Assembly (NCBI RefSeq): GCF_965204145.1
Contig: NZ_OZ241977.1
Coordinates: 2,319,356 to 2,383,355 of the forward strand
Origin: Candidatus Poriferisocius sp.
GTDB lineage: Bacteria; Actinomycetota; Acidimicrobiia; Acidimicrobiales; Bin134
Reading direction: 5' to 3'
Length of the DNA stretch: 64,000 bases
In this document: one piece after another, positions 1-64,000 of the stretch
Layout of the letters: each line of letters opens with the position of its first letter
Position numbering within the stretch: position 1 is the first letter of the stretch
Translations under genes and position numbers: made by a program
The notes under the pieces: generated by a model
What the model saw: the letters and a program-made list of their open reading frames with translations, nothing else
Database searches by the model: none
What the model was told of the DNA's origin: nothing

Positions 1-14
1 CAAGTGGCCATTGC

Positions 15-1292
15 TCACTTCGGGTTTGGCGGGCACCACAGCGAGCTCAGGGGAAGGGCCCACACTCGGTCGGCGACTTGGAAGGGCACTGGGGCGCTGC
101 TCAAGATCGCGCCTGCGGCGAAGTCGTCGCCAAGTCGGTCTCTCAACCACAAGAGCCCCCTAGCGTCATCCCGACTGACAACACTTGAAGACTTGACTTC
201 GACTCCGACGACTTTGCCCTGGCTTTCGAGCACGATGTCTACTTCTTTCCCATCGCGGTCTCGCAGGTGGAACATCTGGGTCTCTTCCTTTGCGGTCTCG
301 ATATGCGCCAGCAACTCGGTTGCCGCGAAGGTCTCGAACATCTGGCCCACCAAGTTCGGGTCTCGACCCAGGGACGCGGCGTCAACGTTGAGGATGTGAG
401 CGGCCATACCAGTGTCGGTCAAGTAGACCCTGGGAGACCGGTTCAGCCGGTTCAGCCGCTTGGTGTGCCACGCCGGGACACGGCTGATCACGCAGAGGCC
501 TTCGAGCATGGCCAGATGGACGTCCGCGGTCTTGAAGTCCACACCGGCGTCTCTCGCGGTGGCCTGCTTGTTTAGCTCGAGGCCGGTTCGAGCAGCACAC
601 GACCCCAGCACGGCTCGCAACTTCCCCCCTTGAGGTGAGCGATTGGACACTTGCGGCGCATCCCTGTCGACAAGCTGTTCGACATAGGCGCTGTACCACC
701 GGCGCCGATTCCGGCCACTCAGCTCCACCGCCACGGGAAACCGCCCGCCCGCAATCGCTTCGAGATAGTCATCGCGGCTCCACTCGGACTGTCCGAACTG
801 CACCCGTTCAAGGTCAAAAAGACCATCGACCGGGTTGTACCGCTCGGAGCGCTCCATCTCAGCCCGGGTCAAACCGTGCATCCTGACTCGGATGAGGCGC
901 CCGGTACCCGGCCATGTGGCCGCCTGTCGGGCGGCCCGCACAGAACCCGTGACGATGAACCTTCCCGGCCGGTTTGATAGGTCTGCATCCACGGACCGCT
1001 TGATCGCCCCGAGGATCTCAGGTGCTTCTTGCCATTCGTCGATTAGGAGCGTGCCGTCTGTAGCGGCCAATACGCCGTCGGGGTCTTCTCTCGCCGCTAG
1101 CCGGGCACCAGGTCTGGACAAGTCCAACGTGCTGTCGGCAAAGCGGCTCATCGATGTCGATTTGCCACAGCCACGAGGTCCGACCACCAGCAGGGCTGAA
1201 AACACTGGCAACAGCTCCTCAGCCACCAGCCACTCAACGGCCCGGGGATAGAGCTCTCCAGCTCCCAGCCTCGGCTCCTCTGGCATGCCCAT
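15..1292 (-). CDS. AAA-family ATPase, DUF4143-type (function unknown)
   Basis: 425-aa ORF with Walker A 'GPRGCGKST' and Walker B-like 'LLIDEWQ'. The layout is recalled from AAA_14/DUF4143 ATP-binding proteins. Not searched. Confidence 0.7.
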   Translation of the reverse strand: MGMPEEPRLGAGELYPRAVEWLVAEELLPVFSALLVVGPRGCGKSTSMSRFADSTLDLSRPGARLAAREDPDGVLAATDGTLLIDEWQEAPEILGAIKRSVDADLSNRPGRFIVTGSVRAARQAATWPGTGRLIRVRMHGLTRAEMERSERYNPVDGLFDLERVQFGQSEWSRDDYLEAIAGGRFPVAVELSGRNRRRWYSAYVEQLVDRDAPQVSNRSPQGGKLRAVLGSCAARTGLELNKQATARDAGVDFKTADVHLAMLEGLCVISRVPAWHTKRLNRLNRSPRVYLTDTGMAAHILNVDAASLGRDPNLVGQMFETFAATELLAHIETAKEETQMFHLRDRDGKEVDIVLESQGKVVGVEVKSSSVVSRDDARGLLWLRDRLGDDFAAGAILSSAPVPFQVADRVWALPLSSLWCPPNPK

Positions 1293-1297
1293 GACAG

Positions 1298-1382
1298 AAT
1301 CCTACATCTGCCGAGCATAAATTCCCAATATTGCCGGAGATAAATTCCTGATTCTGCCGTACTTTAATTCCCAATTTTGCCG
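1298..1382. repeat. Four phased direct repeats AAT(T)CC-N7/8-TGCCG, period 22-23 bp
   Basis: Copies start at 1298 (aatcctacatctgccg), 1320 (aattcccaatattgccg), 1343 (aattcctgattctgccg) and 1366 (aattcccaattttgccg). They lie in an AT-rich gap directly 5' of the ATPase start codon (1290-1292). An inverted partial copy 'caggaatta' sits at 1439-1447. Confidence 0.75.
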
Positions 1383-1452
1383 ACCTAGAGGCCCAACTGC
1401 GGCGTGAAAACGTGCAAGAACAGAGGTGTGAATTTGTACAGGAATTAAGGGT

Positions 1453-1469
1453 CCCCAAGTAGCTTGGGG
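1453..1469 (-). terminator. Weak candidate hairpin downstream of the amidohydrolase gene
   Basis: ccccaag-tag-cttgggg: 7-bp perfect stem with a 3-nt loop, about 12 nt after the stop at 1481. No clear U-tract. Confidence 0.3.
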
Positions 1470-1480
1470 CCGAAATTGAG

Positions 1481-2608
1481 CTAAACGGTCAGCCCGTAGA
1501 GCTCGGCGCAGTTGTCGCGGAGGACTCGGTCGATTTGGTGGTCGCTCATGTGGGTGGTTTGCTCGGTGAGCATTTCTTGCGACCAGGGCCAGGTGGCGTC
1601 TGAGTGGGGGTGGTCGTTGGCCCACATCACCCGGTTCACGTTCATCAGATCGAGCAGCTTGAACGCCACCCAGTCGTCCTGGAACGTGAGGTACACGTTC
1701 TCCCGGAAGTAGTCGCTGGGCTTCTTGGACAGCTCGGCGCTCTCCAGCCAGTTGCGATGCCGGTTGTAGGCGTGGTCGGCCCGGTACATCCAGTGGGGCG
1801 CCCACCCGGCATCGGCCTCCACGCACACCACCCGCAGGTCGGGATGGCGCTCGAACACGCCGCCGAAGATCAGCGTGCCGATGATGTCCTGGTTGCCCCG
1901 GATGATCCCCAGGAACGAGTTGATCTTGGGCCCCCGGAACTGGGCGGCCATGGGATGGTCGTTGCCCGAGGTGAGGATGTGGAACGACAGCGGCATGCCC
2001 ATCGCCACCGACGCCTCCCAGAAGGCGTCGAAGTCGGGGGCGTCGTAATCGATCCCCAAAGCCGGATAGCCGGGCAGCATGACGCCCTTGAGCCCGAGAG
2101 CCTTCATGGCCTCCAAGTCGGCGATGGCCTCGTCCACTGAGCGCACCGCGGTCTGGCCCAAGCCGATCAACCGCTCAGGGGCGTGGGAGTTGAACTCGGC
2201 AATCCAGCGGTTGTAGGCGTCGAAGCACGCCTTCTTGTAGTCGCCGTCGGGGTGGTTGCAGATGGTCATGCCCACCGACGGGTAGATCACCTCGGCCACC
2301 ACCCCGTCGCGGTCCTGTTCGTCGAGCCGGGCCACCGGGTCGTACCCGCCGGGGTGCAGATCCTCCCAGCGGGTACCGCTCGAAAGGCTGATCTCGTGCC
2401 AGCTCTTGCCCGCCGCCGCGATCATTCCATAGGGCATCCGATTGCGGCCGTTGTCGATCGACATGAACGCCCCCATGCTGTCGTCCCAATCCACTCGGGG
2501 GGCCCGATCCCGGAACTTGGGGTCGATGTAGTCGATGTAGGTGTTGTCGGGCTCGGTGACGTGGGAGTCAGCCGAGATGCAAGAACGAACGGGGGTGACG
2601 GTGCTCAT
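1481..2608 (-). CDS. Amidohydrolase family protein (amidohydrolase_2 / ACMSD-like)
   Basis: The ORF track gives 1481..2644. I prefer the ATG at 2608, which has GAGAAGG about 9 nt upstream. The N-terminal 'SADSHVTEP' metal-ligand motif and overall length are typical of PF04909-type enzymes. Confidence 0.8.
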   Translation of the reverse strand: MSTVTPVRSCISADSHVTEPDNTYIDYIDPKFRDRAPRVDWDDSMGAFMSIDNGRNRMPYGMIAAAGKSWHEISLSSGTRWEDLHPGGYDPVARLDEQDRDGVVAEVIYPSVGMTICNHPDGDYKKACFDAYNRWIAEFNSHAPERLIGLGQTAVRSVDEAIADLEAMKALGLKGVMLPGYPALGIDYDAPDFDAFWEASVAMGMPLSFHILTSGNDHPMAAQFRGPKINSFLGIIRGNQDIIGTLIFGGVFERHPDLRVVCVEADAGWAPHWMYRADHAYNRHRNWLESAELSKKPSDYFRENVYLTFQDDWVAFKLLDLMNVNRVMWANDHPHSDATWPWSQEMLTEQTTHMSDHQIDRVLRDNCAELYGLTV

Positions 2609-2674
2609 GATTTGAACCTTCTCAATCGGGTGTCGCTGAGACAACCACTAACGGTAGTAGCTAGCGTTGCCGCC

Positions 2675-4069
2675 ATGAGCAGCCAGCGATCCGCCGCCGA
2701 CATCCGAGCCGACCTCGGCCATCCCGTCATCGACGCCGACGGGCACGTGTTCGAGCACTACCCGGCCCTCCACCAGTACTGCCTCGACGAGGGGCTTGAG
2801 GGAGGGCTGTACCCCCAGATGGCCAACTGCTCGTTCAACGGAGAGCCCAACTGGTCGGGCCTTTCCCCTGATGAGCGCCTGGCCCGGCGATCCTTCCGGG
2901 GACCGTGGTGGGCGCTGCCGCTGGGCAACACCCGGGACTTCGCCACCGCGGTGTCTCCGGCGATGTTCCACGACCGCATCGAGGAGCTGGGCATGGATTT
3001 CGCGGTGTGCTACCCCAGCATCGGCCTCAACTTCCCGGCCTACCGCGACGACGAAATCCGCAACAAGCTCTGCCGGGCGCTCAACCGCTACCTGGCCGAC
3101 AGCTACCAGGGCCTGCAAGACCGCCTCACCCCGGTGGCGGCCATTCCCACCCAAACCCCCGAAGAGGCCATCGAGCAGCTCGACTTCGCCGTCACCGAGT
3201 TGGGCTTCAAAGCAGTGATGATCGGCGGATTCGCTCTCCGCCAGGTGCCGGCCGGCGGCGAGATGGCCACGTGGATCGACTCGCTGGGCCTCGACTCCGC
3301 CTACGACTACGACCCGCTATGGCAGAGGCTGGTTGAGCTGCAAACCCCGGCCAGCCTCCACTCCGGTTCGATGGGCTGGGACGGCCGGCGCTCAATCAGC
3401 AATTTCACCTACAACCACATGGGCAACTTCGGCACCGCCAGCGAGACCGCCGCCAAGTCGATCTTCTTCGGCGGGGTCACCCATCGCTTCCCCGATCTGC
3501 GCCTCGGCTTCCTGGAAGGCGGGGTCACCTGGGGCGCCCAGATGGTGTGCGACCTCCTCAGCCACTGGGAAAAGCGCGGCCCCGAGGGCCTCAAGGCCTA
3601 CGACCCGGCCCTCTTCGAGCCCGATTACTTCGAATCGCTGCTGGCCGAGGCCAACGACCCCATCAATCTGCCCGCCGGCTTCGGCAAAGTGATGCAGAAA
3701 GGCATCAGCTCTGATCAGGTCGTCCACGACTTCGAGGCCGCGGGCATCACCTGCCCCGAAGACATCCTCGAGCAGATCGACCGGTCCTACTGGTTCGGCT
3801 GCGAAGCCGACGACCCGCTGGTGCGGCTGGCCTTCGACGGCGCCCTGCCCGAAGGCGCAACCCTCAACGCCATCTTCTCCTCCGACGTGGGTCACTGGGA
3901 TGTTCCCGACATGTCCGAGGTGCTCCCCGAGGTGTGGGAGCAGGTGGAGCACGGCTGGCTCAACGAAGACCAATTCCGGGCCTTCACCTTCGGCAACGCC
4001 CACCGCTTCTTCTCCGAAGCCCGCCCCGACTTCTTCAAGAACACGGTTTTGGAGAGTGCCACCGTCTAG
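2675..4069 (+). CDS. Amidohydrolase family protein (amidohydrolase_2)
   Basis: ORF 2183..4069 trimmed to the ATG at 2675, because the upstream part runs antisense through the neighbouring gene. Carries the 'VIDADGHVFEH' motif. Divergent from 1481..2608. Confidence 0.75.
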   Translation: MSSQRSAADIRADLGHPVIDADGHVFEHYPALHQYCLDEGLEGGLYPQMANCSFNGEPNWSGLSPDERLARRSFRGPWWALPLGNTRDFATAVSPAMFHDRIEELGMDFAVCYPSIGLNFPAYRDDEIRNKLCRALNRYLADSYQGLQDRLTPVAAIPTQTPEEAIEQLDFAVTELGFKAVMIGGFALRQVPAGGEMATWIDSLGLDSAYDYDPLWQRLVELQTPASLHSGSMGWDGRRSISNFTYNHMGNFGTASETAAKSIFFGGVTHRFPDLRLGFLEGGVTWGAQMVCDLLSHWEKRGPEGLKAYDPALFEPDYFESLLAEANDPINLPAGFGKVMQKGISSDQVVHDFEAAGITCPEDILEQIDRSYWFGCEADDPLVRLAFDGALPEGATLNAIFSSDVGHWDVPDMSEVLPEVWEQVEHGWLNEDQFRAFTFGNAHRFFSEARPDFFKNTVLESATV

Positions 4070-4081
4070 AACTAAGGGGCC

Positions 4082-4891
4082 ATGACCGTCCCCGCCCAAG
4101 CACCTCCAAAGTTCACCCTTCTGGCCCAGCTCGGGATCTACTGCGACCCCGCCGCCCGGCCCGGCTACGGAAAGCTCCGGGTGTTCGACGAGCAGTGCCA
4201 CGGCGGCCAGGTACGGGCCTCAGTGCTGATGCTGATCGCCGACATCACGGGGGGCATGATCGGCGAGAAGGAAGATCCCGAATGCTGGCACTTCACCACT
4301 GATTTCCAGCTCCGCACCGCAGATGTCCCCCTGCCTGACCAGATCGACGTTTACGCCGAGGTGCTGCGGGCCGGGGCCAGCACGCTGACCTGCGAGTGCC
4401 GCTTTAACATCCCCGACGGCACCGAGGTGGGCTACGCACAGATCGGTTTCGGGCGCCACCACCAACGTCCCGGCGACCCGGCCAAACCCATCCACGACCC
4501 TCCCCGGCCCGATCTCATGGGGCTTCCCGACATCGACCGGCCCCTGGCCGAAGTGGCCGGCATCGAGGTGGTGGACGCCTCCGTCGGCCATGTGGAGGTG
4601 GAGCTCACCCCACAGCTGCTCAACCCCGCGGGCATCATGCAAGGCGCCATGGTCACCCTGGTAGGCGAAGTGGGAGCCGAGACCTTTGCCGAGCATCAAT
4701 TCGGCACGCCCCATGCGGTGGCCGACATGGACATCCGCTATCTGCTGGGGGGAAAGATCGGCCCGGTGTACAGCACCTGTCGCTGGATGGGCGACCCATC
4801 CTCGGGCTGGGTGGTGGCCGAGATCAGGGACCTGGGAAAGGGCGACCGCCTGATCGCCACCATGATGCTCCGGGTCCGACCGGCTCGCTGA
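4082..4891 (+). CDS. Hotdog-fold thioesterase-like protein (PaaI/4HBT-like, apparently tandem)
   Basis: 269 aa. The C-terminal half ('LNPAGIMQGAMVTLVGEVGAE...DMDIRYL') resembles PaaI-type thioesterases. Starts 12 nt after the upstream stop. Confidence 0.5.
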   Translation: MTVPAQAPPKFTLLAQLGIYCDPAARPGYGKLRVFDEQCHGGQVRASVLMLIADITGGMIGEKEDPECWHFTTDFQLRTADVPLPDQIDVYAEVLRAGASTLTCECRFNIPDGTEVGYAQIGFGRHHQRPGDPAKPIHDPPRPDLMGLPDIDRPLAEVAGIEVVDASVGHVEVELTPQLLNPAGIMQGAMVTLVGEVGAETFAEHQFGTPHAVADMDIRYLLGGKIGPVYSTCRWMGDPSSGWVVAEIRDLGKGDRLIATMMLRVRPAR

Positions 4892-4917
4892 ACCATCTGC
4901 CGGAGTAGCTTGGCGGG

Positions 4918-5916
4918 ATGAACCGCCAGTGGATCTATGCCGTGCGGCCCGACGGGCCGGTGGGCGTGGATAACTTCGAATACCGGGAAACCGACATTCC
5001 CGAACCGAGCGAAGGCCAAGCGCTCGCCCGGCTGTGCTATCTCAGCTTCGAGCCGGCCATGCGCACGTGGTTGGAGGACTTCATCACCTACATGCCGCCA
5101 GTGCCGCTGGGCACGCCCATGCTGGCGCCGGGGGTCTCCCAGGTGGTGGCGTCCAACACCCCGGCGCTCAAAGAGGGCGACCTGGTCAGCGGGATGATGA
5201 GCTGGCAGGACTACCAAGTGGTGGGTGAACAGGCCAGGGTGGTGCCACCGGGCACCCCTATCCCGGTGATGCTCGGACCGCTGGGCGGGACGGGGCTGAC
5301 GGCCTACATCGGCCTGTTCGACATCGGCCGCGCCAGGCCCACCGACACCGTGCTGACATCGGGAGCGGCCGGGGCCACTGGGTCGGTGGCCGCCCAGATC
5401 GCCCGGGTCAAGGGCTGCCGGTCGGTGGGCATCGCCGGGGGCACCGAGAAATGCCGGTGGCTCTTGGAAGAGGCCCGGCTGGACGGAGCGATCGACTACA
5501 AGAACGAGGATGTGGATGCCCGGCTGCGCGAACTCTGCCCCGATGGCGTGGACGTGTACTTCGACAATGTGGGCGGCGACATGCTGGAGACGGTGATGAA
5601 CCACATGGCCCAAGGGGGGCGCATCGCCAGCTGCGGGGCCATCTCCACCTACAACCAGGGCATGCGCCGACCGGGGCCGTCCAACATGTTCCAGATCATC
5701 GAGAAGCGCCTCACCATCCAAGGCTTTGTGATGTTCGACCACATGGATCGGGTGCCCGACGCCATCGAGGATCTCGGTCGATGGGTGGCCGAAGAGGAGA
5801 TCGCTTTCCAAACTGACATCCAAGAGGGATTCGAGAACATCCCCACCACCTTCCTGCGGCTGTTTTCCGGAGCCAACCAAGGCAAACAGCTTCTGAAGGT
5901 CAGAGAACCCGAATAG
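4918..5916 (+). CDS. NADP-dependent oxidoreductase, MDR superfamily (alkenal/one reductase-like)
   Basis: 332 aa with the Rossmann motif 'SGAAGATGSVAAQIARVKGC' and the 'GKQLLKV' C-terminus typical of the PTGR/YncB-like group. Confidence 0.8.
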   Translation: MNRQWIYAVRPDGPVGVDNFEYRETDIPEPSEGQALARLCYLSFEPAMRTWLEDFITYMPPVPLGTPMLAPGVSQVVASNTPALKEGDLVSGMMSWQDYQVVGEQARVVPPGTPIPVMLGPLGGTGLTAYIGLFDIGRARPTDTVLTSGAAGATGSVAAQIARVKGCRSVGIAGGTEKCRWLLEEARLDGAIDYKNEDVDARLRELCPDGVDVYFDNVGGDMLETVMNHMAQGGRIASCGAISTYNQGMRRPGPSNMFQIIEKRLTIQGFVMFDHMDRVPDAIEDLGRWVAEEEIAFQTDIQEGFENIPTTFLRLFSGANQGKQLLKVREPE

Positions 5917-5927
5917 GAAGCGGCGCA

Positions 5928-6695
5928 ATGAGCCTGGCGATTTACGAAACCGAGGGCCGAGTAGCGGTCATCACCATGAACCGGCCGGAGTCCCGCAACG
6001 CCATGAGCCCGGAACTGTCCGCCGCCCTGGGCGAGGCGTTCGACCAGTTCGACGCCGACGATGGTGTGTGGGTGGCCATTCTGGCCGGCAACGGCCGAGT
6101 GTTCTGCGCCGGGGCCGACTTGAAGGCACTCTCCGAGGGGCGTACCGCGGGAATCATGCACCCGGAGCACGGTTTTGGCCACTTCTCCCGCCGACGGCGC
6201 ACCAAGCCGGTCATTGCCGCGGTGGATCGTCCCGCGGTGGCCGGGGGCTTCGAGATGGTCTTGGCCTGTGATCTGGTGGTGGCCTCGACCGAAGCCGTGT
6301 TCGGCATCCCCGAAGTCAAGAGATCGCTGATCGCATCCGAGGGCGGCGTCAGCCGACTGCCCCGCCGCATACCGGTGAACATCGCCATGGAGATGGCGCT
6401 GGTCGGCGACACCATCGACGTCCATCGGGCCCATTCGCTCGGCCTGGTGAATGTGGTGTGCGAACCGGGCCAAGCACTGGCCGAAGCCCGGGCGCTGGCC
6501 GAGCGCATCATCGCCAATCCGCCATTGGCGGTCAGGGGAGCCCGTCAGGCACTGCTCGACGGGCTGGAGACCACCGAGGCCGAGGCATTCAAGATCGCCA
6601 CCCGAGCCGGCCAGGCGCTGTTCGGGACCGAGGACTTCAAAGAGGGACCTCGGGCGTTCGTAGAGAAACGGCCTCCCAACTGGAAAGGCCGGTGA
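5928..6695 (+). CDS. Enoyl-CoA hydratase/isomerase (crotonase)
   Basis: 255 aa with 'VAVITMNRPESRNA', 'FCAGADLK' and 'AAVDRPAVAGGFEMVLACD' crotonase signatures. Confidence 0.9.
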   Translation: MSLAIYETEGRVAVITMNRPESRNAMSPELSAALGEAFDQFDADDGVWVAILAGNGRVFCAGADLKALSEGRTAGIMHPEHGFGHFSRRRRTKPVIAAVDRPAVAGGFEMVLACDLVVASTEAVFGIPEVKRSLIASEGGVSRLPRRIPVNIAMEMALVGDTIDVHRAHSLGLVNVVCEPGQALAEARALAERIIANPPLAVRGARQALLDGLETTEAEAFKIATRAGQALFGTEDFKEGPRAFVEKRPPNWKGR

Positions 6696-7285
6696 GCGGT
6701 GTCGAACCGGCCAGTCAGGCAGAGTCGATGAACTCGCCCGCCTCCGGGGAGCGGGAGCTGATGCTCACCGGGATCGGCGGCCAAGGAGTGCAGTTGGCCG
6801 CCCAGGTCATCGCCCAAGGGGCGACCGCCGATGGCAAAGAGGTGCTGGTTTTTGGCAGCTACGGCGGCATGATGCGGGGCGGCAACACCGACAGCACGGT
6901 GGTGATTAGCGACCAGCCCATCGAGGCACCCCCGGTGCTGTCGACCACCTGGTCGGCCATCTTGATGCACCACCAGTACTGGGTGCCGATGCGGGACCGC
7001 ATCCGAGACGACGGCTTGGTGCTGGTGAACACCTCGGTGTTCGAGGACGAGCTGGACCGGGACCGCTACCAGGTGATCGACGTTCCCGCCACCGACGTGG
7101 CCACCGATCTGGGCAACCCGCTGCTGGCCGCCATGGTCATGGCCGGGGTGTACGGGCGGAGGTCCGGGCTGGTGAGCTTGGACGGCCTGGTGGAAGGCAT
7201 GCGCCGCTCGGTGCCGCCCTATCGCAGCCAGCTCATCGAGGCCAACGAGGGGGCGCTGGCCGCCGGCTGGGAGATGGCAGCATGA
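6692..7285 (+). CDS. 2-oxoacid:ferredoxin oxidoreductase, gamma subunit
   Basis: The GTG at 6692 overlaps the upstream TGA (GTGA). An alternative ATG lies at 6728. 'LTGIGGQGVQLAAQVIA' is the typical POR/VOR gamma N-terminus. Confidence 0.8.
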   Translation: MSGVEPASQAESMNSPASGERELMLTGIGGQGVQLAAQVIAQGATADGKEVLVFGSYGGMMRGGNTDSTVVISDQPIEAPPVLSTTWSAILMHHQYWVPMRDRIRDDGLVLVNTSVFEDELDRDRYQVIDVPATDVATDLGNPLLAAMVMAGVYGRRSGLVSLDGLVEGMRRSVPPYRSQLIEANEGALAAGWEMAA

Positions 7286-7545
7286 GCACTGTCACTGTCC
7301 GGGGCACGGTGGTCATCGATGTCGAAGCCTGCAAGGGGTGCGATCTCTGCATTGACGCCTGTCCGCCCCGGGTGCTGGAAATGACCACCCACGAAGTGAA
7401 CATCAAGGGCTACCGATATCCCCGCCTGCTGGCCGGTTGCACCGGTTGCCAGGCCTGCGCCCAGATCTGTCCCGACTTCGTGTTCCAGGTGTACAAGTAC
7501 GACACTCCCCAGGAATTGCCGCTTGACGAGAGCGGCGAACGGTGA
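7282..7545 (+). CDS. 2-oxoacid:ferredoxin oxidoreductase, delta subunit (2x[4Fe-4S] ferredoxin)
   Basis: 87 aa with two Cys motifs, 'CKGCDLCIDACP' and 'CTGCQACAQICP'. Shows 4-nt overlaps with both neighbours. Confidence 0.9.
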   Translation: MSTVTVRGTVVIDVEACKGCDLCIDACPPRVLEMTTHEVNIKGYRYPRLLAGCTGCQACAQICPDFVFQVYKYDTPQELPLDESGER

Positions 7546-8612
7546 GCGACCGGGCGCTGCTCGAGGGCTCGGAGGCCATGGCCCGAGCCGCCGTGGCCGC
7601 CGGCTGCCGGTTCTTCTCCGGCTATCCCATGACCCCGTTCACCGAGCTGCTCGAGCACATGGCCTCCCTGCTGCCCGAGGTCAACGGCGTGTGCATGAAC
7701 GCCGAGAGCGAACTCGAGGCGGTGGGCATGGCCTGGGGGGCGGCCACCACCGGGCATCTGGCGGCCACCGGGTCCACCGGCCAGGGGCTGTCGCTCATGC
7801 AGGAGTCGCTGTCGGAGATCACCAACGCCCGCCTTCCCCTGGTGGTGTTCAACATGGCCCGGGGCCAGGGCGACTACTTCCAAGCCACCCGAGGCGGCGG
7901 CCACGGCGACTACCGCCACATTGTGCTTGCCCCGATGGATATCCCCGAGGCGGTAGAGCTGACCCGGCTGGCGTTCGAGTTGGCCAGTCAGTGGCGAACC
8001 CCGGTGATGGTGCTGGGCGACTACTACCTGGCCCACACCTACCAAGCAGTGTCCGTGCCTGCCATCGACGCCGCGGTCCCAACGCTCCCCGACTGGGCTC
8101 TGAACGGATCTTCCGGCGGCTCGGGGGCAGCCAAGATCATCTCCCCGCTGGGCGGCGGTGTCGAGGGCGAGGAAGGGTTCGACTTGGGTGCCCACTACGC
8201 CGCCTGTGCCGCCCACATCCAGGCCATGGCCACCGGCGTTGAGCCGCTGATCGACGCCGGATTCTGCGATGACGCCGAGCTGGTGGTAGCCGCCTACGGC
8301 TCGGTGGGCAAGTTCGTGCGCTACGCCTGCCTGCGGCTGCGCGACGCCGGGCACCGGGTGGGCTATGTCCGCCCCATCACGCTGTGGCCATTCCCATCGG
8401 AGGCAGTACACACCGCGGTAGCCGGTGCTGCCAAAGTGGCGGTGTACGAGCAGAACATGGGCCAGATGGTCGAAGACGTGCGACTGGCTACGCTGGGGGC
8501 GGTGCCAGTGGAGTTCATCGGGGGCCCCAGTTGGGACCACTCCGGCTTCGGGATCGGACCCGACATCAACGTGCCCGATATCTCCGAGCGCATCTTGGAG
8601 GCCCTGACATGA
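7542..8612 (+). CDS. 2-oxoacid:ferredoxin oxidoreductase, alpha subunit
   Basis: 356 aa. The start 'LLEGSEAMARAAVAAGCRFFSGYPMTP' is typical of POR/KOR alpha subunits. Confidence 0.85.
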   Translation: MSDRALLEGSEAMARAAVAAGCRFFSGYPMTPFTELLEHMASLLPEVNGVCMNAESELEAVGMAWGAATTGHLAATGSTGQGLSLMQESLSEITNARLPLVVFNMARGQGDYFQATRGGGHGDYRHIVLAPMDIPEAVELTRLAFELASQWRTPVMVLGDYYLAHTYQAVSVPAIDAAVPTLPDWALNGSSGGSGAAKIISPLGGGVEGEEGFDLGAHYAACAAHIQAMATGVEPLIDAGFCDDAELVVAAYGSVGKFVRYACLRLRDAGHRVGYVRPITLWPFPSEAVHTAVAGAAKVAVYEQNMGQMVEDVRLATLGAVPVEFIGGPSWDHSGFGIGPDINVPDISERILEALT

Positions 8613-9397
8613 CAGAGGAGCGGATTTACCTTTCCACTGATTCGCCGCCCACTGAGCCCGCCGCGCTGGTAGACGACTTCACCCCATCGCTAATAACCCA
8701 GGCCAACCACCACCTCTGCCCGGGCTGTGGTGAGCCCATAGCCATCCGGGCCGCCATGGAGGCCATCGAAGAACTGGAACTGGCCCAGTCCACGATCACG
8801 GTGTTCGGCATCGGGTGCTACACCGCCTTCGCCCACAACCTCGACGTGGAGGTGGTGCAAGCCCTGCACGGTCGAGCCCCATCGGTGGCTACCGGAATCA
8901 AGCGGATGCTGCCCGAAGGATTCGTGATGACCGTCCAAGGCGACGGCGACATGGTCAACGAGGGCCTCCAAGAAGTGCTCCACGCCGCGGCCCGGGGAGA
9001 GAACATCACCTGTCTGCTTTTGAACAACGGGGTGTTCGGGGAGACCGGCGGTCAGATGACCACCACCACCACCCTCGGCCAGCGCACCAAGACCTCGATT
9101 GAAGGGCGCGACCCCCACCAGCACGGCCACCCCATCCTGCTCTCCGACCTTGCCGCCACTTTGGACGGCGCGGCCTATGTCGCCCGTTGCGCGGTCAACA
9201 ACGCCGGAAACGTGGCCCGCACCAAGCGCTACATCACCAAGGCATACGAGTCCCAGATGGCCGGGGCCGGATTCAGCCTGGTGGAGATCCTCACCATGTG
9301 CCCCACCGGCTGGTTCGTCGACACCCTCGAGGGTCCCGACTACCTCCAAGACACTCTCGCCCCCGTCCACAACATCGGCGAACTGAGGACTCCCTAA
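8609..9397 (+). CDS. 2-oxoacid:ferredoxin oxidoreductase, beta subunit (TPP-binding)
   Basis: ORF 8384..9397 trimmed to the ATG at 8609 (ATGA overlap with the alpha stop). Carries 'CPGCGEP' and the TPP motif 'GDGDMVNEG'. Confidence 0.85.
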   Translation: MTEERIYLSTDSPPTEPAALVDDFTPSLITQANHHLCPGCGEPIAIRAAMEAIEELELAQSTITVFGIGCYTAFAHNLDVEVVQALHGRAPSVATGIKRMLPEGFVMTVQGDGDMVNEGLQEVLHAAARGENITCLLLNNGVFGETGGQMTTTTTLGQRTKTSIEGRDPHQHGHPILLSDLAATLDGAAYVARCAVNNAGNVARTKRYITKAYESQMAGAGFSLVEILTMCPTGWFVDTLEGPDYLQDTLAPVHNIGELRTP

Positions 9398-10263
9398 TCC
9401 AGCAGCAGCTCTCGCAAGGCCTGCCGATGGCCGTTGTCAAGGCCTAGGCCGTCGGTCCAGTACCGGTCGAAGCCGCCCCACGAGTCCGCCAGCACTTGCA
9501 TCTGATCGGCGAAATAGTCCTCGTGTACGGACATAAGCGGCATCATCAAGTCGCCATATCGGCCGGGAACCACGTGCTGGTTGGTCTCCATGTAGTGGTC
9601 CACCACTTGCTGTTCAGGAACCCCCACGGCCAACAGCAGCAGGCTGGCCGCCCAGCCGGTGCGGTCCTTGCCGGCGCTGCAATTGAACAGCACAGGAACC
9701 GCTTCCGGCGCCAGCAGACCTCGTACGAACTCGCCGAATTGGCCTGTCCGCACTGGGTCGCTCACCGACCTACCCGACGCCTCCTTCATCCACTGGAAGG
9801 CCTTTCCATTGCCGAAACGCTCTTCTAGTTCCTCGGCGCTCAGTTTGGAATAGTCGGTCCGAAGCCCTGACTGGTTCGCCGGGTCGACCATCGGCAGCGA
9901 GATCTGCGCCACCCCATCAGGCAGTCGGTTGGGACCCTCAACGGCAAGGTCACCTGGGTTGCGGAAGTCGAACACCGTGCGAATACCCAGCCCGACCAGC
10001 GATTCCAAATCGGAATCAGATGCTTCGGCCAAGTGGGCCGACCGATACACCAGGCCCGAACGCACCCGGCGGCCCTCAACGGTGCTCTGGCCTCCCAGCG
10101 AGCGGAAATTTCGAATGGATTCCACATCGGGCACCCTATCGGCAGAGCCGCAAAACCCCTGCACTGAGAGCGGGGCTTCGAATAGGTGACACGAACGAAT
10201 CAACAGGCTAAAGTCTCGCGTCAATATCGGAGTAAGGGCTGGCCGACCTTCGGCGTGGTCCAA
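9394..10263 (-). CDS. Protein-tyrosine phosphatase family protein (Y_phosphatase3-like)
   Basis: CX5R active site 'CSAGKDRTG' plus 'NFRSLGG'. The track start at 10263 is a TTG. A GTG at 10134 is an alternative, so the start is uncertain. The stop overlaps the convergent beta-subunit stop. Confidence 0.75.
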   Translation of the reverse strand: MDHAEGRPALTPILTRDFSLLIRSCHLFEAPLSVQGFCGSADRVPDVESIRNFRSLGGQSTVEGRRVRSGLVYRSAHLAEASDSDLESLVGLGIRTVFDFRNPGDLAVEGPNRLPDGVAQISLPMVDPANQSGLRTDYSKLSAEELEERFGNGKAFQWMKEASGRSVSDPVRTGQFGEFVRGLLAPEAVPVLFNCSAGKDRTGWAASLLLLAVGVPEQQVVDHYMETNQHVVPGRYGDLMMPLMSVHEDYFADQMQVLADSWGGFDRYWTDGLGLDNGHRQALRELLLD

Positions 10264-10275
10264 GGAGATACAACT

Positions 10276-10797
10276 ATGACCAAGACCAAGTTGATTTTTA
10301 TCGGGCTGGCTTTGGCCCTGGTCGGCTTCTTGTTCGCCGGGAGCGCCTCGGCTCAGGACCGGACCATGACCGCTGATCCGGCCTCTGTGTCGGAAGCTGG
10401 CACCTATGACATCGCCATTGAGGCTTCCGGTTTCACCATCTCGTCGGCGAACCTCGCCGTTTGCAGCACCGGCGATTCGTCATTGCTCACTGGCGCTGCC
10501 GAGTTGATGCAGTACTGCGGTGGCTTCGGCAACGCAGTCTCGCTGGATGACGGCTCATACAGCACCACGTTGGAAGGTGTTGAAGTCACTGATGCTGGTG
10601 TCACCATTCTCCTGTTCGAGTTGACGGCAGACGGCGAGAGTGCAGCCGTTTCCGTGAACGTCGGCATGGATGACATGGGCGACGACATGCTGGCTGATAC
10701 TGGTGTGGAAACGTCAGTGCTAGTAATCATCGGTGCGGGCATCGCCCTCGCCGGTCTGATGGTGTTCGGCCTCAGCCGTCGGCTGCGTAGCCTGTAA
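10276..10797 (+). CDS. Secreted, sortase-anchored surface protein (LAXTG sorting signal)
   Basis: The ATG at 10276 has AAGGAG 8 nt upstream. Signal peptide 'KLIFIGLALALVGFLFAGSASAQ'. C-terminal 'LADTG' (nt 10690-10704) is followed by a hydrophobic span and an 'RRLRSL' tail. Confidence 0.75.
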   Translation: MTKTKLIFIGLALALVGFLFAGSASAQDRTMTADPASVSEAGTYDIAIEASGFTISSANLAVCSTGDSSLLTGAAELMQYCGGFGNAVSLDDGSYSTTLEGVEVTDAGVTILLFELTADGESAAVSVNVGMDDMGDDMLADTGVETSVLVIIGAGIALAGLMVFGLSRRLRSL

Positions 10798-10820
10798 CAC
10801 CACTTCCTGAACGGAACACT

Positions 10821-10852
10821 CGGTGCCCCGGGCCTTCGGGTCCGGGGCACCG
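10821..10852 (+). terminator. Strong stem-loop downstream of the surface-protein gene
   Basis: cggtgccccgg-gccttcgggt-ccggggcaccg: 11-bp perfect stem. The loop can extend the stem to a TTCG tetraloop. Starts 24 nt after the stop, followed by 'gtcgttat'. Confidence 0.6.
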
Positions 10853-10871
10853 GTCGTTATAGGGTCAGGTC

Positions 10872-11699
10872 ATGTCCTACGAGCTGATCCTGATCGATGA
10901 TCCTGCGCCGCATGTGCGGCGCATCACGCTGAACCGGCCGGAGAAGCGCAACGCCATCAGCACGCCGATGCGCAAGGAACTGCTGGCTGCCCTGCAATCG
11001 GCCGATGTCGACGACGACGTACGGGTTTCGATCATTCGAGGGGCGGGGCCGTGCTTCTCCTCGGGCTACGACCTATCTGACTCGCTCATGGACGATCCGC
11101 CCCATTACACCGCGGGCGGCGATGGGCAGTGGTCCCGTCATGTGACCGACAGCTGGCTGGCGATTTGGGAGCTGGCCAAGCCGGTCATCGCCCAGATCCA
11201 CGGCTACGCCCTGGCCGGAGCATCAGAGCTGGCCGCGGCCTGCGACCTGGTCTACGTGGCCGACAACGCCGATATCGGCCATCCGGTGGTGCGGGTGTTG
11301 AGCCCCCCCGATTTCAACTACCACCCCTGGCTGGTGGGGTTCCGCAACGCCATGGAGATGATGCTCACCGGCGATTCCTACTCTGGCGCCGAGGCCGCGG
11401 CCATGGGCTTCGCCAACCGGGCCTACCCCGAGGCCGAGTTGGAGGAGCGGGTGTTGGAGATGGCCCAGCGGGTGGCTCGGGTTCCGTCCGACCTCCAGCA
11501 GATCAACAAGCGCAGCGTTCACCGGGGCATGGAGGCCATGGGCACCCGCAACGCCATCCGCACCATGTCGGAATACCAGGCCCTGGCCGGCAATGTGCCG
11601 TCGGTGCAAGATTTCAAACAGCGGGCCTTAGAGAGCATCAAGTCGGTGGTGGACCGCCCCGCCGCGGCCGGTTCAAGTGCCGACACCAAGGGAAGCTGA
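10872..11699 (+). CDS. Enoyl-CoA hydratase/isomerase family protein
   Basis: 275 aa with 'RRITLNRPEKRNA' and 'IAQIHGYALAGASELAAACD'. Confidence 0.85.
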   Translation: MSYELILIDDPAPHVRRITLNRPEKRNAISTPMRKELLAALQSADVDDDVRVSIIRGAGPCFSSGYDLSDSLMDDPPHYTAGGDGQWSRHVTDSWLAIWELAKPVIAQIHGYALAGASELAAACDLVYVADNADIGHPVVRVLSPPDFNYHPWLVGFRNAMEMMLTGDSYSGAEAAAMGFANRAYPEAELEERVLEMAQRVARVPSDLQQINKRSVHRGMEAMGTRNAIRTMSEYQALAGNVPSVQDFKQRALESIKSVVDRPAAAGSSADTKGS

Positions 11700-12676
11700 T
11701 GCGGATTTGGCAACAACATGAGCTGGGCGACCCGGTCGAGTTTCTCCAATTAGAGCAAGTCGACCCCCCGGAGTCAGCACCCGGCCAAGTCGTGGTGGAT
11801 GTTGAAGCCGTGGGGCTGACGTTTGTGGACTGCCTCATGGCTCGGGGCCTCTACCAAATGGAGACCAAGCTGCCGTGGTCGCCGTGTACCGAGGTGGTGG
11901 GCCGGGTACGGGAACTCGGCGATGGGGTTGACCACTTGGCCGTCGGTGACCGAGTGGTGGGCATCGGCGGTGGGTCACTCGCCGAGCAGACTGCGCTGCG
12001 GGCCAGCGGCGTTCACAAGCTGGCCGAAGGGGTAACGGCCGGAGCAGCCGCCGCGGCGCTAGTGAACTACGGCACATCGTGGTTCGCCCTCCACGACCGG
12101 GGACGCCTGGCCGAAGGTGAGACGATATTGGTTCATGCCGGAATGGGGGGCGTCGGGTCGGCCGCCGTGCAGCTTGGCCAGATTGCGGGCGCCAGGATCA
12201 TCGCCACCGCTGGTGGGGCCGAGAAAACCGCCCTGCTCAAAGAGATGGGAGTGGAACTGGCCATCGACTACCGGGAAACCCCCGATTTCGTCGACTTGGT
12301 GCGAGCCCACACCGACGGCCGAGGAGTGGACGTGTGCTTCGACCCGGTGGGGGGCGACGTGTTCGACCGGTCCCGGAGGTGCATGGCCTGGGACGGGCGG
12401 CTATTGGTGATCGGCTTCACCAGCGGCCGAATCGCCGACGCCCCCACCAACCACATTCTGCTGAAGAACTACTCGGTGGTCGGCGTCCACTGGGGCGCCT
12501 CAGTGGGCCGCAACCCCGAGCCGTCAGAACGAGCCCGACAGGAGATATTCACCCTCCTCGAAGAAGGCCGACTCGATCCCCCGGTATTTCCCCCCTATGC
12601 CTTTGAGGATGTCCCCGCCGCCCTCGATGCCATCTACAACCGCCGAACCTGGGGCAAAGCCATCGTGGAGTTGTAG
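11699..12676 (+). CDS. NADPH:quinone oxidoreductase / zinc-binding dehydrogenase family
   Basis: ORF 11129..12676 trimmed to the ATG at 11699 (overlaps the upstream TGA). Carries 'VHAGMGGVGSAAVQLGQIAGARIIATAGG' and a 'WGKAIVEL' C-terminus. Confidence 0.85.
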   Translation: MRIWQQHELGDPVEFLQLEQVDPPESAPGQVVVDVEAVGLTFVDCLMARGLYQMETKLPWSPCTEVVGRVRELGDGVDHLAVGDRVVGIGGGSLAEQTALRASGVHKLAEGVTAGAAAAALVNYGTSWFALHDRGRLAEGETILVHAGMGGVGSAAVQLGQIAGARIIATAGGAEKTALLKEMGVELAIDYRETPDFVDLVRAHTDGRGVDVCFDPVGGDVFDRSRRCMAWDGRLLVIGFTSGRIADAPTNHILLKNYSVVGVHWGASVGRNPEPSERARQEIFTLLEEGRLDPPVFPPYAFEDVPAALDAIYNRRTWGKAIVEL

Positions 12677-12741
12677 ATCGACTTGCAAAAAATATTTGTG
12701 ACATTATTGTCATATCCATATAGCATTACTCCATCATCAAT

Positions 12742-12891
12742 GTGGAGCTTGAACGCAGTGAAGCCTTGGAGCTTCTGGCGCTGGTTATGGTGCATATCAA
12801 CGCCGCCGCGATTGCTGGAGAGGTCTCGCCTCGACTAGCCATGCTCTACCAAGTTCGCGACCGATTGATCAACGCCCTAGAGAAAGGCTGA
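12742..12891 (+). CDS. Hypothetical 49-aa ORF (not in ORF track)
   Basis: Hand-translated from a GTG start: VELERSEALELLALVMVHINAAAIAGEVSPRLAMLYQVRDRLINALEKG. It ends 3 nt before the next ORF. Speculative. Confidence 0.2.
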   Translation: MELERSEALELLALVMVHINAAAIAGEVSPRLAMLYQVRDRLINALEKG

Positions 12892-12894
12892 CCG

Positions 12895-13161
12895 GTGACA
12901 GACCCGGCACCAGACATCATTATCCGAACCGACAGCGCCGAGATGGCGATTGAGATGCTCAACCACCACCGGCCTAGCGACGACGCATTGGGCGCTGTGC
13001 TCGCATGCGTCGCCCTCCACGCCGAGCGCCTCGATCACGAGCAGGCCATTCGCGACAGCCTGATTCGCATTGCCCACCAAGAGGGTGCCTCCTATCGTCA
13101 GATCGCCCAGAGTGCCCGACTCGACCAGCGCACCGTAGCCACCATCGCGAAATCGGGTTAG
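12895..13161 (+). CDS. Hypothetical small protein with a C-terminal helix-turn-helix
   Basis: 88 aa with a GTG start. 'ASYRQIAQSARLDQRTVATIAKS' looks like an HTH. Lies in a locally AT-richer patch. Confidence 0.4.
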   Translation: MTDPAPDIIIRTDSAEMAIEMLNHHRPSDDALGAVLACVALHAERLDHEQAIRDSLIRIAHQEGASYRQIAQSARLDQRTVATIAKSG

Positions 13162-13209
13162 AGATTAAGCAGGGGAACCCCCGTCAAAGTTCAGGCAAGC
13201 CAGTAGCAG

Positions 13210-13683
13210 CTACGTCGCCAGGTCGGGGCGGACGATTACTACGGGGCAGCTGCCGTGTTGGGCGATCTGCTGGCTGACCGATCCCAGTAGCAGGCCCCGG
13301 AAACCGCCTCGGCCCCGGGAGCCGACCACAAGCATGGCCGCATTGTCCGACTCGGCGATCAGGGTGTCGGCCGCCCGCCCCCGCACCATGCGACGCCTGA
13401 TCTCCACCCCTTCGACGTCTACCTCGGCCAGTACCTCGTCGATGATGCTGTCCTGCATCCGCTTGACTTCAGCCTCCAGGTCGATGGGATCCAACGGCAC
13501 ATAGTTGAAGTCTGGCGAGGCTGGCACGTAGGTAGTGGAGTAAGCGGTTACCACATCGACAAATGCATTCCGATGTCGAGCTTCCTTGATGGCCCAGCGG
13601 AGCGCGGCTCGGGCTCCGCCCGATCCTTCCACCCCGACGACGATCCGATTCTCCGGCTCGCTCATGTCATCCGCCATAGGCAC
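13210..13683 (-). CDS. Universal stress protein (UspA family)
   Basis: 157 aa with 'IVVGVEGSGGARAALRWA' and 'LVVGSRGRGGFRGLLLGSVSQQIAQHGSCPVVIVR'. Confidence 0.9.
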   Translation of the reverse strand: MPMADDMSEPENRIVVGVEGSGGARAALRWAIKEARHRNAFVDVVTAYSTTYVPASPDFNYVPLDPIDLEAEVKRMQDSIIDEVLAEVDVEGVEIRRRMVRGRAADTLIAESDNAAMLVVGSRGRGGFRGLLLGSVSQQIAQHGSCPVVIVRPDLAT

Positions 13684-13690
13684 ATTGTAA

Positions 13691-14485
13691 CTACATCGGG
13701 TCGTACGGGAAGTCGGCGTCCACGCCCCCGTCTACCACCAGAGTGCGGCCCGAAATGAATCCGGAGATCGGAGCGGAGAGGAACAGCACTGCCCCTGCGA
13801 TGTCTGATGGCACCCCCATGTGTCCCATCGGCACGGCGGCGTTGTTGATCGCCTTTCGCTCCTCGTCGAACAGCGCCTCCATCCGGGGGGTCAGGATCGT
13901 GCCCGGTGCCACGCAGTTGGCCCGGATGCCGTAGGGGGCCAATTCGATGGCCACCGATTGCATCCACGCCATCAGCCCGGCCTTGGCTGCTCCGTAGTGG
14001 GCGTGGTTGGGGGCCGCAGTCAGGCCGCTCACCGAGGCGATGAACACCATCGTGCCGCCGCCGGTCTCCTTCATGGCCCGACCAGCAGTCTGGGAGATGA
14101 GGAAGGCGTGGCGCAGCACCATGTCGAACTGCCAGTCCCACTCGGCATCGTCGATGTCCAGCACTCCAGACCACCCGGAGACACCCACGATGTCCACAAT
14201 CCCGTCGATTGATCCCATGGTCTGTCCGGCCTCATCCACCAGAGCTTGAACCTCTTCCCGCTTGGTGATGTCGGCCACCCAGGGAGTGCCATCGACTTCG
14301 TTGGCTACCTGCTCGGCCCGGTCCTGTTCGAGGTCCACGCAGAAGACCTTGGCCCCCATCTGGGCCAGAGCATGCGAGGACTGGCGCCCCATGCCCTGCC
14401 CGGCTCCGAGCACGATGAAGCCCTTGTCGTCGAGCCGCATGAGCCCGGCATAGTCGGGGACGGGTGAGGTATCGGCCATGGTCAA
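13691..14485 (-). CDS. SDR family oxidoreductase
   Basis: 264 aa with 'VLGAGQGMGRQ', 'YGAAKAG' and 'IRANCVAPG'. Confidence 0.9.
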   Translation of the reverse strand: MTMADTSPVPDYAGLMRLDDKGFIVLGAGQGMGRQSSHALAQMGAKVFCVDLEQDRAEQVANEVDGTPWVADITKREEVQALVDEAGQTMGSIDGIVDIVGVSGWSGVLDIDDAEWDWQFDMVLRHAFLISQTAGRAMKETGGGTMVFIASVSGLTAAPNHAHYGAAKAGLMAWMQSVAIELAPYGIRANCVAPGTILTPRMEALFDEERKAINNAAVPMGHMGVPSDIAGAVLFLSAPISGFISGRTLVVDGGVDADFPYDPM

Positions 14486-14937
14486 GCCTCCGGTTCGGAT
14501 CGCTGTTCGGATTGTGCCGCCGCAACTTTACGGAGGTGTCGAACCACTTCGGCAAAGTCGGAGTAGCCCCATTGCTCGGTGATCTTGCCGTCGGCGAGGC
14601 GCACCATCTCGATCATGCCCCATTGGACGGCCTCGCCGGTGGGGTCGATGCCCAGCAGTGGGCCATCGTGGGTGCCGCGAGCCGAGATCTTGAGCACCAC
14701 CAAGTCGTCTTCGGCCACCATCTCTTCGATGTGGTCTTGCCAGTCGGGAAAGGCGGTGCGCCACGTGGCGATCAGCCGGCGCATTCCTTCGGGGCCAGAA
14801 GGCCCGGGGCCCACGCCATGGGCAACAAAGTCATCGGCCAGCACCTCATCCAAAAGGTCCACCTGCCCGCCGTTCACGATGTCGCGCACCAAGCGCTCTA
14901 CGACTGCCTTGTTCGTTGCCTCGGGGCTGTCGGTCAT
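14482..14937 (-). CDS. Ester cyclase / SnoaL-like protein
   Basis: The track start at 14943 is a GTG. The ATG at 14937 gives an ATGA overlap with the upstream stop. 'NKAVVERLVRDIVNGG...LLDEVLADDFVAHG' is typical of SnoaL-like ester cyclases. Confidence 0.7.
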   Translation of the reverse strand: MTDSPEATNKAVVERLVRDIVNGGQVDLLDEVLADDFVAHGVGPGPSGPEGMRRLIATWRTAFPDWQDHIEEMVAEDDLVVLKISARGTHDGPLLGIDPTGEAVQWGMIEMVRLADGKITEQWGYSDFAEVVRHLRKVAAAQSEQRSEPEA

Positions 14938-15563
14938 GCCCACCGGGCCACGATGTCGTCCACGGTGAGCATCGTGGTGAGAAAGGCCATGGTGTTGTGC
15001 ATTACCGCGTCGCCGTAGTCAGCCGGTATACCTGCCACCGCATCACCGGCCAGTACCACCTGGTAGCCCAAGTCAACGGCGTTGATCACCAGCCCCATCA
15101 CGCCCACATTCAGCGATACCCCAGCGGCCACCACAGTGGTGACTCCCAGGTTGCGCAGGGTTTGGTCGAGCGATGTCCCGATGAACGGGGACATGCCGTG
15201 CCAGCGGGCGATTTCGATGTCGGATGGCTGAGGGTCGAATTCCTGAATGACCTCGGCCGACTCCGATCCGATCAGCAGCCCCCCGTTCTGCTCGCTCATC
15301 TTGGCCGACGCCGCCAGCATTCGGCAGTTGGCAACGCTCCCCGCCCGGTCGGCTCGGAAGTGGGCCAAACAGTGCACCACCGGCACTTCCGCGTCCCTGG
15401 CACCGGCGCACAGCCGAGCACCGGCGTCGATCGCCCCTCGGTCCAGCATCACATCCCGCAAGCCCCCCATGGAGGCCATGTCGCCGATCACCCCTCGCTG
15501 GCACTCCATGGTGACAACTGCGGTGTGCGATGGGGCGAGCAGCTCGTCCAAGTCCACTGGCAT
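14934..15563 (-). CDS. Isochorismatase-family cysteine hydrolase
   Basis: 209 aa with 'TAVVTMECQ' and 'VVAAGVSLNVGVMGLVINAVDLGY'. Confidence 0.8.
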   Translation of the reverse strand: MPVDLDELLAPSHTAVVTMECQRGVIGDMASMGGLRDVMLDRGAIDAGARLCAGARDAEVPVVHCLAHFRADRAGSVANCRMLAASAKMSEQNGGLLIGSESAEVIQEFDPQPSDIEIARWHGMSPFIGTSLDQTLRNLGVTTVVAAGVSLNVGVMGLVINAVDLGYQVVLAGDAVAGIPADYGDAVMHNTMAFLTTMLTVDDIVARWA

Positions 15564-15610
15564 CGCATGAGACTAGCCCCATCCCACGCTCCCGCCCCTA
15601 CACCGGACCG

Positions 15611-16345
15611 CTAGAAGGTAGGGCAGGGCGGGGTGGGGAGGGGGTTGCGGTCGATTTCGGCCAGGAAGCCGGCAATCTCGTCTCGGTCAAGGGCGTAACT
15701 CTGGTCCCGCTCGCCTCGGGCCACCGCGTAGACCATGCCCACCACTTCGCCGTCAACGTTCACCAGCGCGGCACCCGAGTCGCCAGCGGAAAGCAGCGAG
15801 CGGAGCTCCAACATATAGCCGAGCTCCACCTCCTCGAGGTAGATGTTCTTGCCAACAACCGGGACCCTGCGCTTCACGTGGTAGGGCACAAACTCTAAGC
15901 CCAGATCGCGATGTACCGTGCCCACATCGCCCTCATCGGCGGCAGTGGCGACGGCTGGAGACAACGCAACCGGGGATACCTCCAGGCCCGACACCGATAT
16001 GGCCGCAATGTCGCGATCTGGGTCGAACCCCACCAGAACGCCGACAACTGAGTTGCCCGCGAGAGACCTCACCTCGATCTCCTCCACGCCGGCCACCACG
16101 TGGGAGCTGGTGAGCACGAGGCCGGACTCGACGGCGAATCCGCTCCCCTCGCTGAACTGGCCGCAAGCCGCACCGCTGATGTGTACGGCGGCTGCCCGGA
16201 TGTTGTCGCGCTCGGCCAGCACCGCTCGCTGCGGAGCGTCAAAGGCCCAGGTGAGCGTCCAGCCCAGCAGCAGCCCCAGGGCAGGCAGCCACAGCAGCCA
16301 CCGCCGCCATTTCTTCAACCGTTCAAACAGCACGCAGATCGTCAA
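15611..16345 (-). CDS. Membrane-anchored trypsin-like serine protease (S1 family)
   Basis: N-terminal TM segment 'WLLWLPALGLLLGW'. Catalytic-triad contexts 'LTSSHVVAG', 'DPDRDIAAI' and 'GDSGAALV'. Confidence 0.8.
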   Translation of the reverse strand: MTICVLFERLKKWRRWLLWLPALGLLLGWTLTWAFDAPQRAVLAERDNIRAAAVHISGAACGQFSEGSGFAVESGLVLTSSHVVAGVEEIEVRSLAGNSVVGVLVGFDPDRDIAAISVSGLEVSPVALSPAVATAADEGDVGTVHRDLGLEFVPYHVKRRVPVVGKNIYLEEVELGYMLELRSLLSAGDSGAALVNVDGEVVGMVYAVARGERDQSYALDRDEIAGFLAEIDRNPLPTPPCPTF

Positions 16346-16694
16346 GCGAGTAGAACGCCCGCAACGAGGTCAGCAGACCGTCGTCGTTGAACTCGGCCAC
16401 GTCCACCACATCGAGCTCGTAATTCACCCCGTCGAAGCACACACGGGCCACCATCGGGGCGGCTGCCTCTCGGCCCGCCACCCGCACTGGCCCGGTCAGT
16501 ACCAGAGTTTCGGCTAGCTCGTTGCCCTCATAGAACGCCCGAACGGCGTCGATACCCTCGCACACCGGCCCGCCGACCGGCACTTGGCACGAACCGTTGG
16601 GGGCGTAGAACGACAAGATCGCCTCTACTTCCCCGGCAGACACCGCGGCGGCGTACTGCTCCATCACCTTGCGCATGTGCTGAGCCTCAACCAT
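16323..16694 (-). CDS. NTF2/SnoaL-like (ketosteroid-isomerase-like) protein
   Basis: ORF 16323..16745 trimmed to the ATG at 16694 (AAAGGGAG upstream). Begins 'MRKVMEQYAAAVSAGEVEAILSFYAPNG'. Confidence 0.65.
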   Translation of the reverse strand: MVEAQHMRKVMEQYAAAVSAGEVEAILSFYAPNGSCQVPVGGPVCEGIDAVRAFYEGNELAETLVLTGPVRVAGREAAAPMVARVCFDGVNYELDVVDVAEFNDDGLLTSLRAFYSLDDLRAV

Positions 16695-16720
16695 TGGCGC
16701 TCCCTTTTTGTTGCTGGCTT

Positions 16721-17956
16721 TCAGTTGCGGGGGATCTCGCTCCACGGGGTGTTCTTGTCGACACCGGGCTCTTTGGGCAGGCCAAGCACCCGCTCGCCCA
16801 GGATGTTGCGCATCACCTCGGAGGTGCCCCCTTCGATGGTGTTGGCCCGCGACCGCAAGAAACCCTTCACCGGTGGGGTATTCCGATGCGAAGCCACTTC
16901 AGACTGATCAGGCCTTGACATCGGGTAGCCCTGGGGGAACAGCATGGCCTCCGATCCCACAACGTCCATCAGGCACTCATAGATGCGCTGGTTCAGCTCG
17001 GCCGAAACTGCCTTGCCCACCGACCCCTCCGGACCGGGCGTGCCCGCCGATGCCAGCGTCCGCGCCCGCCAGTTGGTCAGCCGCAATACCTCGGCCTCGG
17101 ACCACAGCCGGACCACTCGATCTCGCAGCACTCGGCGGCGGATGGCCTCAGACCCCTCCCGGCCGCCAGCCTGGCCTTGGAGCCGCTCCCAGGCCGAGAC
17201 CAAGATGGCGATGAGGCCGCTGCCCCGGTCGGGCACCCCGCCGCCCAGGGCCACCCGCTCGTTCATCAGCGTGGTGATGGCCACGTTCCATCCCTGACCC
17301 GGCTCCCCCAGCCGCATGGAGTCGGGAATGCGCACATCATTGAAGAAAACCTCGTTGAACTCGGCCTCACCGGTGATCTGGTACAGGGGCCGCACCTCGA
17401 CTCCGGGAAGGGTCATGTCCAACACGAAATAGGTCAGGCCCCGGTGCTTGGGGGCGTCGGGCTCGGAGCGGGCCACCAACATCCCCCAGCGGGCGCGGTG
17501 AGCCAGCGAGGTCCAAACCTTTTGGCCGTTGACCACCCATTCTTCGCCGTCGAGCTCGGCTCGGGACGCCAAGCCGGCCACATCGGAGCCCGCGCCGGGC
17601 TCGCTGAACATCTGGCACCAGACCTCCTCGCCGGTGAACAAAGGCCGGAGCAAGCGGTGATGCATCTCCTCGCTGCCGTGGGCCAGCACGGTGGGCGCGC
17701 CCATGCCGATGCCGATGGGGTTGACGTGCAGATCGTGCCAGTACCGACTGCCCTTGCGAAGCTCCTCGTCCACCACGGTCTGGGCCTTGGGAGACAGCCC
17801 GAGTCCCCCTTTGCCCTCGGGAAAGTCCACCCGGGAAAGGCCCCGGTCGAATTGAGCGCCCCGAAACTCGTACTGCGTTGCCTCCGCGGGATCGACGTCA
17901 GTCAGGAGACCTTGCACTTTCTGGCGAAGCTGATCCTCAGAAATCTCGGCCATCAC
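16721..17956 (-). CDS. Acyl-CoA dehydrogenase family protein
   Basis: 411 aa with 'FSEPGAGSD' and a C-terminal 'IEGGTSEVMRNILGERVLGLP'. Confidence 0.9.
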   Translation of the reverse strand: MMAEISEDQLRQKVQGLLTDVDPAEATQYEFRGAQFDRGLSRVDFPEGKGGLGLSPKAQTVVDEELRKGSRYWHDLHVNPIGIGMGAPTVLAHGSEEMHHRLLRPLFTGEEVWCQMFSEPGAGSDVAGLASRAELDGEEWVVNGQKVWTSLAHRARWGMLVARSEPDAPKHRGLTYFVLDMTLPGVEVRPLYQITGEAEFNEVFFNDVRIPDSMRLGEPGQGWNVAITTLMNERVALGGGVPDRGSGLIAILVSAWERLQGQAGGREGSEAIRRRVLRDRVVRLWSEAEVLRLTNWRARTLASAGTPGPEGSVGKAVSAELNQRIYECLMDVVGSEAMLFPQGYPMSRPDQSEVASHRNTPPVKGFLRSRANTIEGGTSEVMRNILGERVLGLPKEPGVDKNTPWSEIPRN

Positions 17957-17964
17957 CTGTCCTC

Positions 17965-19116
17965 TCAGGAATACCGATCACGCAGTTGGCGGGCGATCAC
18001 CATCTTTTGGATTTCGCTGGTTCCCTCACCGATGATCATGAGGGGCGTGTCGCGGAAGTAACGCTCCACCGGGTACTCCTCGGTGTAGCCGTTGCCCCCG
18101 TGGATGCGCAGCGCGTCGGAGGCGATCTCGAAGGCGGACTCGGACGCGAACAGCTTGGCCATGCCCGCTTCCAAGTCGATGCGCTCCCCGGAGTCGTAGC
18201 GGCGGGCCGCGTCGTAGGTCATCAGGCGGGCGGCGTGGAGCTTGGTGGCCATCTCGGCCAGCTTGAACCCGATGGCCTGGTGGTCGTAGATGGGCCGGCC
18301 GAACGTTTGCCGCTCCTGGGCGTACTTCATGGCCGCCTCGAAGGCGGCTTGGGCCACCCCGACCGCCCGGGCGGCGATGTTGATCCGGCCCAGCTCCAAG
18401 GCCGACAGGGCGTAGCGCAGCCCGTGGCCCACGCCGTCGGAGCCGCCGAGCACGTTGGCGTCGGGCACCCGGAAGTCGGCATAGGCCATTTCCACGGTCT
18501 CCACACCCTTGTAGCCCAGCTTGGGGATGGTGCGCGACACGGTGAGGCCGTCGGCGCCCGATCCCGGCTCCTTCTCCACGATGAAACAGGTGATGCGGTC
18601 GTCGGGGGTTCGGGCCAACAGCATCACCATCTGGGCTCGCATGCCGTTGGTCACCCACATCTTGGTGCCGTTCACGATCCACTCATCGCCGTCGGGCACC
18701 GCTCGGCAGCGGATGTTGCGGGTGTCGCTGCCCGCGTCGGGCTCTGACAACGAGAAGGCCGATCGAAACGAGCCATCGCACATACGGGGCAAGAAGCGAT
18801 CCCGCTGCTCGTCGGTGCCGTAGCGCCCGATCATGGTGGCGGCGATCTTGTGGGTGTTGAGGATGCCGGCCAGCGACATCCATCCCCGGGAGAGCTCCTC
18901 GATGATGCGGGCATAGGTGGTGGCGTCCAGTCCCAACCCGCCGTAGGCCTCGGGAATGGTGGCCCCGAACAGGCCGAACTCGCACATCTGGGCGAACATC
19001 GCCTCGGGGAACTCGTCGGCATGCTCAAGTTCGGAGGCATTGGGGATGACCTCGCGATCCACCCAAGTGCGGATCGCGCCGACCAGCTCGTCGGCTAAAC
19101 CGGCATCGGTGGCCAT
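17965..19116 (-). CDS. Acyl-CoA dehydrogenase
   Basis: 383 aa with 'LSEPDAGSD', 'YGGNGYTEEYPVERYFRD' and 'IGEGTSEIQ'. Confidence 0.9.
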   Translation of the reverse strand: MATDAGLADELVGAIRTWVDREVIPNASELEHADEFPEAMFAQMCEFGLFGATIPEAYGGLGLDATTYARIIEELSRGWMSLAGILNTHKIAATMIGRYGTDEQRDRFLPRMCDGSFRSAFSLSEPDAGSDTRNIRCRAVPDGDEWIVNGTKMWVTNGMRAQMVMLLARTPDDRITCFIVEKEPGSGADGLTVSRTIPKLGYKGVETVEMAYADFRVPDANVLGGSDGVGHGLRYALSALELGRINIAARAVGVAQAAFEAAMKYAQERQTFGRPIYDHQAIGFKLAEMATKLHAARLMTYDAARRYDSGERIDLEAGMAKLFASESAFEIASDALRIHGGNGYTEEYPVERYFRDTPLMIIGEGTSEIQKMVIARQLRDRYS

Positions 19117-19152
19117 TCGGTCAGCCTTTTCCGCAACGCGACAAGGTGGCCA

Positions 19153-20328
19153 TCAGAGCCTTTCGATCAGGGTCCCGGTGCCCAAGCCGCCTCCGCAGCA
19201 CATGGTGATCAGGCCCCACTGGCCGTCGGTGCGCTCCAGCTCGTGCAGCGCCTTGGTGACCAAGATCGACCCGGTTCCGCCGAGCGGATGGCCCAGCGCG
19301 ATGGCCCCTCCGTTGGGATTCACCCGCTCCATGTCGGGTGTCAGCTCCGCGGCCCAGCACAGCACGACCGAAGCGAACGCCTCGTTGATCTCCACCACGT
19401 CTATGTCGTCTATCGCCAGCCCGGTCCGCTCCAGCAGCCTATGGGTGGCCGGGATCGGCCCCTCCAGCATGAGCACCGGATCGCACCCCACCAAGCAGGT
19501 CTCGGCTATCCGCGCCCTCGGGGTCAGCCCGAGCTGCTCAGCCCGATCCGCGGTCATCATGAGCACTGCTCCGGCGCCGTCGGATATCTGGGACGACGAC
19601 CCCGCGGTGTGCACGCCGTCGGGCCGGGCCACGGGCTTGAGATTGGCCAGCCCTTCCAGAGTGGTCTCCCGGAGGCCTTCGTCGGCGCTGACGGTGGCCG
19701 TCTCATCGGTCTTCTTTCCGTCCTCGTCCAGCACCGGAGCCTCGATGGGAACGATCTGGGTCTCGAAGCGGCCCTCGGCCCAGGCCCGGGCCGCCCGCTG
19801 CTGGGAAGCCAGACCGAAGCGGTCGCAGTCTTCCCGGGTGATGCCCCATTTGTCGGCCATGCGCTCGGCACCCTCGAACTGGGAGGTGAACTCGTAGTTG
19901 GCGAAGTAGTCGCGGGTCACCGGCCGGCCCACTCCTTCGGCGGTGGCGTTCGACCCGATGGGCACGATGCTCATGCTCTCCACCCCGCAGGCCATCACCG
20001 TGTCTTCTACGCCGGACTTCACCAGGCTGTAGGCCAGGTTCACCGCATGCTGCGACGAGCCGCACTGGGAGTCCACCGTGCTGCACGCCGTTTCCTCCGG
20101 CAGGCCGGCGGTGAGCCACGCGGTGCGGGTGACGTTCATGGCCTGGGCCCCGACCTGGTCGACACAGCCGCCCACTACTTGGCCGATGACGGCGGGATCG
20201 ATCCCCGACCGCTCGACCGCGGCAGACTGCACCTGGCTGAGCAGAGAAGTGGGATGGACAGGGGACAGACCGCCGTTTCGCTTGCCGACTGGGGAGCGAA
20301 CGGCTTCGACGATGACGACTTCAGTCAT
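19153..20328 (-). CDS. Acetyl-CoA C-acyltransferase (thiolase)
   Basis: ORF 19153..20526 trimmed to the ATG at 20328 ('MTEVVIVEAVRSPVGK'). Carries 'GHPLGGTG' and 'CCGGGLG'. Confidence 0.9.
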   Translation of the reverse strand: MTEVVIVEAVRSPVGKRNGGLSPVHPTSLLSQVQSAAVERSGIDPAVIGQVVGGCVDQVGAQAMNVTRTAWLTAGLPEETACSTVDSQCGSSQHAVNLAYSLVKSGVEDTVMACGVESMSIVPIGSNATAEGVGRPVTRDYFANYEFTSQFEGAERMADKWGITREDCDRFGLASQQRAARAWAEGRFETQIVPIEAPVLDEDGKKTDETATVSADEGLRETTLEGLANLKPVARPDGVHTAGSSSQISDGAGAVLMMTADRAEQLGLTPRARIAETCLVGCDPVLMLEGPIPATHRLLERTGLAIDDIDVVEINEAFASVVLCWAAELTPDMERVNPNGGAIALGHPLGGTGSILVTKALHELERTDGQWGLITMCCGGGLGTGTLIERL

Positions 20329-20408
20329 GGCCCCACGATAGAGCCTCAACTCCCAAGTCAGCCCGTCGAAGCCGGTCCGCTCGCTGGAAATGATTAGGGT
20401 GCAGGGCC

Positions 20409-22076
20409 GTGGGTATTCGAGAGGATGTGATCCAAGAGCTGACCGGCCCGGGTGGGTTGTTCGAGCTGACCACCGAAGAGGTCTTGGGGCAACAGTCGGC
20501 AGTTTTTGCCGCTCGGATGCGATCACTGCGGGAGATGGTGGCCAATACCGCCAACTTCGGTGATCGGGAGTTCTTGGTCCTGGAAAAACAGCGGCACACC
20601 TTCGACGACTTCATCTCCCAGATGGCGGCGGGGGCCACCGCGTTGCGGCAGCGGGGCATCGGCCACGGCGACCGAGTGGCCATCTTCGCGGCCAACTGCC
20701 CCGAGTGGGTGGTGTCGTTCTTCGCCGCTACCAGCATCGGCGCCATCGTGTCGGCCTACAACGGCTGGTGGACCGCCGATGAGGTGGACTTCGCCAGCGC
20801 ATTGAGCGAGCCCGCGCTGGTGATCGCCGACCGCCCTCGTCTGGAGCGCTCTGGTTCGGGGAGCACCGGTGCACCGTGCTTGGTGATCGAGGACGACTGG
20901 GCCGATTTCATTGCTGCTGGCGCCGGAGCGACCCTCGATGACATCGACGTCCCTCTGGCCGAGGACGACCCCGCGGTCATCCTGTTCACCAGCGGCACCA
21001 CCGGGCGCCCCAAGGGGGCAGTGGGCTCGCATCGGGGGCTAATCGGCTTCGTGCAGTCCACCATGATGAACGGGGCGGTTCGGGTGTTCACCGAGATGCG
21101 CACCAACCCTCCTGTCGAAGATGGCTCGGCCCCCAGCCCGCCAACCCAGTCGGTGACCTTGGGCACTTCGCCGCTGTTCCACGTGTCGGGGCTGTACGGA
21201 ACCACGCTCATCGGCATGGTCACCGGGGGCAAGATTGTGTACCGCCAGGGGCGCTTCGACCCCGAGGCGGTGCTCCAGCTCATCCAAGACGAAGGCGTCA
21301 CCGCATTCGCTGCTCTGGGCAGCATCGGCTCGCGCCTGGTGAACCATCCCCGTTTCGGGGAGTTCGACACCTCCAGCGTGGTCAACGTGGGCTTCGGCGG
21401 CGCGCCGGCCAGTCCGGCCGTGCAAGACCTGATGCGCCAGGCCTTTCCCAATGCCGCGCCCGCGGTGGGCATGGGTTACGGCTCGTCGGAGTCGGTGGCG
21501 GTCATCGCGGGCATCGGCGGTGGCGAGTACCGGGAGCGTCCCACCTCGTGCGGCCAGGTGGCCATCGGCTTCGAAGCCGAGATCCGCGGTCCCGACGGCC
21601 AGCCGCTGCCCACCGGACAAGAGGGCGAGATCTGGTGTCGCAGCGCCTACACCATGCTCGAGTACTGGAACGACCCCGATGCCACCGCGGCCACCATCGA
21701 TGAGGACCGGTGGCTCAACACCGGCGACATCGGCTGCTTCGACGACGACGGCTACCTCTACATCAACTCCCGGGCCCGGGACATGATCCTGCGCAACGCC
21801 GAGAACATCTACCCCATCGAGATCGAGTACCGCCTCGACGCCCACCCGGCGGTGGCCGAGTCGGCGGTGTTCGGCGTCGAACACCCTGAGATGGGCCAAG
21901 AGGTCAAGGCTGTGGTGGTACCGGCTGGCGATGCCCCGGTCGATCCCGACGATCTTGCCCAGTGGTGCCAAGAAGTGCTGGCCCCCTACAAGGTTCCCAC
22001 CCTTTGGGAGATCCGCCCCTCTCCCCTGCCCCGCAATCCAGCAGGCAAAGTGGTCAAGCGGGAGTTGTACGCGTAG
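20409..22076 (+). CDS. AMP-dependent acyl-CoA synthetase/ligase
   Basis: 555 aa with a GTG start. Carries 'LFTSGTTGRPKGA', 'GYGSSE' and 'TGDIG'. Confidence 0.9.
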   Translation: MGIREDVIQELTGPGGLFELTTEEVLGQQSAVFAARMRSLREMVANTANFGDREFLVLEKQRHTFDDFISQMAAGATALRQRGIGHGDRVAIFAANCPEWVVSFFAATSIGAIVSAYNGWWTADEVDFASALSEPALVIADRPRLERSGSGSTGAPCLVIEDDWADFIAAGAGATLDDIDVPLAEDDPAVILFTSGTTGRPKGAVGSHRGLIGFVQSTMMNGAVRVFTEMRTNPPVEDGSAPSPPTQSVTLGTSPLFHVSGLYGTTLIGMVTGGKIVYRQGRFDPEAVLQLIQDEGVTAFAALGSIGSRLVNHPRFGEFDTSSVVNVGFGGAPASPAVQDLMRQAFPNAAPAVGMGYGSSESVAVIAGIGGGEYRERPTSCGQVAIGFEAEIRGPDGQPLPTGQEGEIWCRSAYTMLEYWNDPDATAATIDEDRWLNTGDIGCFDDDGYLYINSRARDMILRNAENIYPIEIEYRLDAHPAVAESAVFGVEHPEMGQEVKAVVVPAGDAPVDPDDLAQWCQEVLAPYKVPTLWEIRPSPLPRNPAGKVVKRELYA

Positions 22077-22088
22077 GCGGATCCCCTC

Positions 22089-23477
22089 CTACCAAATGGG
22101 GAACTTGGCCTTGTCGGGGAGGCCCGAGCGCCCCACGACGGCTTCTCCGGCTTGCTGGCAGCGGCTGTAGAAAGACTCCTCGTCGATGGTGGTCATGCGG
22201 CCATCCTCCACCACTTTCTGGCCGCCCACGAACACGGTGTGAACGCCCCTGCCGTCGGCCGACCACACCAGTTGGTTCATCACGTTGAGCAGCGGCCGCC
22301 ACTCGGGGCGGTCGGTGTCGTGCAGCACCACATCGGCCAGCTTGCCGGGCTCCAGCGAGCCGATCTCGTCTTGCATCAGCATGGTACGGGCCCCGTCCAA
22401 GGTGGCCATCTCGTAGGCCTTCTCGGCGGGGAACATCTGGGGGTCCATGCGGGCGTCCTTGAACAGGCCGGCCACCAGATAGGTGGCCCGCATCAGGTCG
22501 GAGTAGTTGGAGGCGTTGTTGCCGTCGGTGCCCAGGCTCACGTTCGCCCCGGCGGTGACCATCTCGGGGATCTTGCCGATCTGAGTCACGCCGTAGCTCA
22601 CCTTCAGCGCGGTGGTGGGACAGTGGACCACCGACGTTCCGGCCTCGGCCAACAGCGCGATCTCCTGGTCGTCGACGTGGACGCAGTGGGTGATGGCGGT
22701 GTCGTCGCCCAGCACGCCCAGTTCTCCCAGGTGCACCATCGGGCGCTGGCCGAACGCGGCAATGAAGGTGTCGGGGTCCAACGTGGCAGGAGACATGTGG
22801 AAGCTGAGACCCACGCCGTACTCATCGGCAGTGGCCCGAGCGGCCTGCCACAGGGGGTCGGAGCAGGTGGTGTGGCCCACCACCATCGACCATGCCCCCA
22901 ACCGCCCGTCGGCGGTGCCTTGAAACCGCTCGACGGTGTCGCGCAGGTTGGCGATGGCCTCGTCGGTGTCTTGGCGGTAGACGCTGGGCTCGGGGGGCAG
23001 ATCCCAGACCCACTTGCCAATCCGGCCCCGTATGCCGGACTCGACCAGGCCGTCCATCACTTTGTCGACAAATCGAATGGTGCCCGCCTCCAAGAAACAG
23101 GTGGTGCCCGACTTCAGCATCTCCACTGCGGCCAGCTGGCCAGACAGGCGCTCCTCCTCCGCGGTGTACACCGAGTAGAGGGGGCACAGCCACTGGAACA
23201 CGTTCTCCTCAAACGGGGTGTCGTCGGGCACGTAGCCCCGGGTGAGGGGCTCGCCGGTGATGTGAATGTGGGTGTTGACCAGGCCGGGTGTGACCACAAA
23301 ACGGTCGCCGCCCACCGTCTCCGCGGCCTGGTAGCGGGACTCGAGGTCGGACGCTTTGCCCACGTCGACGATCTGATTGCCTCGGATGGCTACTGCGCCG
23401 TGGCGAATGATGTCGCGGGTCGGGTTCATGGTGACGACGTACCAGCCCTTGATCAGCGTGTCGATCTGTTCGGTCAT
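22089..23477 (-). CDS. Amidohydrolase, TRZ/ATZ-type (nucleobase/nucleoside deaminase-like)
   Basis: ORF 22089..23669 trimmed to the ATG at 23477 (CAGGAGGAGAACA upstream). Carries the 'GLVNTHIHITGEP' HxH motif and 'HCVHVDD'. Confidence 0.8.
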   Translation of the reverse strand: MTEQIDTLIKGWYVVTMNPTRDIIRHGAVAIRGNQIVDVGKASDLESRYQAAETVGGDRFVVTPGLVNTHIHITGEPLTRGYVPDDTPFEENVFQWLCPLYSVYTAEEERLSGQLAAVEMLKSGTTCFLEAGTIRFVDKVMDGLVESGIRGRIGKWVWDLPPEPSVYRQDTDEAIANLRDTVERFQGTADGRLGAWSMVVGHTTCSDPLWQAARATADEYGVGLSFHMSPATLDPDTFIAAFGQRPMVHLGELGVLGDDTAITHCVHVDDQEIALLAEAGTSVVHCPTTALKVSYGVTQIGKIPEMVTAGANVSLGTDGNNASNYSDLMRATYLVAGLFKDARMDPQMFPAEKAYEMATLDGARTMLMQDEIGSLEPGKLADVVLHDTDRPEWRPLLNVMNQLVWSADGRGVHTVFVGGQKVVEDGRMTTIDEESFYSRCQQAGEAVVGRSGLPDKAKFPIW

Positions 23478-24586
23478 TGTTCTCCTCCTGGTGAATTTCG
23501 AGGCTTCGTTGCGGTGTAGGCGTATTGGTGGCCTATGGGTTCTATTAGGCGGAGGTGCTCGAAGCCGGCTTCTTGGAGCCAATCGGCGACCTGCGAGGCG
23601 GTGATTCCGAATCCGTTTGTGGTGCTGGCCATCATGGTCATGCCCATGAGCGTGCTGTGGGGGCTCCATTGGGGTTCGGGGGCTATGAAGTAGTCGGCGA
23701 GTAGGAGGCGGCCTTCGGGGCGTAGGGCCTTGTGGGCTCGGGCGATGAGGTGTTGGGAGCCTTCGGGGCCTTCGGTGCGGCAGACGTGGCCCAGCACTGC
23801 GATGTCGTAGGCCTCGGACTCGATGTCGATGGCGTGGAAGTTGCCGGGGCGGAACTCGCAGCGATCGGCTACGCCGTGCTCGACGGTGGTGCGCTGGGCC
23901 ACTTCGATTACGCCGTCGAGGTCGTTGATCACTGCGGTGGCTTCGGGGCAGGCCTTGAGCACGGCGATGGCCCAGGGGGCTCCGCCAGCTCCCAGGTCAA
24001 GTACTCGGGGGGCGGTCATGGCGCTGTAGCGCAGCTGGAGGTCGGCCCGGGTGGCGGCTCGGAGCATGGTGGTGAAGGTGCCCTCGACCAGAGGGCGGTA
24101 GAACTCGGCCGGGTCGTCGTCAATGGGCTCGGCGGGCCGCCCGGCCCGAATGGTGTCGGCCAGTCGCGACCAGTTGTCCAGCGGACCGGGGGCCACCGGC
24201 ACTAGCGAGGCCATCGACGCCGCCCCGTCGGTGGTGAGATAGCGGGCTGCGGTGTCGTTCAGGCCGTAGCGACCACCCACTCGCTCTAGCAGCCCGAGTA
24301 CCGCCAGGGAGTCGAGCAGCGCCCCCAGGTGGGGAGCCGATACCCCGAGCCCGTCAGCCAGGTCTGCGGCTGTCGCTTCTGGGGGGATGCCAGGGTTGGC
24401 GCCTCGCTTGGCTAGGGCGTCAAACACGCCTAGCTCTAGGGCGGCCACCAGCACGTGGAACGAGCCGAAACCGCTAATCACCGCCCACACTGGGGATGAC
24501 GGCGGGGGTTTGTGGTCGGTCCAGGGGCGGCCTACCCGTTCGGGGACGTGGGATTTCTTCAGTTCGGGATACGGGGAATCAGCCAC
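23474..24586 (-). CDS. Class I SAM-dependent O-methyltransferase (with N-terminal dimerisation/wHTH-like domain)
   Basis: ORF 23474..25267 trimmed to the in-frame GTG at 24586 (GGGAGA upstream). SAM motif 'VLDLGAGGAPWA'. ATGA overlap with the downstream gene. Confidence 0.75.
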   Translation of the reverse strand: MADSPYPELKKSHVPERVGRPWTDHKPPPSSPVWAVISGFGSFHVLVAALELGVFDALAKRGANPGIPPEATAADLADGLGVSAPHLGALLDSLAVLGLLERVGGRYGLNDTAARYLTTDGAASMASLVPVAPGPLDNWSRLADTIRAGRPAEPIDDDPAEFYRPLVEGTFTTMLRAATRADLQLRYSAMTAPRVLDLGAGGAPWAIAVLKACPEATAVINDLDGVIEVAQRTTVEHGVADRCEFRPGNFHAIDIESEAYDIAVLGHVCRTEGPEGSQHLIARAHKALRPEGRLLLADYFIAPEPQWSPHSTLMGMTMMASTTNGFGITASQVADWLQEAGFEHLRLIEPIGHQYAYTATKPRNSPGGEQ

Positions 24587-24606
24587 TTGTTCTCCCGAAA
24601 TCCGTG

Positions 24607-25641
24607 TCAGGGCTTCAACAGGATCTTGCCGAAGAAGTCGCTGGCCAGCATCTTGGCCTGGGCGTCGGCGGCGTCGGCCAAGTCGAAAGCCGAGTCGACT
24701 GCGGCGGTGAATCCGTCGCCGCAGAAGGTGTCCCAGGCCGGGCCGAACTCCTCGGGGCGGTAGGGATCGGACCCCAAGATCTTGATGCCGGAGTGGAACA
24801 CGTAGCCCAGCGACGGAATCACCGCCTCGTCGCCTGAGGAATTGCCGCAGTTCACCAGTCGCCCGCCGATGCCCAGGGCGAACAGCGACGGCCCGAACAG
24901 GGCGGTGCCCACGTGGTCGAACACCATGTCCACCCCCGCTCCGGCAGTCAGCTCCCGGGCCCATGCGGCCACGTCGCCGGTTCGATTGTTGAGCGCATGG
25001 GATGCCCCTAGTTCCAGCGCCCTCTGACACTTCTCGTCGGTGCCCGCGGTGGCCAATACGGTGGCCCCGGCGTTCACGGCGAATTGGATTCCGGCCACCG
25101 ACACCCCCGAGCCGGCGGCGTGGATCATCACCGTCTCTCCCGCGGTGAGCCCGCCCACTTCGAACAGGGCGTGGGCTGCGGTCAGGTAGCAGGTGGGGAA
25201 GGTGGCCGCCGTCTCCAGCGACATGGCATGGGGCACCGCATAGACGTGCGAGGCCGGCACCAGGCACCGCTCTGCGTAACCGCCGTCGGCGGTGGCGCCG
25301 ATGATGCCCAACTCCCCGTAGAGGTCGCCCCGGCCTCCCAGCTTGGAGCGGTCGTCCACCCCGGCCAGCGACGGGTCCACCACCACCCGGTTGCCCACGG
25401 CCACCCCGTCGACCTCGTCACCGACCTCAGACACCACCCCGGCCACGTCCATGCCCGCGATGTGGGGCAAAGTGAAGCCGGGCATGGCGAACCAGCCGTT
25501 GCGCTGCACCACGTCCAACCGGTTCAGCGCGGTGGCCACCACGTCGACCACCACATCCACCGGGCCGGGCTCGGGATCGGGCACCTCCTCGTAGCGAAGC
25601 ACGTCAGGGCCGCCGGGCTCGTGGTATCGCATCGCCTTCAT
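24607..25641 (-). CDS. Zinc-binding/quinone oxidoreductase family dehydrogenase (MDR)
   Basis: ORF 24607..26118 trimmed to the ATG at 25641 (AAGGAG upstream). Begins 'MKAMRYHEPGGPDVL' and carries 'IHAAGSGVSVAGIQFAVNAGA'. Confidence 0.85.
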   Translation of the reverse strand: MKAMRYHEPGGPDVLRYEEVPDPEPGPVDVVVDVVATALNRLDVVQRNGWFAMPGFTLPHIAGMDVAGVVSEVGDEVDGVAVGNRVVVDPSLAGVDDRSKLGGRGDLYGELGIIGATADGGYAERCLVPASHVYAVPHAMSLETAATFPTCYLTAAHALFEVGGLTAGETVMIHAAGSGVSVAGIQFAVNAGATVLATAGTDEKCQRALELGASHALNNRTGDVAAWARELTAGAGVDMVFDHVGTALFGPSLFALGIGGRLVNCGNSSGDEAVIPSLGYVFHSGIKILGSDPYRPEEFGPAWDTFCGDGFTAAVDSAFDLADAADAQAKMLASDFFGKILLKP

Positions 25642-25667
25642 CGCCGCACTCCTTCGTCTCAGACTGA

Positions 25668-26606
25668 CTATTTCAGACCGCGGATGAACGGCTGAGCCAA
25701 AGCGGCGGGAGGTCGAACCCGTTTGGCGAAGATGGCCATGGCCCCGATGGTCACCAGATAGGGCAGAGCCTGCAGCAGCTCGGTGTTGAGGTCGTAGCCC
25801 AGCCCTTGCAGCGACAGCTGGAACGAGAGGGCCCCGGCGAACAGGACGCAGCCCCCCATGGTGCCCCACAGGGTCCAGCCGCCGAAGATGACCGCGGCGA
25901 TGGCGATGAATCCCTGACCGCCGATGACGGAGTCGTCGAATGTGGCCAGTCGGGCGAACAGGAAGTAGGCACCCCCCAGCCCGGAGGTCAGCCCGGCGTA
26001 GTAGATGGACTGGCGACGGCGGAGGTTCACGTCGATGCCGCTCACGTCGGCCGACTGGGGGTTCTCCCCCGCGGCCCGCAACTCCAGCCCCCAACGGGTT
26101 CGGTACACCAGCCACCACGACAGCGGCACGAGGCCGTACAGGAGATAGAACGGCCAGGGCTCTCCGAACAGCGCCTGACCGAACAGGGGGATGTCCACCA
26201 GGATGGGGATCTCCACTTCGGAGGCGTAGTCGGCCCGAGGATCAATCTCCCGGTCCAAGAACCCGGTGAGGCCCACAACCAAGATGTTGAGGGTAAGGCC
26301 GACCACGAACTGATCGGCGGTCAGGCGATGGCTCATCTGGGCTTGCACGACCGAGATGATCAGGCCGCCGAATGCACCGAACACCAAGCCCACCACCACT
26401 GAATCGGCCAGGTGATAGCCGAGCGCACCGGCAAAGGCCCCGCTCAACAGCATGCCCTCCACCGAGATGTTCAGCGTGCCCGACCTCTCGGCCACCCATT
26501 CCCCGGTGGCGGCGAAGGCCAGCAGCGCGGCGAACAGCGCACCGTTGATGTAGGTGGACTCGCTGGACAGCACATCGCCCACCGCGGAGAAGAAGTCGAT
26601 CAGCAC
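25668..26606 (-). CDS. ABC transporter permease (BMP/simple-sugar-nucleoside type)
   Basis: 312 aa and polytopic. Next to a second permease, a double ATPase and a BMP lipoprotein. Confidence 0.85.
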   Translation of the reverse strand: MLIDFFSAVGDVLSSESTYINGALFAALLAFAATGEWVAERSGTLNISVEGMLLSGAFAGALGYHLADSVVVGLVFGAFGGLIISVVQAQMSHRLTADQFVVGLTLNILVVGLTGFLDREIDPRADYASEVEIPILVDIPLFGQALFGEPWPFYLLYGLVPLSWWLVYRTRWGLELRAAGENPQSADVSGIDVNLRRRQSIYYAGLTSGLGGAYFLFARLATFDDSVIGGQGFIAIAAVIFGGWTLWGTMGGCVLFAGALSFQLSLQGLGYDLNTELLQALPYLVTIGAMAIFAKRVRPPAALAQPFIRGLK

Positions 26607-26657
26607 TATGATCGGCCTTTCCCATTAGCGGTTGGCGTTCCTTCGATCAGCACGCCA

Positions 26658-27745
26658 TCACACCCTCTCTGTGGCCATCGCCCGGGCCCGACGGCGATCT
26701 CGTAGGAAGACCACTGCGGGTGGAACCAGCAGGGCCAGCACCAAGAGCCCCTGCACCACGTCGGTGATTCGGCTTTCCACTCCGGTGCTGTTCACGAAGC
26801 CGGCTCCGGTGCGCAGCATGGCGAACACGAATGCGGCCACCACGGCGGGTAGCGCCCGCTCTCGGGCCATCAAAGCCACCAAGAGACCGGTCCAGCCGAT
26901 GTTGTCGGAGAAGCCGGGCACCAGCCGGTAGGTGCCGAAGGAGAATCCCCCGCCGGCGAACATGGCCGCCCCCGCCAAGCCAGCGAAGGCTCCGCCGATA
27001 GCCAGCGCGGTGGCTCCGTAGACGGTGGACGACACCCCGGATCGCTGGGCGGCCCGAGGGTTGTGGCCCAGCATCCGCAACCGGAAACCCCACACCGTGC
27101 GGGCCAGCACGTAGGCCACCGCCAAGGCCAGGGCCAGGGCCACATAGACGGTGATGGGAAATTCGTTGCCGAATATGTCGGGGCGGGGAATCCGGTTGTC
27201 CTTGGCCAGTTGCTCGCTCACCAAGTTGCGGTTACCGCGACTGGCCTCGTCGGCCAACAGCAGCCATTGCCACTTCAAGCCGTAGCCCACGGCCTGAATG
27301 GACACGAACACCAATAGCAGGGTGCTCAGCACCTCAGGCACTCCCCGCCAATAGCGCAACAGTCCGGCCGCCGAAGCCCACACCGCCCCTCCCAGAGCAC
27401 CGAACAGCAACAACAGCACCACATTGAGCGGGCCGGGGCCGCCGATGCGGAAGCTAAAGAACACCGCAAACGCCGCTCCCATCAACAGCTGGCCCTCTTG
27501 GCCGATGTTGATCAAGCCGGCTTTGGCCGAGATCACGGTGCCCAGCGCCACCAGCAGCAGAGGTGCGGCTATTCCCAGTGTCTCCCCCCAGCGCCCGGGG
27601 GCCTTGAGACTGCCGTCTACCAACGCCTCTAGCACCGGCCACCAGTCACCGCCGGTGGCCTCTACGATCACGCTGGAGATGGCCAGGGCCACGACGATGC
27701 TGAGGGAATACAGCACCACCCACTCGGCTGCCCGGGAACCTCGAG

Positions 27746-27749
<4 letters not shown>
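26658..27749 (-). CDS. ABC transporter permease
   Basis: ORF 26658..28058 trimmed to the ATG at 27749 (ATGA overlap with the ATPase stop). Polytopic. Confidence 0.85.
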
Positions 27750-29352
<1,603 letters not shown>

Positions 29353-29356
<4 letters not shown>

Positions 29357-30453
29357 CCGCCGCCGTAGGCCTCGCCGGAGATCCCGCCGAGTACGCCGAG
29401 CAACTCGCCGTCGGTCGCAATGGCTTCAAAAGCTTCGGCCAGCAGTGCTTCCGCTTCTGCCGACGGGTCGCATAGCTCGGCGCCGTTGAGCCCTCGCTCG
29501 GTCGGGAACTGATAGGTAGCTCCCTCAGTAAGCTCTCCAGAGATGATGCGGGGAACCACCTGTAGGGCGTATCGCCCGCCGTCGAATACGATGCTTCCCG
29601 TCCAGTTGATCCCGTCGTCGCGGGAACAGATGTCGGCGGGTCCAGCGGCAAACACCGCAATCCCCTCATCGGTGGCCAACTGGCCAACCGGGTTGAGTGC
29701 CCCGCCCAAATAGGCATAGGCCAAGGTAGCGCCTTCGGCGATGGCGTTGGTCAGCGCGGCAGTGGCGTTGGCCGAGTTGTCGAAGTCAAACGGGAAGGCG
29801 CCGGTGGCCACATATTCCATGGTGAATGACGGGTCAACCGACTGGAGGCCATGCACAGTGGCGTTGTACGCCTCCTTCTCGAAGCCGAGATCGCAACAAC
29901 CCAAGAACACCGCGGTATCGCCGCCGTGCTCCTGCAACGCCGCGCCCATAGCCACGCCCGCGGTGTAATGGATGGGAGAGCCCCAGTCGGTGGCCTGGGC
30001 AAATCCAGAAGTCTCCCCCTCGAACCCGGCGCCGCAATTGCAGTACCAGAAGATGTCGGGGTACTGCGCGGTGAGGTCCGGCAGGGGCTCGGCAATCTCG
30101 CTGGCCCCGACCAGAATGATGTCCACCCCCTGCTCGGCAAGATCGGACATAGCCTGGGCAGCCTCGGCCGCGCCGATATTGTCGCTCACGATTGGCGGGG
30201 CGAACCCGTTCTCAGCCGAGAACTCCTCCGCGAAATCCACGAGCGCCTGGTAGTAACCCTGATCGTCCCGGGGTCCGGCGGCTGCTACCCCGATGGTGAG
30301 AGTGTCGTCACCATCAGCGTCAAAGGCGTCCAAAAGGGCCGGATCCGCCGTTGGCCCGTCATCATCGTCGTTTCCGCAGGCAGCTGCCACCAAGGACACC
30401 AATGACAGCAGCACCGCCATCAACCACAGCTTCCGTACCCATCGCCTTTGCAT
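29353..30453 (-). CDS. BMP-family ABC substrate-binding lipoprotein
   Basis: ORF trimmed to the ATG at 30453 (GAGGAGG upstream). Lipobox 'LVAAAC'. Med/PnrA-like body. Confidence 0.8.
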
Positions 30454-30599
30454 TGTTCCCCTCCTCAGGCTGATGTGCGGGACCGTCCGTCCCGGCAATC
30501 GCTTAGCAGCCTAACCCATTCGTTGTTACCCGTACTTGGCCTCGGTAAGCTGGCTCTGCTTCCCCCAGCAATCCCGTCTGAAGAAGACAGGAGAACCTC

Positions 30600-30866
30600 A
30601 TGGAACAAGCCATCATCGCCCTGCTGGGGGTCAGCATTACCCTGACGCTCTACCTCGACCGCGGCCGGCGAGCTGACCTCGCCCAGCTTCGGACAGAAAT
30701 GAGAGCCGACCTCGCCCAACTCCGGGAAGAAACCCAGGCTGGTTTCGCCCAGCTCCACGGGCGGATCGACAAGCTCACCAAAGTCGTCATGGACCTTTGC
30801 CGCCGGGTGGGTCGGCTGGAAGGTCGGGCAGAAACCGCAGAATCACCGACCCAAGCTTCCCCATAG
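30600..30866 (+). CDS. Small membrane-anchored coiled-coil protein with 11-aa repeats
   Basis: 88 aa. N-terminal TM segment 'AIIALLGVSITLTLYL', followed by RADLAQLRTEM / RADLAQLREET / QAGFAQLHGRI (nt 30669-30767, 33-nt period). Confidence 0.4.
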   Translation: MEQAIIALLGVSITLTLYLDRGRRADLAQLRTEMRADLAQLREETQAGFAQLHGRIDKLTKVVMDLCRRVGRLEGRAETAESPTQASP

Positions 30867-30901
30867 GCACTCTTGGCCAAGGTAACCGCGGAAACAGCCA
30901 G

Positions 30902-32071
30902 CTAGCGGCCCGCGGGCCAGTGCTGGCGGTAGCGCTGCACCAACCAGCGGTTGAATTGCACGTGGGTTTCCTCCTGCCAGGAGTACCGTCCCCGTACCGC
31001 GAAGCGGGACCGCAGGCCTCGCTGAACCTTGGTGGTGGCGTCTTGGTCTTGGGCCACGAACACTTGCACTCCCTCGTCGCTGGCCTGGAACAGGTGGTCG
31101 AACATGGGGTGCTCAAGCGCGCTGGGGTGCAGCAGGTAGCCGATCTCCACGTCGATGGTCTCCGCTGATGTGGGCCGCACGATGAAGAAGAACGCCTGGT
31201 CGGGAGCGGTGCCGAAGCACAGGGTGGGCGGGATGAGCGCGAATGTGGAGCGCCACCGCTCCTCTTCGGTGAGCTGGGGGAAAACCGGCAACAAGGCCTT
31301 GCGGGTGGCGTTGAACCCGCCGTCGATGTGGGTGTAGCCGTTCTCCCGGAAGATCACGTTGGAGTCGTCCGACCACGGCACCGGGAACCGGGCCATCTCT
31401 GAGGGGCAGAAGTCCTGGATCACCTGGTGGAGGCGGTTGGCGTGGTAGCCGTCGTTGAAGTTCTCGAACATGACCTTCCAGTTCCAGGGGAGGTCTTCGA
31501 GCGTGAAGGTGCCGGGACACACGCAGTTGTCGAGCTCGTAGTTGACGAGGTACGGCTCGTACCGCTCCAGGGTGGGGGCCAGCGGCGAAGCATCGGGATT
31601 GAAGTTGACGAATATGAACCCGTGCCAGAGCTCCACCGCCAGATTGGGCAGGCCCCAGTCGTCGTTGTCGAAGCCCTCGGTTTGCTCCATGGCCGGGGCG
31701 CCCATCAGTCGGCCGTCCAACCGGTAGCTCCAGTGGTGGTAGGGACATCGGAAAGAGCGGCTGTTGCCCTCCCCCTCCACAACCTGCATGCCCCGGTGGC
31801 GGCAGATGGCTGAGAACGCCGCGATGCTGCCGTCTCGCTGGCGGGCCACGATGATGGGCTCGGTGCTCACCGTGGCGGTGAACCAGTCGCCGGTCTCCGG
31901 GATGCGGCTGGCCACCCCAACGCAGCACCACTCGTGCTCGAACAACGCCCGGCGCTCGAAGGCCAGGAACTCCTCGGAGGTGTAGATCTCGGGGGGAAGG
32001 GTCACCGCCGTGGCCACGTCGGTGATGGAATCGTCGAACGATGCCAGCAAATCGCTGGTCAACATGGTCAT
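30902..32071 (-). CDS. Rieske-type aromatic-ring-hydroxylating oxygenase, alpha subunit
   Basis: ORF trimmed to the ATG at 32071. Rieske motif 'CRHRG...CPYHHW' and mononuclear-iron region 'NFNDGYHANRLH'. Confidence 0.85.
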   Translation of the reverse strand: MTMLTSDLLASFDDSITDVATAVTLPPEIYTSEEFLAFERRALFEHEWCCVGVASRIPETGDWFTATVSTEPIIVARQRDGSIAAFSAICRHRGMQVVEGEGNSRSFRCPYHHWSYRLDGRLMGAPAMEQTEGFDNDDWGLPNLAVELWHGFIFVNFNPDASPLAPTLERYEPYLVNYELDNCVCPGTFTLEDLPWNWKVMFENFNDGYHANRLHQVIQDFCPSEMARFPVPWSDDSNVIFRENGYTHIDGGFNATRKALLPVFPQLTEEERWRSTFALIPPTLCFGTAPDQAFFFIVRPTSAETIDVEIGYLLHPSALEHPMFDHLFQASDEGVQVFVAQDQDATTKVQRGLRSRFAVRGRYSWQEETHVQFNRWLVQRYRQHWPAGR

Positions 32072-32075
32072 GTGA

Positions 32076-33575
32076 TCACCCCCTTGTCGCCTCTGCCTCT
32101 TGTCGTAGCAGGAACTTGCGGATTTTGCCGACGCTGGTGCGCGGCAGCTCGTCCATAAGCGTAAACGAGCGGGGCAGCTTGGCCTTGGCCAGCCGCTCTT
32201 GGCACCACGCCGACAGCTCTTCATCGGTTGGGGGTGTGGCGGAATCGGCGGGGACCACGAAGGCCACCGGCACCTCGTCGCGCACCGGATCGGGTGCGCC
32301 CACCACCGCGGCCTCCAACACCGCGGGGTGGCTGGCCAGCACCGACTCCACCTCCACTATGGACACGTTCTCCCCCGCTACCTTGAGCACGTCGGAGTGG
32401 CGGCCATCGAAGTAATGGCGACCGTCTTCATCGAGTCGAGCCCGATCGCCGGTGCGGAACCAGCCGTCGACGGTGAACGAGGCCGCGGTGGTGTTCGGAT
32501 CGTCCAGGTAGCCGGAGAACAGCGTCGAGCCGGGCTGTCCCCCGACCAGCACCTCACCGTCGCGCACGATGACCTGGCAGCCGGGGGTGACCTGGCCCAT
32601 AGATGACGGCACGGGATTATCAGCCGGCTCGGTGAGCACGGCGGGAATGGTCTCGGTCATGCCGTAGAGCTGGCGGGGCCGGCACCCGAGCCAGTCGGCC
32701 AGGGTTTCGTACTGGTCGTCGGCGATGTTCTGGGCGTACCAGCAGTGGCGCAGCCCCACACCTTTGACCGGGGCACCCCGGGCCAGGATCATCCGCATCG
32801 GGGCAGCGAACAGGCTGGCGCAGGTGGCCCGGTGCCGGGCGGCCTGGGCCAGGAAGCCGCTGGCGGAGAAGGCGGGCATCAGCGCCACCGAGGCCCCGGT
32901 CCAAATGGCCGAGGCGAACGAGTAGTACTGGGCGTTGGCGTGAAACAGAGGCAGCACCACGAGCTGGCGATCATCGGGGGCCAGATCGGCCCGCTCGGCC
33001 ATGACCTGACCGCAGAAGGCGTAGTTGGCCTGGGTGATCTCCACCCCCTTTGGGCGCCCGGTGGTTCCCGAAGTAAACATCACCGCCGCCCGGTCCCGAG
33101 GATCCACTGCGGGCCAGTCCACCCGGGCATTCCCCATCAGCGCATTGAGGCTGCCGCTGGCTTCGTCCAGTTCGGTGATGGCCACATCGGGGTTTGCCTC
33201 CGCGGCCTGGCGGTAGATACCGGCCCGATCCGCAGCGCAAAATCCGGCCTTCGGCTGTGTGCGCTCGATGTGGTCGGCGAGCTCTGGCACCTTGCCCATA
33301 GGGTCCGACGGCACGATCCACGCACCCAGCCGGTTGGCGGCCAGCCACAGGGCCACAAACGCCGGAGTGTTGGTCAGTGCCAAGTGCACCGAGTCGCCGG
33401 GGGTCACCCCCCGCTGGATCAGGCCAGCGGCAACATCGGCGATGACGGCGTCGAGCTGCTCGTAGGTCCAGGTTGCGGCGGTCCCGTCGGGCCGCTCAAA
33501 GATCAAGAAGACAGAATCGCAGTTACGCTCGACCGCTCGCTCCCAAACGGACGAGAACGCGACCGGATCAGCCAT
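32076..33575 (-). CDS. AMP-dependent CoA ligase
   Basis: ORF trimmed to the ATG at 33575 (8-nt overlap with the upstream gene). Carries 'MFTSGTTGRPKGV' and 'YGMTE'. Confidence 0.85.
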   Translation of the reverse strand: MADPVAFSSVWERAVERNCDSVFLIFERPDGTAATWTYEQLDAVIADVAAGLIQRGVTPGDSVHLALTNTPAFVALWLAANRLGAWIVPSDPMGKVPELADHIERTQPKAGFCAADRAGIYRQAAEANPDVAITELDEASGSLNALMGNARVDWPAVDPRDRAAVMFTSGTTGRPKGVEITQANYAFCGQVMAERADLAPDDRQLVVLPLFHANAQYYSFASAIWTGASVALMPAFSASGFLAQAARHRATCASLFAAPMRMILARGAPVKGVGLRHCWYAQNIADDQYETLADWLGCRPRQLYGMTETIPAVLTEPADNPVPSSMGQVTPGCQVIVRDGEVLVGGQPGSTLFSGYLDDPNTTAASFTVDGWFRTGDRARLDEDGRHYFDGRHSDVLKVAGENVSIVEVESVLASHPAVLEAAVVGAPDPVRDEVPVAFVVPADSATPPTDEELSAWCQERLAKAKLPRSFTLMDELPRTSVGKIRKFLLRQEAEATRG

Positions 33576-35163
33576 CAGGCTCTTCAAGTGCCCCGTAGCC
33601 TCCGCCGCCAGGCAGTTCGAGGCGCACCACATCATCGGGGTCGAGGGTGATGCGGCTCTGGGTGGTGACCGGCTCGCCGTTGACTTGGAAGGAGCCCGCC
33701 TCCCCGGCACCGCCGCCAAAGATGCCCTGCGGCGGATCGGACAGGCGGCTGGTGACGGCGTTAAGCAGCCACGGGCGAGAGGTGTCCACGCTGAACTCGA
33801 TGGTCTGTCCCTTGCCGCCGGGTTGGGCTCCCGGCCCCTCCGAGCCGGGGCGCAGCGCCTTGCGGGTGAAACGCACCGGCGCAGAGGCCTCCACCACCTC
33901 GATGGGCACGGCGCTCACCCCAGTGGGATAGGAGCAGGCGTCCAAGCCCGGCTTGGAGGCCCGGGCACCCACCCCTCCGGCGTAGGTGAACATGGCGGTG
34001 ATGAACGGGGTGCCGTCGTCGTGGTTGCCGCTCACCTGCATGGTCCACACTGCGCCTGCCCCTTCGGCCATTGATTCCTCCGGCTTGACCTGGGCGAGGG
34101 CTTTGAGCAGGGCGTTGGGCAAGAACATCCCCACCACGTGGCGGGCGGTGCCCGGCTGGGGCAGCACCGCGTTCACGATGGACCCCTCGGGGGCGGCCAT
34201 CTTGATCGGGGCCAGGCTGCCGTGGTTGTTGGGAATCTCCGGGTTCAGCACCGAGCGCACGGTGAAGGTGGTGTAGGCGTGGGTGTAGTTGCGGACCACG
34301 TTGATGCCCCACGGGCTGGCCTCCGACGTGCCGGCGTAGTCCACCAGGATTTCCCCGGCATCAGGGTCCACCCGCAAAGAGCACACAATGTCGATGCGGC
34401 TGCCGTCGGCCAGGTCGAGCACCGCATCGGCCTGGTACTCGCCGGCGGGCAGTTCGGCGATGCTGGCCCGGGTGGCGGCTTCGGAACGGTCGATGACCTC
34501 GTCGGCCAACTCCTCGATATCGTCGAGGTCGTAGGCGTCGCAGAGGGCGGCCAGCCGCTGGGCGCCCACCTCGCCCGATGCCATCTGGGCGTGCAGGTCG
34601 CCGGCCATGTGGTCGGGCTGGCGGACGTTGGACAAGATGAACTTCCACACGTCCTCGTTGCGCTCGCCGCGCCTCATGAGCTTGCAGATAGGGATCCACA
34701 GGCCCTCTTCAAAGCAGTCCCGGGCCCCCGCCCCGATGCCGTAGCCCCCCACGTCGGTGTGGTGGATGGTGGAGCCGAAATAGGCGATGGGCACGGGGTC
34801 GCCCCCGGCAGCCGGGGCGCGCCACACCGGTACCAGCACGGTCACGTCCAGCAACTGGCCCGCGGTGAGATAGGGGTCGTTGGTAACCAACACGTCGCCG
34901 GGCTCGAGAGCCTCGGGGGGGAATTCGTCCAGCATGTTGGCCGCGCCGATGGCCAGGGAGTTGATGTGGCCGGGAGTGCCGGTCACCGCCTGGGCCACCA
35001 TGCGGCCCCGCTTGTCGAACACCGCGTTGGCCAGGTCGCCGGCCTCGCGCACAATGGGGCTGAACGCGGCCCGCTGAAGGGCCCGAGCCTGCTCGTTCAC
35101 CACCGAGATGAGCGACTGCCACAGGATTTCCAGTTGAATAGGGTCGTAGGTGGTTTGGGTCAC
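33568..35163 (-). CDS. Hydantoinase B / oxoprolinase family protein
   Basis: 531 aa, beginning 'YDPIQLEILWQSLISVVNEQARALQRAAFSPIVREAGD', which is typical of HyuB. Confidence 0.9.
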   Translation of the reverse strand: MTQTTYDPIQLEILWQSLISVVNEQARALQRAAFSPIVREAGDLANAVFDKRGRMVAQAVTGTPGHINSLAIGAANMLDEFPPEALEPGDVLVTNDPYLTAGQLLDVTVLVPVWRAPAAGGDPVPIAYFGSTIHHTDVGGYGIGAGARDCFEEGLWIPICKLMRRGERNEDVWKFILSNVRQPDHMAGDLHAQMASGEVGAQRLAALCDAYDLDDIEELADEVIDRSEAATRASIAELPAGEYQADAVLDLADGSRIDIVCSLRVDPDAGEILVDYAGTSEASPWGINVVRNYTHAYTTFTVRSVLNPEIPNNHGSLAPIKMAAPEGSIVNAVLPQPGTARHVVGMFLPNALLKALAQVKPEESMAEGAGAVWTMQVSGNHDDGTPFITAMFTYAGGVGARASKPGLDACSYPTGVSAVPIEVVEASAPVRFTRKALRPGSEGPGAQPGGKGQTIEFSVDTSRPWLLNAVTSRLSDPPQGIFGGGAGEAGSFQVNGEPVTTQSRITLDPDDVVRLELPGGGGYGALEEPDG

Positions 35164-37247
35164 TGCTCCTCCCGAACGGCAACAAGGCTGGCGTCACCGG
35201 CAACCGTCACTTGCCAACCAGGGCGAATAATCGACGTAGTCTCCCGCTCTTCCACCAGTGCAGGCCCAGAGAAGGCCGCGCCAATGGCCAGGTCGGCCCG
35301 GCGGTAAACCGGGACTTCGATCGCGTCTTCCTCTCGACCGAATACCGCGGTGCGGACGGATGCTGGCTGGGGAGAGAGGTCGACGGCGGCTGGCGGCAAT
35401 TCGGCATCGGCTATCTCGGCCGGGTCGGCTCGGGCTGACAGGCGCCAAGTGACTACCTCAATAGGCACATCATCAATCGTCATGCCGTAGATCTGGCGGT
35501 ACTCAGCCTCGAACGCTTCGACCACCGCTTCGTCGGAGGCCTCCCAGGCATTACCTTCGCCCACCCAGACGGTGATCTCGTTTCCCTGGCCGGTGTAGCG
35601 GGCGTCGATGCCGTAGCGGAATCTGATGTCGGCCTCGGGCACACCGGCGCTGAGCAGCACCCGGCGGCCCTCCTCCCGCAGCTCGTCCAGCAAGCCTTCT
35701 CGTCCGGCAGGGTTGACCTCGGCCAGTTTCACCGGCATGGAGCGGGCCAGATCGATCCGTACGGGCGACACCAGGGTTCCGAAGGCCGACAGCACACTGG
35801 CGTTGACCGGGAATACCACCCGATCCGAGTCCAACAGCTCGGCCACCCGGCAGGCATGGGGCGGTCCAGCCCCGCCGAAGGCCAACACGGTGACACCTCG
35901 CAGGTCCACCCCCCGTTCCACGGCGTGCATGCGAGCGGCGGCGGCCATGTTCTGGCTGACCACCTCGTACATCCCCGCCGCGGTGTCGGTGTTCGACAGG
36001 CCCAGGCCGTCGGCCAAGGGCTCGATGGCCGCTTGGGCAAGGCCGGCGTCCAAGGGCATGTCACCGCCTAGGAAGGCATCGGGGTCCAACAGCCCGAGCA
36101 CCACGTCGGCGTCGGTCACCGCGGGCTGGTCGCCGCCCTGTCCGTAGCACGCCGGACCGGGGTCGGCCCCCGACGACTCAGGCCCCACCTTGAGCAGGCC
36201 GAACTGGTCGAGGTGGGCCAGGCTGCCGCCCCCAGCGCCGATCTCCACCAAGTCGACTGAGGGCACCGACACCGGAAAGCCCGACCCCTTCTTGAACCGA
36301 TAGCGCCGGGCCACCTCGAAGGTAGTGGTCAGCGCCGGCTCGCCTTCCTCCACCAGGGTGGCCTTGGCGGTGGTGCCCCCCATGTCGAAGGCCAGCAACC
36401 GGTGCTCCCCCATGCGGCGGGCGAACCACCGGGCGGCCAGAGCGCCCGCAGCCGGGCCTGACTCCACCAGCCGGATCGGCGCGGCGGCCGCGTCGTCGGC
36501 CGACACCACCCCGCCGTTGGACAGCATCATTAGCACCGACCCGCCGAATCCCTCGGCCGACAGCCACTTCTGAAGCTCATCCAGGTATGGCCCGATGACG
36601 GGCATGGTGGCCGCGTTGCAGGCCGCGGTGATCATGCGGGGGTACTCCCTGATCTGCGGCGAGATGTCGGCCGATGCGCACACTGGCACTCCCAGCTCCC
36701 GGCGCAGCTCATCAGCCAGCAGCCGCTCGTTGGCCGGGTTGACGTATGAGTTGAGCAGGCAAACCGCTACCGATTCGACGCCGGCCGCCTCCAGCTCTCG
36801 CACCAGCGCGGCCATGCTGGCCGCCGACGGCACCACCAGCACCTCCCCGGTGGCCGCGATGCGCTCGTCGATCTCGAAGGTGAGCTCCCGGCTGATGGGC
36901 GGATCGGGAAACTCGATCTGGAGGTCGTACATGTCGTAGCGGTGCTCGTCGCGGATCAACAGGGTGTCGCCGAAACCGGTGGTGGTAACCAGGGCGGCCC
37001 TGCCCGTCTTGTTCTCGATGAGGGCGTTGGTGATCAGCGTGGTGGCGTGGACGATGGGAGCAGTGATCTCACCGGGAGCCACCTCAGCTCGCCGCAAGAG
37101 CTGGCCCACCGCGGCCTGCACCCCTTCGAGGGGGGCGGCCGGAGTGGTGAGGGCCTTATTGACGGTTACCTCACCGGTGGCAGCGTCCAACAGCACCGCA
37201 TCGGTGAACGTGCCTCCGATGTCAACCGCCAGCCGCCAGTCGGACAT
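35160..37247 (-). CDS. Hydantoinase A / oxoprolinase family protein
   Basis: 695 aa with the 'RLAVDIGGTFTD' ATPase motif. 4-nt overlap with HyuB. Confidence 0.9.
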   Translation of the reverse strand: MSDWRLAVDIGGTFTDAVLLDAATGEVTVNKALTTPAAPLEGVQAAVGQLLRRAEVAPGEITAPIVHATTLITNALIENKTGRAALVTTTGFGDTLLIRDEHRYDMYDLQIEFPDPPISRELTFEIDERIAATGEVLVVPSAASMAALVRELEAAGVESVAVCLLNSYVNPANERLLADELRRELGVPVCASADISPQIREYPRMITAACNAATMPVIGPYLDELQKWLSAEGFGGSVLMMLSNGGVVSADDAAAAPIRLVESGPAAGALAARWFARRMGEHRLLAFDMGGTTAKATLVEEGEPALTTTFEVARRYRFKKGSGFPVSVPSVDLVEIGAGGGSLAHLDQFGLLKVGPESSGADPGPACYGQGGDQPAVTDADVVLGLLDPDAFLGGDMPLDAGLAQAAIEPLADGLGLSNTDTAAGMYEVVSQNMAAAARMHAVERGVDLRGVTVLAFGGAGPPHACRVAELLDSDRVVFPVNASVLSAFGTLVSPVRIDLARSMPVKLAEVNPAGREGLLDELREEGRRVLLSAGVPEADIRFRYGIDARYTGQGNEITVWVGEGNAWEASDEAVVEAFEAEYRQIYGMTIDDVPIEVVTWRLSARADPAEIADAELPPAAVDLSPQPASVRTAVFGREEDAIEVPVYRRADLAIGAAFSGPALVEERETTSIIRPGWQVTVAGDASLVAVREEQ

Positions 37248-37289
37248 GGGCTAGCTCTCTACTGGTCCGGAGCGGGAATCGGACATGGC

Positions 37290-37673
37290 CTAACCGGCGA
37301 GTAGATCGTCACGGGGTGGAGCGAACACGTCGAGGATCCAGCACTCCCCATACTCGTCGTCGCCGATGAACACCGAGTCGCCGTGCCACACCCCCTTGGG
37401 CGCGATATATGCCTCGCCCTCGCCCAGCACCACCCGCTCGGTGCTGTCGGGATCGTCGTTGATGCGGAAGTCGAGCTTGCCCCGCACGACGATGCCGAGT
37501 TGCTCGTGGTGCTCGTGGCGGTGCAGGAACGATCCGGTGGCACCTCCGGCGATGCGCCAGAAGCAGAGCTGGAGCCCGTCGCCGGTGATGACCCGGCGGC
37601 GGAAGCCTTCCCGATCGGTGTCTGTGAACAGGTCGTCGTCGTAGAAGTAGCAGTACTGGTTGGTGAGATCCAT
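37290..37673 (-). CDS. Cupin domain protein
   Basis: 127 aa with the 'HRHEHHEQLGIVVRG' cupin metal motif. Confidence 0.75.
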   Translation of the reverse strand: MDLTNQYCYFYDDDLFTDTDREGFRRRVITGDGLQLCFWRIAGGATGSFLHRHEHHEQLGIVVRGKLDFRINDDPDSTERVVLGEGEAYIAPKGVWHGDSVFIGDDEYGECWILDVFAPPRDDLLAG

Positions 37674-37687
37674 GGCGATGGCCTTGA

Positions 37688-38170
37688 TTATTCGTCAGCA
37701 GCGAGAGAGGCAAACCGCTGCTGCTCCTGAGCGAGATCTAGGGGCCGGATGATGGCCTGGTTCTCCTCGTCACCCCAGTGCTCGGCGGGAACCAGCCACA
37801 TCACCTCGAACTCCAAGCCGTCGGGGTCTTTGGCATACAGGCTCTTGTTGGCCCCGTGGTCGCTCTCGCCGTACAAGGCACCCGCCTCCACCAGCCGCTG
37901 ACGGATGGCGGCCAACTCCTCCAGGGTAGGAACCTCCCAGGCAATGTGGTACATCCCCACCGACCGGCGGCCAGCCGCCGACGGCTCGGCCCCGTCGCCG
38001 ATGGAGAAGAAGGCGATGTCGTGGTGGTTCTCCGAGGCTGGCGCCCTCATGAAAACGAACTGCCCCGGCTCGTCGATAATGGTCTCAAACCCCAGCACAT
38101 CGGCATAGAACTGCTGCTGGCGCCGGGCATCCCGCACATACAGCACCGCATGGTTCATCCCCGTGATCAT
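37688..38170 (-). CDS. VOC family protein (glyoxalase/extradiol dioxygenase fold)
   Basis: 160 aa with 'MNHAVLYVRDARRQQQFYADVLGFE' and 'HIAWEV'. Confidence 0.85.
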   Translation of the reverse strand: MITGMNHAVLYVRDARRQQQFYADVLGFETIIDEPGQFVFMRAPASENHHDIAFFSIGDGAEPSAAGRRSVGMYHIAWEVPTLEELAAIRQRLVEAGALYGESDHGANKSLYAKDPDGLEFEVMWLVPAEHWGDEENQAIIRPLDLAQEQQRFASLAADE

Positions 38171-38296
38171 GAACTAGCCCTTCTCATCGACCCCAGCGTA
38201 GCCAACGCCATCAGCTCTCTCAGCAGGAAGACATGACCTCGGACATCCCCATGCTGCGAGGTCTGGAGTGCTTCTGGCTGAACTGAATATATTCAT

Positions 38297-38533
38297 TTGA
38301 ACTACTTATGGATATACTCACGGACTGTGACGAAGCGTCTGGTTGACATTGATGACGCCCTCCTGGCTGAGGTACGAGAGCTGATCGGTGTAGCCACGAT
38401 GAAAGAGGCCGTCAACACCGCTTTGCAGCAATTGCTCGACACCGAACTCCGCCGACAGCACTTGCGCCGACTTGAAACTGGCCGGGGAACAGACCTCGGC
38501 GATGACGAGATCATGCAGGGCGCATGGCGCTAA
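38297..38533 (+). CDS. vapB: Type II antitoxin, VapB-like
   Basis: 'RLVDIDDALLAEVRELIGVATMKEAVNTALQQL' matches the common VapB antitoxin N-terminus. The track start at 38297 is a TTG and the in-frame GTG at 38327 is more likely. 10-nt overlap with the PIN gene. Confidence 0.75.
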   Translation: MNYLWIYSRTVTKRLVDIDDALLAEVRELIGVATMKEAVNTALQQLLDTELRRQHLRRLETGRGTDLGDDEIMQGAWR

Positions 38534-38943
38534 ATCCCCTGTACCTTGCCGACAAGAGTGCCCTCGCCCGATTCGATCATCCGCCAGTAGGCCACCGCCT
38601 CGGCCCGCTCCTGGTTGACGGCATGATCGCCACCTGCCCGATCATCGACCTTGAAATCCTCTACAGCGCCCGGTCCCTCGCCGATTACGAGGCCATCCTC
38701 GCCGAGCGCCGCTCACTGGTGTCCTACCCCATCTCCGAGCATGTGACTGATCGGGCCATCGAAGTCCAGCACCAGCTAGCCCATCTCGGCCAGCACCGAA
38801 TACCCCTACCCGATCTCCTCATCGCCGCCGTGGCCGAACTCAACGAGGTCACCGTCCTGCACTATGACGCCGACTACGACCGCATCGCCTCCATAACCCG
38901 GCAACCCAGCGAATGGATAGCCCCCCGAGGCTCAATCCCATAA
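38524..38943 (+). CDS. vapC: PIN-domain ribonuclease toxin, VapC-like
   Basis: 139 aa. Acidic PIN residues occur in 'YLADKSA', 'IIDLEILY', 'LPDLLIAAVA' and 'HYDADYD'. Confidence 0.85.
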   Translation: MALNPLYLADKSALARFDHPPVGHRLGPLLVDGMIATCPIIDLEILYSARSLADYEAILAERRSLVSYPISEHVTDRAIEVQHQLAHLGQHRIPLPDLLIAAVAELNEVTVLHYDADYDRIASITRQPSEWIAPRGSIP

Positions 38944-39001
38944 TCCGCTCACCCAGCAAGGGCAGCAGGCCATTTCCCGGCAATCATCGCGTCTGCCCCA
39001 A

Positions 39002-39430
39002 TCAGACAGGCACTACTTCAACTACCAGGCTGCATCCCACGGCTGCCAGAGCCTTGTTGACCTGTCCGATGTGCGAACGGTGGTCTGGATTCACCAAGCG
39101 TCGCACTGCTGCCTCGCTGATACTCAAGCGACGGGCCAGTTCCACTTTGGTTACTTCCTGCTCTCTCATCGCTGAGTAGAGAGCTAGCTTGGCGGCAACC
39201 ACGGTTGGCACCGCCACTAGCTCCTGCTGCTCCACCGGCGTCCCCGGCGGCGGAACATCCCTACCGCTTTGCAGATACCCCGAAAGGGCAACGGCAAGAG
39301 CATCAGCGGCCATCTTCATGGCCTCAGCCCGATCTGGCCCGCCAGTGACAGCTTCAGGCACATCAGGAAAAGTAGCCACAAACCATCCATCGGCATCAGG
39401 GGTGAGGTCACAGGGATAGGCGTAGATCAC
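39002..39430 (-). CDS. hicB: HicB-family antitoxin with C-terminal HTH
   Basis: 142 aa. 'YAYPCDLTPDADGWFVATFPDVPEAVTGG' is the HicB fold. 'TKVELARRLSISEAAVRRLV' is the HTH. Confidence 0.85.
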   Translation of the reverse strand: MIYAYPCDLTPDADGWFVATFPDVPEAVTGGPDRAEAMKMAADALAVALSGYLQSGRDVPPPGTPVEQQELVAVPTVVAAKLALYSAMREQEVTKVELARRLSISEAAVRRLVNPDHRSHIGQVNKALAAVGCSLVVEVVPV

Positions 39431-39433
39431 GGT

Positions 39434-39658
39434 TCAGAACTCCTTTGGATCGATCCCCAATTGACGCAGCATCGCAGCCACCATGCCCTTTGAAAGCTCG
39501 CCCCGCTGAACGGTGGTAAACCGTTCTCCAATGTAGAGTCGCCCATGGCTGCCCTTCCCGTGTGCTGCATCAAAATGGAATTCCTGTCCGGTCTTGCGGG
39601 CATGCCTTCGGACCCTTCTGACGAACTCGCTGCCGTTGATGCTAGCAGTATCGTACAT
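39434..39658 (-). CDS. hicA: HicA-family mRNA interferase toxin
   Basis: ORF 39434..39829 trimmed to the internal ATG at 39658 (74 aa). Carries the 'GKGSHGRLY' HicA/YcfA motif. Its stop is 3 nt before the hicB start. Confidence 0.8.
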   Translation of the reverse strand: MYDTASINGSEFVRRVRRHARKTGQEFHFDAAHGKGSHGRLYIGERFTTVQRGELSKGMVAAMLRQLGIDPKEF

Positions 39659-39725
39659 AAATGTACGATTTTCAAATGGATACGACAGATTGATACGAAT
39701 TGCCCTTAGGAGTGCAGGAGAATAA
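39659..39725. promoter_or_regulatory. Divergent control region shared by hicAB and the giant operon
   Basis: 67-bp AT-rich gap. TACGA occurs at 39664, 39681 and 39694, including GATACGA x2 with a 13-bp period. A GGAG Shine-Dalgarno lies 5 nt before the GTG at 39726. Confidence 0.4.
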
Positions 39726-42700
39726 GTGGAGCCAGTTAGCCAAGACCGTTGGACAGGCATCAACCCGGCAAGGCTTGATGAAGAACTCCGTCCCAGCTTG
39801 AGGAACGTCGGGCTAGTGGGTGAACTCAACCTTTCCCTCGACGGAGACCTCTACGGCAAAGCCAGAAGCGCCAGTCGGCGACTGATCTCACACGAGAGTT
39901 GGCAAATAATGGCTGATTGTTCGGCCGCAACCGTCATATTCATGGTTGCTGAGGGCATACATCGGTATGACGGCGGCACCTTCTGGCCAAACATCTCGGT
40001 CGACGGCATCGACCGAAATAGAGTCGCAAGGGCGTTCTTCGAGTCCCTCAGTTCCCTGGGCTTAGAGACATTTCAGGCTGTCGTAGATGAAGAACGCGGA
40101 CTCCGAAATGTCACACCGATACTTCTTCACGGTGGCATTCCGGCCTACTGTGCCAAAGATGTCTGGCGGCAGCTGCTCGGTGCCATGCGAAGCGAGACAG
40201 GTGATGTCACCCACATGCTCTCGATCTGGCGGACCAGAGGATATCCCGGCCTGGACAAGCCAGTGGAACGGTTCCTCCGACACGGCGGAGCGTTTGCCGA
40301 GGATCTTCTGGCCCGAATGTGGCAGTGCGCCGAAGATGTTGCCGACATAGGCATTGAAGCCGCTCGCGAACTCGGCGGACAATTGCTTGCGCATGACGCC
40401 GGGCTACCCAACTACCTCGTTGAGAAACTCCTTGAGGAAAGGAGCATCGACATCCGGCGCGGCCCACGGCTGCCGAGACCACGAGTGCGCATTGACCCCT
40501 ATTCCAGCAGCGGACCCGAACTGGAGCTTCCGCCTGCCCCCGGCCACGATGGCTGTTGGATCCTGTCGGACACCCAAGGGCGTCCACGTCGCTTCAGCAT
40601 CTCGCGTCATGAGACGAGGGTCATACCCCTCAGCCGACCTACTACCTGGGACGTTTCATTTCAAGCAGAAGACACGGAGCGGATGTGGACTCTTGCGGGG
40701 ATGCCTGAAGCGCCGGCCTTCTTATTCTCAGATAACTGCGAGCTGGCAGGCAATCAGGCCAGCCTGCGTGGCACGTCGGTGTTGGTCCTCTGCCCCGCAA
40801 CCACACGGTTTCTGAGAGACACTGACGAAACCCCAATACCAGAACTGGAGGACCTGCCGCCCCTCACTGGAAACTGGTCAAAGTGGCATGTGCGTTCCCT
40901 AGATCTAACTGATCTGGATGCCCTCGTTGTCGTCTGGCCCGCTCAACCAGAGCTCGGACAGGAGGAGATCAGGCAGAGAGTGTCGGTCGCTTCTTCCGTG
41001 GCGCGACCTCACATTTGCTCCGAACCATTGCGCGGTGTGCTGGCCTCCGGCGGCCGCCCGGTCTTCTCCCAACCGCCCCTACTACATGTAGTCTTAGGCC
41101 GGACTGCTCCGGGGGCATGGCGTGTTCGCTTTCGCCCACTCAACGGCCAACCCAAAGCTGTGCCTCTTTCAGATCTCACGCAGCACAGCGACGGATTTGA
41201 CACCGCTCCTTTGTTCTCTGACCAGGTGGTGAGCACAGGAACGCTTGAAGTCGTAGGTCCGTTGGGTTCTGACCTTCGGGAGGAACTTGCCGTTGTTCCT
41301 GGACTGCACTTTGGGTCCCCCGACCGTGTGGTTGATCCCTTCGAGCATGTAGAAGTGGAAGTTGCGGCCAGTGTGGCTCTAGATTCCAGGGAACAATTGC
41401 GGGCCATCCTTACTTTTCCGCCGGGATGCGACTCGCAAGAATTGCTCGCCAATCCAACCGGTGGTGGTGTGGATCTACACCACTCGATTCCGCGGCTCCT
41501 TTGGATGGTACGCCGGAGTGACTCCACCCATGGTTCGTTCGGGCACGAGGCCGTTCGGATCAGCCTTGATGAACTAGAGATGGGCAAAATCGAAGCCATT
41601 GATGTCCGGGTCCGTAGGGAGGAGCCTCTCGTTCTCGAACTTTGGGCATCCGATGAGACGATTCAGACTGCCAAAGCAAATGCCAAGGGGCCAGAGGGCC
41701 GCTGGTCATTCCCTTTGGCAGAATTTTTGGATACGGCGCGCCATGCAAACGTCAATCGCCTCTACTTCAAACTACGGGCCGGTTCCGTGGTCGCGAATGC
41801 GGCGGTCATCGAAACCGCCTTCGAAGTCTCCAATCTCAGATGCGAGAGTGAGGTTGACTCCTCAGAAGACACCACCTTTTGCGCTTTGAACTGGACCGAG
41901 AATCGCAACTTCAGCAATCGTGAAATTCGGATGTGGTCACAACATCGACTGTGGGCACCCCCAATTTGTATTCCGATAGACGACTACGCAGCAGGGCAAT
42001 TCGACTTTTTGTGTCAGTCGAAACTTCCCGCTGGCCCGTATCTCCTAGAGTTAACAATCAGGGACACGTGGGGCCCTCTGCCGATTCGACCGACGCTTGA
42101 CGCCCCTCATGTCATAGAAGTGGACATCGGCGACGACATCAATCATGCCCAACATCTCAACCAGCTCAACCGTGCCGAGCCTCTGAACGTCTTAGAGTTG
42201 GCCGTTGCCGGTCAGATCCAATCCTTGAACAATTTGGAAACAGAAGAGATCTACAGCGAACTCAATATGACTCTAGATGTCCTCTACTCATCGGGGAACA
42301 ACACCGCTTCAATAAGAACACTCCGTGGACCATTACTCGCTCTTGAATTCAGCAACCCTAGTCGTCTCGCGGAACATTTGTCAGAGAGTTGGGGAGAATA
42401 TGACTCAGGATCAAACGAACACCTCTTTGCGTTATTGCCTGGAATTCTAAACCAGCCTCCTGGAGACGAAGATCGGCTCCATGGCATCCACAATAGACTG
42501 TGGAGAACTAATCCATTAGCTGCTGCGGCTTTCGACCGTCTCGTGTCCGGCGACATAGAGACAGCCCAACGCTGGGAACAACACACCGGATGGAACCCGT
42601 TTGGAAACACGGACAGCAATGAGCTATTCCCCGGAGGGCCAATTCCCCAACCTCTAGGCGACCGATCTCCAGAACACCTTACAGAACTGGAGCAAGCAAT

Positions 42701-43073
42701 ACCGATCTCTGGAAGCGGACGGCTGCTGTATCACGGGTTCTTGTCGGCGATCTTTGACTTTCTTGCGGGAACATGGCATAACCGCGACCTGATTACCGAA
42801 TGGCGTTCACCACTCGGATTAGTGCTGAATAACGATCACTGGATGACTGAAGGCCAGCGCGGTATATTGGCTTGCCTCCAGCCAGATTCCTCCTCACCTG
42901 CGTGGTACCGCTTTCCTCAAGACCTCCAAGCGGTCTCGTTCCATTTGTTGGATTTTCCAGCTAGTCATGAGCTAGCAGCTAGAACGTTAGCAGAAGCTAT
43001 GGAATTCGCTCCTCAGCTGACATTGCGCTGTCTAATCCTCGCAATAGCTCTCCATCACTCCGCAAATTTCTAG
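39726..43073 (+). CDS. Large hypothetical protein (1115 aa), partner of the helicase; possible DruH analogue
   Basis: Uninterrupted 3.3-kb ORF with a GTG start and a GGAG SD. I found no Walker, nuclease, methyltransferase or TM motif by eye. Ends 29 nt before the helicase gene. Confidence 0.7.
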   Translation: MEPVSQDRWTGINPARLDEELRPSLRNVGLVGELNLSLDGDLYGKARSASRRLISHESWQIMADCSAATVIFMVAEGIHRYDGGTFWPNISVDGIDRNRVARAFFESLSSLGLETFQAVVDEERGLRNVTPILLHGGIPAYCAKDVWRQLLGAMRSETGDVTHMLSIWRTRGYPGLDKPVERFLRHGGAFAEDLLARMWQCAEDVADIGIEAARELGGQLLAHDAGLPNYLVEKLLEERSIDIRRGPRLPRPRVRIDPYSSSGPELELPPAPGHDGCWILSDTQGRPRRFSISRHETRVIPLSRPTTWDVSFQAEDTERMWTLAGMPEAPAFLFSDNCELAGNQASLRGTSVLVLCPATTRFLRDTDETPIPELEDLPPLTGNWSKWHVRSLDLTDLDALVVVWPAQPELGQEEIRQRVSVASSVARPHICSEPLRGVLASGGRPVFSQPPLLHVVLGRTAPGAWRVRFRPLNGQPKAVPLSDLTQHSDGFDTAPLFSDQVVSTGTLEVVGPLGSDLREELAVVPGLHFGSPDRVVDPFEHVEVEVAASVALDSREQLRAILTFPPGCDSQELLANPTGGGVDLHHSIPRLLWMVRRSDSTHGSFGHEAVRISLDELEMGKIEAIDVRVRREEPLVLELWASDETIQTAKANAKGPEGRWSFPLAEFLDTARHANVNRLYFKLRAGSVVANAAVIETAFEVSNLRCESEVDSSEDTTFCALNWTENRNFSNREIRMWSQHRLWAPPICIPIDDYAAGQFDFLCQSKLPAGPYLLELTIRDTWGPLPIRPTLDAPHVIEVDIGDDINHAQHLNQLNRAEPLNVLELAVAGQIQSLNNLETEEIYSELNMTLDVLYSSGNNTASIRTLRGPLLALEFSNPSRLAEHLSESWGEYDSGSNEHLFALLPGILNQPPGDEDRLHGIHNRLWRTNPLAAAAFDRLVSGDIETAQRWEQHTGWNPFGNTDSNELFPGGPIPQPLGDRSPEHLTELEQAIPISGSGRLLYHGFLSAIFDFLAGTWHNRDLITEWRSPLGLVLNNDHWMTEGQRGILACLQPDSSSPAWYRFPQDLQAVSFHLLDFPASHELAARTLAEAMEFAPQLTLRCLILAIALHHSANF

Positions 43074-43102
43074 GCTATTCTATCAATCAAAGGAGCAACG
43101 CC

Positions 43103-46100
43103 TTGCAAGCTAAAGTGTCACTAAATCCTCTAGGGGCTTCAGATGCTATTCATAAGTCTTACAGACGCTACCTCCTGTCTAGACACGCGCCAAATAGTGC
43201 CAACCTCATGGATGATTTTCAAAAGGCACTTGATGGTTCTTTCCCTTTAACAAAGGGACCACTTCTGCAGGCCTCAGCACCGTTTGAACCAGGCGTTAGC
43301 ATAAGAGAACTCGTTGATTCCGGAACCCTGAATCATGAGTTTGTGAAACTTGGATCCGATGCATTTCCCATTGAACGACCTCTCCACCATCATCAAGAAG
43401 AGGCCATTAGAAAAATCATAGCTGGTCGCAACCTGGTTGTGGCAACTGGTACAGGGTCCGGAAAAACAGAATGCTACCTATTCCCAATTCTAGACCATCT
43501 GCTACAAGAACAAGCAGATGGAACGCTAAAGGAATCCGGTGTCAGGGCAATGCTTCTATATCCCATGAATGCTCTTGCTAACGATCAAATGAAACGTCTA
43601 AGAAGTATTCTAAGTTTTTTCCCTGACGTGACCTTTGGCCGTTTTGTTGGTGACACAAGAGAGCGCCATCAAGAAGCACTTGAAATCTATAAACAGCGTT
43701 TTGGAGCAGATCCACTATCAAACGAGTATATTTCGCGTGAGCAAATTCGGGAGACACCACCCCATATATTGCTGACCAACTACGCAATGCTTGAACGCTT
43801 ACTTCTGTATCCATCGGATACTTCTTTGTTTGATGGATCAACTGGAAGACATTGGAAGTTTGTCGTCCTAGACGAAGTGCATGTCTATAACGGTGCCCAA
43901 GCTGCGGAAATTGCGATGCTCTTGCGCCGGGTACGAGATCGAGTTCATCAAAGCGAGAAAGGCCGTATCCAATACATTGGCACATCGGCCACACTTGCTA
44001 GCAGTGATGATGACTTTCCTCGATTGGCAAAGTTTGCCGAGATTCTCTTTGATGAAACACTTGAATATGACAAGGCCGACTCTTCTCGCCAAGATATCGT
44101 GCTTGCTCGTCACCAGCCCTTAGTTCAAAAACCTGCCACTTGGAGTGCAGAAGCCGAAGACTTTTCTACTCTATTGGCTGCCCTAGATCAATCCTCTTCA
44201 CCTCAAGAAATGCAGCAACTTTTGAGCACCCGCGGTGCGCCAGTAGGTCAGGCCGACACTCCAACGCTGATGCTCCTTGGGGATATGCTGACATCCGAAC
44301 ACCATGTTGTCCTCTTACAGGATCTATTGGGAAGAGGGTCCATCGATCTTGATTCAGCTGCTAGACAAGTCTTTGGGCATGCTGCCGAGAGGAATCGCCA
44401 TCTTGTAGAACTTGTTGACATCTGTAGCCGTGTTCAATCGCCCTCTACAGATATGCCGCTTATTCCCGCCCGCTACCACTTTTTTGTGCGGGCACTTGAG
44501 GGCGCTTTCGTCTGCCAGTCACCTTCGCATCCAGAGGGGGAATCTCACCTCCTGCTAACCAGACACGAACAGTGTCCAGCCTGCAACGAAGAGGGGAGGC
44601 AATCGAAAATGTTCGAGTCAGGAGTATGTGTAAAGTGCGGCGCCACCTACATCCTCGGAATCACCGAAGAAGATGAAGAGGGCAATACTTATTTGCGCTG
44701 GCCCGGTCCCAATGACCTCGATCTCCGTTATCTCCTCGTCTCCGAAGGCAGCTTGGAGGCCGAGGATGATGAAGATGAGCAAGCGGTAGTGCAGGATCAA
44801 GACGTTGACGTGAACATTGACGTACGCAGGCTTTGCACAAGCTGCGGATCTCTCGCCGAAGGAACAACGTCATCCTGCAATTGCGGCCAGCATCTGGCCA
44901 TACCTGTCACCGCCGCCCATCCGACCCGACGTGGCGAACCTCTGCGCCGGTGCATCGCCTGCACAGGCCGCAGCCCTGCTCCCATCGTGCTCCGATTTGA
45001 GACAGGGCAAGATGCCCCTGTCTCCGTCATCGCCACAGCCCTGCACCAGGCCTTACCCCCCAGCCAAGATGACAAGTCAGCAACACTCATAGGCGAGGGG
45101 CGTAAGTTGCTTTCGTTTTCAGACTCCCGCCAAGACGCCGCGTTTTTCGCTCCCTACCTTGATCGTACCTACTCTCAGGCGATCCAGCGTCGACTTATCT
45201 GGATGACTGCCGAGCGACTCGCTGACCAAGAACCTCGATTTGATGATCTGGTGATCCCCATCCGCAAAGAGGCTGAGCGCCAGTTCGTCCTTGACGAGGA
45301 CGACGGTGCCATGCGCAATAGTAATCGGGTACGGACGTGGCTCATGCGGGAGATCTTGGCCGTGGACCGCCGCCAAAGCCTCGATGGTGTCGGCCTCGCC
45401 GAGATCTCCTTTGCCCTGCCAAGTGGTACCCAGGTTCCTGAACCACTTCTCAATCTCGGCTTCTCACAAGACGAGGCCCTCGATTTGGCCCGAGTCCTGA
45501 TTGAGACTTTGCGGCTACAGGCAGCTGTACACCTTCCAGAAGGAGTTGACATAGAGGATCCTGCCTTTGCGCCCCGAAATGTCGTGACAAACGTGCGTGG
45601 TGAACAATCAGGCCGACGCATACTTTCCTGGCTCCCTACTAGAGGGCTCAATCGTCGCCTGGACTACTTGAACAAACTACTGGCACGAAAGTCGGTTACC
45701 GCCGACTCCACAGAGTTGCTGAAGAACATATGGTTTGAGTGGCTGAGCGCCCCTGGTAGCCCCTGGTTGAAGGTCCTGAGACCAGAAGCCGACAGGCGCC
45801 ATGGTCAGCTATACGCTATTGATCCTGAACGGATCATCATCCGACCAGCCTCACAAGAACGACCCGCCTTTAGGTGCGACACATGTCGCCAAGTTTGGTG
45901 GCGATCGGTCGACGGCGTCTGTCCGTCGTATCAGTGCACAGGAACTCTAAAGCCTACTCAGCCCGCAACTACAGACCACTACCACCACCTTTACACCTCT
46001 CTTCGTCCCATCGGCATGCAGGTGGAGGAGCACACCGGGCAATTGAGTGCAGATTTCGCCGCGGAGCTCCAGCAGAAGTTCGTCGATGGCGAGGTCAATG

Positions 46101-47908
46101 TCTTGAGCTGTTCGACGACCTTCGAACTAGGGGTCGATGTAGGAGAGGTTCAGGGCATTCTCATGCGCAACGTGCCTCCTTCGCCAGCAAACTACATCCA
46201 GAGAGCTGGTCGGGCCGGGCGTCGCGCTGGCTCGCCAGCGTTGACCGTGGCCTTCGCCCAGCGGCGCAACCATGATCTGCATTATTTCCGCAATCCTGAA
46301 GATCTGGTCGACGGTCAGATGAGCGTTCCCATTATCTCGCTAGGCAACGACCGGATCATCCGCCGCCACATCCACGCTTTGGCCTTCTCTGCTTTCGAGC
46401 GCGCCCACGTCGATTCTGGCGGCGACTGGCACCGAACTGTTAACTCATTCTTCGCCGCTAAGGACTACACGGGCATAGCTCCGGTGGAGGCCTTCATCAA
46501 TTGGCTCCGGTCACGCCCAACTGACATTGGAGATGCCATTGGACGCATCACCCCATCAGCCCAAGTGGCATCCGAACTCGGAATTGCCGACTGGGAATGG
46601 GTCGATGCGCTGGTGGAGCCAAGCGACGAGCATCCCGATCATGGCTGGCTTCAACGAGCCAAGAGAGAGGTTGTGGACGATCTTGAGGGAATCGGACGAG
46701 AACTCGACGAGGTCGAACAACAGATCAGCGAATACCGATCGGAAGGACAGAGCCAAAAGGCTGAGAATCTATCCGGATATCAAAGGGCCCTACTTCGCAT
46801 GGAAAGGACGCTACGAGAGCGTCGCCTTATCGATTTCCTCGCCCAACGAGTTATCCTGCCGAAATACGGTTTCCCTGTCGATACCGTCTCACTTGATGTG
46901 TCGCGCGAGGGTAGCCCGCAAGCGGCAAAACTCGACCTCTCCCGCGATCTGCGCTTAGGCATCACAGACTACGCCCCTGGTTCACAGACCGTAGCCAACG
47001 GAGCCCTGTGGGAGACCGCCGGGCTGCGAATCCCACCAGGGGAAGCTCTTTTCAAACACAGATGGGCAACCTGCTCCAGTTGTGGAGCCTTCCGGACTCG
47101 CTGGTCGTCCGGAGGTGACGAACTAGATAATTGCGAAAACTGCCCAGTCCCCACACCTACCTCTGATGGTGGGATTTTTGTGATTCCCATGTTTGGCTTT
47201 ATTGGCCAACGCTGTGACGAAAAGCCAGGCGAGTCCCGCCCGCCTAAGGCTGGCTTCTCCCAATTCCACTTCGACAACTACATGTCTGAAGAACCTCCTC
47301 CTTTTCAATCCGTGAACGTCAACGACTGGCAGGTTCGGTTTCGCACCAGCCCCCAAGGACGAATCACAGCTATAAACCAAGGACCAGGTGGACGCGGGTT
47401 TCGGATCTGCTTTTCCTGTGGATATGCCGAGTCCGCTCCCATACGAGGTGCAAGGCCAGACCGCGAGCACCCACGTCCAAACTCCCAACGAAATTGCAAC
47501 GGTAACCTGACCCATGCATCGCTAGGCCACCAGTTCCTTACCGACGTAGTGGAAGTGCAGTTGTTGGTGCCAATGACACACCAACAGGCGCGCAGCACGC
47601 TTTATGCCCTGTTGGAAGGATGCCCAGCAATCGGAATATCCCGAAGCGATGTAAATGTCTCACTGCACCCTGGCCAAGATGGCCAATCCTCACTGGTACT
47701 GTTTGACGCCGTCCCAGGAGGGGCGGGCCACTCCAAACGAATTGCTGATCGACTGCCCGAACTTCTCCGTGCAGCTCGACGAGTCGTCGAGAACTGCGAG
47801 TGTGGTGAAGACTCCAGCTGCTACGGATGCCTACGCTCTTACGCCAATCAGCGTCACCACGATGAGCTAGTCCGCGGCGACGCGTTAGAAATCTTGTCCT
47901 TTTGTTGA
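43103..47908 (+). CDS. SF2 DExH-box helicase fused to a C-terminal DUF1998/MZB-type zinc-binding domain (DruE-like)
   Basis: TTG start with AGGAG 7 nt upstream. Motif I 'GTGSGKT' (nt 43448-43468), motif II 'DEVH' (43871-43882), 'SAT' (43985-43993), motif IV-like 'LLSFSDSRQDAAFFA' (45107-45151) and motif VI 'QRAGRAGR' (46199-46222). C-terminal Cys cluster 'CECGEDSSCYGCL' (47795-47833). Confidence 0.9.
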   Translation: MQAKVSLNPLGASDAIHKSYRRYLLSRHAPNSANLMDDFQKALDGSFPLTKGPLLQASAPFEPGVSIRELVDSGTLNHEFVKLGSDAFPIERPLHHHQEEAIRKIIAGRNLVVATGTGSGKTECYLFPILDHLLQEQADGTLKESGVRAMLLYPMNALANDQMKRLRSILSFFPDVTFGRFVGDTRERHQEALEIYKQRFGADPLSNEYISREQIRETPPHILLTNYAMLERLLLYPSDTSLFDGSTGRHWKFVVLDEVHVYNGAQAAEIAMLLRRVRDRVHQSEKGRIQYIGTSATLASSDDDFPRLAKFAEILFDETLEYDKADSSRQDIVLARHQPLVQKPATWSAEAEDFSTLLAALDQSSSPQEMQQLLSTRGAPVGQADTPTLMLLGDMLTSEHHVVLLQDLLGRGSIDLDSAARQVFGHAAERNRHLVELVDICSRVQSPSTDMPLIPARYHFFVRALEGAFVCQSPSHPEGESHLLLTRHEQCPACNEEGRQSKMFESGVCVKCGATYILGITEEDEEGNTYLRWPGPNDLDLRYLLVSEGSLEAEDDEDEQAVVQDQDVDVNIDVRRLCTSCGSLAEGTTSSCNCGQHLAIPVTAAHPTRRGEPLRRCIACTGRSPAPIVLRFETGQDAPVSVIATALHQALPPSQDDKSATLIGEGRKLLSFSDSRQDAAFFAPYLDRTYSQAIQRRLIWMTAERLADQEPRFDDLVIPIRKEAERQFVLDEDDGAMRNSNRVRTWLMREILAVDRRQSLDGVGLAEISFALPSGTQVPEPLLNLGFSQDEALDLARVLIETLRLQAAVHLPEGVDIEDPAFAPRNVVTNVRGEQSGRRILSWLPTRGLNRRLDYLNKLLARKSVTADSTELLKNIWFEWLSAPGSPWLKVLRPEADRRHGQLYAIDPERIIIRPASQERPAFRCDTCRQVWWRSVDGVCPSYQCTGTLKPTQPATTDHYHHLYTSLRPIGMQVEEHTGQLSADFAAELQQKFVDGEVNVLSCSTTFELGVDVGEVQGILMRNVPPSPANYIQRAGRAGRRAGSPALTVAFAQRRNHDLHYFRNPEDLVDGQMSVPIISLGNDRIIRRHIHALAFSAFERAHVDSGGDWHRTVNSFFAAKDYTGIAPVEAFINWLRSRPTDIGDAIGRITPSAQVASELGIADWEWVDALVEPSDEHPDHGWLQRAKREVVDDLEGIGRELDEVEQQISEYRSEGQSQKAENLSGYQRALLRMERTLRERRLIDFLAQRVILPKYGFPVDTVSLDVSREGSPQAAKLDLSRDLRLGITDYAPGSQTVANGALWETAGLRIPPGEALFKHRWATCSSCGAFRTRWSSGGDELDNCENCPVPTPTSDGGIFVIPMFGFIGQRCDEKPGESRPPKAGFSQFHFDNYMSEEPPPFQSVNVNDWQVRFRTSPQGRITAINQGPGGRGFRICFSCGYAESAPIRGARPDREHPRPNSQRNCNGNLTHASLGHQFLTDVVEVQLLVPMTHQQARSTLYALLEGCPAIGISRSDVNVSLHPGQDGQSSLVLFDAVPGGAGHSKRIADRLPELLRAARRVVENCECGEDSSCYGCLRSYANQRHHDELVRGDALEILSFC

Positions 47909-47958
47909 GACAACGGAATAGCTAGCAAGACGCTTTGTTCTGCAACTTGCTGGAGCGT

Positions 47959-49224
47959 TTAGACGGTGATCACCGATTCGAGGGCGGGATCGGTGTTGAA
48001 GGAGAGGCTTTTGGAGGCGGGGAGTTCTTCTAGCGGGGTGTGGACTTCGGCGATTGGGGGGCCGATGCGGGCGGCGATGGGGGCGAGGGTGTCGGTGTCG
48101 AAGTTGTAGAGGTCGGCGGCCACGTCGGTGAGCATCTTCTGGCACTCGTCGGTGGGCACGTCCCACATGGTGGCGGCGAGGGCTTGGGTGGTGTAGCCGA
48201 TAGAGCCCTCGTCGTGGGGGAAGTCGGCGCCCCACATGATGGTGTCCAGCCCTACTGCGTGGCGGTATTGGACCTCGGAGCGGGGCAGCATGGAAGCGCC
48301 GATGCGGCAGTTGCGCTGCCAGTACTCGATAGGCGACAGCGACAGGCTGTCCACCGTGTCGGACCCGAAGGTCGGGGCGTAGTTGAGGGTACGGGGGTCG
48401 CCGGCGTACTTGCTCTGGATGTTGCGGAGCCGCTGGTCGATGCGGTTCAGCTCTTCAAGGATCCACCGCATCCCCCACATCTCGGTCCACACCACCCGCA
48501 AGTCGGGGAAGCGCTCGAACACCCCGCCCAAGATGAGGTGGATGAGCGTGCGCTTGGGCCACAGCTCGTATTCGGTGAACGTCACTCCCCAGGCCACCGG
48601 ATCGTCGCCCAAATCGGGGCAGCCCGAGCCCATGTGCTGATGGACCGGCATGGCCAGCGAGCTGCACACGTCCCACAGCGGGTCGTAGCGGGGGTGGAAG
48701 AACGGCTCAACGGTGTGGTTGGGTGGGATGGCGGGAATCATCACCCCGCCGATCACCCCGGTCTCGGCCGCCCAACGCACCTCGGCAATGGCGTCGTCAA
48801 GGTCGTTGGGCAAGAGCTGGATGAGGCCCTTGCGCCGCTTGGGCTCGTAGGAGCAGAACTCCACCAACCAGCGGTTGTGGGCTTGCAGGCCGGCCCACCG
48901 GCGGGCGTGGGCCGACGCAGTGTCGGGCACACCGGAAAGGTGGACCAGGATGTCATAGAACGGGGTAAGCGTGTTGGGGAACAGCACCTCGCCGGTGATG
49001 CCCTCGGCGTCGCAGGCCGCGGTGCGGGCATCGCTGTCCCAGTTGACCTTGGCCGCGTCCATGTCCCGCAGGTCGATCCACGGGTTTGTGATGGCCGCCT
49101 CCCAGGCGTCGAAGTCATCGTGCCAGGCGGGATCCAGGAATTCCCTGTAGGTGCGGGTCTGGGCGCCAGCGTGGGTGTCCGACGACAGGATCATGTACCG
49201 CTCGTCGGTCTGGTTTTGGGCCAT
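47959..49224 (-). CDS. Amidohydrolase family protein (amidohydrolase_2)
   Basis: 421 aa with 'ILSSDTHAG' and a body similar to the other PF04909-like paralogs in the window. Confidence 0.8.
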   Translation of the reverse strand: MAQNQTDERYMILSSDTHAGAQTRTYREFLDPAWHDDFDAWEAAITNPWIDLRDMDAAKVNWDSDARTAACDAEGITGEVLFPNTLTPFYDILVHLSGVPDTASAHARRWAGLQAHNRWLVEFCSYEPKRRKGLIQLLPNDLDDAIAEVRWAAETGVIGGVMIPAIPPNHTVEPFFHPRYDPLWDVCSSLAMPVHQHMGSGCPDLGDDPVAWGVTFTEYELWPKRTLIHLILGGVFERFPDLRVVWTEMWGMRWILEELNRIDQRLRNIQSKYAGDPRTLNYAPTFGSDTVDSLSLSPIEYWQRNCRIGASMLPRSEVQYRHAVGLDTIMWGADFPHDEGSIGYTTQALAATMWDVPTDECQKMLTDVAADLYNFDTDTLAPIAARIGPPIAEVHTPLEELPASKSLSFNTDPALESVITV

Positions 49225-49275
49225 GCCCCAGCCTATTGCACTCTCGGCCGGGGATTCCCGGCGTCAGACAGACCG

Positions 49276-50232
49276 CTAGGGCTCGAACACCTGGAGGTCG
49301 GGGCGGTCTTCTAGGAGGTAGTCGTTGGCCAGGTCCTCGGTGAGGTGGCGGCCGGAGAAGGCGTCGAGAGCATCAAGGGTGAGGCCGTCTTCCTGGTAGA
49401 CGGCTACCTCCCGCTGGGGCTCGCTCAGGCGGCTCACGATGTCGCCGGAAATGTGGAAGGTGCGCCCGGTCACATGGCGGGCGGCGTCGGTACACAGCCA
49501 CACCACCATTGGGGCGATCTTGCGGGGGGCATACGCCTCGTCGGTGTCGTCGGGCACCGGGGCAGCTCCTCCCCGAGGGGCCATAGTGATGGCCATGAGG
49601 TCGGTCCACCGGGCGGTGCGGATGGCGTACTCCGCGGTGGACGCCCCCACGGCCCGGGGCCGGATGGCGTTGCACCGCACCCCAAAGCGGCCCAGCTCCC
49701 GGGCGGCGGTGCGGGTCAGGCCGATCACGCCCTCTTTGGCCGCCGAGTAGGCGCAGTGCGACGGGTGGCCGAAGCCCGATCCCGAACTGGTGTTGATGAT
49801 CACGCTGGTGTCCTGCTGCACCAGATGGGGCACGGCGTGTTTGATCATGGCGAAATAGCCCTTGAGGTTGACGTTCACGGTGAGATCCCACTCCTCCTCG
49901 GTGAAGCGCCAGATGTCGTTGTTGCGCCCGGCGGTGGCGTTGTTGATCAGGATGTCGAGGCGGCCGAAGGCGTCCACCGCCTGCTGCACGATCTCGGCTG
50001 CGCCGTCCCAGGTGGCCGAGGTGCTGCTGGCCGCCGCCTCGCCCCCGGCGTCGTTGATCTCACCGGCCACCCGCTCGGCGTTGGCGGCCACCCCGTCGGG
50101 GGTCTTGCGTATGCCCAGGTCGTTGACCAGCACTTTGGCCCCCTCGGAGGCCAGCAGGTGGGCATGCTCTCGCCCGATGCCACCCCCCGCCCCGGTCACG
50201 ACTGCCACCTTGCCTTCTAAACGGTTTCCCAT
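49276..50232 (-). CDS. SDR family oxidoreductase
   Basis: ORF trimmed to the ATG at 50232 ('MGNRLEGKVAVVTGAGGGIGRE'). Carries 'YSAAKEG'. Confidence 0.85.
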   Translation of the reverse strand: MGNRLEGKVAVVTGAGGGIGREHAHLLASEGAKVLVNDLGIRKTPDGVAANAERVAGEINDAGGEAAASSTSATWDGAAEIVQQAVDAFGRLDILINNATAGRNNDIWRFTEEEWDLTVNVNLKGYFAMIKHAVPHLVQQDTSVIINTSSGSGFGHPSHCAYSAAKEGVIGLTRTAARELGRFGVRCNAIRPRAVGASTAEYAIRTARWTDLMAITMAPRGGAAPVPDDTDEAYAPRKIAPMVVWLCTDAARHVTGRTFHISGDIVSRLSEPQREVAVYQEDGLTLDALDAFSGRHLTEDLANDYLLEDRPDLQVFEP

Positions 50233-50276
50233 GGCGGGCACCCTAGTAGCCGGTTGCGGGTCGGCTCCTTTGGGGG

Positions 50277-50681
50277 TCAGAACTGGTTGAACGAGGCGGC
50301 GGCGTCGCCGGGGCGCATCACGAAGAACTCCATGCCGTCGGATCCGCAGGTGAAGGAGTACTCGTGGTTGGCGGCCAGGATGACCGAGTCCTTCGGCCCC
50401 AGCTCCATGGATGGCCCGTCGGCGCCGTTCGGCCACACCTCACACCCGCCCGACACCACAATCAGCAGCTCGTTCTGGTCGTGGCTGTGGGGAGGGACGT
50501 GGTAGCCGGCGGGCATGGTGGTGTACTGGCACCAGAATCCCCCCTCGCCTCGAGCCACGTGCTTGCGCCCGGCGCCCAGCTCCTTGGCTTTTTCGATCAG
50601 CTCTTTGGGGGCGTTGGGGTTCTTGGACTCATCGACCCAGTCGATGTCGTCGAATATCAGCACTCTTGGCTCCGTGCTCAT
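50277..50681 (-). CDS. Cupin domain protein
   Basis: 134 aa with 'HVPPHSHDQNELLIVVSG'. Confidence 0.7.
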   Translation of the reverse strand: MSTEPRVLIFDDIDWVDESKNPNAPKELIEKAKELGAGRKHVARGEGGFWCQYTTMPAGYHVPPHSHDQNELLIVVSGGCEVWPNGADGPSMELGPKDSVILAANHEYSFTCGSDGMEFFVMRPGDAAASFNQF

Positions 50682-50691
50682 TGTTCCTCCG

Positions 50692-51708
50692 TTACTGGGC
50701 CGGGGGCCCGTGGACGAGTTTGGCGAACTCGGTGGCGAACAGCTCCGAGGTGCCCGACTGGTGGGTGGCCCGCCATTGCCGCCACGGGCACACGTCGTCC
50801 CAGCGGTGCAACACCTCGAAGTCCAAGTCGGCGACCACCAGGCCCTCGGTGTCGCTTCCCTCGGCGTAGATGTGGCTGAAATCGGGGAAGTCGGGGCCGC
50901 AGATGAGGCTGTGCCCGGCGTAGTTGGCGGGCAGCGCCCCCTCGAAGCTGTCCTCCAAGCTCTCCCCGAGGTCGATGCCGCCTACCTGGTTCGCCGAGAT
51001 GGTGAAGACGAAGTTCTCCTGCCCCCGGGTGGCGGCCACCCGGCGCATGGACTCCACCTTGTCGGGCCCGCCCGCGAAGGCGGCGGTGGGATTGACGATG
51101 ATCCTGGCCCCTTGGAGGGCCAGAAGGCGGCTGCCCTCGGGGTTCAGCCAGAAGTCGTAGCAGATCTGCACCCCGATGGGGCCGTAGCGGGTTTCGAAGA
51201 CGTCCAGGCTGGTGCCGGGTCGAAACGTCACCCCCTCAGTGACAAATGGGAGCGAGCCCAGGTGCAGCTTTCGATAGGTCCCGAGGATTCCCTCGGGTCC
51301 GATCACCGCGGCGGCGTTGTAGAGGACATCGGGATCGTCGGGATCCTGCTCGATCATGCCCACCACCAGATACATGTCGTGGTCGGCGGACAGCCGGGCC
51401 AGGGCTTCAGTCGACGGCCCGGGCACGGTCTCGGCCAGCTTCCGGTGCAAGTCGCAGGGCTCACCCAGACGCTCACAATCGTCGCAGTGGATCGCCCCGG
51501 TCAGCGCCTCTTCGGGAAATACCAGCAAGCCCACCCCCGCCTCGGCGGCCTCGGCAATCCAATCGGTGATCTTGTCCAGGTTGGCGGCCACGTCGGCGGG
51601 AACGGGGGTGAAGTCCACCGCTCCCGCCCGCAGCCGGGTCTCGTAGCCGGAATAGCGCTCAGGGATCACGGTCGTATTATCGCCTGTTTGAGCCGACTCA
51701 GCCTCCAC
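50692..51708 (-). CDS. Carbon-nitrogen hydrolase (nitrilase superfamily)
   Basis: 'LLVFPEEALTG', 'YRKLHL' and 'GVQICYDFW' provide the E-K-C triad contexts. The start at 51708 is a GTG overlapping the upstream gene, and a GTG at 51669 is an alternative. Confidence 0.8.
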   Translation of the reverse strand: MEAESAQTGDNTTVIPERYSGYETRLRAGAVDFTPVPADVAANLDKITDWIAEAAEAGVGLLVFPEEALTGAIHCDDCERLGEPCDLHRKLAETVPGPSTEALARLSADHDMYLVVGMIEQDPDDPDVLYNAAAVIGPEGILGTYRKLHLGSLPFVTEGVTFRPGTSLDVFETRYGPIGVQICYDFWLNPEGSRLLALQGARIIVNPTAAFAGGPDKVESMRRVAATRGQENFVFTISANQVGGIDLGESLEDSFEGALPANYAGHSLICGPDFPDFSHIYAEGSDTEGLVVADLDFEVLHRWDDVCPWRQWRATHQSGTSELFATEFAKLVHGPPAQ

Positions 51709-52600
51709 CCGGTGAGGTCTTGGCTGCGGAGCGGACTTTGGGGGCGTTTTTCCAGTGGGGTACGCCGTGCTCCTCGGTGGCGATCCACCACTCGCCGTTG
51801 GTGATGGAGGCCCAGTGGGAGTGGTTGAGCTGGTGGAGGGTGAAGCACGCCGACAGGGCGGTGTTGAAGCCTTGGGCGTCCATGGTCTGGTTCACCGCCT
51901 CTTTGACCAGCAACGCGGCCATGGTGGGCACCGCGGCGATGCGCTGGGCGAACTCCAGGGTCTGCTCTGACAGGGTCTCGTTGGGGAACACCTTGGCCAC
52001 CATGCCCAGTGCGTGGGCCTCGTGGACGTCGATGGAGTCGCCGGTGAGCAGCAGCTCCTTGGTCTTGCGGGGGCCGAATTCCCACGGGTGGGCGAAGTAC
52101 TCCACACCCATCATGCCCAGCCGGGTGCCCACCACATCGGCGAAGGAGGCGTCCTCGGCACCCACGATCAGATCGCAACTCCACATGAGCATCAGCCCGG
52201 CGGCCAGCACCGGCCCCTGCACCTGGGCGATGGTGATCTTGCGGAGGTTGCGCCACCGCTTGGTGTTCTCGAAGAAGTAGTGCCACTCCTGGAGCATCAG
52301 CTTCTCCGACCCCCGGCGCTGCCCGCCGTTGATCTGCCAGGTGGGGTGCTGGTTGGGGCCGGGCATGCGCTCCTCGATGCTCTCCTTGGTGCCCATGTCG
52401 TGGCCGGCCGAGAACATCGGTCCCACTCCGCCCAGGATCACCACCCGCACGTCGTCGTCGGCCTCGGCCACCAGGAAGGCCTCGTTGAGCTCCACCAGCA
52501 TCCCTCGGTTCTGGGCGTTGCGGGCCTCGGGGCGGTTCAGCATGATGCGGGCGACCTTGCCGTCGTCCAGCGTCTCGTAGGTCAGGTACTGGTAGTCCAT
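51698..52600 (-). CDS. Enoyl-CoA hydratase/isomerase family protein
   Basis: ORF trimmed to the ATG at 52600 ('MDYQYLTYETLDDGKVARIMLNRPEARNA'). Confidence 0.85.
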   Translation of the reverse strand: MDYQYLTYETLDDGKVARIMLNRPEARNAQNRGMLVELNEAFLVAEADDDVRVVILGGVGPMFSAGHDMGTKESIEERMPGPNQHPTWQINGGQRRGSEKLMLQEWHYFFENTKRWRNLRKITIAQVQGPVLAAGLMLMWSCDLIVGAEDASFADVVGTRLGMMGVEYFAHPWEFGPRKTKELLLTGDSIDVHEAHALGMVAKVFPNETLSEQTLEFAQRIAAVPTMAALLVKEAVNQTMDAQGFNTALSACFTLHQLNHSHWASITNGEWWIATEEHGVPHWKNAPKVRSAAKTSPGGG

Positions 52601-52704
52601 TTCCCTAGTCTCGCCCATCAGAAGATGCGGTGCGCTGCCGGGCTCGGCTCTAGGGTCCCTGGTTCTATTGTCACTGTTGGCGTCCCCCAACCCGCGGAGC
52701 ACCC

Positions 52705-53784
52705 ATGACTGAGCAAACCAGCATCGAGTCCCACCACATCGACACCGCCGGTCTGCGGTTCCACTATCTGGCCGCAGGCGACGAGGAGGCCCCGCCGGTG
52801 GTGCTGTTGCACGGCTTCCCCCAGACCTCGCACATGTGGCGCCACCAGATCCCGGTGCTCGCCGAGCACTACCGGGTCTACGCCCCCGACACCCGAGGCT
52901 ATGGCGGCACCGACAAGCCCCGCATTCGGGTCACCCGTGATCTTTTGGCCCGCGACATCGTGGACTTCATCGACGCCCTGGGCATTGAGCAGTGCTCGCT
53001 TGTGGGCCACGACTGGGGCGGGGTCATCGCCTTCAAGGCGGCTTTGGAATATCCCGACCGTTTCACGCGGCTGGGGCTGGTGGACACGCTGTGCACGGTG
53101 TGGATCCCGTGGGGCATCCACGGTTACTGGTTCAAGTGCGAGCCCGAGGCCGAGCAGTTCTGGGAGCGCTACGCCAGCGAGTTCATCAGCTCGATTTTCG
53201 GCGGCATCGAGGGCAGCTACGGCCCGCCGCCCCACTCACCGTGGAAGGCGCCCGTGGCCGACAGCGAGGCCCAAGACCCCGGCGGGGCCATGGCCGACTG
53301 GGACCCTTCCAAGCATTGGAATGCCGACGACGTGGAGCACTACCGGGCGGCCTTCGACCAGCCCGGAGCGCACTTCCACGCCATCTCGTACTACCGGGAC
53401 GCCCTGCCGTTCCACTTCCCCGACGCCGACGGCAACCTGGTGTATCGAACCCCGGCCCAGGTGGCCGAGATGTGGAACCATCCCGGCCTGCTCTTCAGTC
53501 ACCCCGACTTCGGCGTGTTTCCGGTGTACGGCCCCGAAGACCTCAGCCGCACCTACCCCCATCCCGCGCTGTACTTGTACTCGGCGTTCTTGATGCCCCA
53601 GGCCTTCGAAGACGGGTTTCCTGCCGACGACCACATCCCCCACGGCAACCCCTACGCCGACTCTTTCGTGGACCACTTCCCCGACTACCGGGCCCGCCCC
53701 GCCGCCAGCGGCCACTTCATCCCTGAAGAAGACCCAGAACGCACGAACGAAGTGCTCCTAGCCTTTTTGGCTGGCGAGATCTGA
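52705..53784 (+). CDS. Alpha/beta hydrolase (epoxide-hydrolase-like)
   Basis: 359 aa with 'VVLLHGFPQTSHMWRHQ' and the nucleophile elbow 'VGHDWGG'. Confidence 0.85.
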   Translation: MTEQTSIESHHIDTAGLRFHYLAAGDEEAPPVVLLHGFPQTSHMWRHQIPVLAEHYRVYAPDTRGYGGTDKPRIRVTRDLLARDIVDFIDALGIEQCSLVGHDWGGVIAFKAALEYPDRFTRLGLVDTLCTVWIPWGIHGYWFKCEPEAEQFWERYASEFISSIFGGIEGSYGPPPHSPWKAPVADSEAQDPGGAMADWDPSKHWNADDVEHYRAAFDQPGAHFHAISYYRDALPFHFPDADGNLVYRTPAQVAEMWNHPGLLFSHPDFGVFPVYGPEDLSRTYPHPALYLYSAFLMPQAFEDGFPADDHIPHGNPYADSFVDHFPDYRARPAASGHFIPEEDPERTNEVLLAFLAGEI

Positions 53785-53795
53785 CAAAGCCGGCG

Positions 53796-55925
53796 CTAAG
53801 CGCGATTGAATCGGCGCAGGCGGAGGCTGTTGGTGACTACGAACAGAGAGGAGCCGACCATGGCTGCGGCGGCGACAATCGGCTCCAGCACCCCGGCGAC
53901 GGCTAGGGGTATGGCGGCGGTGTTGTAGACGAAGGCCCAGAAATAGTTGCCCCGGATGGTGTTCATGGTCCGGCGGCTCAGAGCGATGGCGTCGGCCACC
54001 ACGCTCAGATCGGACGACATGATGGTGATGTCGGCGGCCTCGGCGGCCACGTCGGCCCCGGTGCCGATGGCGATGCCGATGTCGGCCTGGCTGAGGGCAG
54101 GAGCGTCGTTGATGCCGTCGCCCACCATGGCCACCCGGCGGCCCTCGGCTTGGAGGCGGGCGATCTCGGCGGCCTTGCCGTCGGGTCCCACGCCGGCCAC
54201 CACCCGGTCGATGCCCAGCTCGTCGCCCGCGGCCTGGGCCCGGCGGGGATGATCGCCGGTCAACAGCACAGTGTCGAGTCCCAGGGACTTGAGCGCGGCC
54301 ACCGCCGGCGGGGCGGTGGCCCGCAGTCGGTCGTCTACGGTGATCACCGCCTCGGCCACTGAGTCCCGGCCCACCAGCACCGCCACCCGGCCCATGGCCT
54401 CCACCTCGGCGGCGGCTCCGTCCACGGCCTCAGGCACTTGATGGAAAAGGGCCCGCTTGCCCACCCGGACCTCGCTGCCGTCCACCGTGGCGACCGCCCC
54501 GGTGCCGGGGTGATTCTCAAAGCCGGTTATCGGCTGTCCGTTGTCTGCCGCCGAGGCAATAGCCCGACCGATGGGGTGCTCCGAGCGGGACTCCACCGCG
54601 GCGGCCAAGGCCAGCAGCGCGTCGGGGTCGCCGCCGGGGGCGACGATCTCCACCACCTCCATGCGGGCCTCGGTGACGGTGCCGGTCTTGTCGAACACCA
54701 CGGTGTCGAGCTGTCGGGTGTCTTCCAGCATCTCGCCGCCCTTGACGATGATCCCGAGCTGCGATCCCCGCCCGGTGCCCACCATCACCGCCAACGGCGT
54801 GGCCAGCCCCAACGCGCAGGGGCAGGCCACGATCAGCACTGCCACCGCGGCGGTGAACGCCTCCGATGCCGGCTGTCCGGCGGCCAACCAGCCGATCAGC
54901 GTGCCCACCGCGATCACCACCGCGACGGGCACAAACACCGCGGAGATCCGGTCGGCCAGGCGCTGGATGCGGGTGCGGTTGGTCTGGGCCTGCTCCACCA
55001 GCCGCATGATCCGGGCCAGCACGGTGTCGGCCCCCACGCTGGTGGCCTCCACCACCAGCGATCCGTTGGCGTTGACCGAGGCCCCCAGCACGGCGTCGCC
55101 CGGCCCGACCTCTTCGGGGACCGGCTCGCCAGTGACCATGGAGATGTCCACCGCGGAGGCACCGTCGACCACCACTCCGTCAGTGGCGATCCTCTCCCCC
55201 GGGCGCACCACGAACCTGCTGCCCACCTGGAGGCTGGCCACCGGCACGTCGGATCCATCCTCCAACCGGGCCACCGGGGCCACCAGCACGGCCAATGCCC
55301 GCAGGGCGTCTCCCGACCGGCGCCGGGCCCGTTCTTCCAGATAGCGGCCGAGCAGGATCAGCACCACGATCACTGCTCCGGTCTCGAAATAGAGGTGGCC
55401 GTCGCCGATCTGGGCGGCCAGCACCACCGTCGACCAAATCCACGCTGCGGCGGTGCCCAACGCCACCAACGTGTCCATGGTGGCGGTCCGGTGCTTGAGC
55501 TGGGCCCACGCCCGTTGGTGGAACCCCCAGCCCGACCCGAATACCACTCCGGCAGCCAGTACCGCGGCCAGCCAGTCCGATGCCTGAAAACCCAGGTCGA
55601 AGGCCAAGGCGTCCACCATCGTCAGCAGTGCCACGAGGGCACCAATCACTGCTGCGACAATCAGCCGATGCACTCGGGTGGGCTCCACTGAGTGCCCATC
55701 GCTGAAGCCCTCGGGCAAGCGGGCGCCGTATCCGGCGGCAATGACCGCGCCCTGCAATTCGGCATCGTCGACGCTGTCGCGACAAGCCACCGAGGCCCGG
55801 CCCGAGGCGTAATTCACGCGGGCTTCGATCACGCCTTCTACGCCAGCCAGGCTGCGCTCAATCTGCGCGACGCACGACGAGCAGGTCATGCCGTCTACCA
55901 GAAGCGTCGCCCGGCGCATCGCCAT
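53796..55925 (-). CDS. copA: Copper-translocating P1B-type ATPase
   Basis: HMA domain 'GMTCSSCV', transmembrane 'CPC', 'DKTGTVT' and 'GDGINDAPAL'. Confidence 0.9.
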   Translation of the reverse strand: MAMRRATLLVDGMTCSSCVAQIERSLAGVEGVIEARVNYASGRASVACRDSVDDAELQGAVIAAGYGARLPEGFSDGHSVEPTRVHRLIVAAVIGALVALLTMVDALAFDLGFQASDWLAAVLAAGVVFGSGWGFHQRAWAQLKHRTATMDTLVALGTAAAWIWSTVVLAAQIGDGHLYFETGAVIVVLILLGRYLEERARRRSGDALRALAVLVAPVARLEDGSDVPVASLQVGSRFVVRPGERIATDGVVVDGASAVDISMVTGEPVPEEVGPGDAVLGASVNANGSLVVEATSVGADTVLARIMRLVEQAQTNRTRIQRLADRISAVFVPVAVVIAVGTLIGWLAAGQPASEAFTAAVAVLIVACPCALGLATPLAVMVGTGRGSQLGIIVKGGEMLEDTRQLDTVVFDKTGTVTEARMEVVEIVAPGGDPDALLALAAAVESRSEHPIGRAIASAADNGQPITGFENHPGTGAVATVDGSEVRVGKRALFHQVPEAVDGAAAEVEAMGRVAVLVGRDSVAEAVITVDDRLRATAPPAVAALKSLGLDTVLLTGDHPRRAQAAGDELGIDRVVAGVGPDGKAAEIARLQAEGRRVAMVGDGINDAPALSQADIGIAIGTGADVAAEAADITIMSSDLSVVADAIALSRRTMNTIRGNYFWAFVYNTAAIPLAVAGVLEPIVAAAAMVGSSLFVVTNSLRLRRFNRA

Positions 55926-55954
55926 GCATCAAGCTTACGGTTTAGAGGGGAGGA

Positions 55955-56356
55955 TTATTCCTGAACCAGCTCGATGAGGGTGCCCAAGGCCCCCTTGGGG
56001 TGGATGAAGGCCACGGTGGTCCCCCGGGACCCGGGGCGGGGTTCGGCATCGATCGGGGTGGCTCCAGCGGCAACCATGGCCTCAAGGGCGGCCGCGCAAT
56101 CGTCGACGCGATAGCCGACGTGGTGAATGCCCTCACCCCGCTTTTCCAGAAACTTGGCGATGGGTGAATCCTCGCGGGTGGCCGTGGTGAGCTGGACATA
56201 GGAGTCGGCCACCTTGATCAGGGCTTCCTCCACACCGTCGTTCTCGACGATCTCGCGGTGCACCACGGAAGCCCCGAATGCCGTCTCATAGAACGAGATG
56301 GCCCGCTCTAGGTCGTGGACCGCGATGGCGACGTGATCGATCTCAGTGAGAAGCAT
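55955..56356 (-). CDS. mce: Methylmalonyl-CoA epimerase
   Basis: 133 aa with 'IDHVAIAVHDLERAISFY', 'GIHHVGYRVDD' and 'VAFIHPKGALGTLIELVQ'. Confidence 0.85.
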   Translation of the reverse strand: MLLTEIDHVAIAVHDLERAISFYETAFGASVVHREIVENDGVEEALIKVADSYVQLTTATREDSPIAKFLEKRGEGIHHVGYRVDDCAAALEAMVAAGATPIDAEPRPGSRGTTVAFIHPKGALGTLIELVQE

Positions 56357-56411
56357 GGCCTGGTCAGTCTAGGCCCACCCTCGGTCTATTCCTGCTGTTC
56401 AAGCCCGCTGG

Positions 56412-56810
56412 TCAGGCCGCTTCGCGCTGAGCGGTCTCGCCCTCCAGGGCCTCCCAAAGATGGTCGCGCAGGACTTCGGCATCGATGCCGTCCATCTGGT
56501 TGGCCGCCACCACACCCTCGATCATGTCGGCCAGCACCGCTTCCCAGACACGGTTTCGAACCATCACCGAAACGGTCACCGAACCGTCGTCATGGCGGGC
56601 CAGCGTGCGGCGGCGACCAACCTCCCGAGGCGGGCTGCGAAAGCTGGGCATGACCATCTCTTGGCCCCGCACTGCCATACCCAGCAGCCGGGCCGCTTCG
56701 GCAAAGGCCAGACACCGTCCGGTGGTGCTCTCCTGTCGCTGATTGCCGCCGCGGATGACCCGCATCCCCTGGGGCTCTCCCTCCTGGCTTTTCTCATTGA
56801 TTTCTCTCAT
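56412..56810 (-). CDS. Hypothetical protein
   Basis: 132-aa ORF with no recognised motif. The start is uncertain. Confidence 0.35.
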   Translation of the reverse strand: MREINEKSQEGEPQGMRVIRGGNQRQESTTGRCLAFAEAARLLGMAVRGQEMVMPSFRSPPREVGRRRTLARHDDGSVTVSVMVRNRVWEAVLADMIEGVVAANQMDGIDAEVLRDHLWEALEGETAQREAA

Positions 56811-56853
56811 GCACCCAGTATCCCGATAGGAGTGACAGTTTCTCCATCGGGCG

Positions 56854-58086
56854 CTAATTCAGATCGAGGACCTTGGTGCGGCCGCTTGTCACCCACCACA
56901 GAGCGGTGGCAGCCAAGAGAACACCGGCCCCGCCCACGGCGATGCGGGGGCCGATCACATCGGCCAGAAAACCTTGAAGCTGGGCGCCGAGGGGAAGCCC
57001 GGCCAACAGGGTCATGAGGTAGAGAGCCAGCACTTTGGCTCGAATCGCCTCCTCTACTTGGAGCTGGATAACGGTATTGAGGGAAGACGCGGTGGCGATG
57101 TGGGATGCGCCCAGAACTGCCAAAGCAACCACAGCCAGCCAGTAGTAGGGAGACAAAGCGAACCCCAGTAGAGCCAAACCGTACACCGGCCAGCCCAAAC
57201 CCACGAGGCGACTACGGGGGATTTGGCTGCCCTTTATGGCGACGAACGGGGTGTTGAGCACTGCCCCGACCCCGCTGGCTGCGGCCAGGATGCCGTACTT
57301 GAATTCACCGACATGGAAGACGTCGTCGGCGAAGATCACCACCAAGTGGATAATGGGCTGCCCAAAAAAGGCCACCACCCCGGCAATCAATATGGCCCGC
57401 CGGATTCCCGCGTGGGTAGTTGCATAGCGCACCGCAGCTGCGGCGTCTTTGAATATGTTCGGACGACCATCTTCAGTAGAGGCCAGGCGCGGTACCCGGA
57501 TCAGTGCCAAGACCAGCACCGCAGGCACGTACGTCAGGGAATTGACCAGAAACGACCATCCCGGTCCGCCAAACGCCAGCACCATTCCACCGATTGCGGG
57601 CCCGACCGCCCGCGAGGCGTTGAACTGGGCTGAGTTCAGGGTGACCGCGTTCAACAAGGCTCCGCGGGGCACCAGCTCGCTGACAAACGCCTGCCAGGCC
57701 GGCAGCTGGATGCCGTTGACGCACCCGTTCACCACTCCGAGGGCGATGTACGCCAGCGGCCGGTCCACTCCGCCGGCCCACATCGCCGCGAACCCCAGCG
57801 CGATCAGCGATTGGGCCGAGTTGGTGAATATCAGCATGACGCGTCGGGGGAACCTGTCGGCCAGCGCCCCTCCCACCATTCCCAAACCCACCGCGGGCAG
57901 CGTCTGCATCATGGCACCCAGCCCCACCCACGTGCCGCTGTCGGTCAGCTCCTTGATCACGAAAGCAAGCGCGATCATCTGAACCCATACCCCGGAGTTG
58001 GACACGATGGCACCGGAGAGAAACAGACGGTAGTTGCGGTAGGACAGTGCCCGGCTGGCGCGTCGAGGCTGCCGGGAATCGGTCAC
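56854..58086 (-). CDS. MFS transporter
   Basis: 410 aa with about 12 hydrophobic spans and 'GALADRFPRR' (MFS loop 2-3 motif). Confidence 0.85.
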   Translation of the reverse strand: MTDSRQPRRASRALSYRNYRLFLSGAIVSNSGVWVQMIALAFVIKELTDSGTWVGLGAMMQTLPAVGLGMVGGALADRFPRRVMLIFTNSAQSLIALGFAAMWAGGVDRPLAYIALGVVNGCVNGIQLPAWQAFVSELVPRGALLNAVTLNSAQFNASRAVGPAIGGMVLAFGGPGWSFLVNSLTYVPAVLVLALIRVPRLASTEDGRPNIFKDAAAAVRYATTHAGIRRAILIAGVVAFFGQPIIHLVVIFADDVFHVGEFKYGILAAASGVGAVLNTPFVAIKGSQIPRSRLVGLGWPVYGLALLGFALSPYYWLAVVALAVLGASHIATASSLNTVIQLQVEEAIRAKVLALYLMTLLAGLPLGAQLQGFLADVIGPRIAVGGAGVLLAATALWWVTSGRTKVLDLN

Positions 58087-58123
58087 TGCGCCAACTTATT
58101 CGCTGCACCCCTATTGTCGTGGC

Positions 58124-58882
58124 ATGGCTCTTGTGCTCTGCGAGATCGACGACGGCGTTGCCACCGTGACCCTCAACCACCCTGAGGTGCGAAATGCGGT
58201 CAGCTTGGAGATGAACGGAGAGCTCGACGCGGTATTCGACCGCCTGGAGGCCGATGAGTCGGTAGGAGCGGTGGTGCTCACCGGCACGCCTCCGGCGTTC
58301 TCGGCGGGGGCCAACTTGGACGAGCTGCTGGCCGCGGACGACCCCGGCAGCCTGAGTTCCATCTACGCCGGGTTCTTGCGAGTGGCCCACACCCCGTTGC
58401 CCACAGTGGCCGCGGTGAACGGTGCGGCGGTGGGTGCGGGCATGAACTTCGCGCTGGCCTGCGATGTGATCCTGGCCGGGCAAAATGCGATGTTCGAGAG
58501 CCGATTTCTCCAGATCGCCATCCACCCCGGCGGCGGCCACACCTGGCGGCTGCGAAACATCTGCGATCGTCAGACGGCCATGGCCATGGTGCTGTTCGGC
58601 GAGAGGCTCGACGGACCGCGAGCCGCGGAGATCGGACTGGCCTGGAAATGCGTGGACGACGATGCGCTGTTGGAGGAGGCCCATCGCATGGCCCGCCGTC
58701 CAGCCCGCGCCCCGAGAGAGCTGACCAAGGCAATGAAGCAGACGGTCATCGACATGGGCGGGGTGGCCGACAGCGCGGCCGCGGTGGCTCGAGAGGTGGA
58801 GCCTCAGGTGTGGTCGATGAAGCAGCCGGAATTCAAACAGCGGGTGGCCGCCCTCAAGGAGGCCATCAGCAAGTCCAGCTAG
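58124..58882 (+). CDS. Enoyl-CoA hydratase/isomerase
   Basis: 252 aa with 'VATVTLNHPEVRNA', 'FSAGANL' and 'AAVNGAAVGAGMNFALACD'. Confidence 0.9.
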   Translation: MALVLCEIDDGVATVTLNHPEVRNAVSLEMNGELDAVFDRLEADESVGAVVLTGTPPAFSAGANLDELLAADDPGSLSSIYAGFLRVAHTPLPTVAAVNGAAVGAGMNFALACDVILAGQNAMFESRFLQIAIHPGGGHTWRLRNICDRQTAMAMVLFGERLDGPRAAEIGLAWKCVDDDALLEEAHRMARRPARAPRELTKAMKQTVIDMGGVADSAAAVAREVEPQVWSMKQPEFKQRVAALKEAISKSS

Positions 58883-58885
58883 CGG

Positions 58886-59521
58886 CTAGCTCATCCAGCC
58901 GGCCACCAACTCCGGTCCCCGCACCTGCCACTCCTCTGCGGTGATGCCGTAGCGGACGTGGTCTTCCCAGCAGCCGTTGATCTCCAGGTAGCGCAGAGCG
59001 ATGCCCTCGTTACGGATGCCCAGCTTCTCCACCACCCGGCGGCTGGCCTGGTTGCGGGGGATGATGTTGATCTGCACCCGGTGCAGCCCCAGCGTCTCGA
59101 AGGCGTAGTCCAATACCACGACCAGGGCTTCGGGGGCATACTCCCGCCCGGCGTGACGGTGGTCGATCCAGTACCCCACATGGCCGCTTTGGAACGGGCC
59201 CCGCTGCACCCCCGACAAGTTCATCTCCCCTACCAGGCAGCCCTCCGCGAACACGCCGAACCCATAGCCCGCGTCCATCTGACGCTCCCGGTCTCGGGCA
59301 CTGCACCGGGCGGCGAACGCCAAGCGGTCTTCCACTACATCGGGCTGAGTGCTGGGCGGCTTCGGCTCCCACGGAGTAAGCCATTCCCGGTTGGCCCGGC
59401 GCACCGCCTGCCACTCAACGAAGTCACTCTCCACCAGTGGACGCAACTCCACCCGAGACCCGCGCAGCACCTGCCCATCCCGAGTACCCCGAAACCGAGA
59501 CCAAGTCCGCACTCCCCGCAA
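58886..59521 (-). CDS. GNAT family N-acetyltransferase (RimJ/RimL-like)
   Basis: 211 aa with 'GYWIDHRHAGREYAPEAL' and 'LHRVQINIIPRNQASRRVVEKLG'. Confidence 0.85.
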   Translation of the reverse strand: MRGVRTWSRFRGTRDGQVLRGSRVELRPLVESDFVEWQAVRRANREWLTPWEPKPPSTQPDVVEDRLAFAARCSARDRERQMDAGYGFGVFAEGCLVGEMNLSGVQRGPFQSGHVGYWIDHRHAGREYAPEALVVVLDYAFETLGLHRVQINIIPRNQASRRVVEKLGIRNEGIALRYLEINGCWEDHVRYGITAEEWQVRGPELVAGWMS

Positions 59522-59555
59522 ACCTAATCGCCCGACCCGCTGCCCTGCCGGGGGC

Positions 59556-60470
59556 TCAGTCCAGCAAGCTCAGCACCATCCCGTCGAGAATGTCCGACTC
59601 AGAGACCAAGCACGACTCGAACCCGAAGTGCCGCATGATCTTCACCAGAACGGTCATCCCCCCCACAATCACATCCACCCTGCCGGGCTCCAGGCCCGGA
59701 TTGAAGGCCCGGTCAGCCCGAGACTCGGTGGCCAGGGTGCGGAACACGTCCTCGGCTGCGGCCTTGGTCAGCTCGAAGTGGTGGATCTTGTCCCGGTCGT
59801 AGTCATGGAGTCCCTGTTCGACGGCCGCCGCGGTGGAGATGGTGCCCGCCAGCCCCACGAACGTCCGGGCCTGGCGGGCGGCGGGCATTTCCCGGTCGAC
59901 GTCGTCGAGGTGGTCACCGGTCACCGACAAGCAAGCGTGCAGCTCCTCGGGAAGCGGCGGGTCGCCGTGGAGGAATTTCTCGGTGAGGCGGACACAGCCC
60001 ACGTCTAGCGACATGGACGCCTCGCACTCCGAGGTGCCCACGCTCAGCTCAGTGGAGCCTCCCCCCAAGTCCACCACCAAGAACGGCCCCTTCGCCGGAT
60101 CGAGTTCGGCGGTGGCCCCCCGGAACGACAGCTGCCCCTCAGCCAGCCCGCTCAGCAGCTCGGGACGAGTGCCCACCACCGCCTCGGCGGCGTCAAACAG
60201 CTCGTCGCGGTTGGCCGCATCCCGGGCCGCCGAAGTGGCGGTGATCCGCACGGCCTCCACGCCGTGGCCATCCATCACCTCCCGGTAGCGGCGCAGGCAG
60301 TCCAGCGTGCGCTCGATGGCTCCCGGTGCCAGCCGGCCAGTGTGATCCACCCCCTCCCCCAGGCGGGTAATGGTCATCAACCGGTCCAGCGTCTCGGTGC
60401 CGCCCCGGCTGACCAGCAAACGAGTGGAGTTCGTGCCGCAGTCGATGGCGGCCACAACTGGCGGGCTCAC
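59556..60470 (-). CDS. Ppx/GppA family phosphatase
   Basis: 304 aa with 'VAAIDCGTNSTRLLV' and 'DLGGGSTE'. Confidence 0.9.
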   Translation of the reverse strand: MSPPVVAAIDCGTNSTRLLVSRGGTETLDRLMTITRLGEGVDHTGRLAPGAIERTLDCLRRYREVMDGHGVEAVRITATSAARDAANRDELFDAAEAVVGTRPELLSGLAEGQLSFRGATAELDPAKGPFLVVDLGGGSTELSVGTSECEASMSLDVGCVRLTEKFLHGDPPLPEELHACLSVTGDHLDDVDREMPAARQARTFVGLAGTISTAAAVEQGLHDYDRDKIHHFELTKAAAEDVFRTLATESRADRAFNPGLEPGRVDVIVGGMTVLVKIMRHFGFESCLVSESDILDGMVLSLLD

Positions 60471-60970
60471 GTCGGATCTTCGGCTTCCAGATTCTCAGCC
60501 ACCCAGCGTCCGACCGGGTCGTCGCCCCCGGCCAGGAACCAGGCGTAGTGGGCGTGGAGGCACTTGACCCCTTGGCGGGTGCCGCCCACACCGGCGGAAG
60601 GGCGGTGCCCCCCATAGCCGTCGGGGATGGCGGCGTCCCGCTCGGCGGCGTAACGGCGGTGGGCGGCGGCCAGATCATGGGGATCGACGGCGGCTTCGGC
60701 CCGGCGCACTCCTCCGGCCGATTCCAACCGGCTCACCCGCAGCACATCGTCGGGGCCGACCAACCAGTAGCGCGTGGGCATGGGAGTGCCGTCATCCAGA
60801 ATAGGAGCGTTCCTCAGCACCCGAGGAGTGCCGTCATCGGCTCTGACCACTACCTCGTAGGGGGCCCGGGGGGCGCGGCCCAGCAGGGCCTCGACTTGCT
60901 CGTCGTTTCCCAAGCGAAGGGTCAGCCCTTCTTTTTCTTCCTTCTCTTGAAGATTCTCCGGATGATCCAC
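60467..60970 (-). CDS. DUF501 domain protein
   Basis: 'YWLVGP...RLESAGG' and 'GVKCLHAHYAWFLAGGDDPVG'. The GTG at 60970 would overlap coxG by 49 nt. The real start is probably downstream, for example the TTG at 60910 after a purine-rich tract. Confidence 0.75.
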   Translation of the reverse strand: MDHPENLQEKEEKEGLTLRLGNDEQVEALLGRAPRAPYEVVVRADDGTPRVLRNAPILDDGTPMPTRYWLVGPDDVLRVSRLESAGGVRRAEAAVDPHDLAAAHRRYAAERDAAIPDGYGGHRPSAGVGGTRQGVKCLHAHYAWFLAGGDDPVGRWVAENLEAEDPT

Positions 60971-61572
60971 AATGCGGCGATGATCCCGGCAATGGGGCCG
61001 AACTTCTTGGCTGCCGGCGGGCCGGCCACTTCCAAGAGGTCTACCGCTTCGGGCTCGGGGCTGGACACTGCTCTGACGCCTGAGTCGTCAGCAGAAGCGT
61101 CATCACCGGAGGAAGAATCATCGGTGGAGGCTGAAAGCATGGCCTCCAGATTATCGGCAAACTGGTCCATGATCTTCGCACTCACGTCCGGGATGAGATT
61201 TCGGCCGATCTGAGCCACCTTGCCGGTGATCTTGAGGTCGGTGGTGACTCCGACTTTGGTCCGGTTGTCGTCCAGCGCCTCCAGTGTGGCGGTGATGTTG
61301 GCGCTGGCGTTGCCCTGTCCCCGGGTCTCACGGCCCTCGGCCAAAATGACCACCCTGAGGGCGTCTTGGTCTCGCTCGACGAAGGTGGCCTTGCCCTTGT
61401 ACTGGGCGTTGACCGGTCCGACCTTGACTTTGACCACGCCCAGATACTCTTCTCCCTCGATCTCAGTGAGCTGGGCACCCGGCAGACAAGGTGCAATGCG
61501 CTCCACATCGTTGAAGGCGGCCCACACATCGCTGGCCGAGGCGTTTACTTCGATCTCGTTGGTCATTTCCAT
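60922..61572 (-). CDS. coxG: SRPBCC/CoxG-family protein with a C-terminal tail anchor
   Basis: 'ASASDVWAAFNDVERIAPCLPGAQL...VGPVNAQYKG' is CoxG-like. The C-terminus has a Ser/Asp linker, then 'FGPIAGIIAALWII' and 'RRIFKRRKKKKG'. Confidence 0.75.
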   Translation of the reverse strand: MEMTNEIEVNASASDVWAAFNDVERIAPCLPGAQLTEIEGEEYLGVVKVKVGPVNAQYKGKATFVERDQDALRVVILAEGRETRGQGNASANITATLEALDDNRTKVGVTTDLKITGKVAQIGRNLIPDVSAKIMDQFADNLEAMLSASTDDSSSGDDASADDSGVRAVSSPEPEAVDLLEVAGPPAAKKFGPIAGIIAALWIIRRIFKRRKKKKG

Positions 61573-62120
61573 GATTGAAGGTCCTCCAGGGTGTCAAAAT
61601 CCACCGGCTCTCCCAAACAGGATACTTCCGTAACCTGCTCGGGCCTCATTTGCATCAGCATTCTGGCCCCCACATCTCCGCTGGTGGGAAGCAATGGCCA
61701 GACCGCCGCTCCCAGCTTCACCGGGGGGCTGCGGCGGCCCCGATAGACGGCGGTCACCAAGTCGCCCTCGGTCTCCGCCACCGCTCGCCACGATTCGGCG
61801 CCCACCAAGGGCTGATCGCCCAGCCCGATCACCACCGCGTCGTGACCGTCATTCTCTGCGGTGAACACCCCAGCCCGCAGCGAGGTGGCTTGGCCCAGTT
61901 CCCAGGAGTGGTTCTCCACCAGCACCACCCCGTCGGGGATCAGGTCGCGCAACTCCACCGCCCCGGTCACGATATACACCGCGTCGAGCCCGGCCTCCAG
62001 CGCGGCATCGAGGGCGTGTTGCACCACGGTCTTGCCCCGAAACGGGGCTCGTAGCTTGTGGGTGTCTCCCCCGAATCGGGTGCCGGCGCCCGCGGCCAAC
62101 ACGATGGCGGCGGTGGTCAT
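61563..62120 (-). CDS. MobA/MocA-like nucleotidyltransferase (molybdenum cofactor cytidylyltransferase-like)
   Basis: ORF trimmed to the ATG at 62120. Begins 'AAIVLAAGAGTRFG'. 10-nt overlap with coxG. Confidence 0.7.
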   Translation of the reverse strand: MTTAAIVLAAGAGTRFGGDTHKLRAPFRGKTVVQHALDAALEAGLDAVYIVTGAVELRDLIPDGVVLVENHSWELGQATSLRAGVFTAENDGHDAVVIGLGDQPLVGAESWRAVAETEGDLVTAVYRGRRSPPVKLGAAVWPLLPTSGDVGARMLMQMRPEQVTEVSCLGEPVDFDTLEDLQSWK

Positions 62121-62154
62121 TGCTGCGCCCACTCGATCGGTTTGGTCTTGGCCG

Positions 62155-63309
62155 TCATGGCCCGAACACCTCGCCATTGGGGTGGAACGCCGACCAGGCG
62201 AACCAGAACTCGTTGGTGTGGACCACCGGCTCGAGCCGGCTGCCGGCCAACTCGCCGTCGACGGCCTGGCCGAGCACGTTCCAGGTCGAGCCGGTGCGGT
62301 CGTCGGTGAACCGCCCATCGACAGCCGGGGAGAACTCCAACGGCTCGCCGTCCACCCGCCGGTCGAAGGCCAAGGCGGCCCCCACATCCGTGCCGTCCGC
62401 AGTGACGGGGGAATCCAGCGCATCGGCGGTGCCCGGCGACCACAGCACCACCACCGGAACTCCGGCCACAGTGTCGTTCACCACTCTGTTGGCCTGTACC
62501 ACGCTGAACGGGTAGGCCTTGTCATGGTCGTTCACCGTGACCCCAACAGTGCGCTCCAGGGCGGGATAGCGCTCATCCAGGATGGTGGAGTCGAAGAAAC
62601 CGGGAATGGGCGCCAACCGGGAGGTGTACCGCACATAGGGATTGCGGCCATAGCTGCTGGCCGGAAGACCAGGCGGCGCCAGCACTACCCCGTCGGGATA
62701 GCCGGCCTTGAAGTCCCCCCAAGACACGATGGCCGACGGGATCACGTCTAGACGATGACCGGCGTAGGCCCCCACCAGGCCCTCGCCGCCGATCTGCTGC
62801 CACAGAGACTCAGTGGCGTCGTCCCACATCACCAGATCGCTGTTGCGGAGCAGACCCGATGTGCCGAATCGCAGCTGCTGGCCGTCGACCACCGGATCGA
62901 ACACCAGGGCGCTGTTGCGCATCGGGCGGCCTTCGATCTCGTCATTGACGATCTCATGGACGATGAGCATGGCCAGTGGATAGAAGCGAGCGGTATCACC
63001 CACCACCAGGAGCAGGCCGGGTTCGGGGTCTGTCCAGCCGGCGTCCGATGCCGGGGCGAACTCGGGGTTGTCGATGGGCCGGATGCGGTCGCGGATGGGG
63101 ATCACCTGGATGCCGATGCGCAGCTCGTCGAGTTCGATGGTGCGGGTGGACCAGTCGGTGGCCCAACCACCCGAGACGAACGCCAGATCCCCGGTGGGCG
63201 CCTCGCCCCCGGTGATCACCTGTGGGGTGGGCGGGGCAGGAATCGGATCAGAGCTGCCACAGGACGAGAGCACCAGCGCCACCGCTACCAGCGGGGCGAG
63301 GCGCTTCAT
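62155..63309 (-). CDS. DUF3179 domain lipoprotein
   Basis: ORF trimmed to the ATG at 63309. Lipobox 'VLSSCG'. 'RIRPIDNPEF' and 'GTSGLLRNSDLVMWD' are DUF3179-like. Confidence 0.7.
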   Translation of the reverse strand: MKRLAPLVAVALVLSSCGSSDPIPAPPTPQVITGGEAPTGDLAFVSGGWATDWSTRTIELDELRIGIQVIPIRDRIRPIDNPEFAPASDAGWTDPEPGLLLVVGDTARFYPLAMLIVHEIVNDEIEGRPMRNSALVFDPVVDGQQLRFGTSGLLRNSDLVMWDDATESLWQQIGGEGLVGAYAGHRLDVIPSAIVSWGDFKAGYPDGVVLAPPGLPASSYGRNPYVRYTSRLAPIPGFFDSTILDERYPALERTVGVTVNDHDKAYPFSVVQANRVVNDTVAGVPVVVLWSPGTADALDSPVTADGTDVGAALAFDRRVDGEPLEFSPAVDGRFTDDRTGSTWNVLGQAVDGELAGSRLEPVVHTNEFWFAWSAFHPNGEVFGP

Positions 63310-64000
63310 CCCTCGGCCGGCGGGCGGTGGATGGGGCCTTCGCTGTCGCGCAGCGAAGGAGCGGCGTGGCCAGTGCGATTGGCGATGATCTCGGCGCACA
63401 CCGAGATGGCGGTCTCCTCCGGCGTGCGGGAGCCGATGTCCAGCCCGATAGGGGCCATGAGCCGGTCAATTCCCTTCTGGTCTACCCCCACTTCGTGCAA
63501 CCGCTCCAGGCGGGTGGCGTGGGTGCGACGGCTCCCCATCACCCCGATATAGCCCACATCGGTGGCCACCGCCCGCTGCACGGCGGGCACGTCGAACTTG
63601 GGATCGTGGGTGAGGATGCACACCGCGTCGTGGGGGCCGAGCCGCCCGCCGTAGTGGTCGAACACCTCATCGGGCCAGGCCACCATCACCCGGTCGGCCA
63701 TGGGGAACCGCTTGACGGTGGCGAACACCGAGCGGGCGTCGGCCACGATCACGTTGAACCCCAGCAGCTTGCCGGCCCGGGCCAGGGCGGCGGTGAAGTC
63801 CACCGCTCCGAAGACGAGCATGATCGGCGGCGGCGAGAACGACTCGATGAATACCGACACGTCGGTCTCCCGAGCCTGCCCCTCGGCGCCGTAGTGGCGC
63901 ACGCCGGTGCGGCCGGCGGCCAGCTCCCCCACTGCGTCGCGGCTTACAATCCGGTCCAGCTCGGGATGGCCCAAGGTGCCGAGAATGTCGCCGTCGGGCT
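63306..64000 (-). CDS. xdhC: XdhC/CoxI family accessory protein (5' end probably beyond the window)
   Basis: 'IMLVFGAVDFTAALARAGKLLGFNV', 'ILTHDPKFD' and 'YIGVMGSRRTH'. The reading frame stays open to the window edge. Confidence 0.8.
   Translation of the reverse strand, partial: PDGDILGTLGHPELDRIVSRDAVGELAAGRTGVRHYGAEGQARETDVSVFIESFSPPPIMLVFGAVDFTAALARAGKLLGFNVIVADARSVFATVKRFPMADRVMVAWPDEVFDHYGGRLGPHDAVCILTHDPKFDVPAVQRAVATDVGYIGVMGSRRTHATRLERLHEVGVDQKGIDRLMAPIGLDIGSRTPEETAISVCAEIIANRTGHAAPSLRDSEGPIHRPPAEG

Follow-up and report, generated by a model that had tools for sequence, protein, structure and literature searches.

The window analysed here, a stretch of 64,000 nucleotides from the genome of the sponge-associated Acidimicrobiales bacterium Candidatus Poriferisocius, contains a cassette of two genes. 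The first (39726..43073, + strand) encodes a protein of 1115 residues. It is followed in the same direction, with 29 nt between its stop and the next start, by the gene under study (43103..47908, + strand), which is open through 1601 codons, begins with a TTG start codon and is preceded 8 nt upstream by AAAGGAG. The two genes have a GC content of 54-56%, compared with 64% for the window, and form a low-GC islet. The cassette is adjoined by VapBC and HicAB-like genes, and the flanks also code for metabolic enzymes. Among the flanking genes in the window no further defence gene adjoins the cassette, and a search for mobile-element borders of the islet (tRNA, integrase, flanking direct repeat) found none. 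Both reading frames are intact and of full length, and align with homologues from end to end. In RefSeq, the product of the second gene is annotated in a shortened form and its partner with only 614 residues; both gene models are probably too short and are corrected by the full reading frames given here.

We assign 43103..47908 to DruE, the motor of a previously unannotated two-gene Druantia type III-B anti-phage system whose partner is the divergent upstream druH, and give this reading a probability of about 85%. The protein is a DruE in identity and architecture. In PADLOC it matches DruE3 (1.1e-188, 628 bits) and DruE1 (8.4e-185, 615 bits), and the DruE models lie about 500 bits above every other model, the next non-DruE family being BrxHI with 99 bits; the weaker matches comprise BrxHI/BrxHII, DpdJ and DrmA. 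The hits in a sequence search of the PDB were 9tu7 (E. coli DruE, 1.3e-94) and MrfA (1e-25). The E. coli III-A enzyme, a protein of 2104-2108 residues solved by cryo-EM (9TU7-9TUC; Himpich et al. 2026; also Hu et al. 2026), served as the reference, and the hhalign comparison with it is colinear (probability 100%, 28% identity), with residues 2-1601 aligned to 7-1716 of 2104. Pfam recognizes DEAD at residues 97-301 (8.6e-25), Helicase_C at 967-1041 (8e-12) and MZB at 1510-1577 (1.7e-14). Motifs I-III in RecA1, motifs IV-VI in RecA2 and a Cys4 cluster in the MZB domain are those of the YprA/MrfA-like SF2 helicases of the DUF1998 family. The alignment with the DruE/YprA family, which the original prediction had recommended as a check, thus confirmed a DruE/YprA-like protein.

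The C-terminus lies 25 residues past the last MZB cysteine, at the equivalent of E. coli position 1716 of 2104, and the two C-terminal PLD-like (nuclease-like) domains of the E. coli III-A enzyme, which are dispensable there, are absent. Type III-B has been defined by DruH together with a compact DruE without C-terminal PLD-like domains (Bell et al. 2025, PMC12458937; Himpich et al. 2026). Since the protein ends after MZB/DUF1998 and lacks the PLD domains, it has the published III-B form; the assignment is made by domain and gene content, with a compact DruE and DruH as its sole partner. The type III-B clade was found in at least 598 species.

The weaker PADLOC matches could also be read as the mark of a helicase from another YprA-based system, such as ARMADA, DISARM, Dpd, BRIGADE or TALON. 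ARMADA helicases have the same insertions, and Druantia adjoins genes for an SNF2 protein and a methyltransferase at two related loci (L001 and L002). Such an origin is very improbable in view of the lead of the DruE models by some 500 bits, the absence from the islet of a BrxHII-like helicase, a PglX-like methyltransferase, DrmB/DrmC and a deazaguanine gene, and the DruH-like character of the conserved neighbour. Membership in ARMADA or DISARM was ruled out, as no SNF2, methyltransferase or DrmB/DrmC genes are found as neighbours.

The AF2 model of the helicase covers residues 1-1150 (pLDDT 90.8, pTM 0.89). Its best Foldseek matches are MrfA structures (6znp, 6znq; E 5e-13), with a target-normalized TM-score of 0.43-0.47 for an alignment that is spread over about 1100 columns although the MrfA target has only about 700-750 residues. 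No DruE entry was returned for the model from the fold library, which extends to 8 April 2026, and neither PDB sequence searches nor fold searches in the same library revealed a solved III-B structure. MrfA/YprA of Bacillus subtilis (6ZNP, 6ZNQ, 6ZNS) has in common with this DruE the N-terminal strand, RecA1, RecA2, the OB fold, the connector and the four-cysteine MZB domain. However, it comprises only about 750 residues, lacks the WH/FHD, dZBD and Cap insertions and the OB zinc inserts and, unlike DruE, acts in DNA repair together with the MrfB exonuclease. That the gene encodes a housekeeping repair helicase of the MrfA/YprA/SftH type, or is a decaying remnant like yjiV of E. coli K-12, is the least probable of the readings considered. 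Among released solved structures MrfA comes closest in fold, SftH-type helicases reportedly stand in for DruE, and the RefSeq models are shortened, the partner to 614 residues. Yet both reading frames are of full length and align end to end with homologues, the catalytic motifs and zinc ligands are all invariant, and the 850 extra residues are Druantia-type domains; no MrfB-like exonuclease gene is a neighbour, and the cassette forms a low-GC islet beside toxin-antitoxin genes.

The helicase core was originally described as split by insertions, and the wide separation of DEAD (97-301) from Helicase_C (967-1041) bears this out. The N-terminal region and RecA1 (aa 1-340; 43103..44122, + strand, as are all features below; AF2 pLDDT >85) contain the Pfam DEAD domain with motif I (GTGSGKT, 116-122), motif II (DEVH, 257-260) and motif III (SAT, 295-297), which are invariant in 73 homologues. 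RecA1 is followed by a helical domain (aa 345-447; 44135..44443), modelled as six helices between residues 351 and 443, colinear with E. coli DruE and named WH, FHD or BrxA-like in the literature. Next comes a beta-rich zinc-binding domain, dZBD or ZBM_L (aa 455-635; 44465..45007), which AF2 models as all-beta (pLDDT 79-94), which aligns with the E. coli dZBD and which holds three predicted zinc sites and an acidic tract. The first part of RecA2 (aa 638-705; 45014..45217) has a modelled strand at 669-673 and a helix at 676-705. Its motif IV, LLSFSDSRQ (SFSDSRQ at 671-677, nt 45113-45133), matches LLTFTDSRQ of E. coli with high confidence, and F672, D674 and R676 are invariant. A Cap/DBD is inserted in RecA2 (aa 706-955; 45218..45967; pLDDT 87-97); it can be aligned colinearly with the E. 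coli Cap, at low hhalign confidence. The second part of RecA2 (aa 956-1075; 45968..46327), with the Pfam Helicase_C domain, contains motif V (TTFELGVD, 1005-1012) and motif VI (QRAGRAGR, 1033-1040), both invariant in homologues, and MZB/DUF1998 (aa 1510-1577; 47630..47833; Pfam 1.7e-14) closes the series with the zinc site C1565/C1567/C1573/C1576. The positions originally given for motifs I-VI are exact, and their assignments hold on profile alignment.

The order of the accessory domains is that of solved DruE, namely WH/FHD, a double zinc domain, Cap/DBD in RecA2, eWH, OB with two zinc motifs, and MZB, and the secondary structure of the AF2 model agrees with it over residues 1-1150. What had been seen as insertions are the known DruE domains WH/FHD, dZBD, Cap/DBD, OBZ and MZB. 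Bell et al. (2025, PMC12458937) described one arrangement common to all YprA-like helicases of defence systems. RecA1 is followed by a helical domain, RecA2 opens with a beta-barrel zinc module that has two or more CxxC pairs and encloses another domain ending in a zinc module, the OB fold bears two zinc inserts, and DUF1998 is present. [quoted passage not shown] However, their partners differ (BrxHII-like helicase, PglX-like methyltransferase, DruA-D, DruM/F/G), they usually possess a C-terminal nuclease-like domain, and they lack the ribbon C578-C594 described below. The original view that it is unusual for a single motor to bear this many zinc modules is therefore not supported, as the same pattern has been published for the whole group. 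This is the outcome for which the original prediction had itself reserved the judgement that the observation would be valid but not unusual. The stretched core and the zinc-rich clusters are genuine, and the literature already documents them as the usual architecture of the DruE family.

The cysteine positions listed in the original prediction are all right, and cysteine pairs are far more frequent than expected by chance. DruE contains 12 C-x(1-4)-C pairs compared with 2.39 ± 1.45 in shuffled sequences, and none of 5000 shuffles reached 12. The inventory was incomplete, however, since C617/C620, C471/H476 and C1465/H1456 had been missed. With these residues included, seven zinc sites are predicted from sequence patterns and co-variation. 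All are kept in close homologues, the cluster cysteines being 100% conserved in 59-73 homologues of 45-67% identity. In 98 more distant cluster representatives, from a search of representative proteins for which residues 440-1060 of DruE served as the query, most cluster cysteines are 97-100% conserved, and six of the seven sites exceed 85%. The exception is the facultative site C471/H476/C491/C494 (44513..44584), which aligns with C437/C442/C467/C469 of E. coli. C471, C491 and C494 are jointly present in 55 representatives and jointly absent from 41 (H476 was outside this count); in close homologues H476 does not vary. C509/C512 (44627..44638), 100% conserved in 99 sequences and aligned with E. 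coli C479/C482, and C617/C620 in the motif CIAC (44951..44962), likewise 100% conserved and aligned with C586/C589, appear to be the two halves of a universal site. From the joint loss of C471/C491/C494 and the universality of C509/C512/C617/C620, it follows that the ligand sets are likely C471-H476-C491-C494 and C509-C512-C617-C620. A single site C491/C494/C509/C512 (nt 44573-44638), as originally proposed, was ruled out by the co-variation across representatives, which divides these residues between two sites.

The ribbon C578/C581/C592/C594 (44834..44884) is conserved to 98%, 98%, 98% and 86%, respectively, in the 98 representatives. It is present in the DruE of C. butyricum and absent from those of E. 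coli, Rhizobium, Nostoc and Ralstonia; by this comparison, the predicted ribbon is specific to the III-B clade. The ribbon C925/C928/C940/C945 (45875..45937) at the C-terminal end of the Cap is 100% conserved. It occurs in the DruE-family helicases of Nostoc, Ralstonia and C. butyricum and is absent from the III-A enzymes of E. coli and Rhizobium, a distribution suggesting that it is probably ancestral and was then lost in III-A. The Nostoc and Ralstonia proteins that have it in common with this DruE are two longer DruE-family helicases, encoded on plasmids and having other upstream genes. In the OB fold, the first predicted site, C1324/C1327/C1344/C1347 (47072..47143; 97-100% conserved), aligns with E. 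coli C1423/C1426/C1439/C1442 at hhalign confidence 9, and the second, C1436/C1439/H1456/C1465 (47408..47497; each residue kept in 100% of 99 sequences), aligns with C1526/C1529/C1571. The MZB site is 99-100% conserved and aligns with C1681/C1683/C1687/C1690, which are essential in E. coli DruE (Himpich et al. 2026). Five of the seven predicted sites thus align residue for residue with the five zinc motifs that cryo-EM revealed in the E. coli enzyme (Himpich et al. 2026). The putative sites C509/C512/C617/C620, both OB-fold sites and the MZB site are universal in the compared sequences, and the modules can be sorted into universal, probably ancestral but lost in III-A, and III-B-specific ones. 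The most probable role of all seven clusters is to hold these small domains together as structural zinc staples.

Further resemblances to E. coli DruE concern the DNA-handling elements. The acidic tract EAEDDEDEQAVVQDQDVDV (aa 552-570; 44756..44812), located where the original prediction had placed it, contains the conserved residues D556, E557 and D558. In the hhalign comparison it faces the acidic E. coli run SEDEDNDELDNN, and the E. coli lock residues 505-526 face residues 535-559 at low confidence. The tract, at or beside the lock position, probably corresponds to the 'lock' loop of E. coli. F1257-P1258 (46871..46876), invariant in 59 homologues, is the equivalent of the E. coli 'wedge' F1327-P1328 (hhalign confidence 9). 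Besides being colinear to the end of the MZB domain, the two enzymes agree in domain order, in five zinc sites, in the helicase motifs, in the F-P wedge and in having an acidic loop at the lock position. They differ in the two added Cys4 ribbons of the III-B protein (C578-C594 and C925-C945), in the clamp residue H1698 of E. coli, which is not kept and has R1584 in its place, and in the Cap, which is about 130 residues shorter here. Most of the four-helix dimerization subdomain (DD/PD) of the Cap, which is essential in E. coli DruE, is apparently missing: residues 678-759 (82 aa) of E. coli correspond to about 33 residues with two predicted helices, at an alignment confidence of 1-3. The subdomain appears to be reduced, which suggests that III-B DruE may not dimerize in the manner of the E. 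coli enzyme.

DruE is a YprA/MrfA-family SF2 DNA helicase in which the constant accessory domains of the family are placed between the two RecA lobes or built into them. The helical WH/FHD and the beta-rich dZBD lie between RecA1 and the first RecA2 strand, the duplex-binding Cap within RecA2, and the extended winged helix, the OB domain (which bears two zinc inserts) and the MZB domain after RecA2. By homology with the solved E. coli III-A DruE, the enzyme would be loaded onto exposed single-stranded DNA and then unwind in the 3'-to-5' direction. The dZBD/Cap platform would support the duplex, with the displaced strand running between the Cap and the OB domain and the OB/MZB lid shutting over the tracking strand. 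F1257 may serve as the wedge and the acidic loop at about 535-570 as a DNA-mimicking lock. Arguing against a III-A-like mechanism is the apparent loss of most of the essential dimerization bundle, as judged from a low-confidence alignment.

The partner of DruE is more difficult to recognize. As a single sequence it had no match in Pfam, PADLOC, NCBIfam or the PDB, and its family alignment had none in PADLOC or the PDB. The DruH models themselves did not match it at E<=1 (NCBIfam YjiT_fam, NF038336) or E<=10 (PADLOC DruH), whereas YjiT_fam recognizes E. coli DruH with 977 bits. Precomputed Pfam annotation is absent from the partner family, and the III-A DruH family has PF27205 and PF27201. By direct search, then, the partner is not recognizably similar to DruH of the E. 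coli III-A system. Its position is conserved: a co-directional upstream reading frame of about 900-1500 residues lies beside DruE at most of 80 related loci, and about 40 partner homologues share contigs with DruE homologues. The AF2 model (pLDDT 83.7) has a helical domain at either terminus and an array of beta-sandwiches between them, at about 250-800, with generic Ig/Fn3/macroglobulin arrays as its top Foldseek matches; the published DruH layout is a helical domain, an Ig-like array and a helical domain. In hhalign, the partner family gave no signal when E. coli DruH was used as a single sequence (probability 0.1-0.2%). When the III-A DruH family was the target, a narrow partner profile reached a probability of 81% (E 1.2e-5) and a broadened one 95.1% (E 3.3e-8) over 667 colinear columns. 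The partner family evolves very fast. The upstream protein (39726..43073) is a very divergent, remote DruH homologue of the III-B kind with DruH architecture, a homology seen by profile-profile comparison only.

A two-gene system of this type has been studied in Mycolicibacterium smegmatis, where DruH (1132 aa) and DruE (1667 aa) defend against phages (Li & He 2026, PMC13316683). Reported features are the blocking of phage DNA circularization, abortive infection and a minor tail protein as the trigger (PMC13316683). Both systems are actinobacterial, their proteins are of similar size, and in each the DruE is built from DEAD, Helicase_C and DUF1998 and has no nuclease domain. The equivalence is indirect, via the published description and a Mycobacterium sp. 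pair of the same family that matches both window proteins (39% identity for DruE, HMM E 6e-39 for the partner).

Target recognition or partner docking had been proposed as functions of the zinc modules, roles with which published data agree only loosely. The first finds a parallel in the dZBD and DBD of E. coli DruE, which form a platform that holds the duplex, but this platform is sequence-independent, and of the five zinc motifs no more than two touch DNA (Himpich et al. 2026). As for the second, DruH and DruE of M. smegmatis interact directly, with predicted contacts at R823, V857 and R859 of DruE (PMC13316683), whereas E. coli III-A DruH and DruE form no stable complex (Himpich et al. 2026). 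This difference, the confinement of C578-C594 to III-B-like DruE with about 98% conservation there, and the very fast evolution of the partner would suit zinc modules that were added in the lineage for its own target recognition or partner docking, with C578-C594 and C925-C945 serving the divergent DruH. We regard this as unlikely. Five of the seven sites are common to E. coli DruE and the sixth to other DruE-family helicases; the M. smegmatis contacts are not cysteines and, by residue number, probably lie in the Cap region and not in a cysteine cluster; and invariant cysteines facing a fast-evolving partner suit a structural role better than a role in specificity. It is equally doubtful that III-B DruE, lacking both PLD domains and apparently most of the dimerization bundle, works differently from III-A, with the two ribbons supporting a direct, obligate DruH-DruE complex, as reported from M. 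smegmatis, in place of the homodimer. If this were true, the III-B zinc ribbons would belong to a surface that serves a fast-evolving DruH sensor for docking or activation.

The DruE-type reading leaves the picture of the family unchanged, and its value lies mostly in annotation; the assignment of seven predicted zinc sites in the III-B clade to individual residues offers leads useful to work on III-B. Short SftH-type helicases are reported to be able to replace DruE (Li & He 2026, PMC13316683), and the need for the insertions in III-B is therefore questionable.

The druE gene is an open reading frame of 1601 codons (window 43103-47908, + strand) that begins with TTG, 8 nt downstream of the ribosome-binding site AAAGGAG. 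In its translation all the motifs lie where the original prediction had placed them: motif I GTGSGKT at aa 116-122, DEVH at 257-260, SAT at 295-297, SFSDSRQ at 671-677, TTFELGVD at 1005-1012 and QRAGRAGR at 1033-1040, together with the acidic tract at 552-570. Pfam assigns DEAD to residues 97-301, Helicase_C only to 967-1041 and MZB/DUF1998 (the MrfA zinc-binding domain) to 1510-1577; the helicase core therefore spans about 950 residues, as had been proposed. For an AlphaFold2 model of residues 1-1150 (73 input sequences, pLDDT 90.8, pTM 0.89), MrfA is the best match among the released solved structures. The alignment is drawn out across about 1100 columns with a target of only about 700-750 residues; this is the stretched core in structural form.

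The protein is a DruE helicase. The PADLOC DruE models match it with E values of 1e-188 and 8e-185, about 500 bits above every other defence helicase, and a PDB sequence search retrieved E. coli DruE (9tu7, 2108 aa, E 1.3e-94), a second helicase (9wae, 1970 aa) and MrfA (6znp, E 1e-25). The E. coli locus used for comparison (L001), a plasmid-borne Druantia III-A, has genes for a DruE of 2104 aa and a DruH of 1119 aa, the latter annotated as STY4851/ECs_5259 family. The profile built from the window family matches E. coli DruE with a probability of 100% (E 6.6e-92), residues 2-1601 being colinear with 7-1716. E. coli DruE continues for a further 388 residues that form two PLD-like domains, whereas the window DruE ends just past MZB.

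The insertions are known domains of the defensive YprA-like helicases. [quoted passage not shown] 2025, PMC12458937), RecA1 is followed by a BrxA-like helical domain, and RecA2 begins with a beta-barrel domain carrying two or more CxxC motifs. Inside RecA2 lies a MarR-like domain, "usually" with another zinc module near its C-terminus, and an OB fold with two zinc-bearing inserts precedes DUF1998. [quoted passage not shown] 2026). A second structure determination of E. coli DruE has been published by Himpich et al. (2026). The window DruE comprises WH/FHD (aa 345-447), dZBD (455-635), the first part of RecA2 with motif IV (638-705), Cap/DBD (706-955), the second part of RecA2 (956-1075), eWH (about 1080-1262), OBZ (about 1263-1505) and MZB (1510-1577). 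The architecture is family-wide, with 699 clusters (50% identity) matched at E<=1e-30 by the insertion region on its own; it had already been published and, in its III-A form, solved. The earlier view that the zinc modules are unusual finds no support.

DruE contains 32 cysteines in 12 close C-x(1-4)-C pairs, a number reached by none of 5000 shuffles (2.4 ± 1.4), and their clustering is non-random. The original prediction placed its cysteines correctly but overlooked C617/C620; it also overlooked two pairs that fill in further sites, C471/H476 and H1456/C1465. In the profile alignment, five predicted zinc sites match E. coli DruE residue for residue: C471/H476 + C491/C494 (C437/C442 + C467/C469 in E. 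coli), C509/C512 + C617/C620 (C479/C482 + C586/C589), C1324/C1327/C1344/C1347 (C1423/C1426/C1439/C1442), C1436/C1439/(H1456)/C1465 (C1526/C1529/C1571) and C1565/C1567/C1573/C1576 (C1681/C1683/C1687/C1690). By contrast, C578/C581/C592/C594 and C925/C928/C940/C945 have no counterpart in E. coli DruE. It is a mildly new prediction that III-B DruE carries seven zinc sites, not five.

Conservation of all sites is strong within the clade of the window DruE, reaching 100% in 59-73 homologues of 45-67% identity. Among 98 representatives (34-60% identity), C925-C945 is conserved in 100%, C578/C581/C592 in 98% and C594 in 86%. In aa 471-620 (window 44513-44962), C471/C491/C494 are jointly present in 55 and jointly absent from 41 representatives, whereas C509/C512/C617/C620 never vary. 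Because of this co-variation, the dZBD likely holds a facultative site, C471-H476-C491-C494, and a universal one, C509-C512-C617-C620; C491/C494 and C509/C512, previously grouped as one cluster, would belong to separate sites. The facultative site is missing from the C. butyricum and Ralstonia DruE. The survey was extended to further DruE-family proteins from plasmids. The Cap-end ribbon C925-C945 occurs in the longer Nostoc and Ralstonia helicases, whose upstream genes differ from that of the window, and in the III-B-like C. butyricum protein; it was not found in the III-A DruE of E. coli and Rhizobium, and because of this distribution it looks ancestral and lost in III-A. Among the proteins compared, C578-C594 is confined to III-B-like ones; this clade-specific site is also mildly new.

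The acidic tract aligns, with low confidence, to SEDEDNDELDNN, a likewise acidic stretch of E. coli DruE. The lock loop of the E. coli enzyme, residues 505-523 (deletion 510-526), falls a little further upstream, at about aa 535-559, and overlaps the start of the tract, again with low alignment confidence. In E. coli the lock imitates the bound tracking strand and its deletion abolishes defence (Himpich et al. 2026). The E. coli wedge F1327-P1328 corresponds to the invariant F1257-P1258. The clamp is conserved less well: W1480 lies opposite the aromatic F1385 (low alignment confidence) and H1698 is replaced by R1584. The mechanism of these elements in the window DruE is inferred by homology. 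The dimerisation bundle (678-759), essential in E. coli, appears reduced, which is mildly new as well: it aligns, with low confidence, to no more than about 33 residues, for which two helices are predicted. III-B DruE may not dimerise as the E. coli enzyme does.

The partner gene (39726-43073, + strand, 1115 aa) stops 29 nt upstream of druE. Sequence searches with its product, profile searches included, gave no match in Pfam, PADLOC, NCBIfam or the PDB. About 40 homologues are detectable, sharing contigs with DruE homologues; in loci L002 and L003 the partner lies upstream of DruE. An iterative HMM enlarged the family from 52 to 71 ORFs of the retrieved loci, including the C. butyricum partner. 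Direct methods did not match E. coli DruH to this family. In a family-to-family comparison with DruH, a narrow profile gave a probability of 81% (E 1.2e-5), and a broadened one gave 95.1% (E 3.3e-8) across 667 colinear columns. Evolution is far more rapid in the DruH-like partner than in DruE, as seen in L004 (3783-6992), L019 and the partner ORFs of L005-L084: it took 2-4 HMM iterations to reach the partners where DruE has 28-34% identity (gut Bacillota, C. butyricum). Both genes seem to be under-called in RefSeq. The RefSeq partner model has only 614 aa (WP_419848793.1), whereas homologues align across 99% of the 1115-aa ORF; its DruE (WP_419848794.1, 1566 aa) starts at M36, skipping window 43103-43207, and residues 7-35, an N-terminal region belonging to the fold, are kept in homologues.

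DruH and a compact DruE without PLD domains define subtype III-B (Bell et al. 2025, PMC12458937; Himpich et al. 2026), and in the sponge-associated actinobacterium studied here the pair makes up a III-B system that had gone unrecognised, which is mildly new. In M. smegmatis an actinobacterial DruH-DruE pair of the III-B kind is experimentally active, the two proteins interact directly and short SftH-type helicases are reported to be able to replace DruE (Li & He, PMC13316683). If this is true, the M. smegmatis assay does not require the large insertions of DruE, in conflict with the results of the lock and dimerisation-domain deletions in E. coli.

In this Candidatus Poriferisocius genome (order Acidimicrobiales), druE and its partner have 54-56% GC, compared with 64% across the window. 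They lie within an islet of about 10 kb (about 38.0-47.95 kb), where GC is 46-60% and that of the flanks about 65%. The islet also holds VapBC and HicAB-like genes (weak hits) and has metabolic genes on both sides. The two toxin-antitoxin pairs directly precede the Druantia genes (38297-39829): VapB (38297-38533, +) and a PIN/VapC toxin (38524-38943, +), then a HicB-like antitoxin (39002-39430, -) and a weak HicA-like ORF (within 39434-39829, -), both with Pfam hits below the cut-off. A search for mobile-element boundaries turned up neither a tRNA nor an integrase nor flanking repeats. A 429-aa ORF without a Pfam match (50515-51804, +) lies downstream of amidohydrolase and SDR genes.

A species-genome scan revealed DruE relatives in at least 598 species, including Actinomycetota, Chloroflexota, Bacillota, Spirochaetales and one Methanosarcinales archaeon. 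In most of 80 retrieved loci, DruE is directly preceded by an ORF of about 900-1500 aa that runs in the same direction. Several seeming exceptions reflect crude ORF calling or contig ends, and the partner HMM found a partner ORF ending beside DruE in several loci first scored as having none. In a metagenomic locus (L002:13586-21004), a III-B DruH-DruE pair is followed by genes for an SNF2 helicase and an Eco57I-like methyltransferase, the same arrangement as behind E. coli Druantia III-A (L001:12338-18534), where these genes have been called ARMADA II (Bell et al., PMC12458937); unlike in both loci, the window Druantia genes lack such neighbours. A DruH-like/DruE pair in a Methanosarcinales MAG (L019) suggests transfer of the pair between domains.
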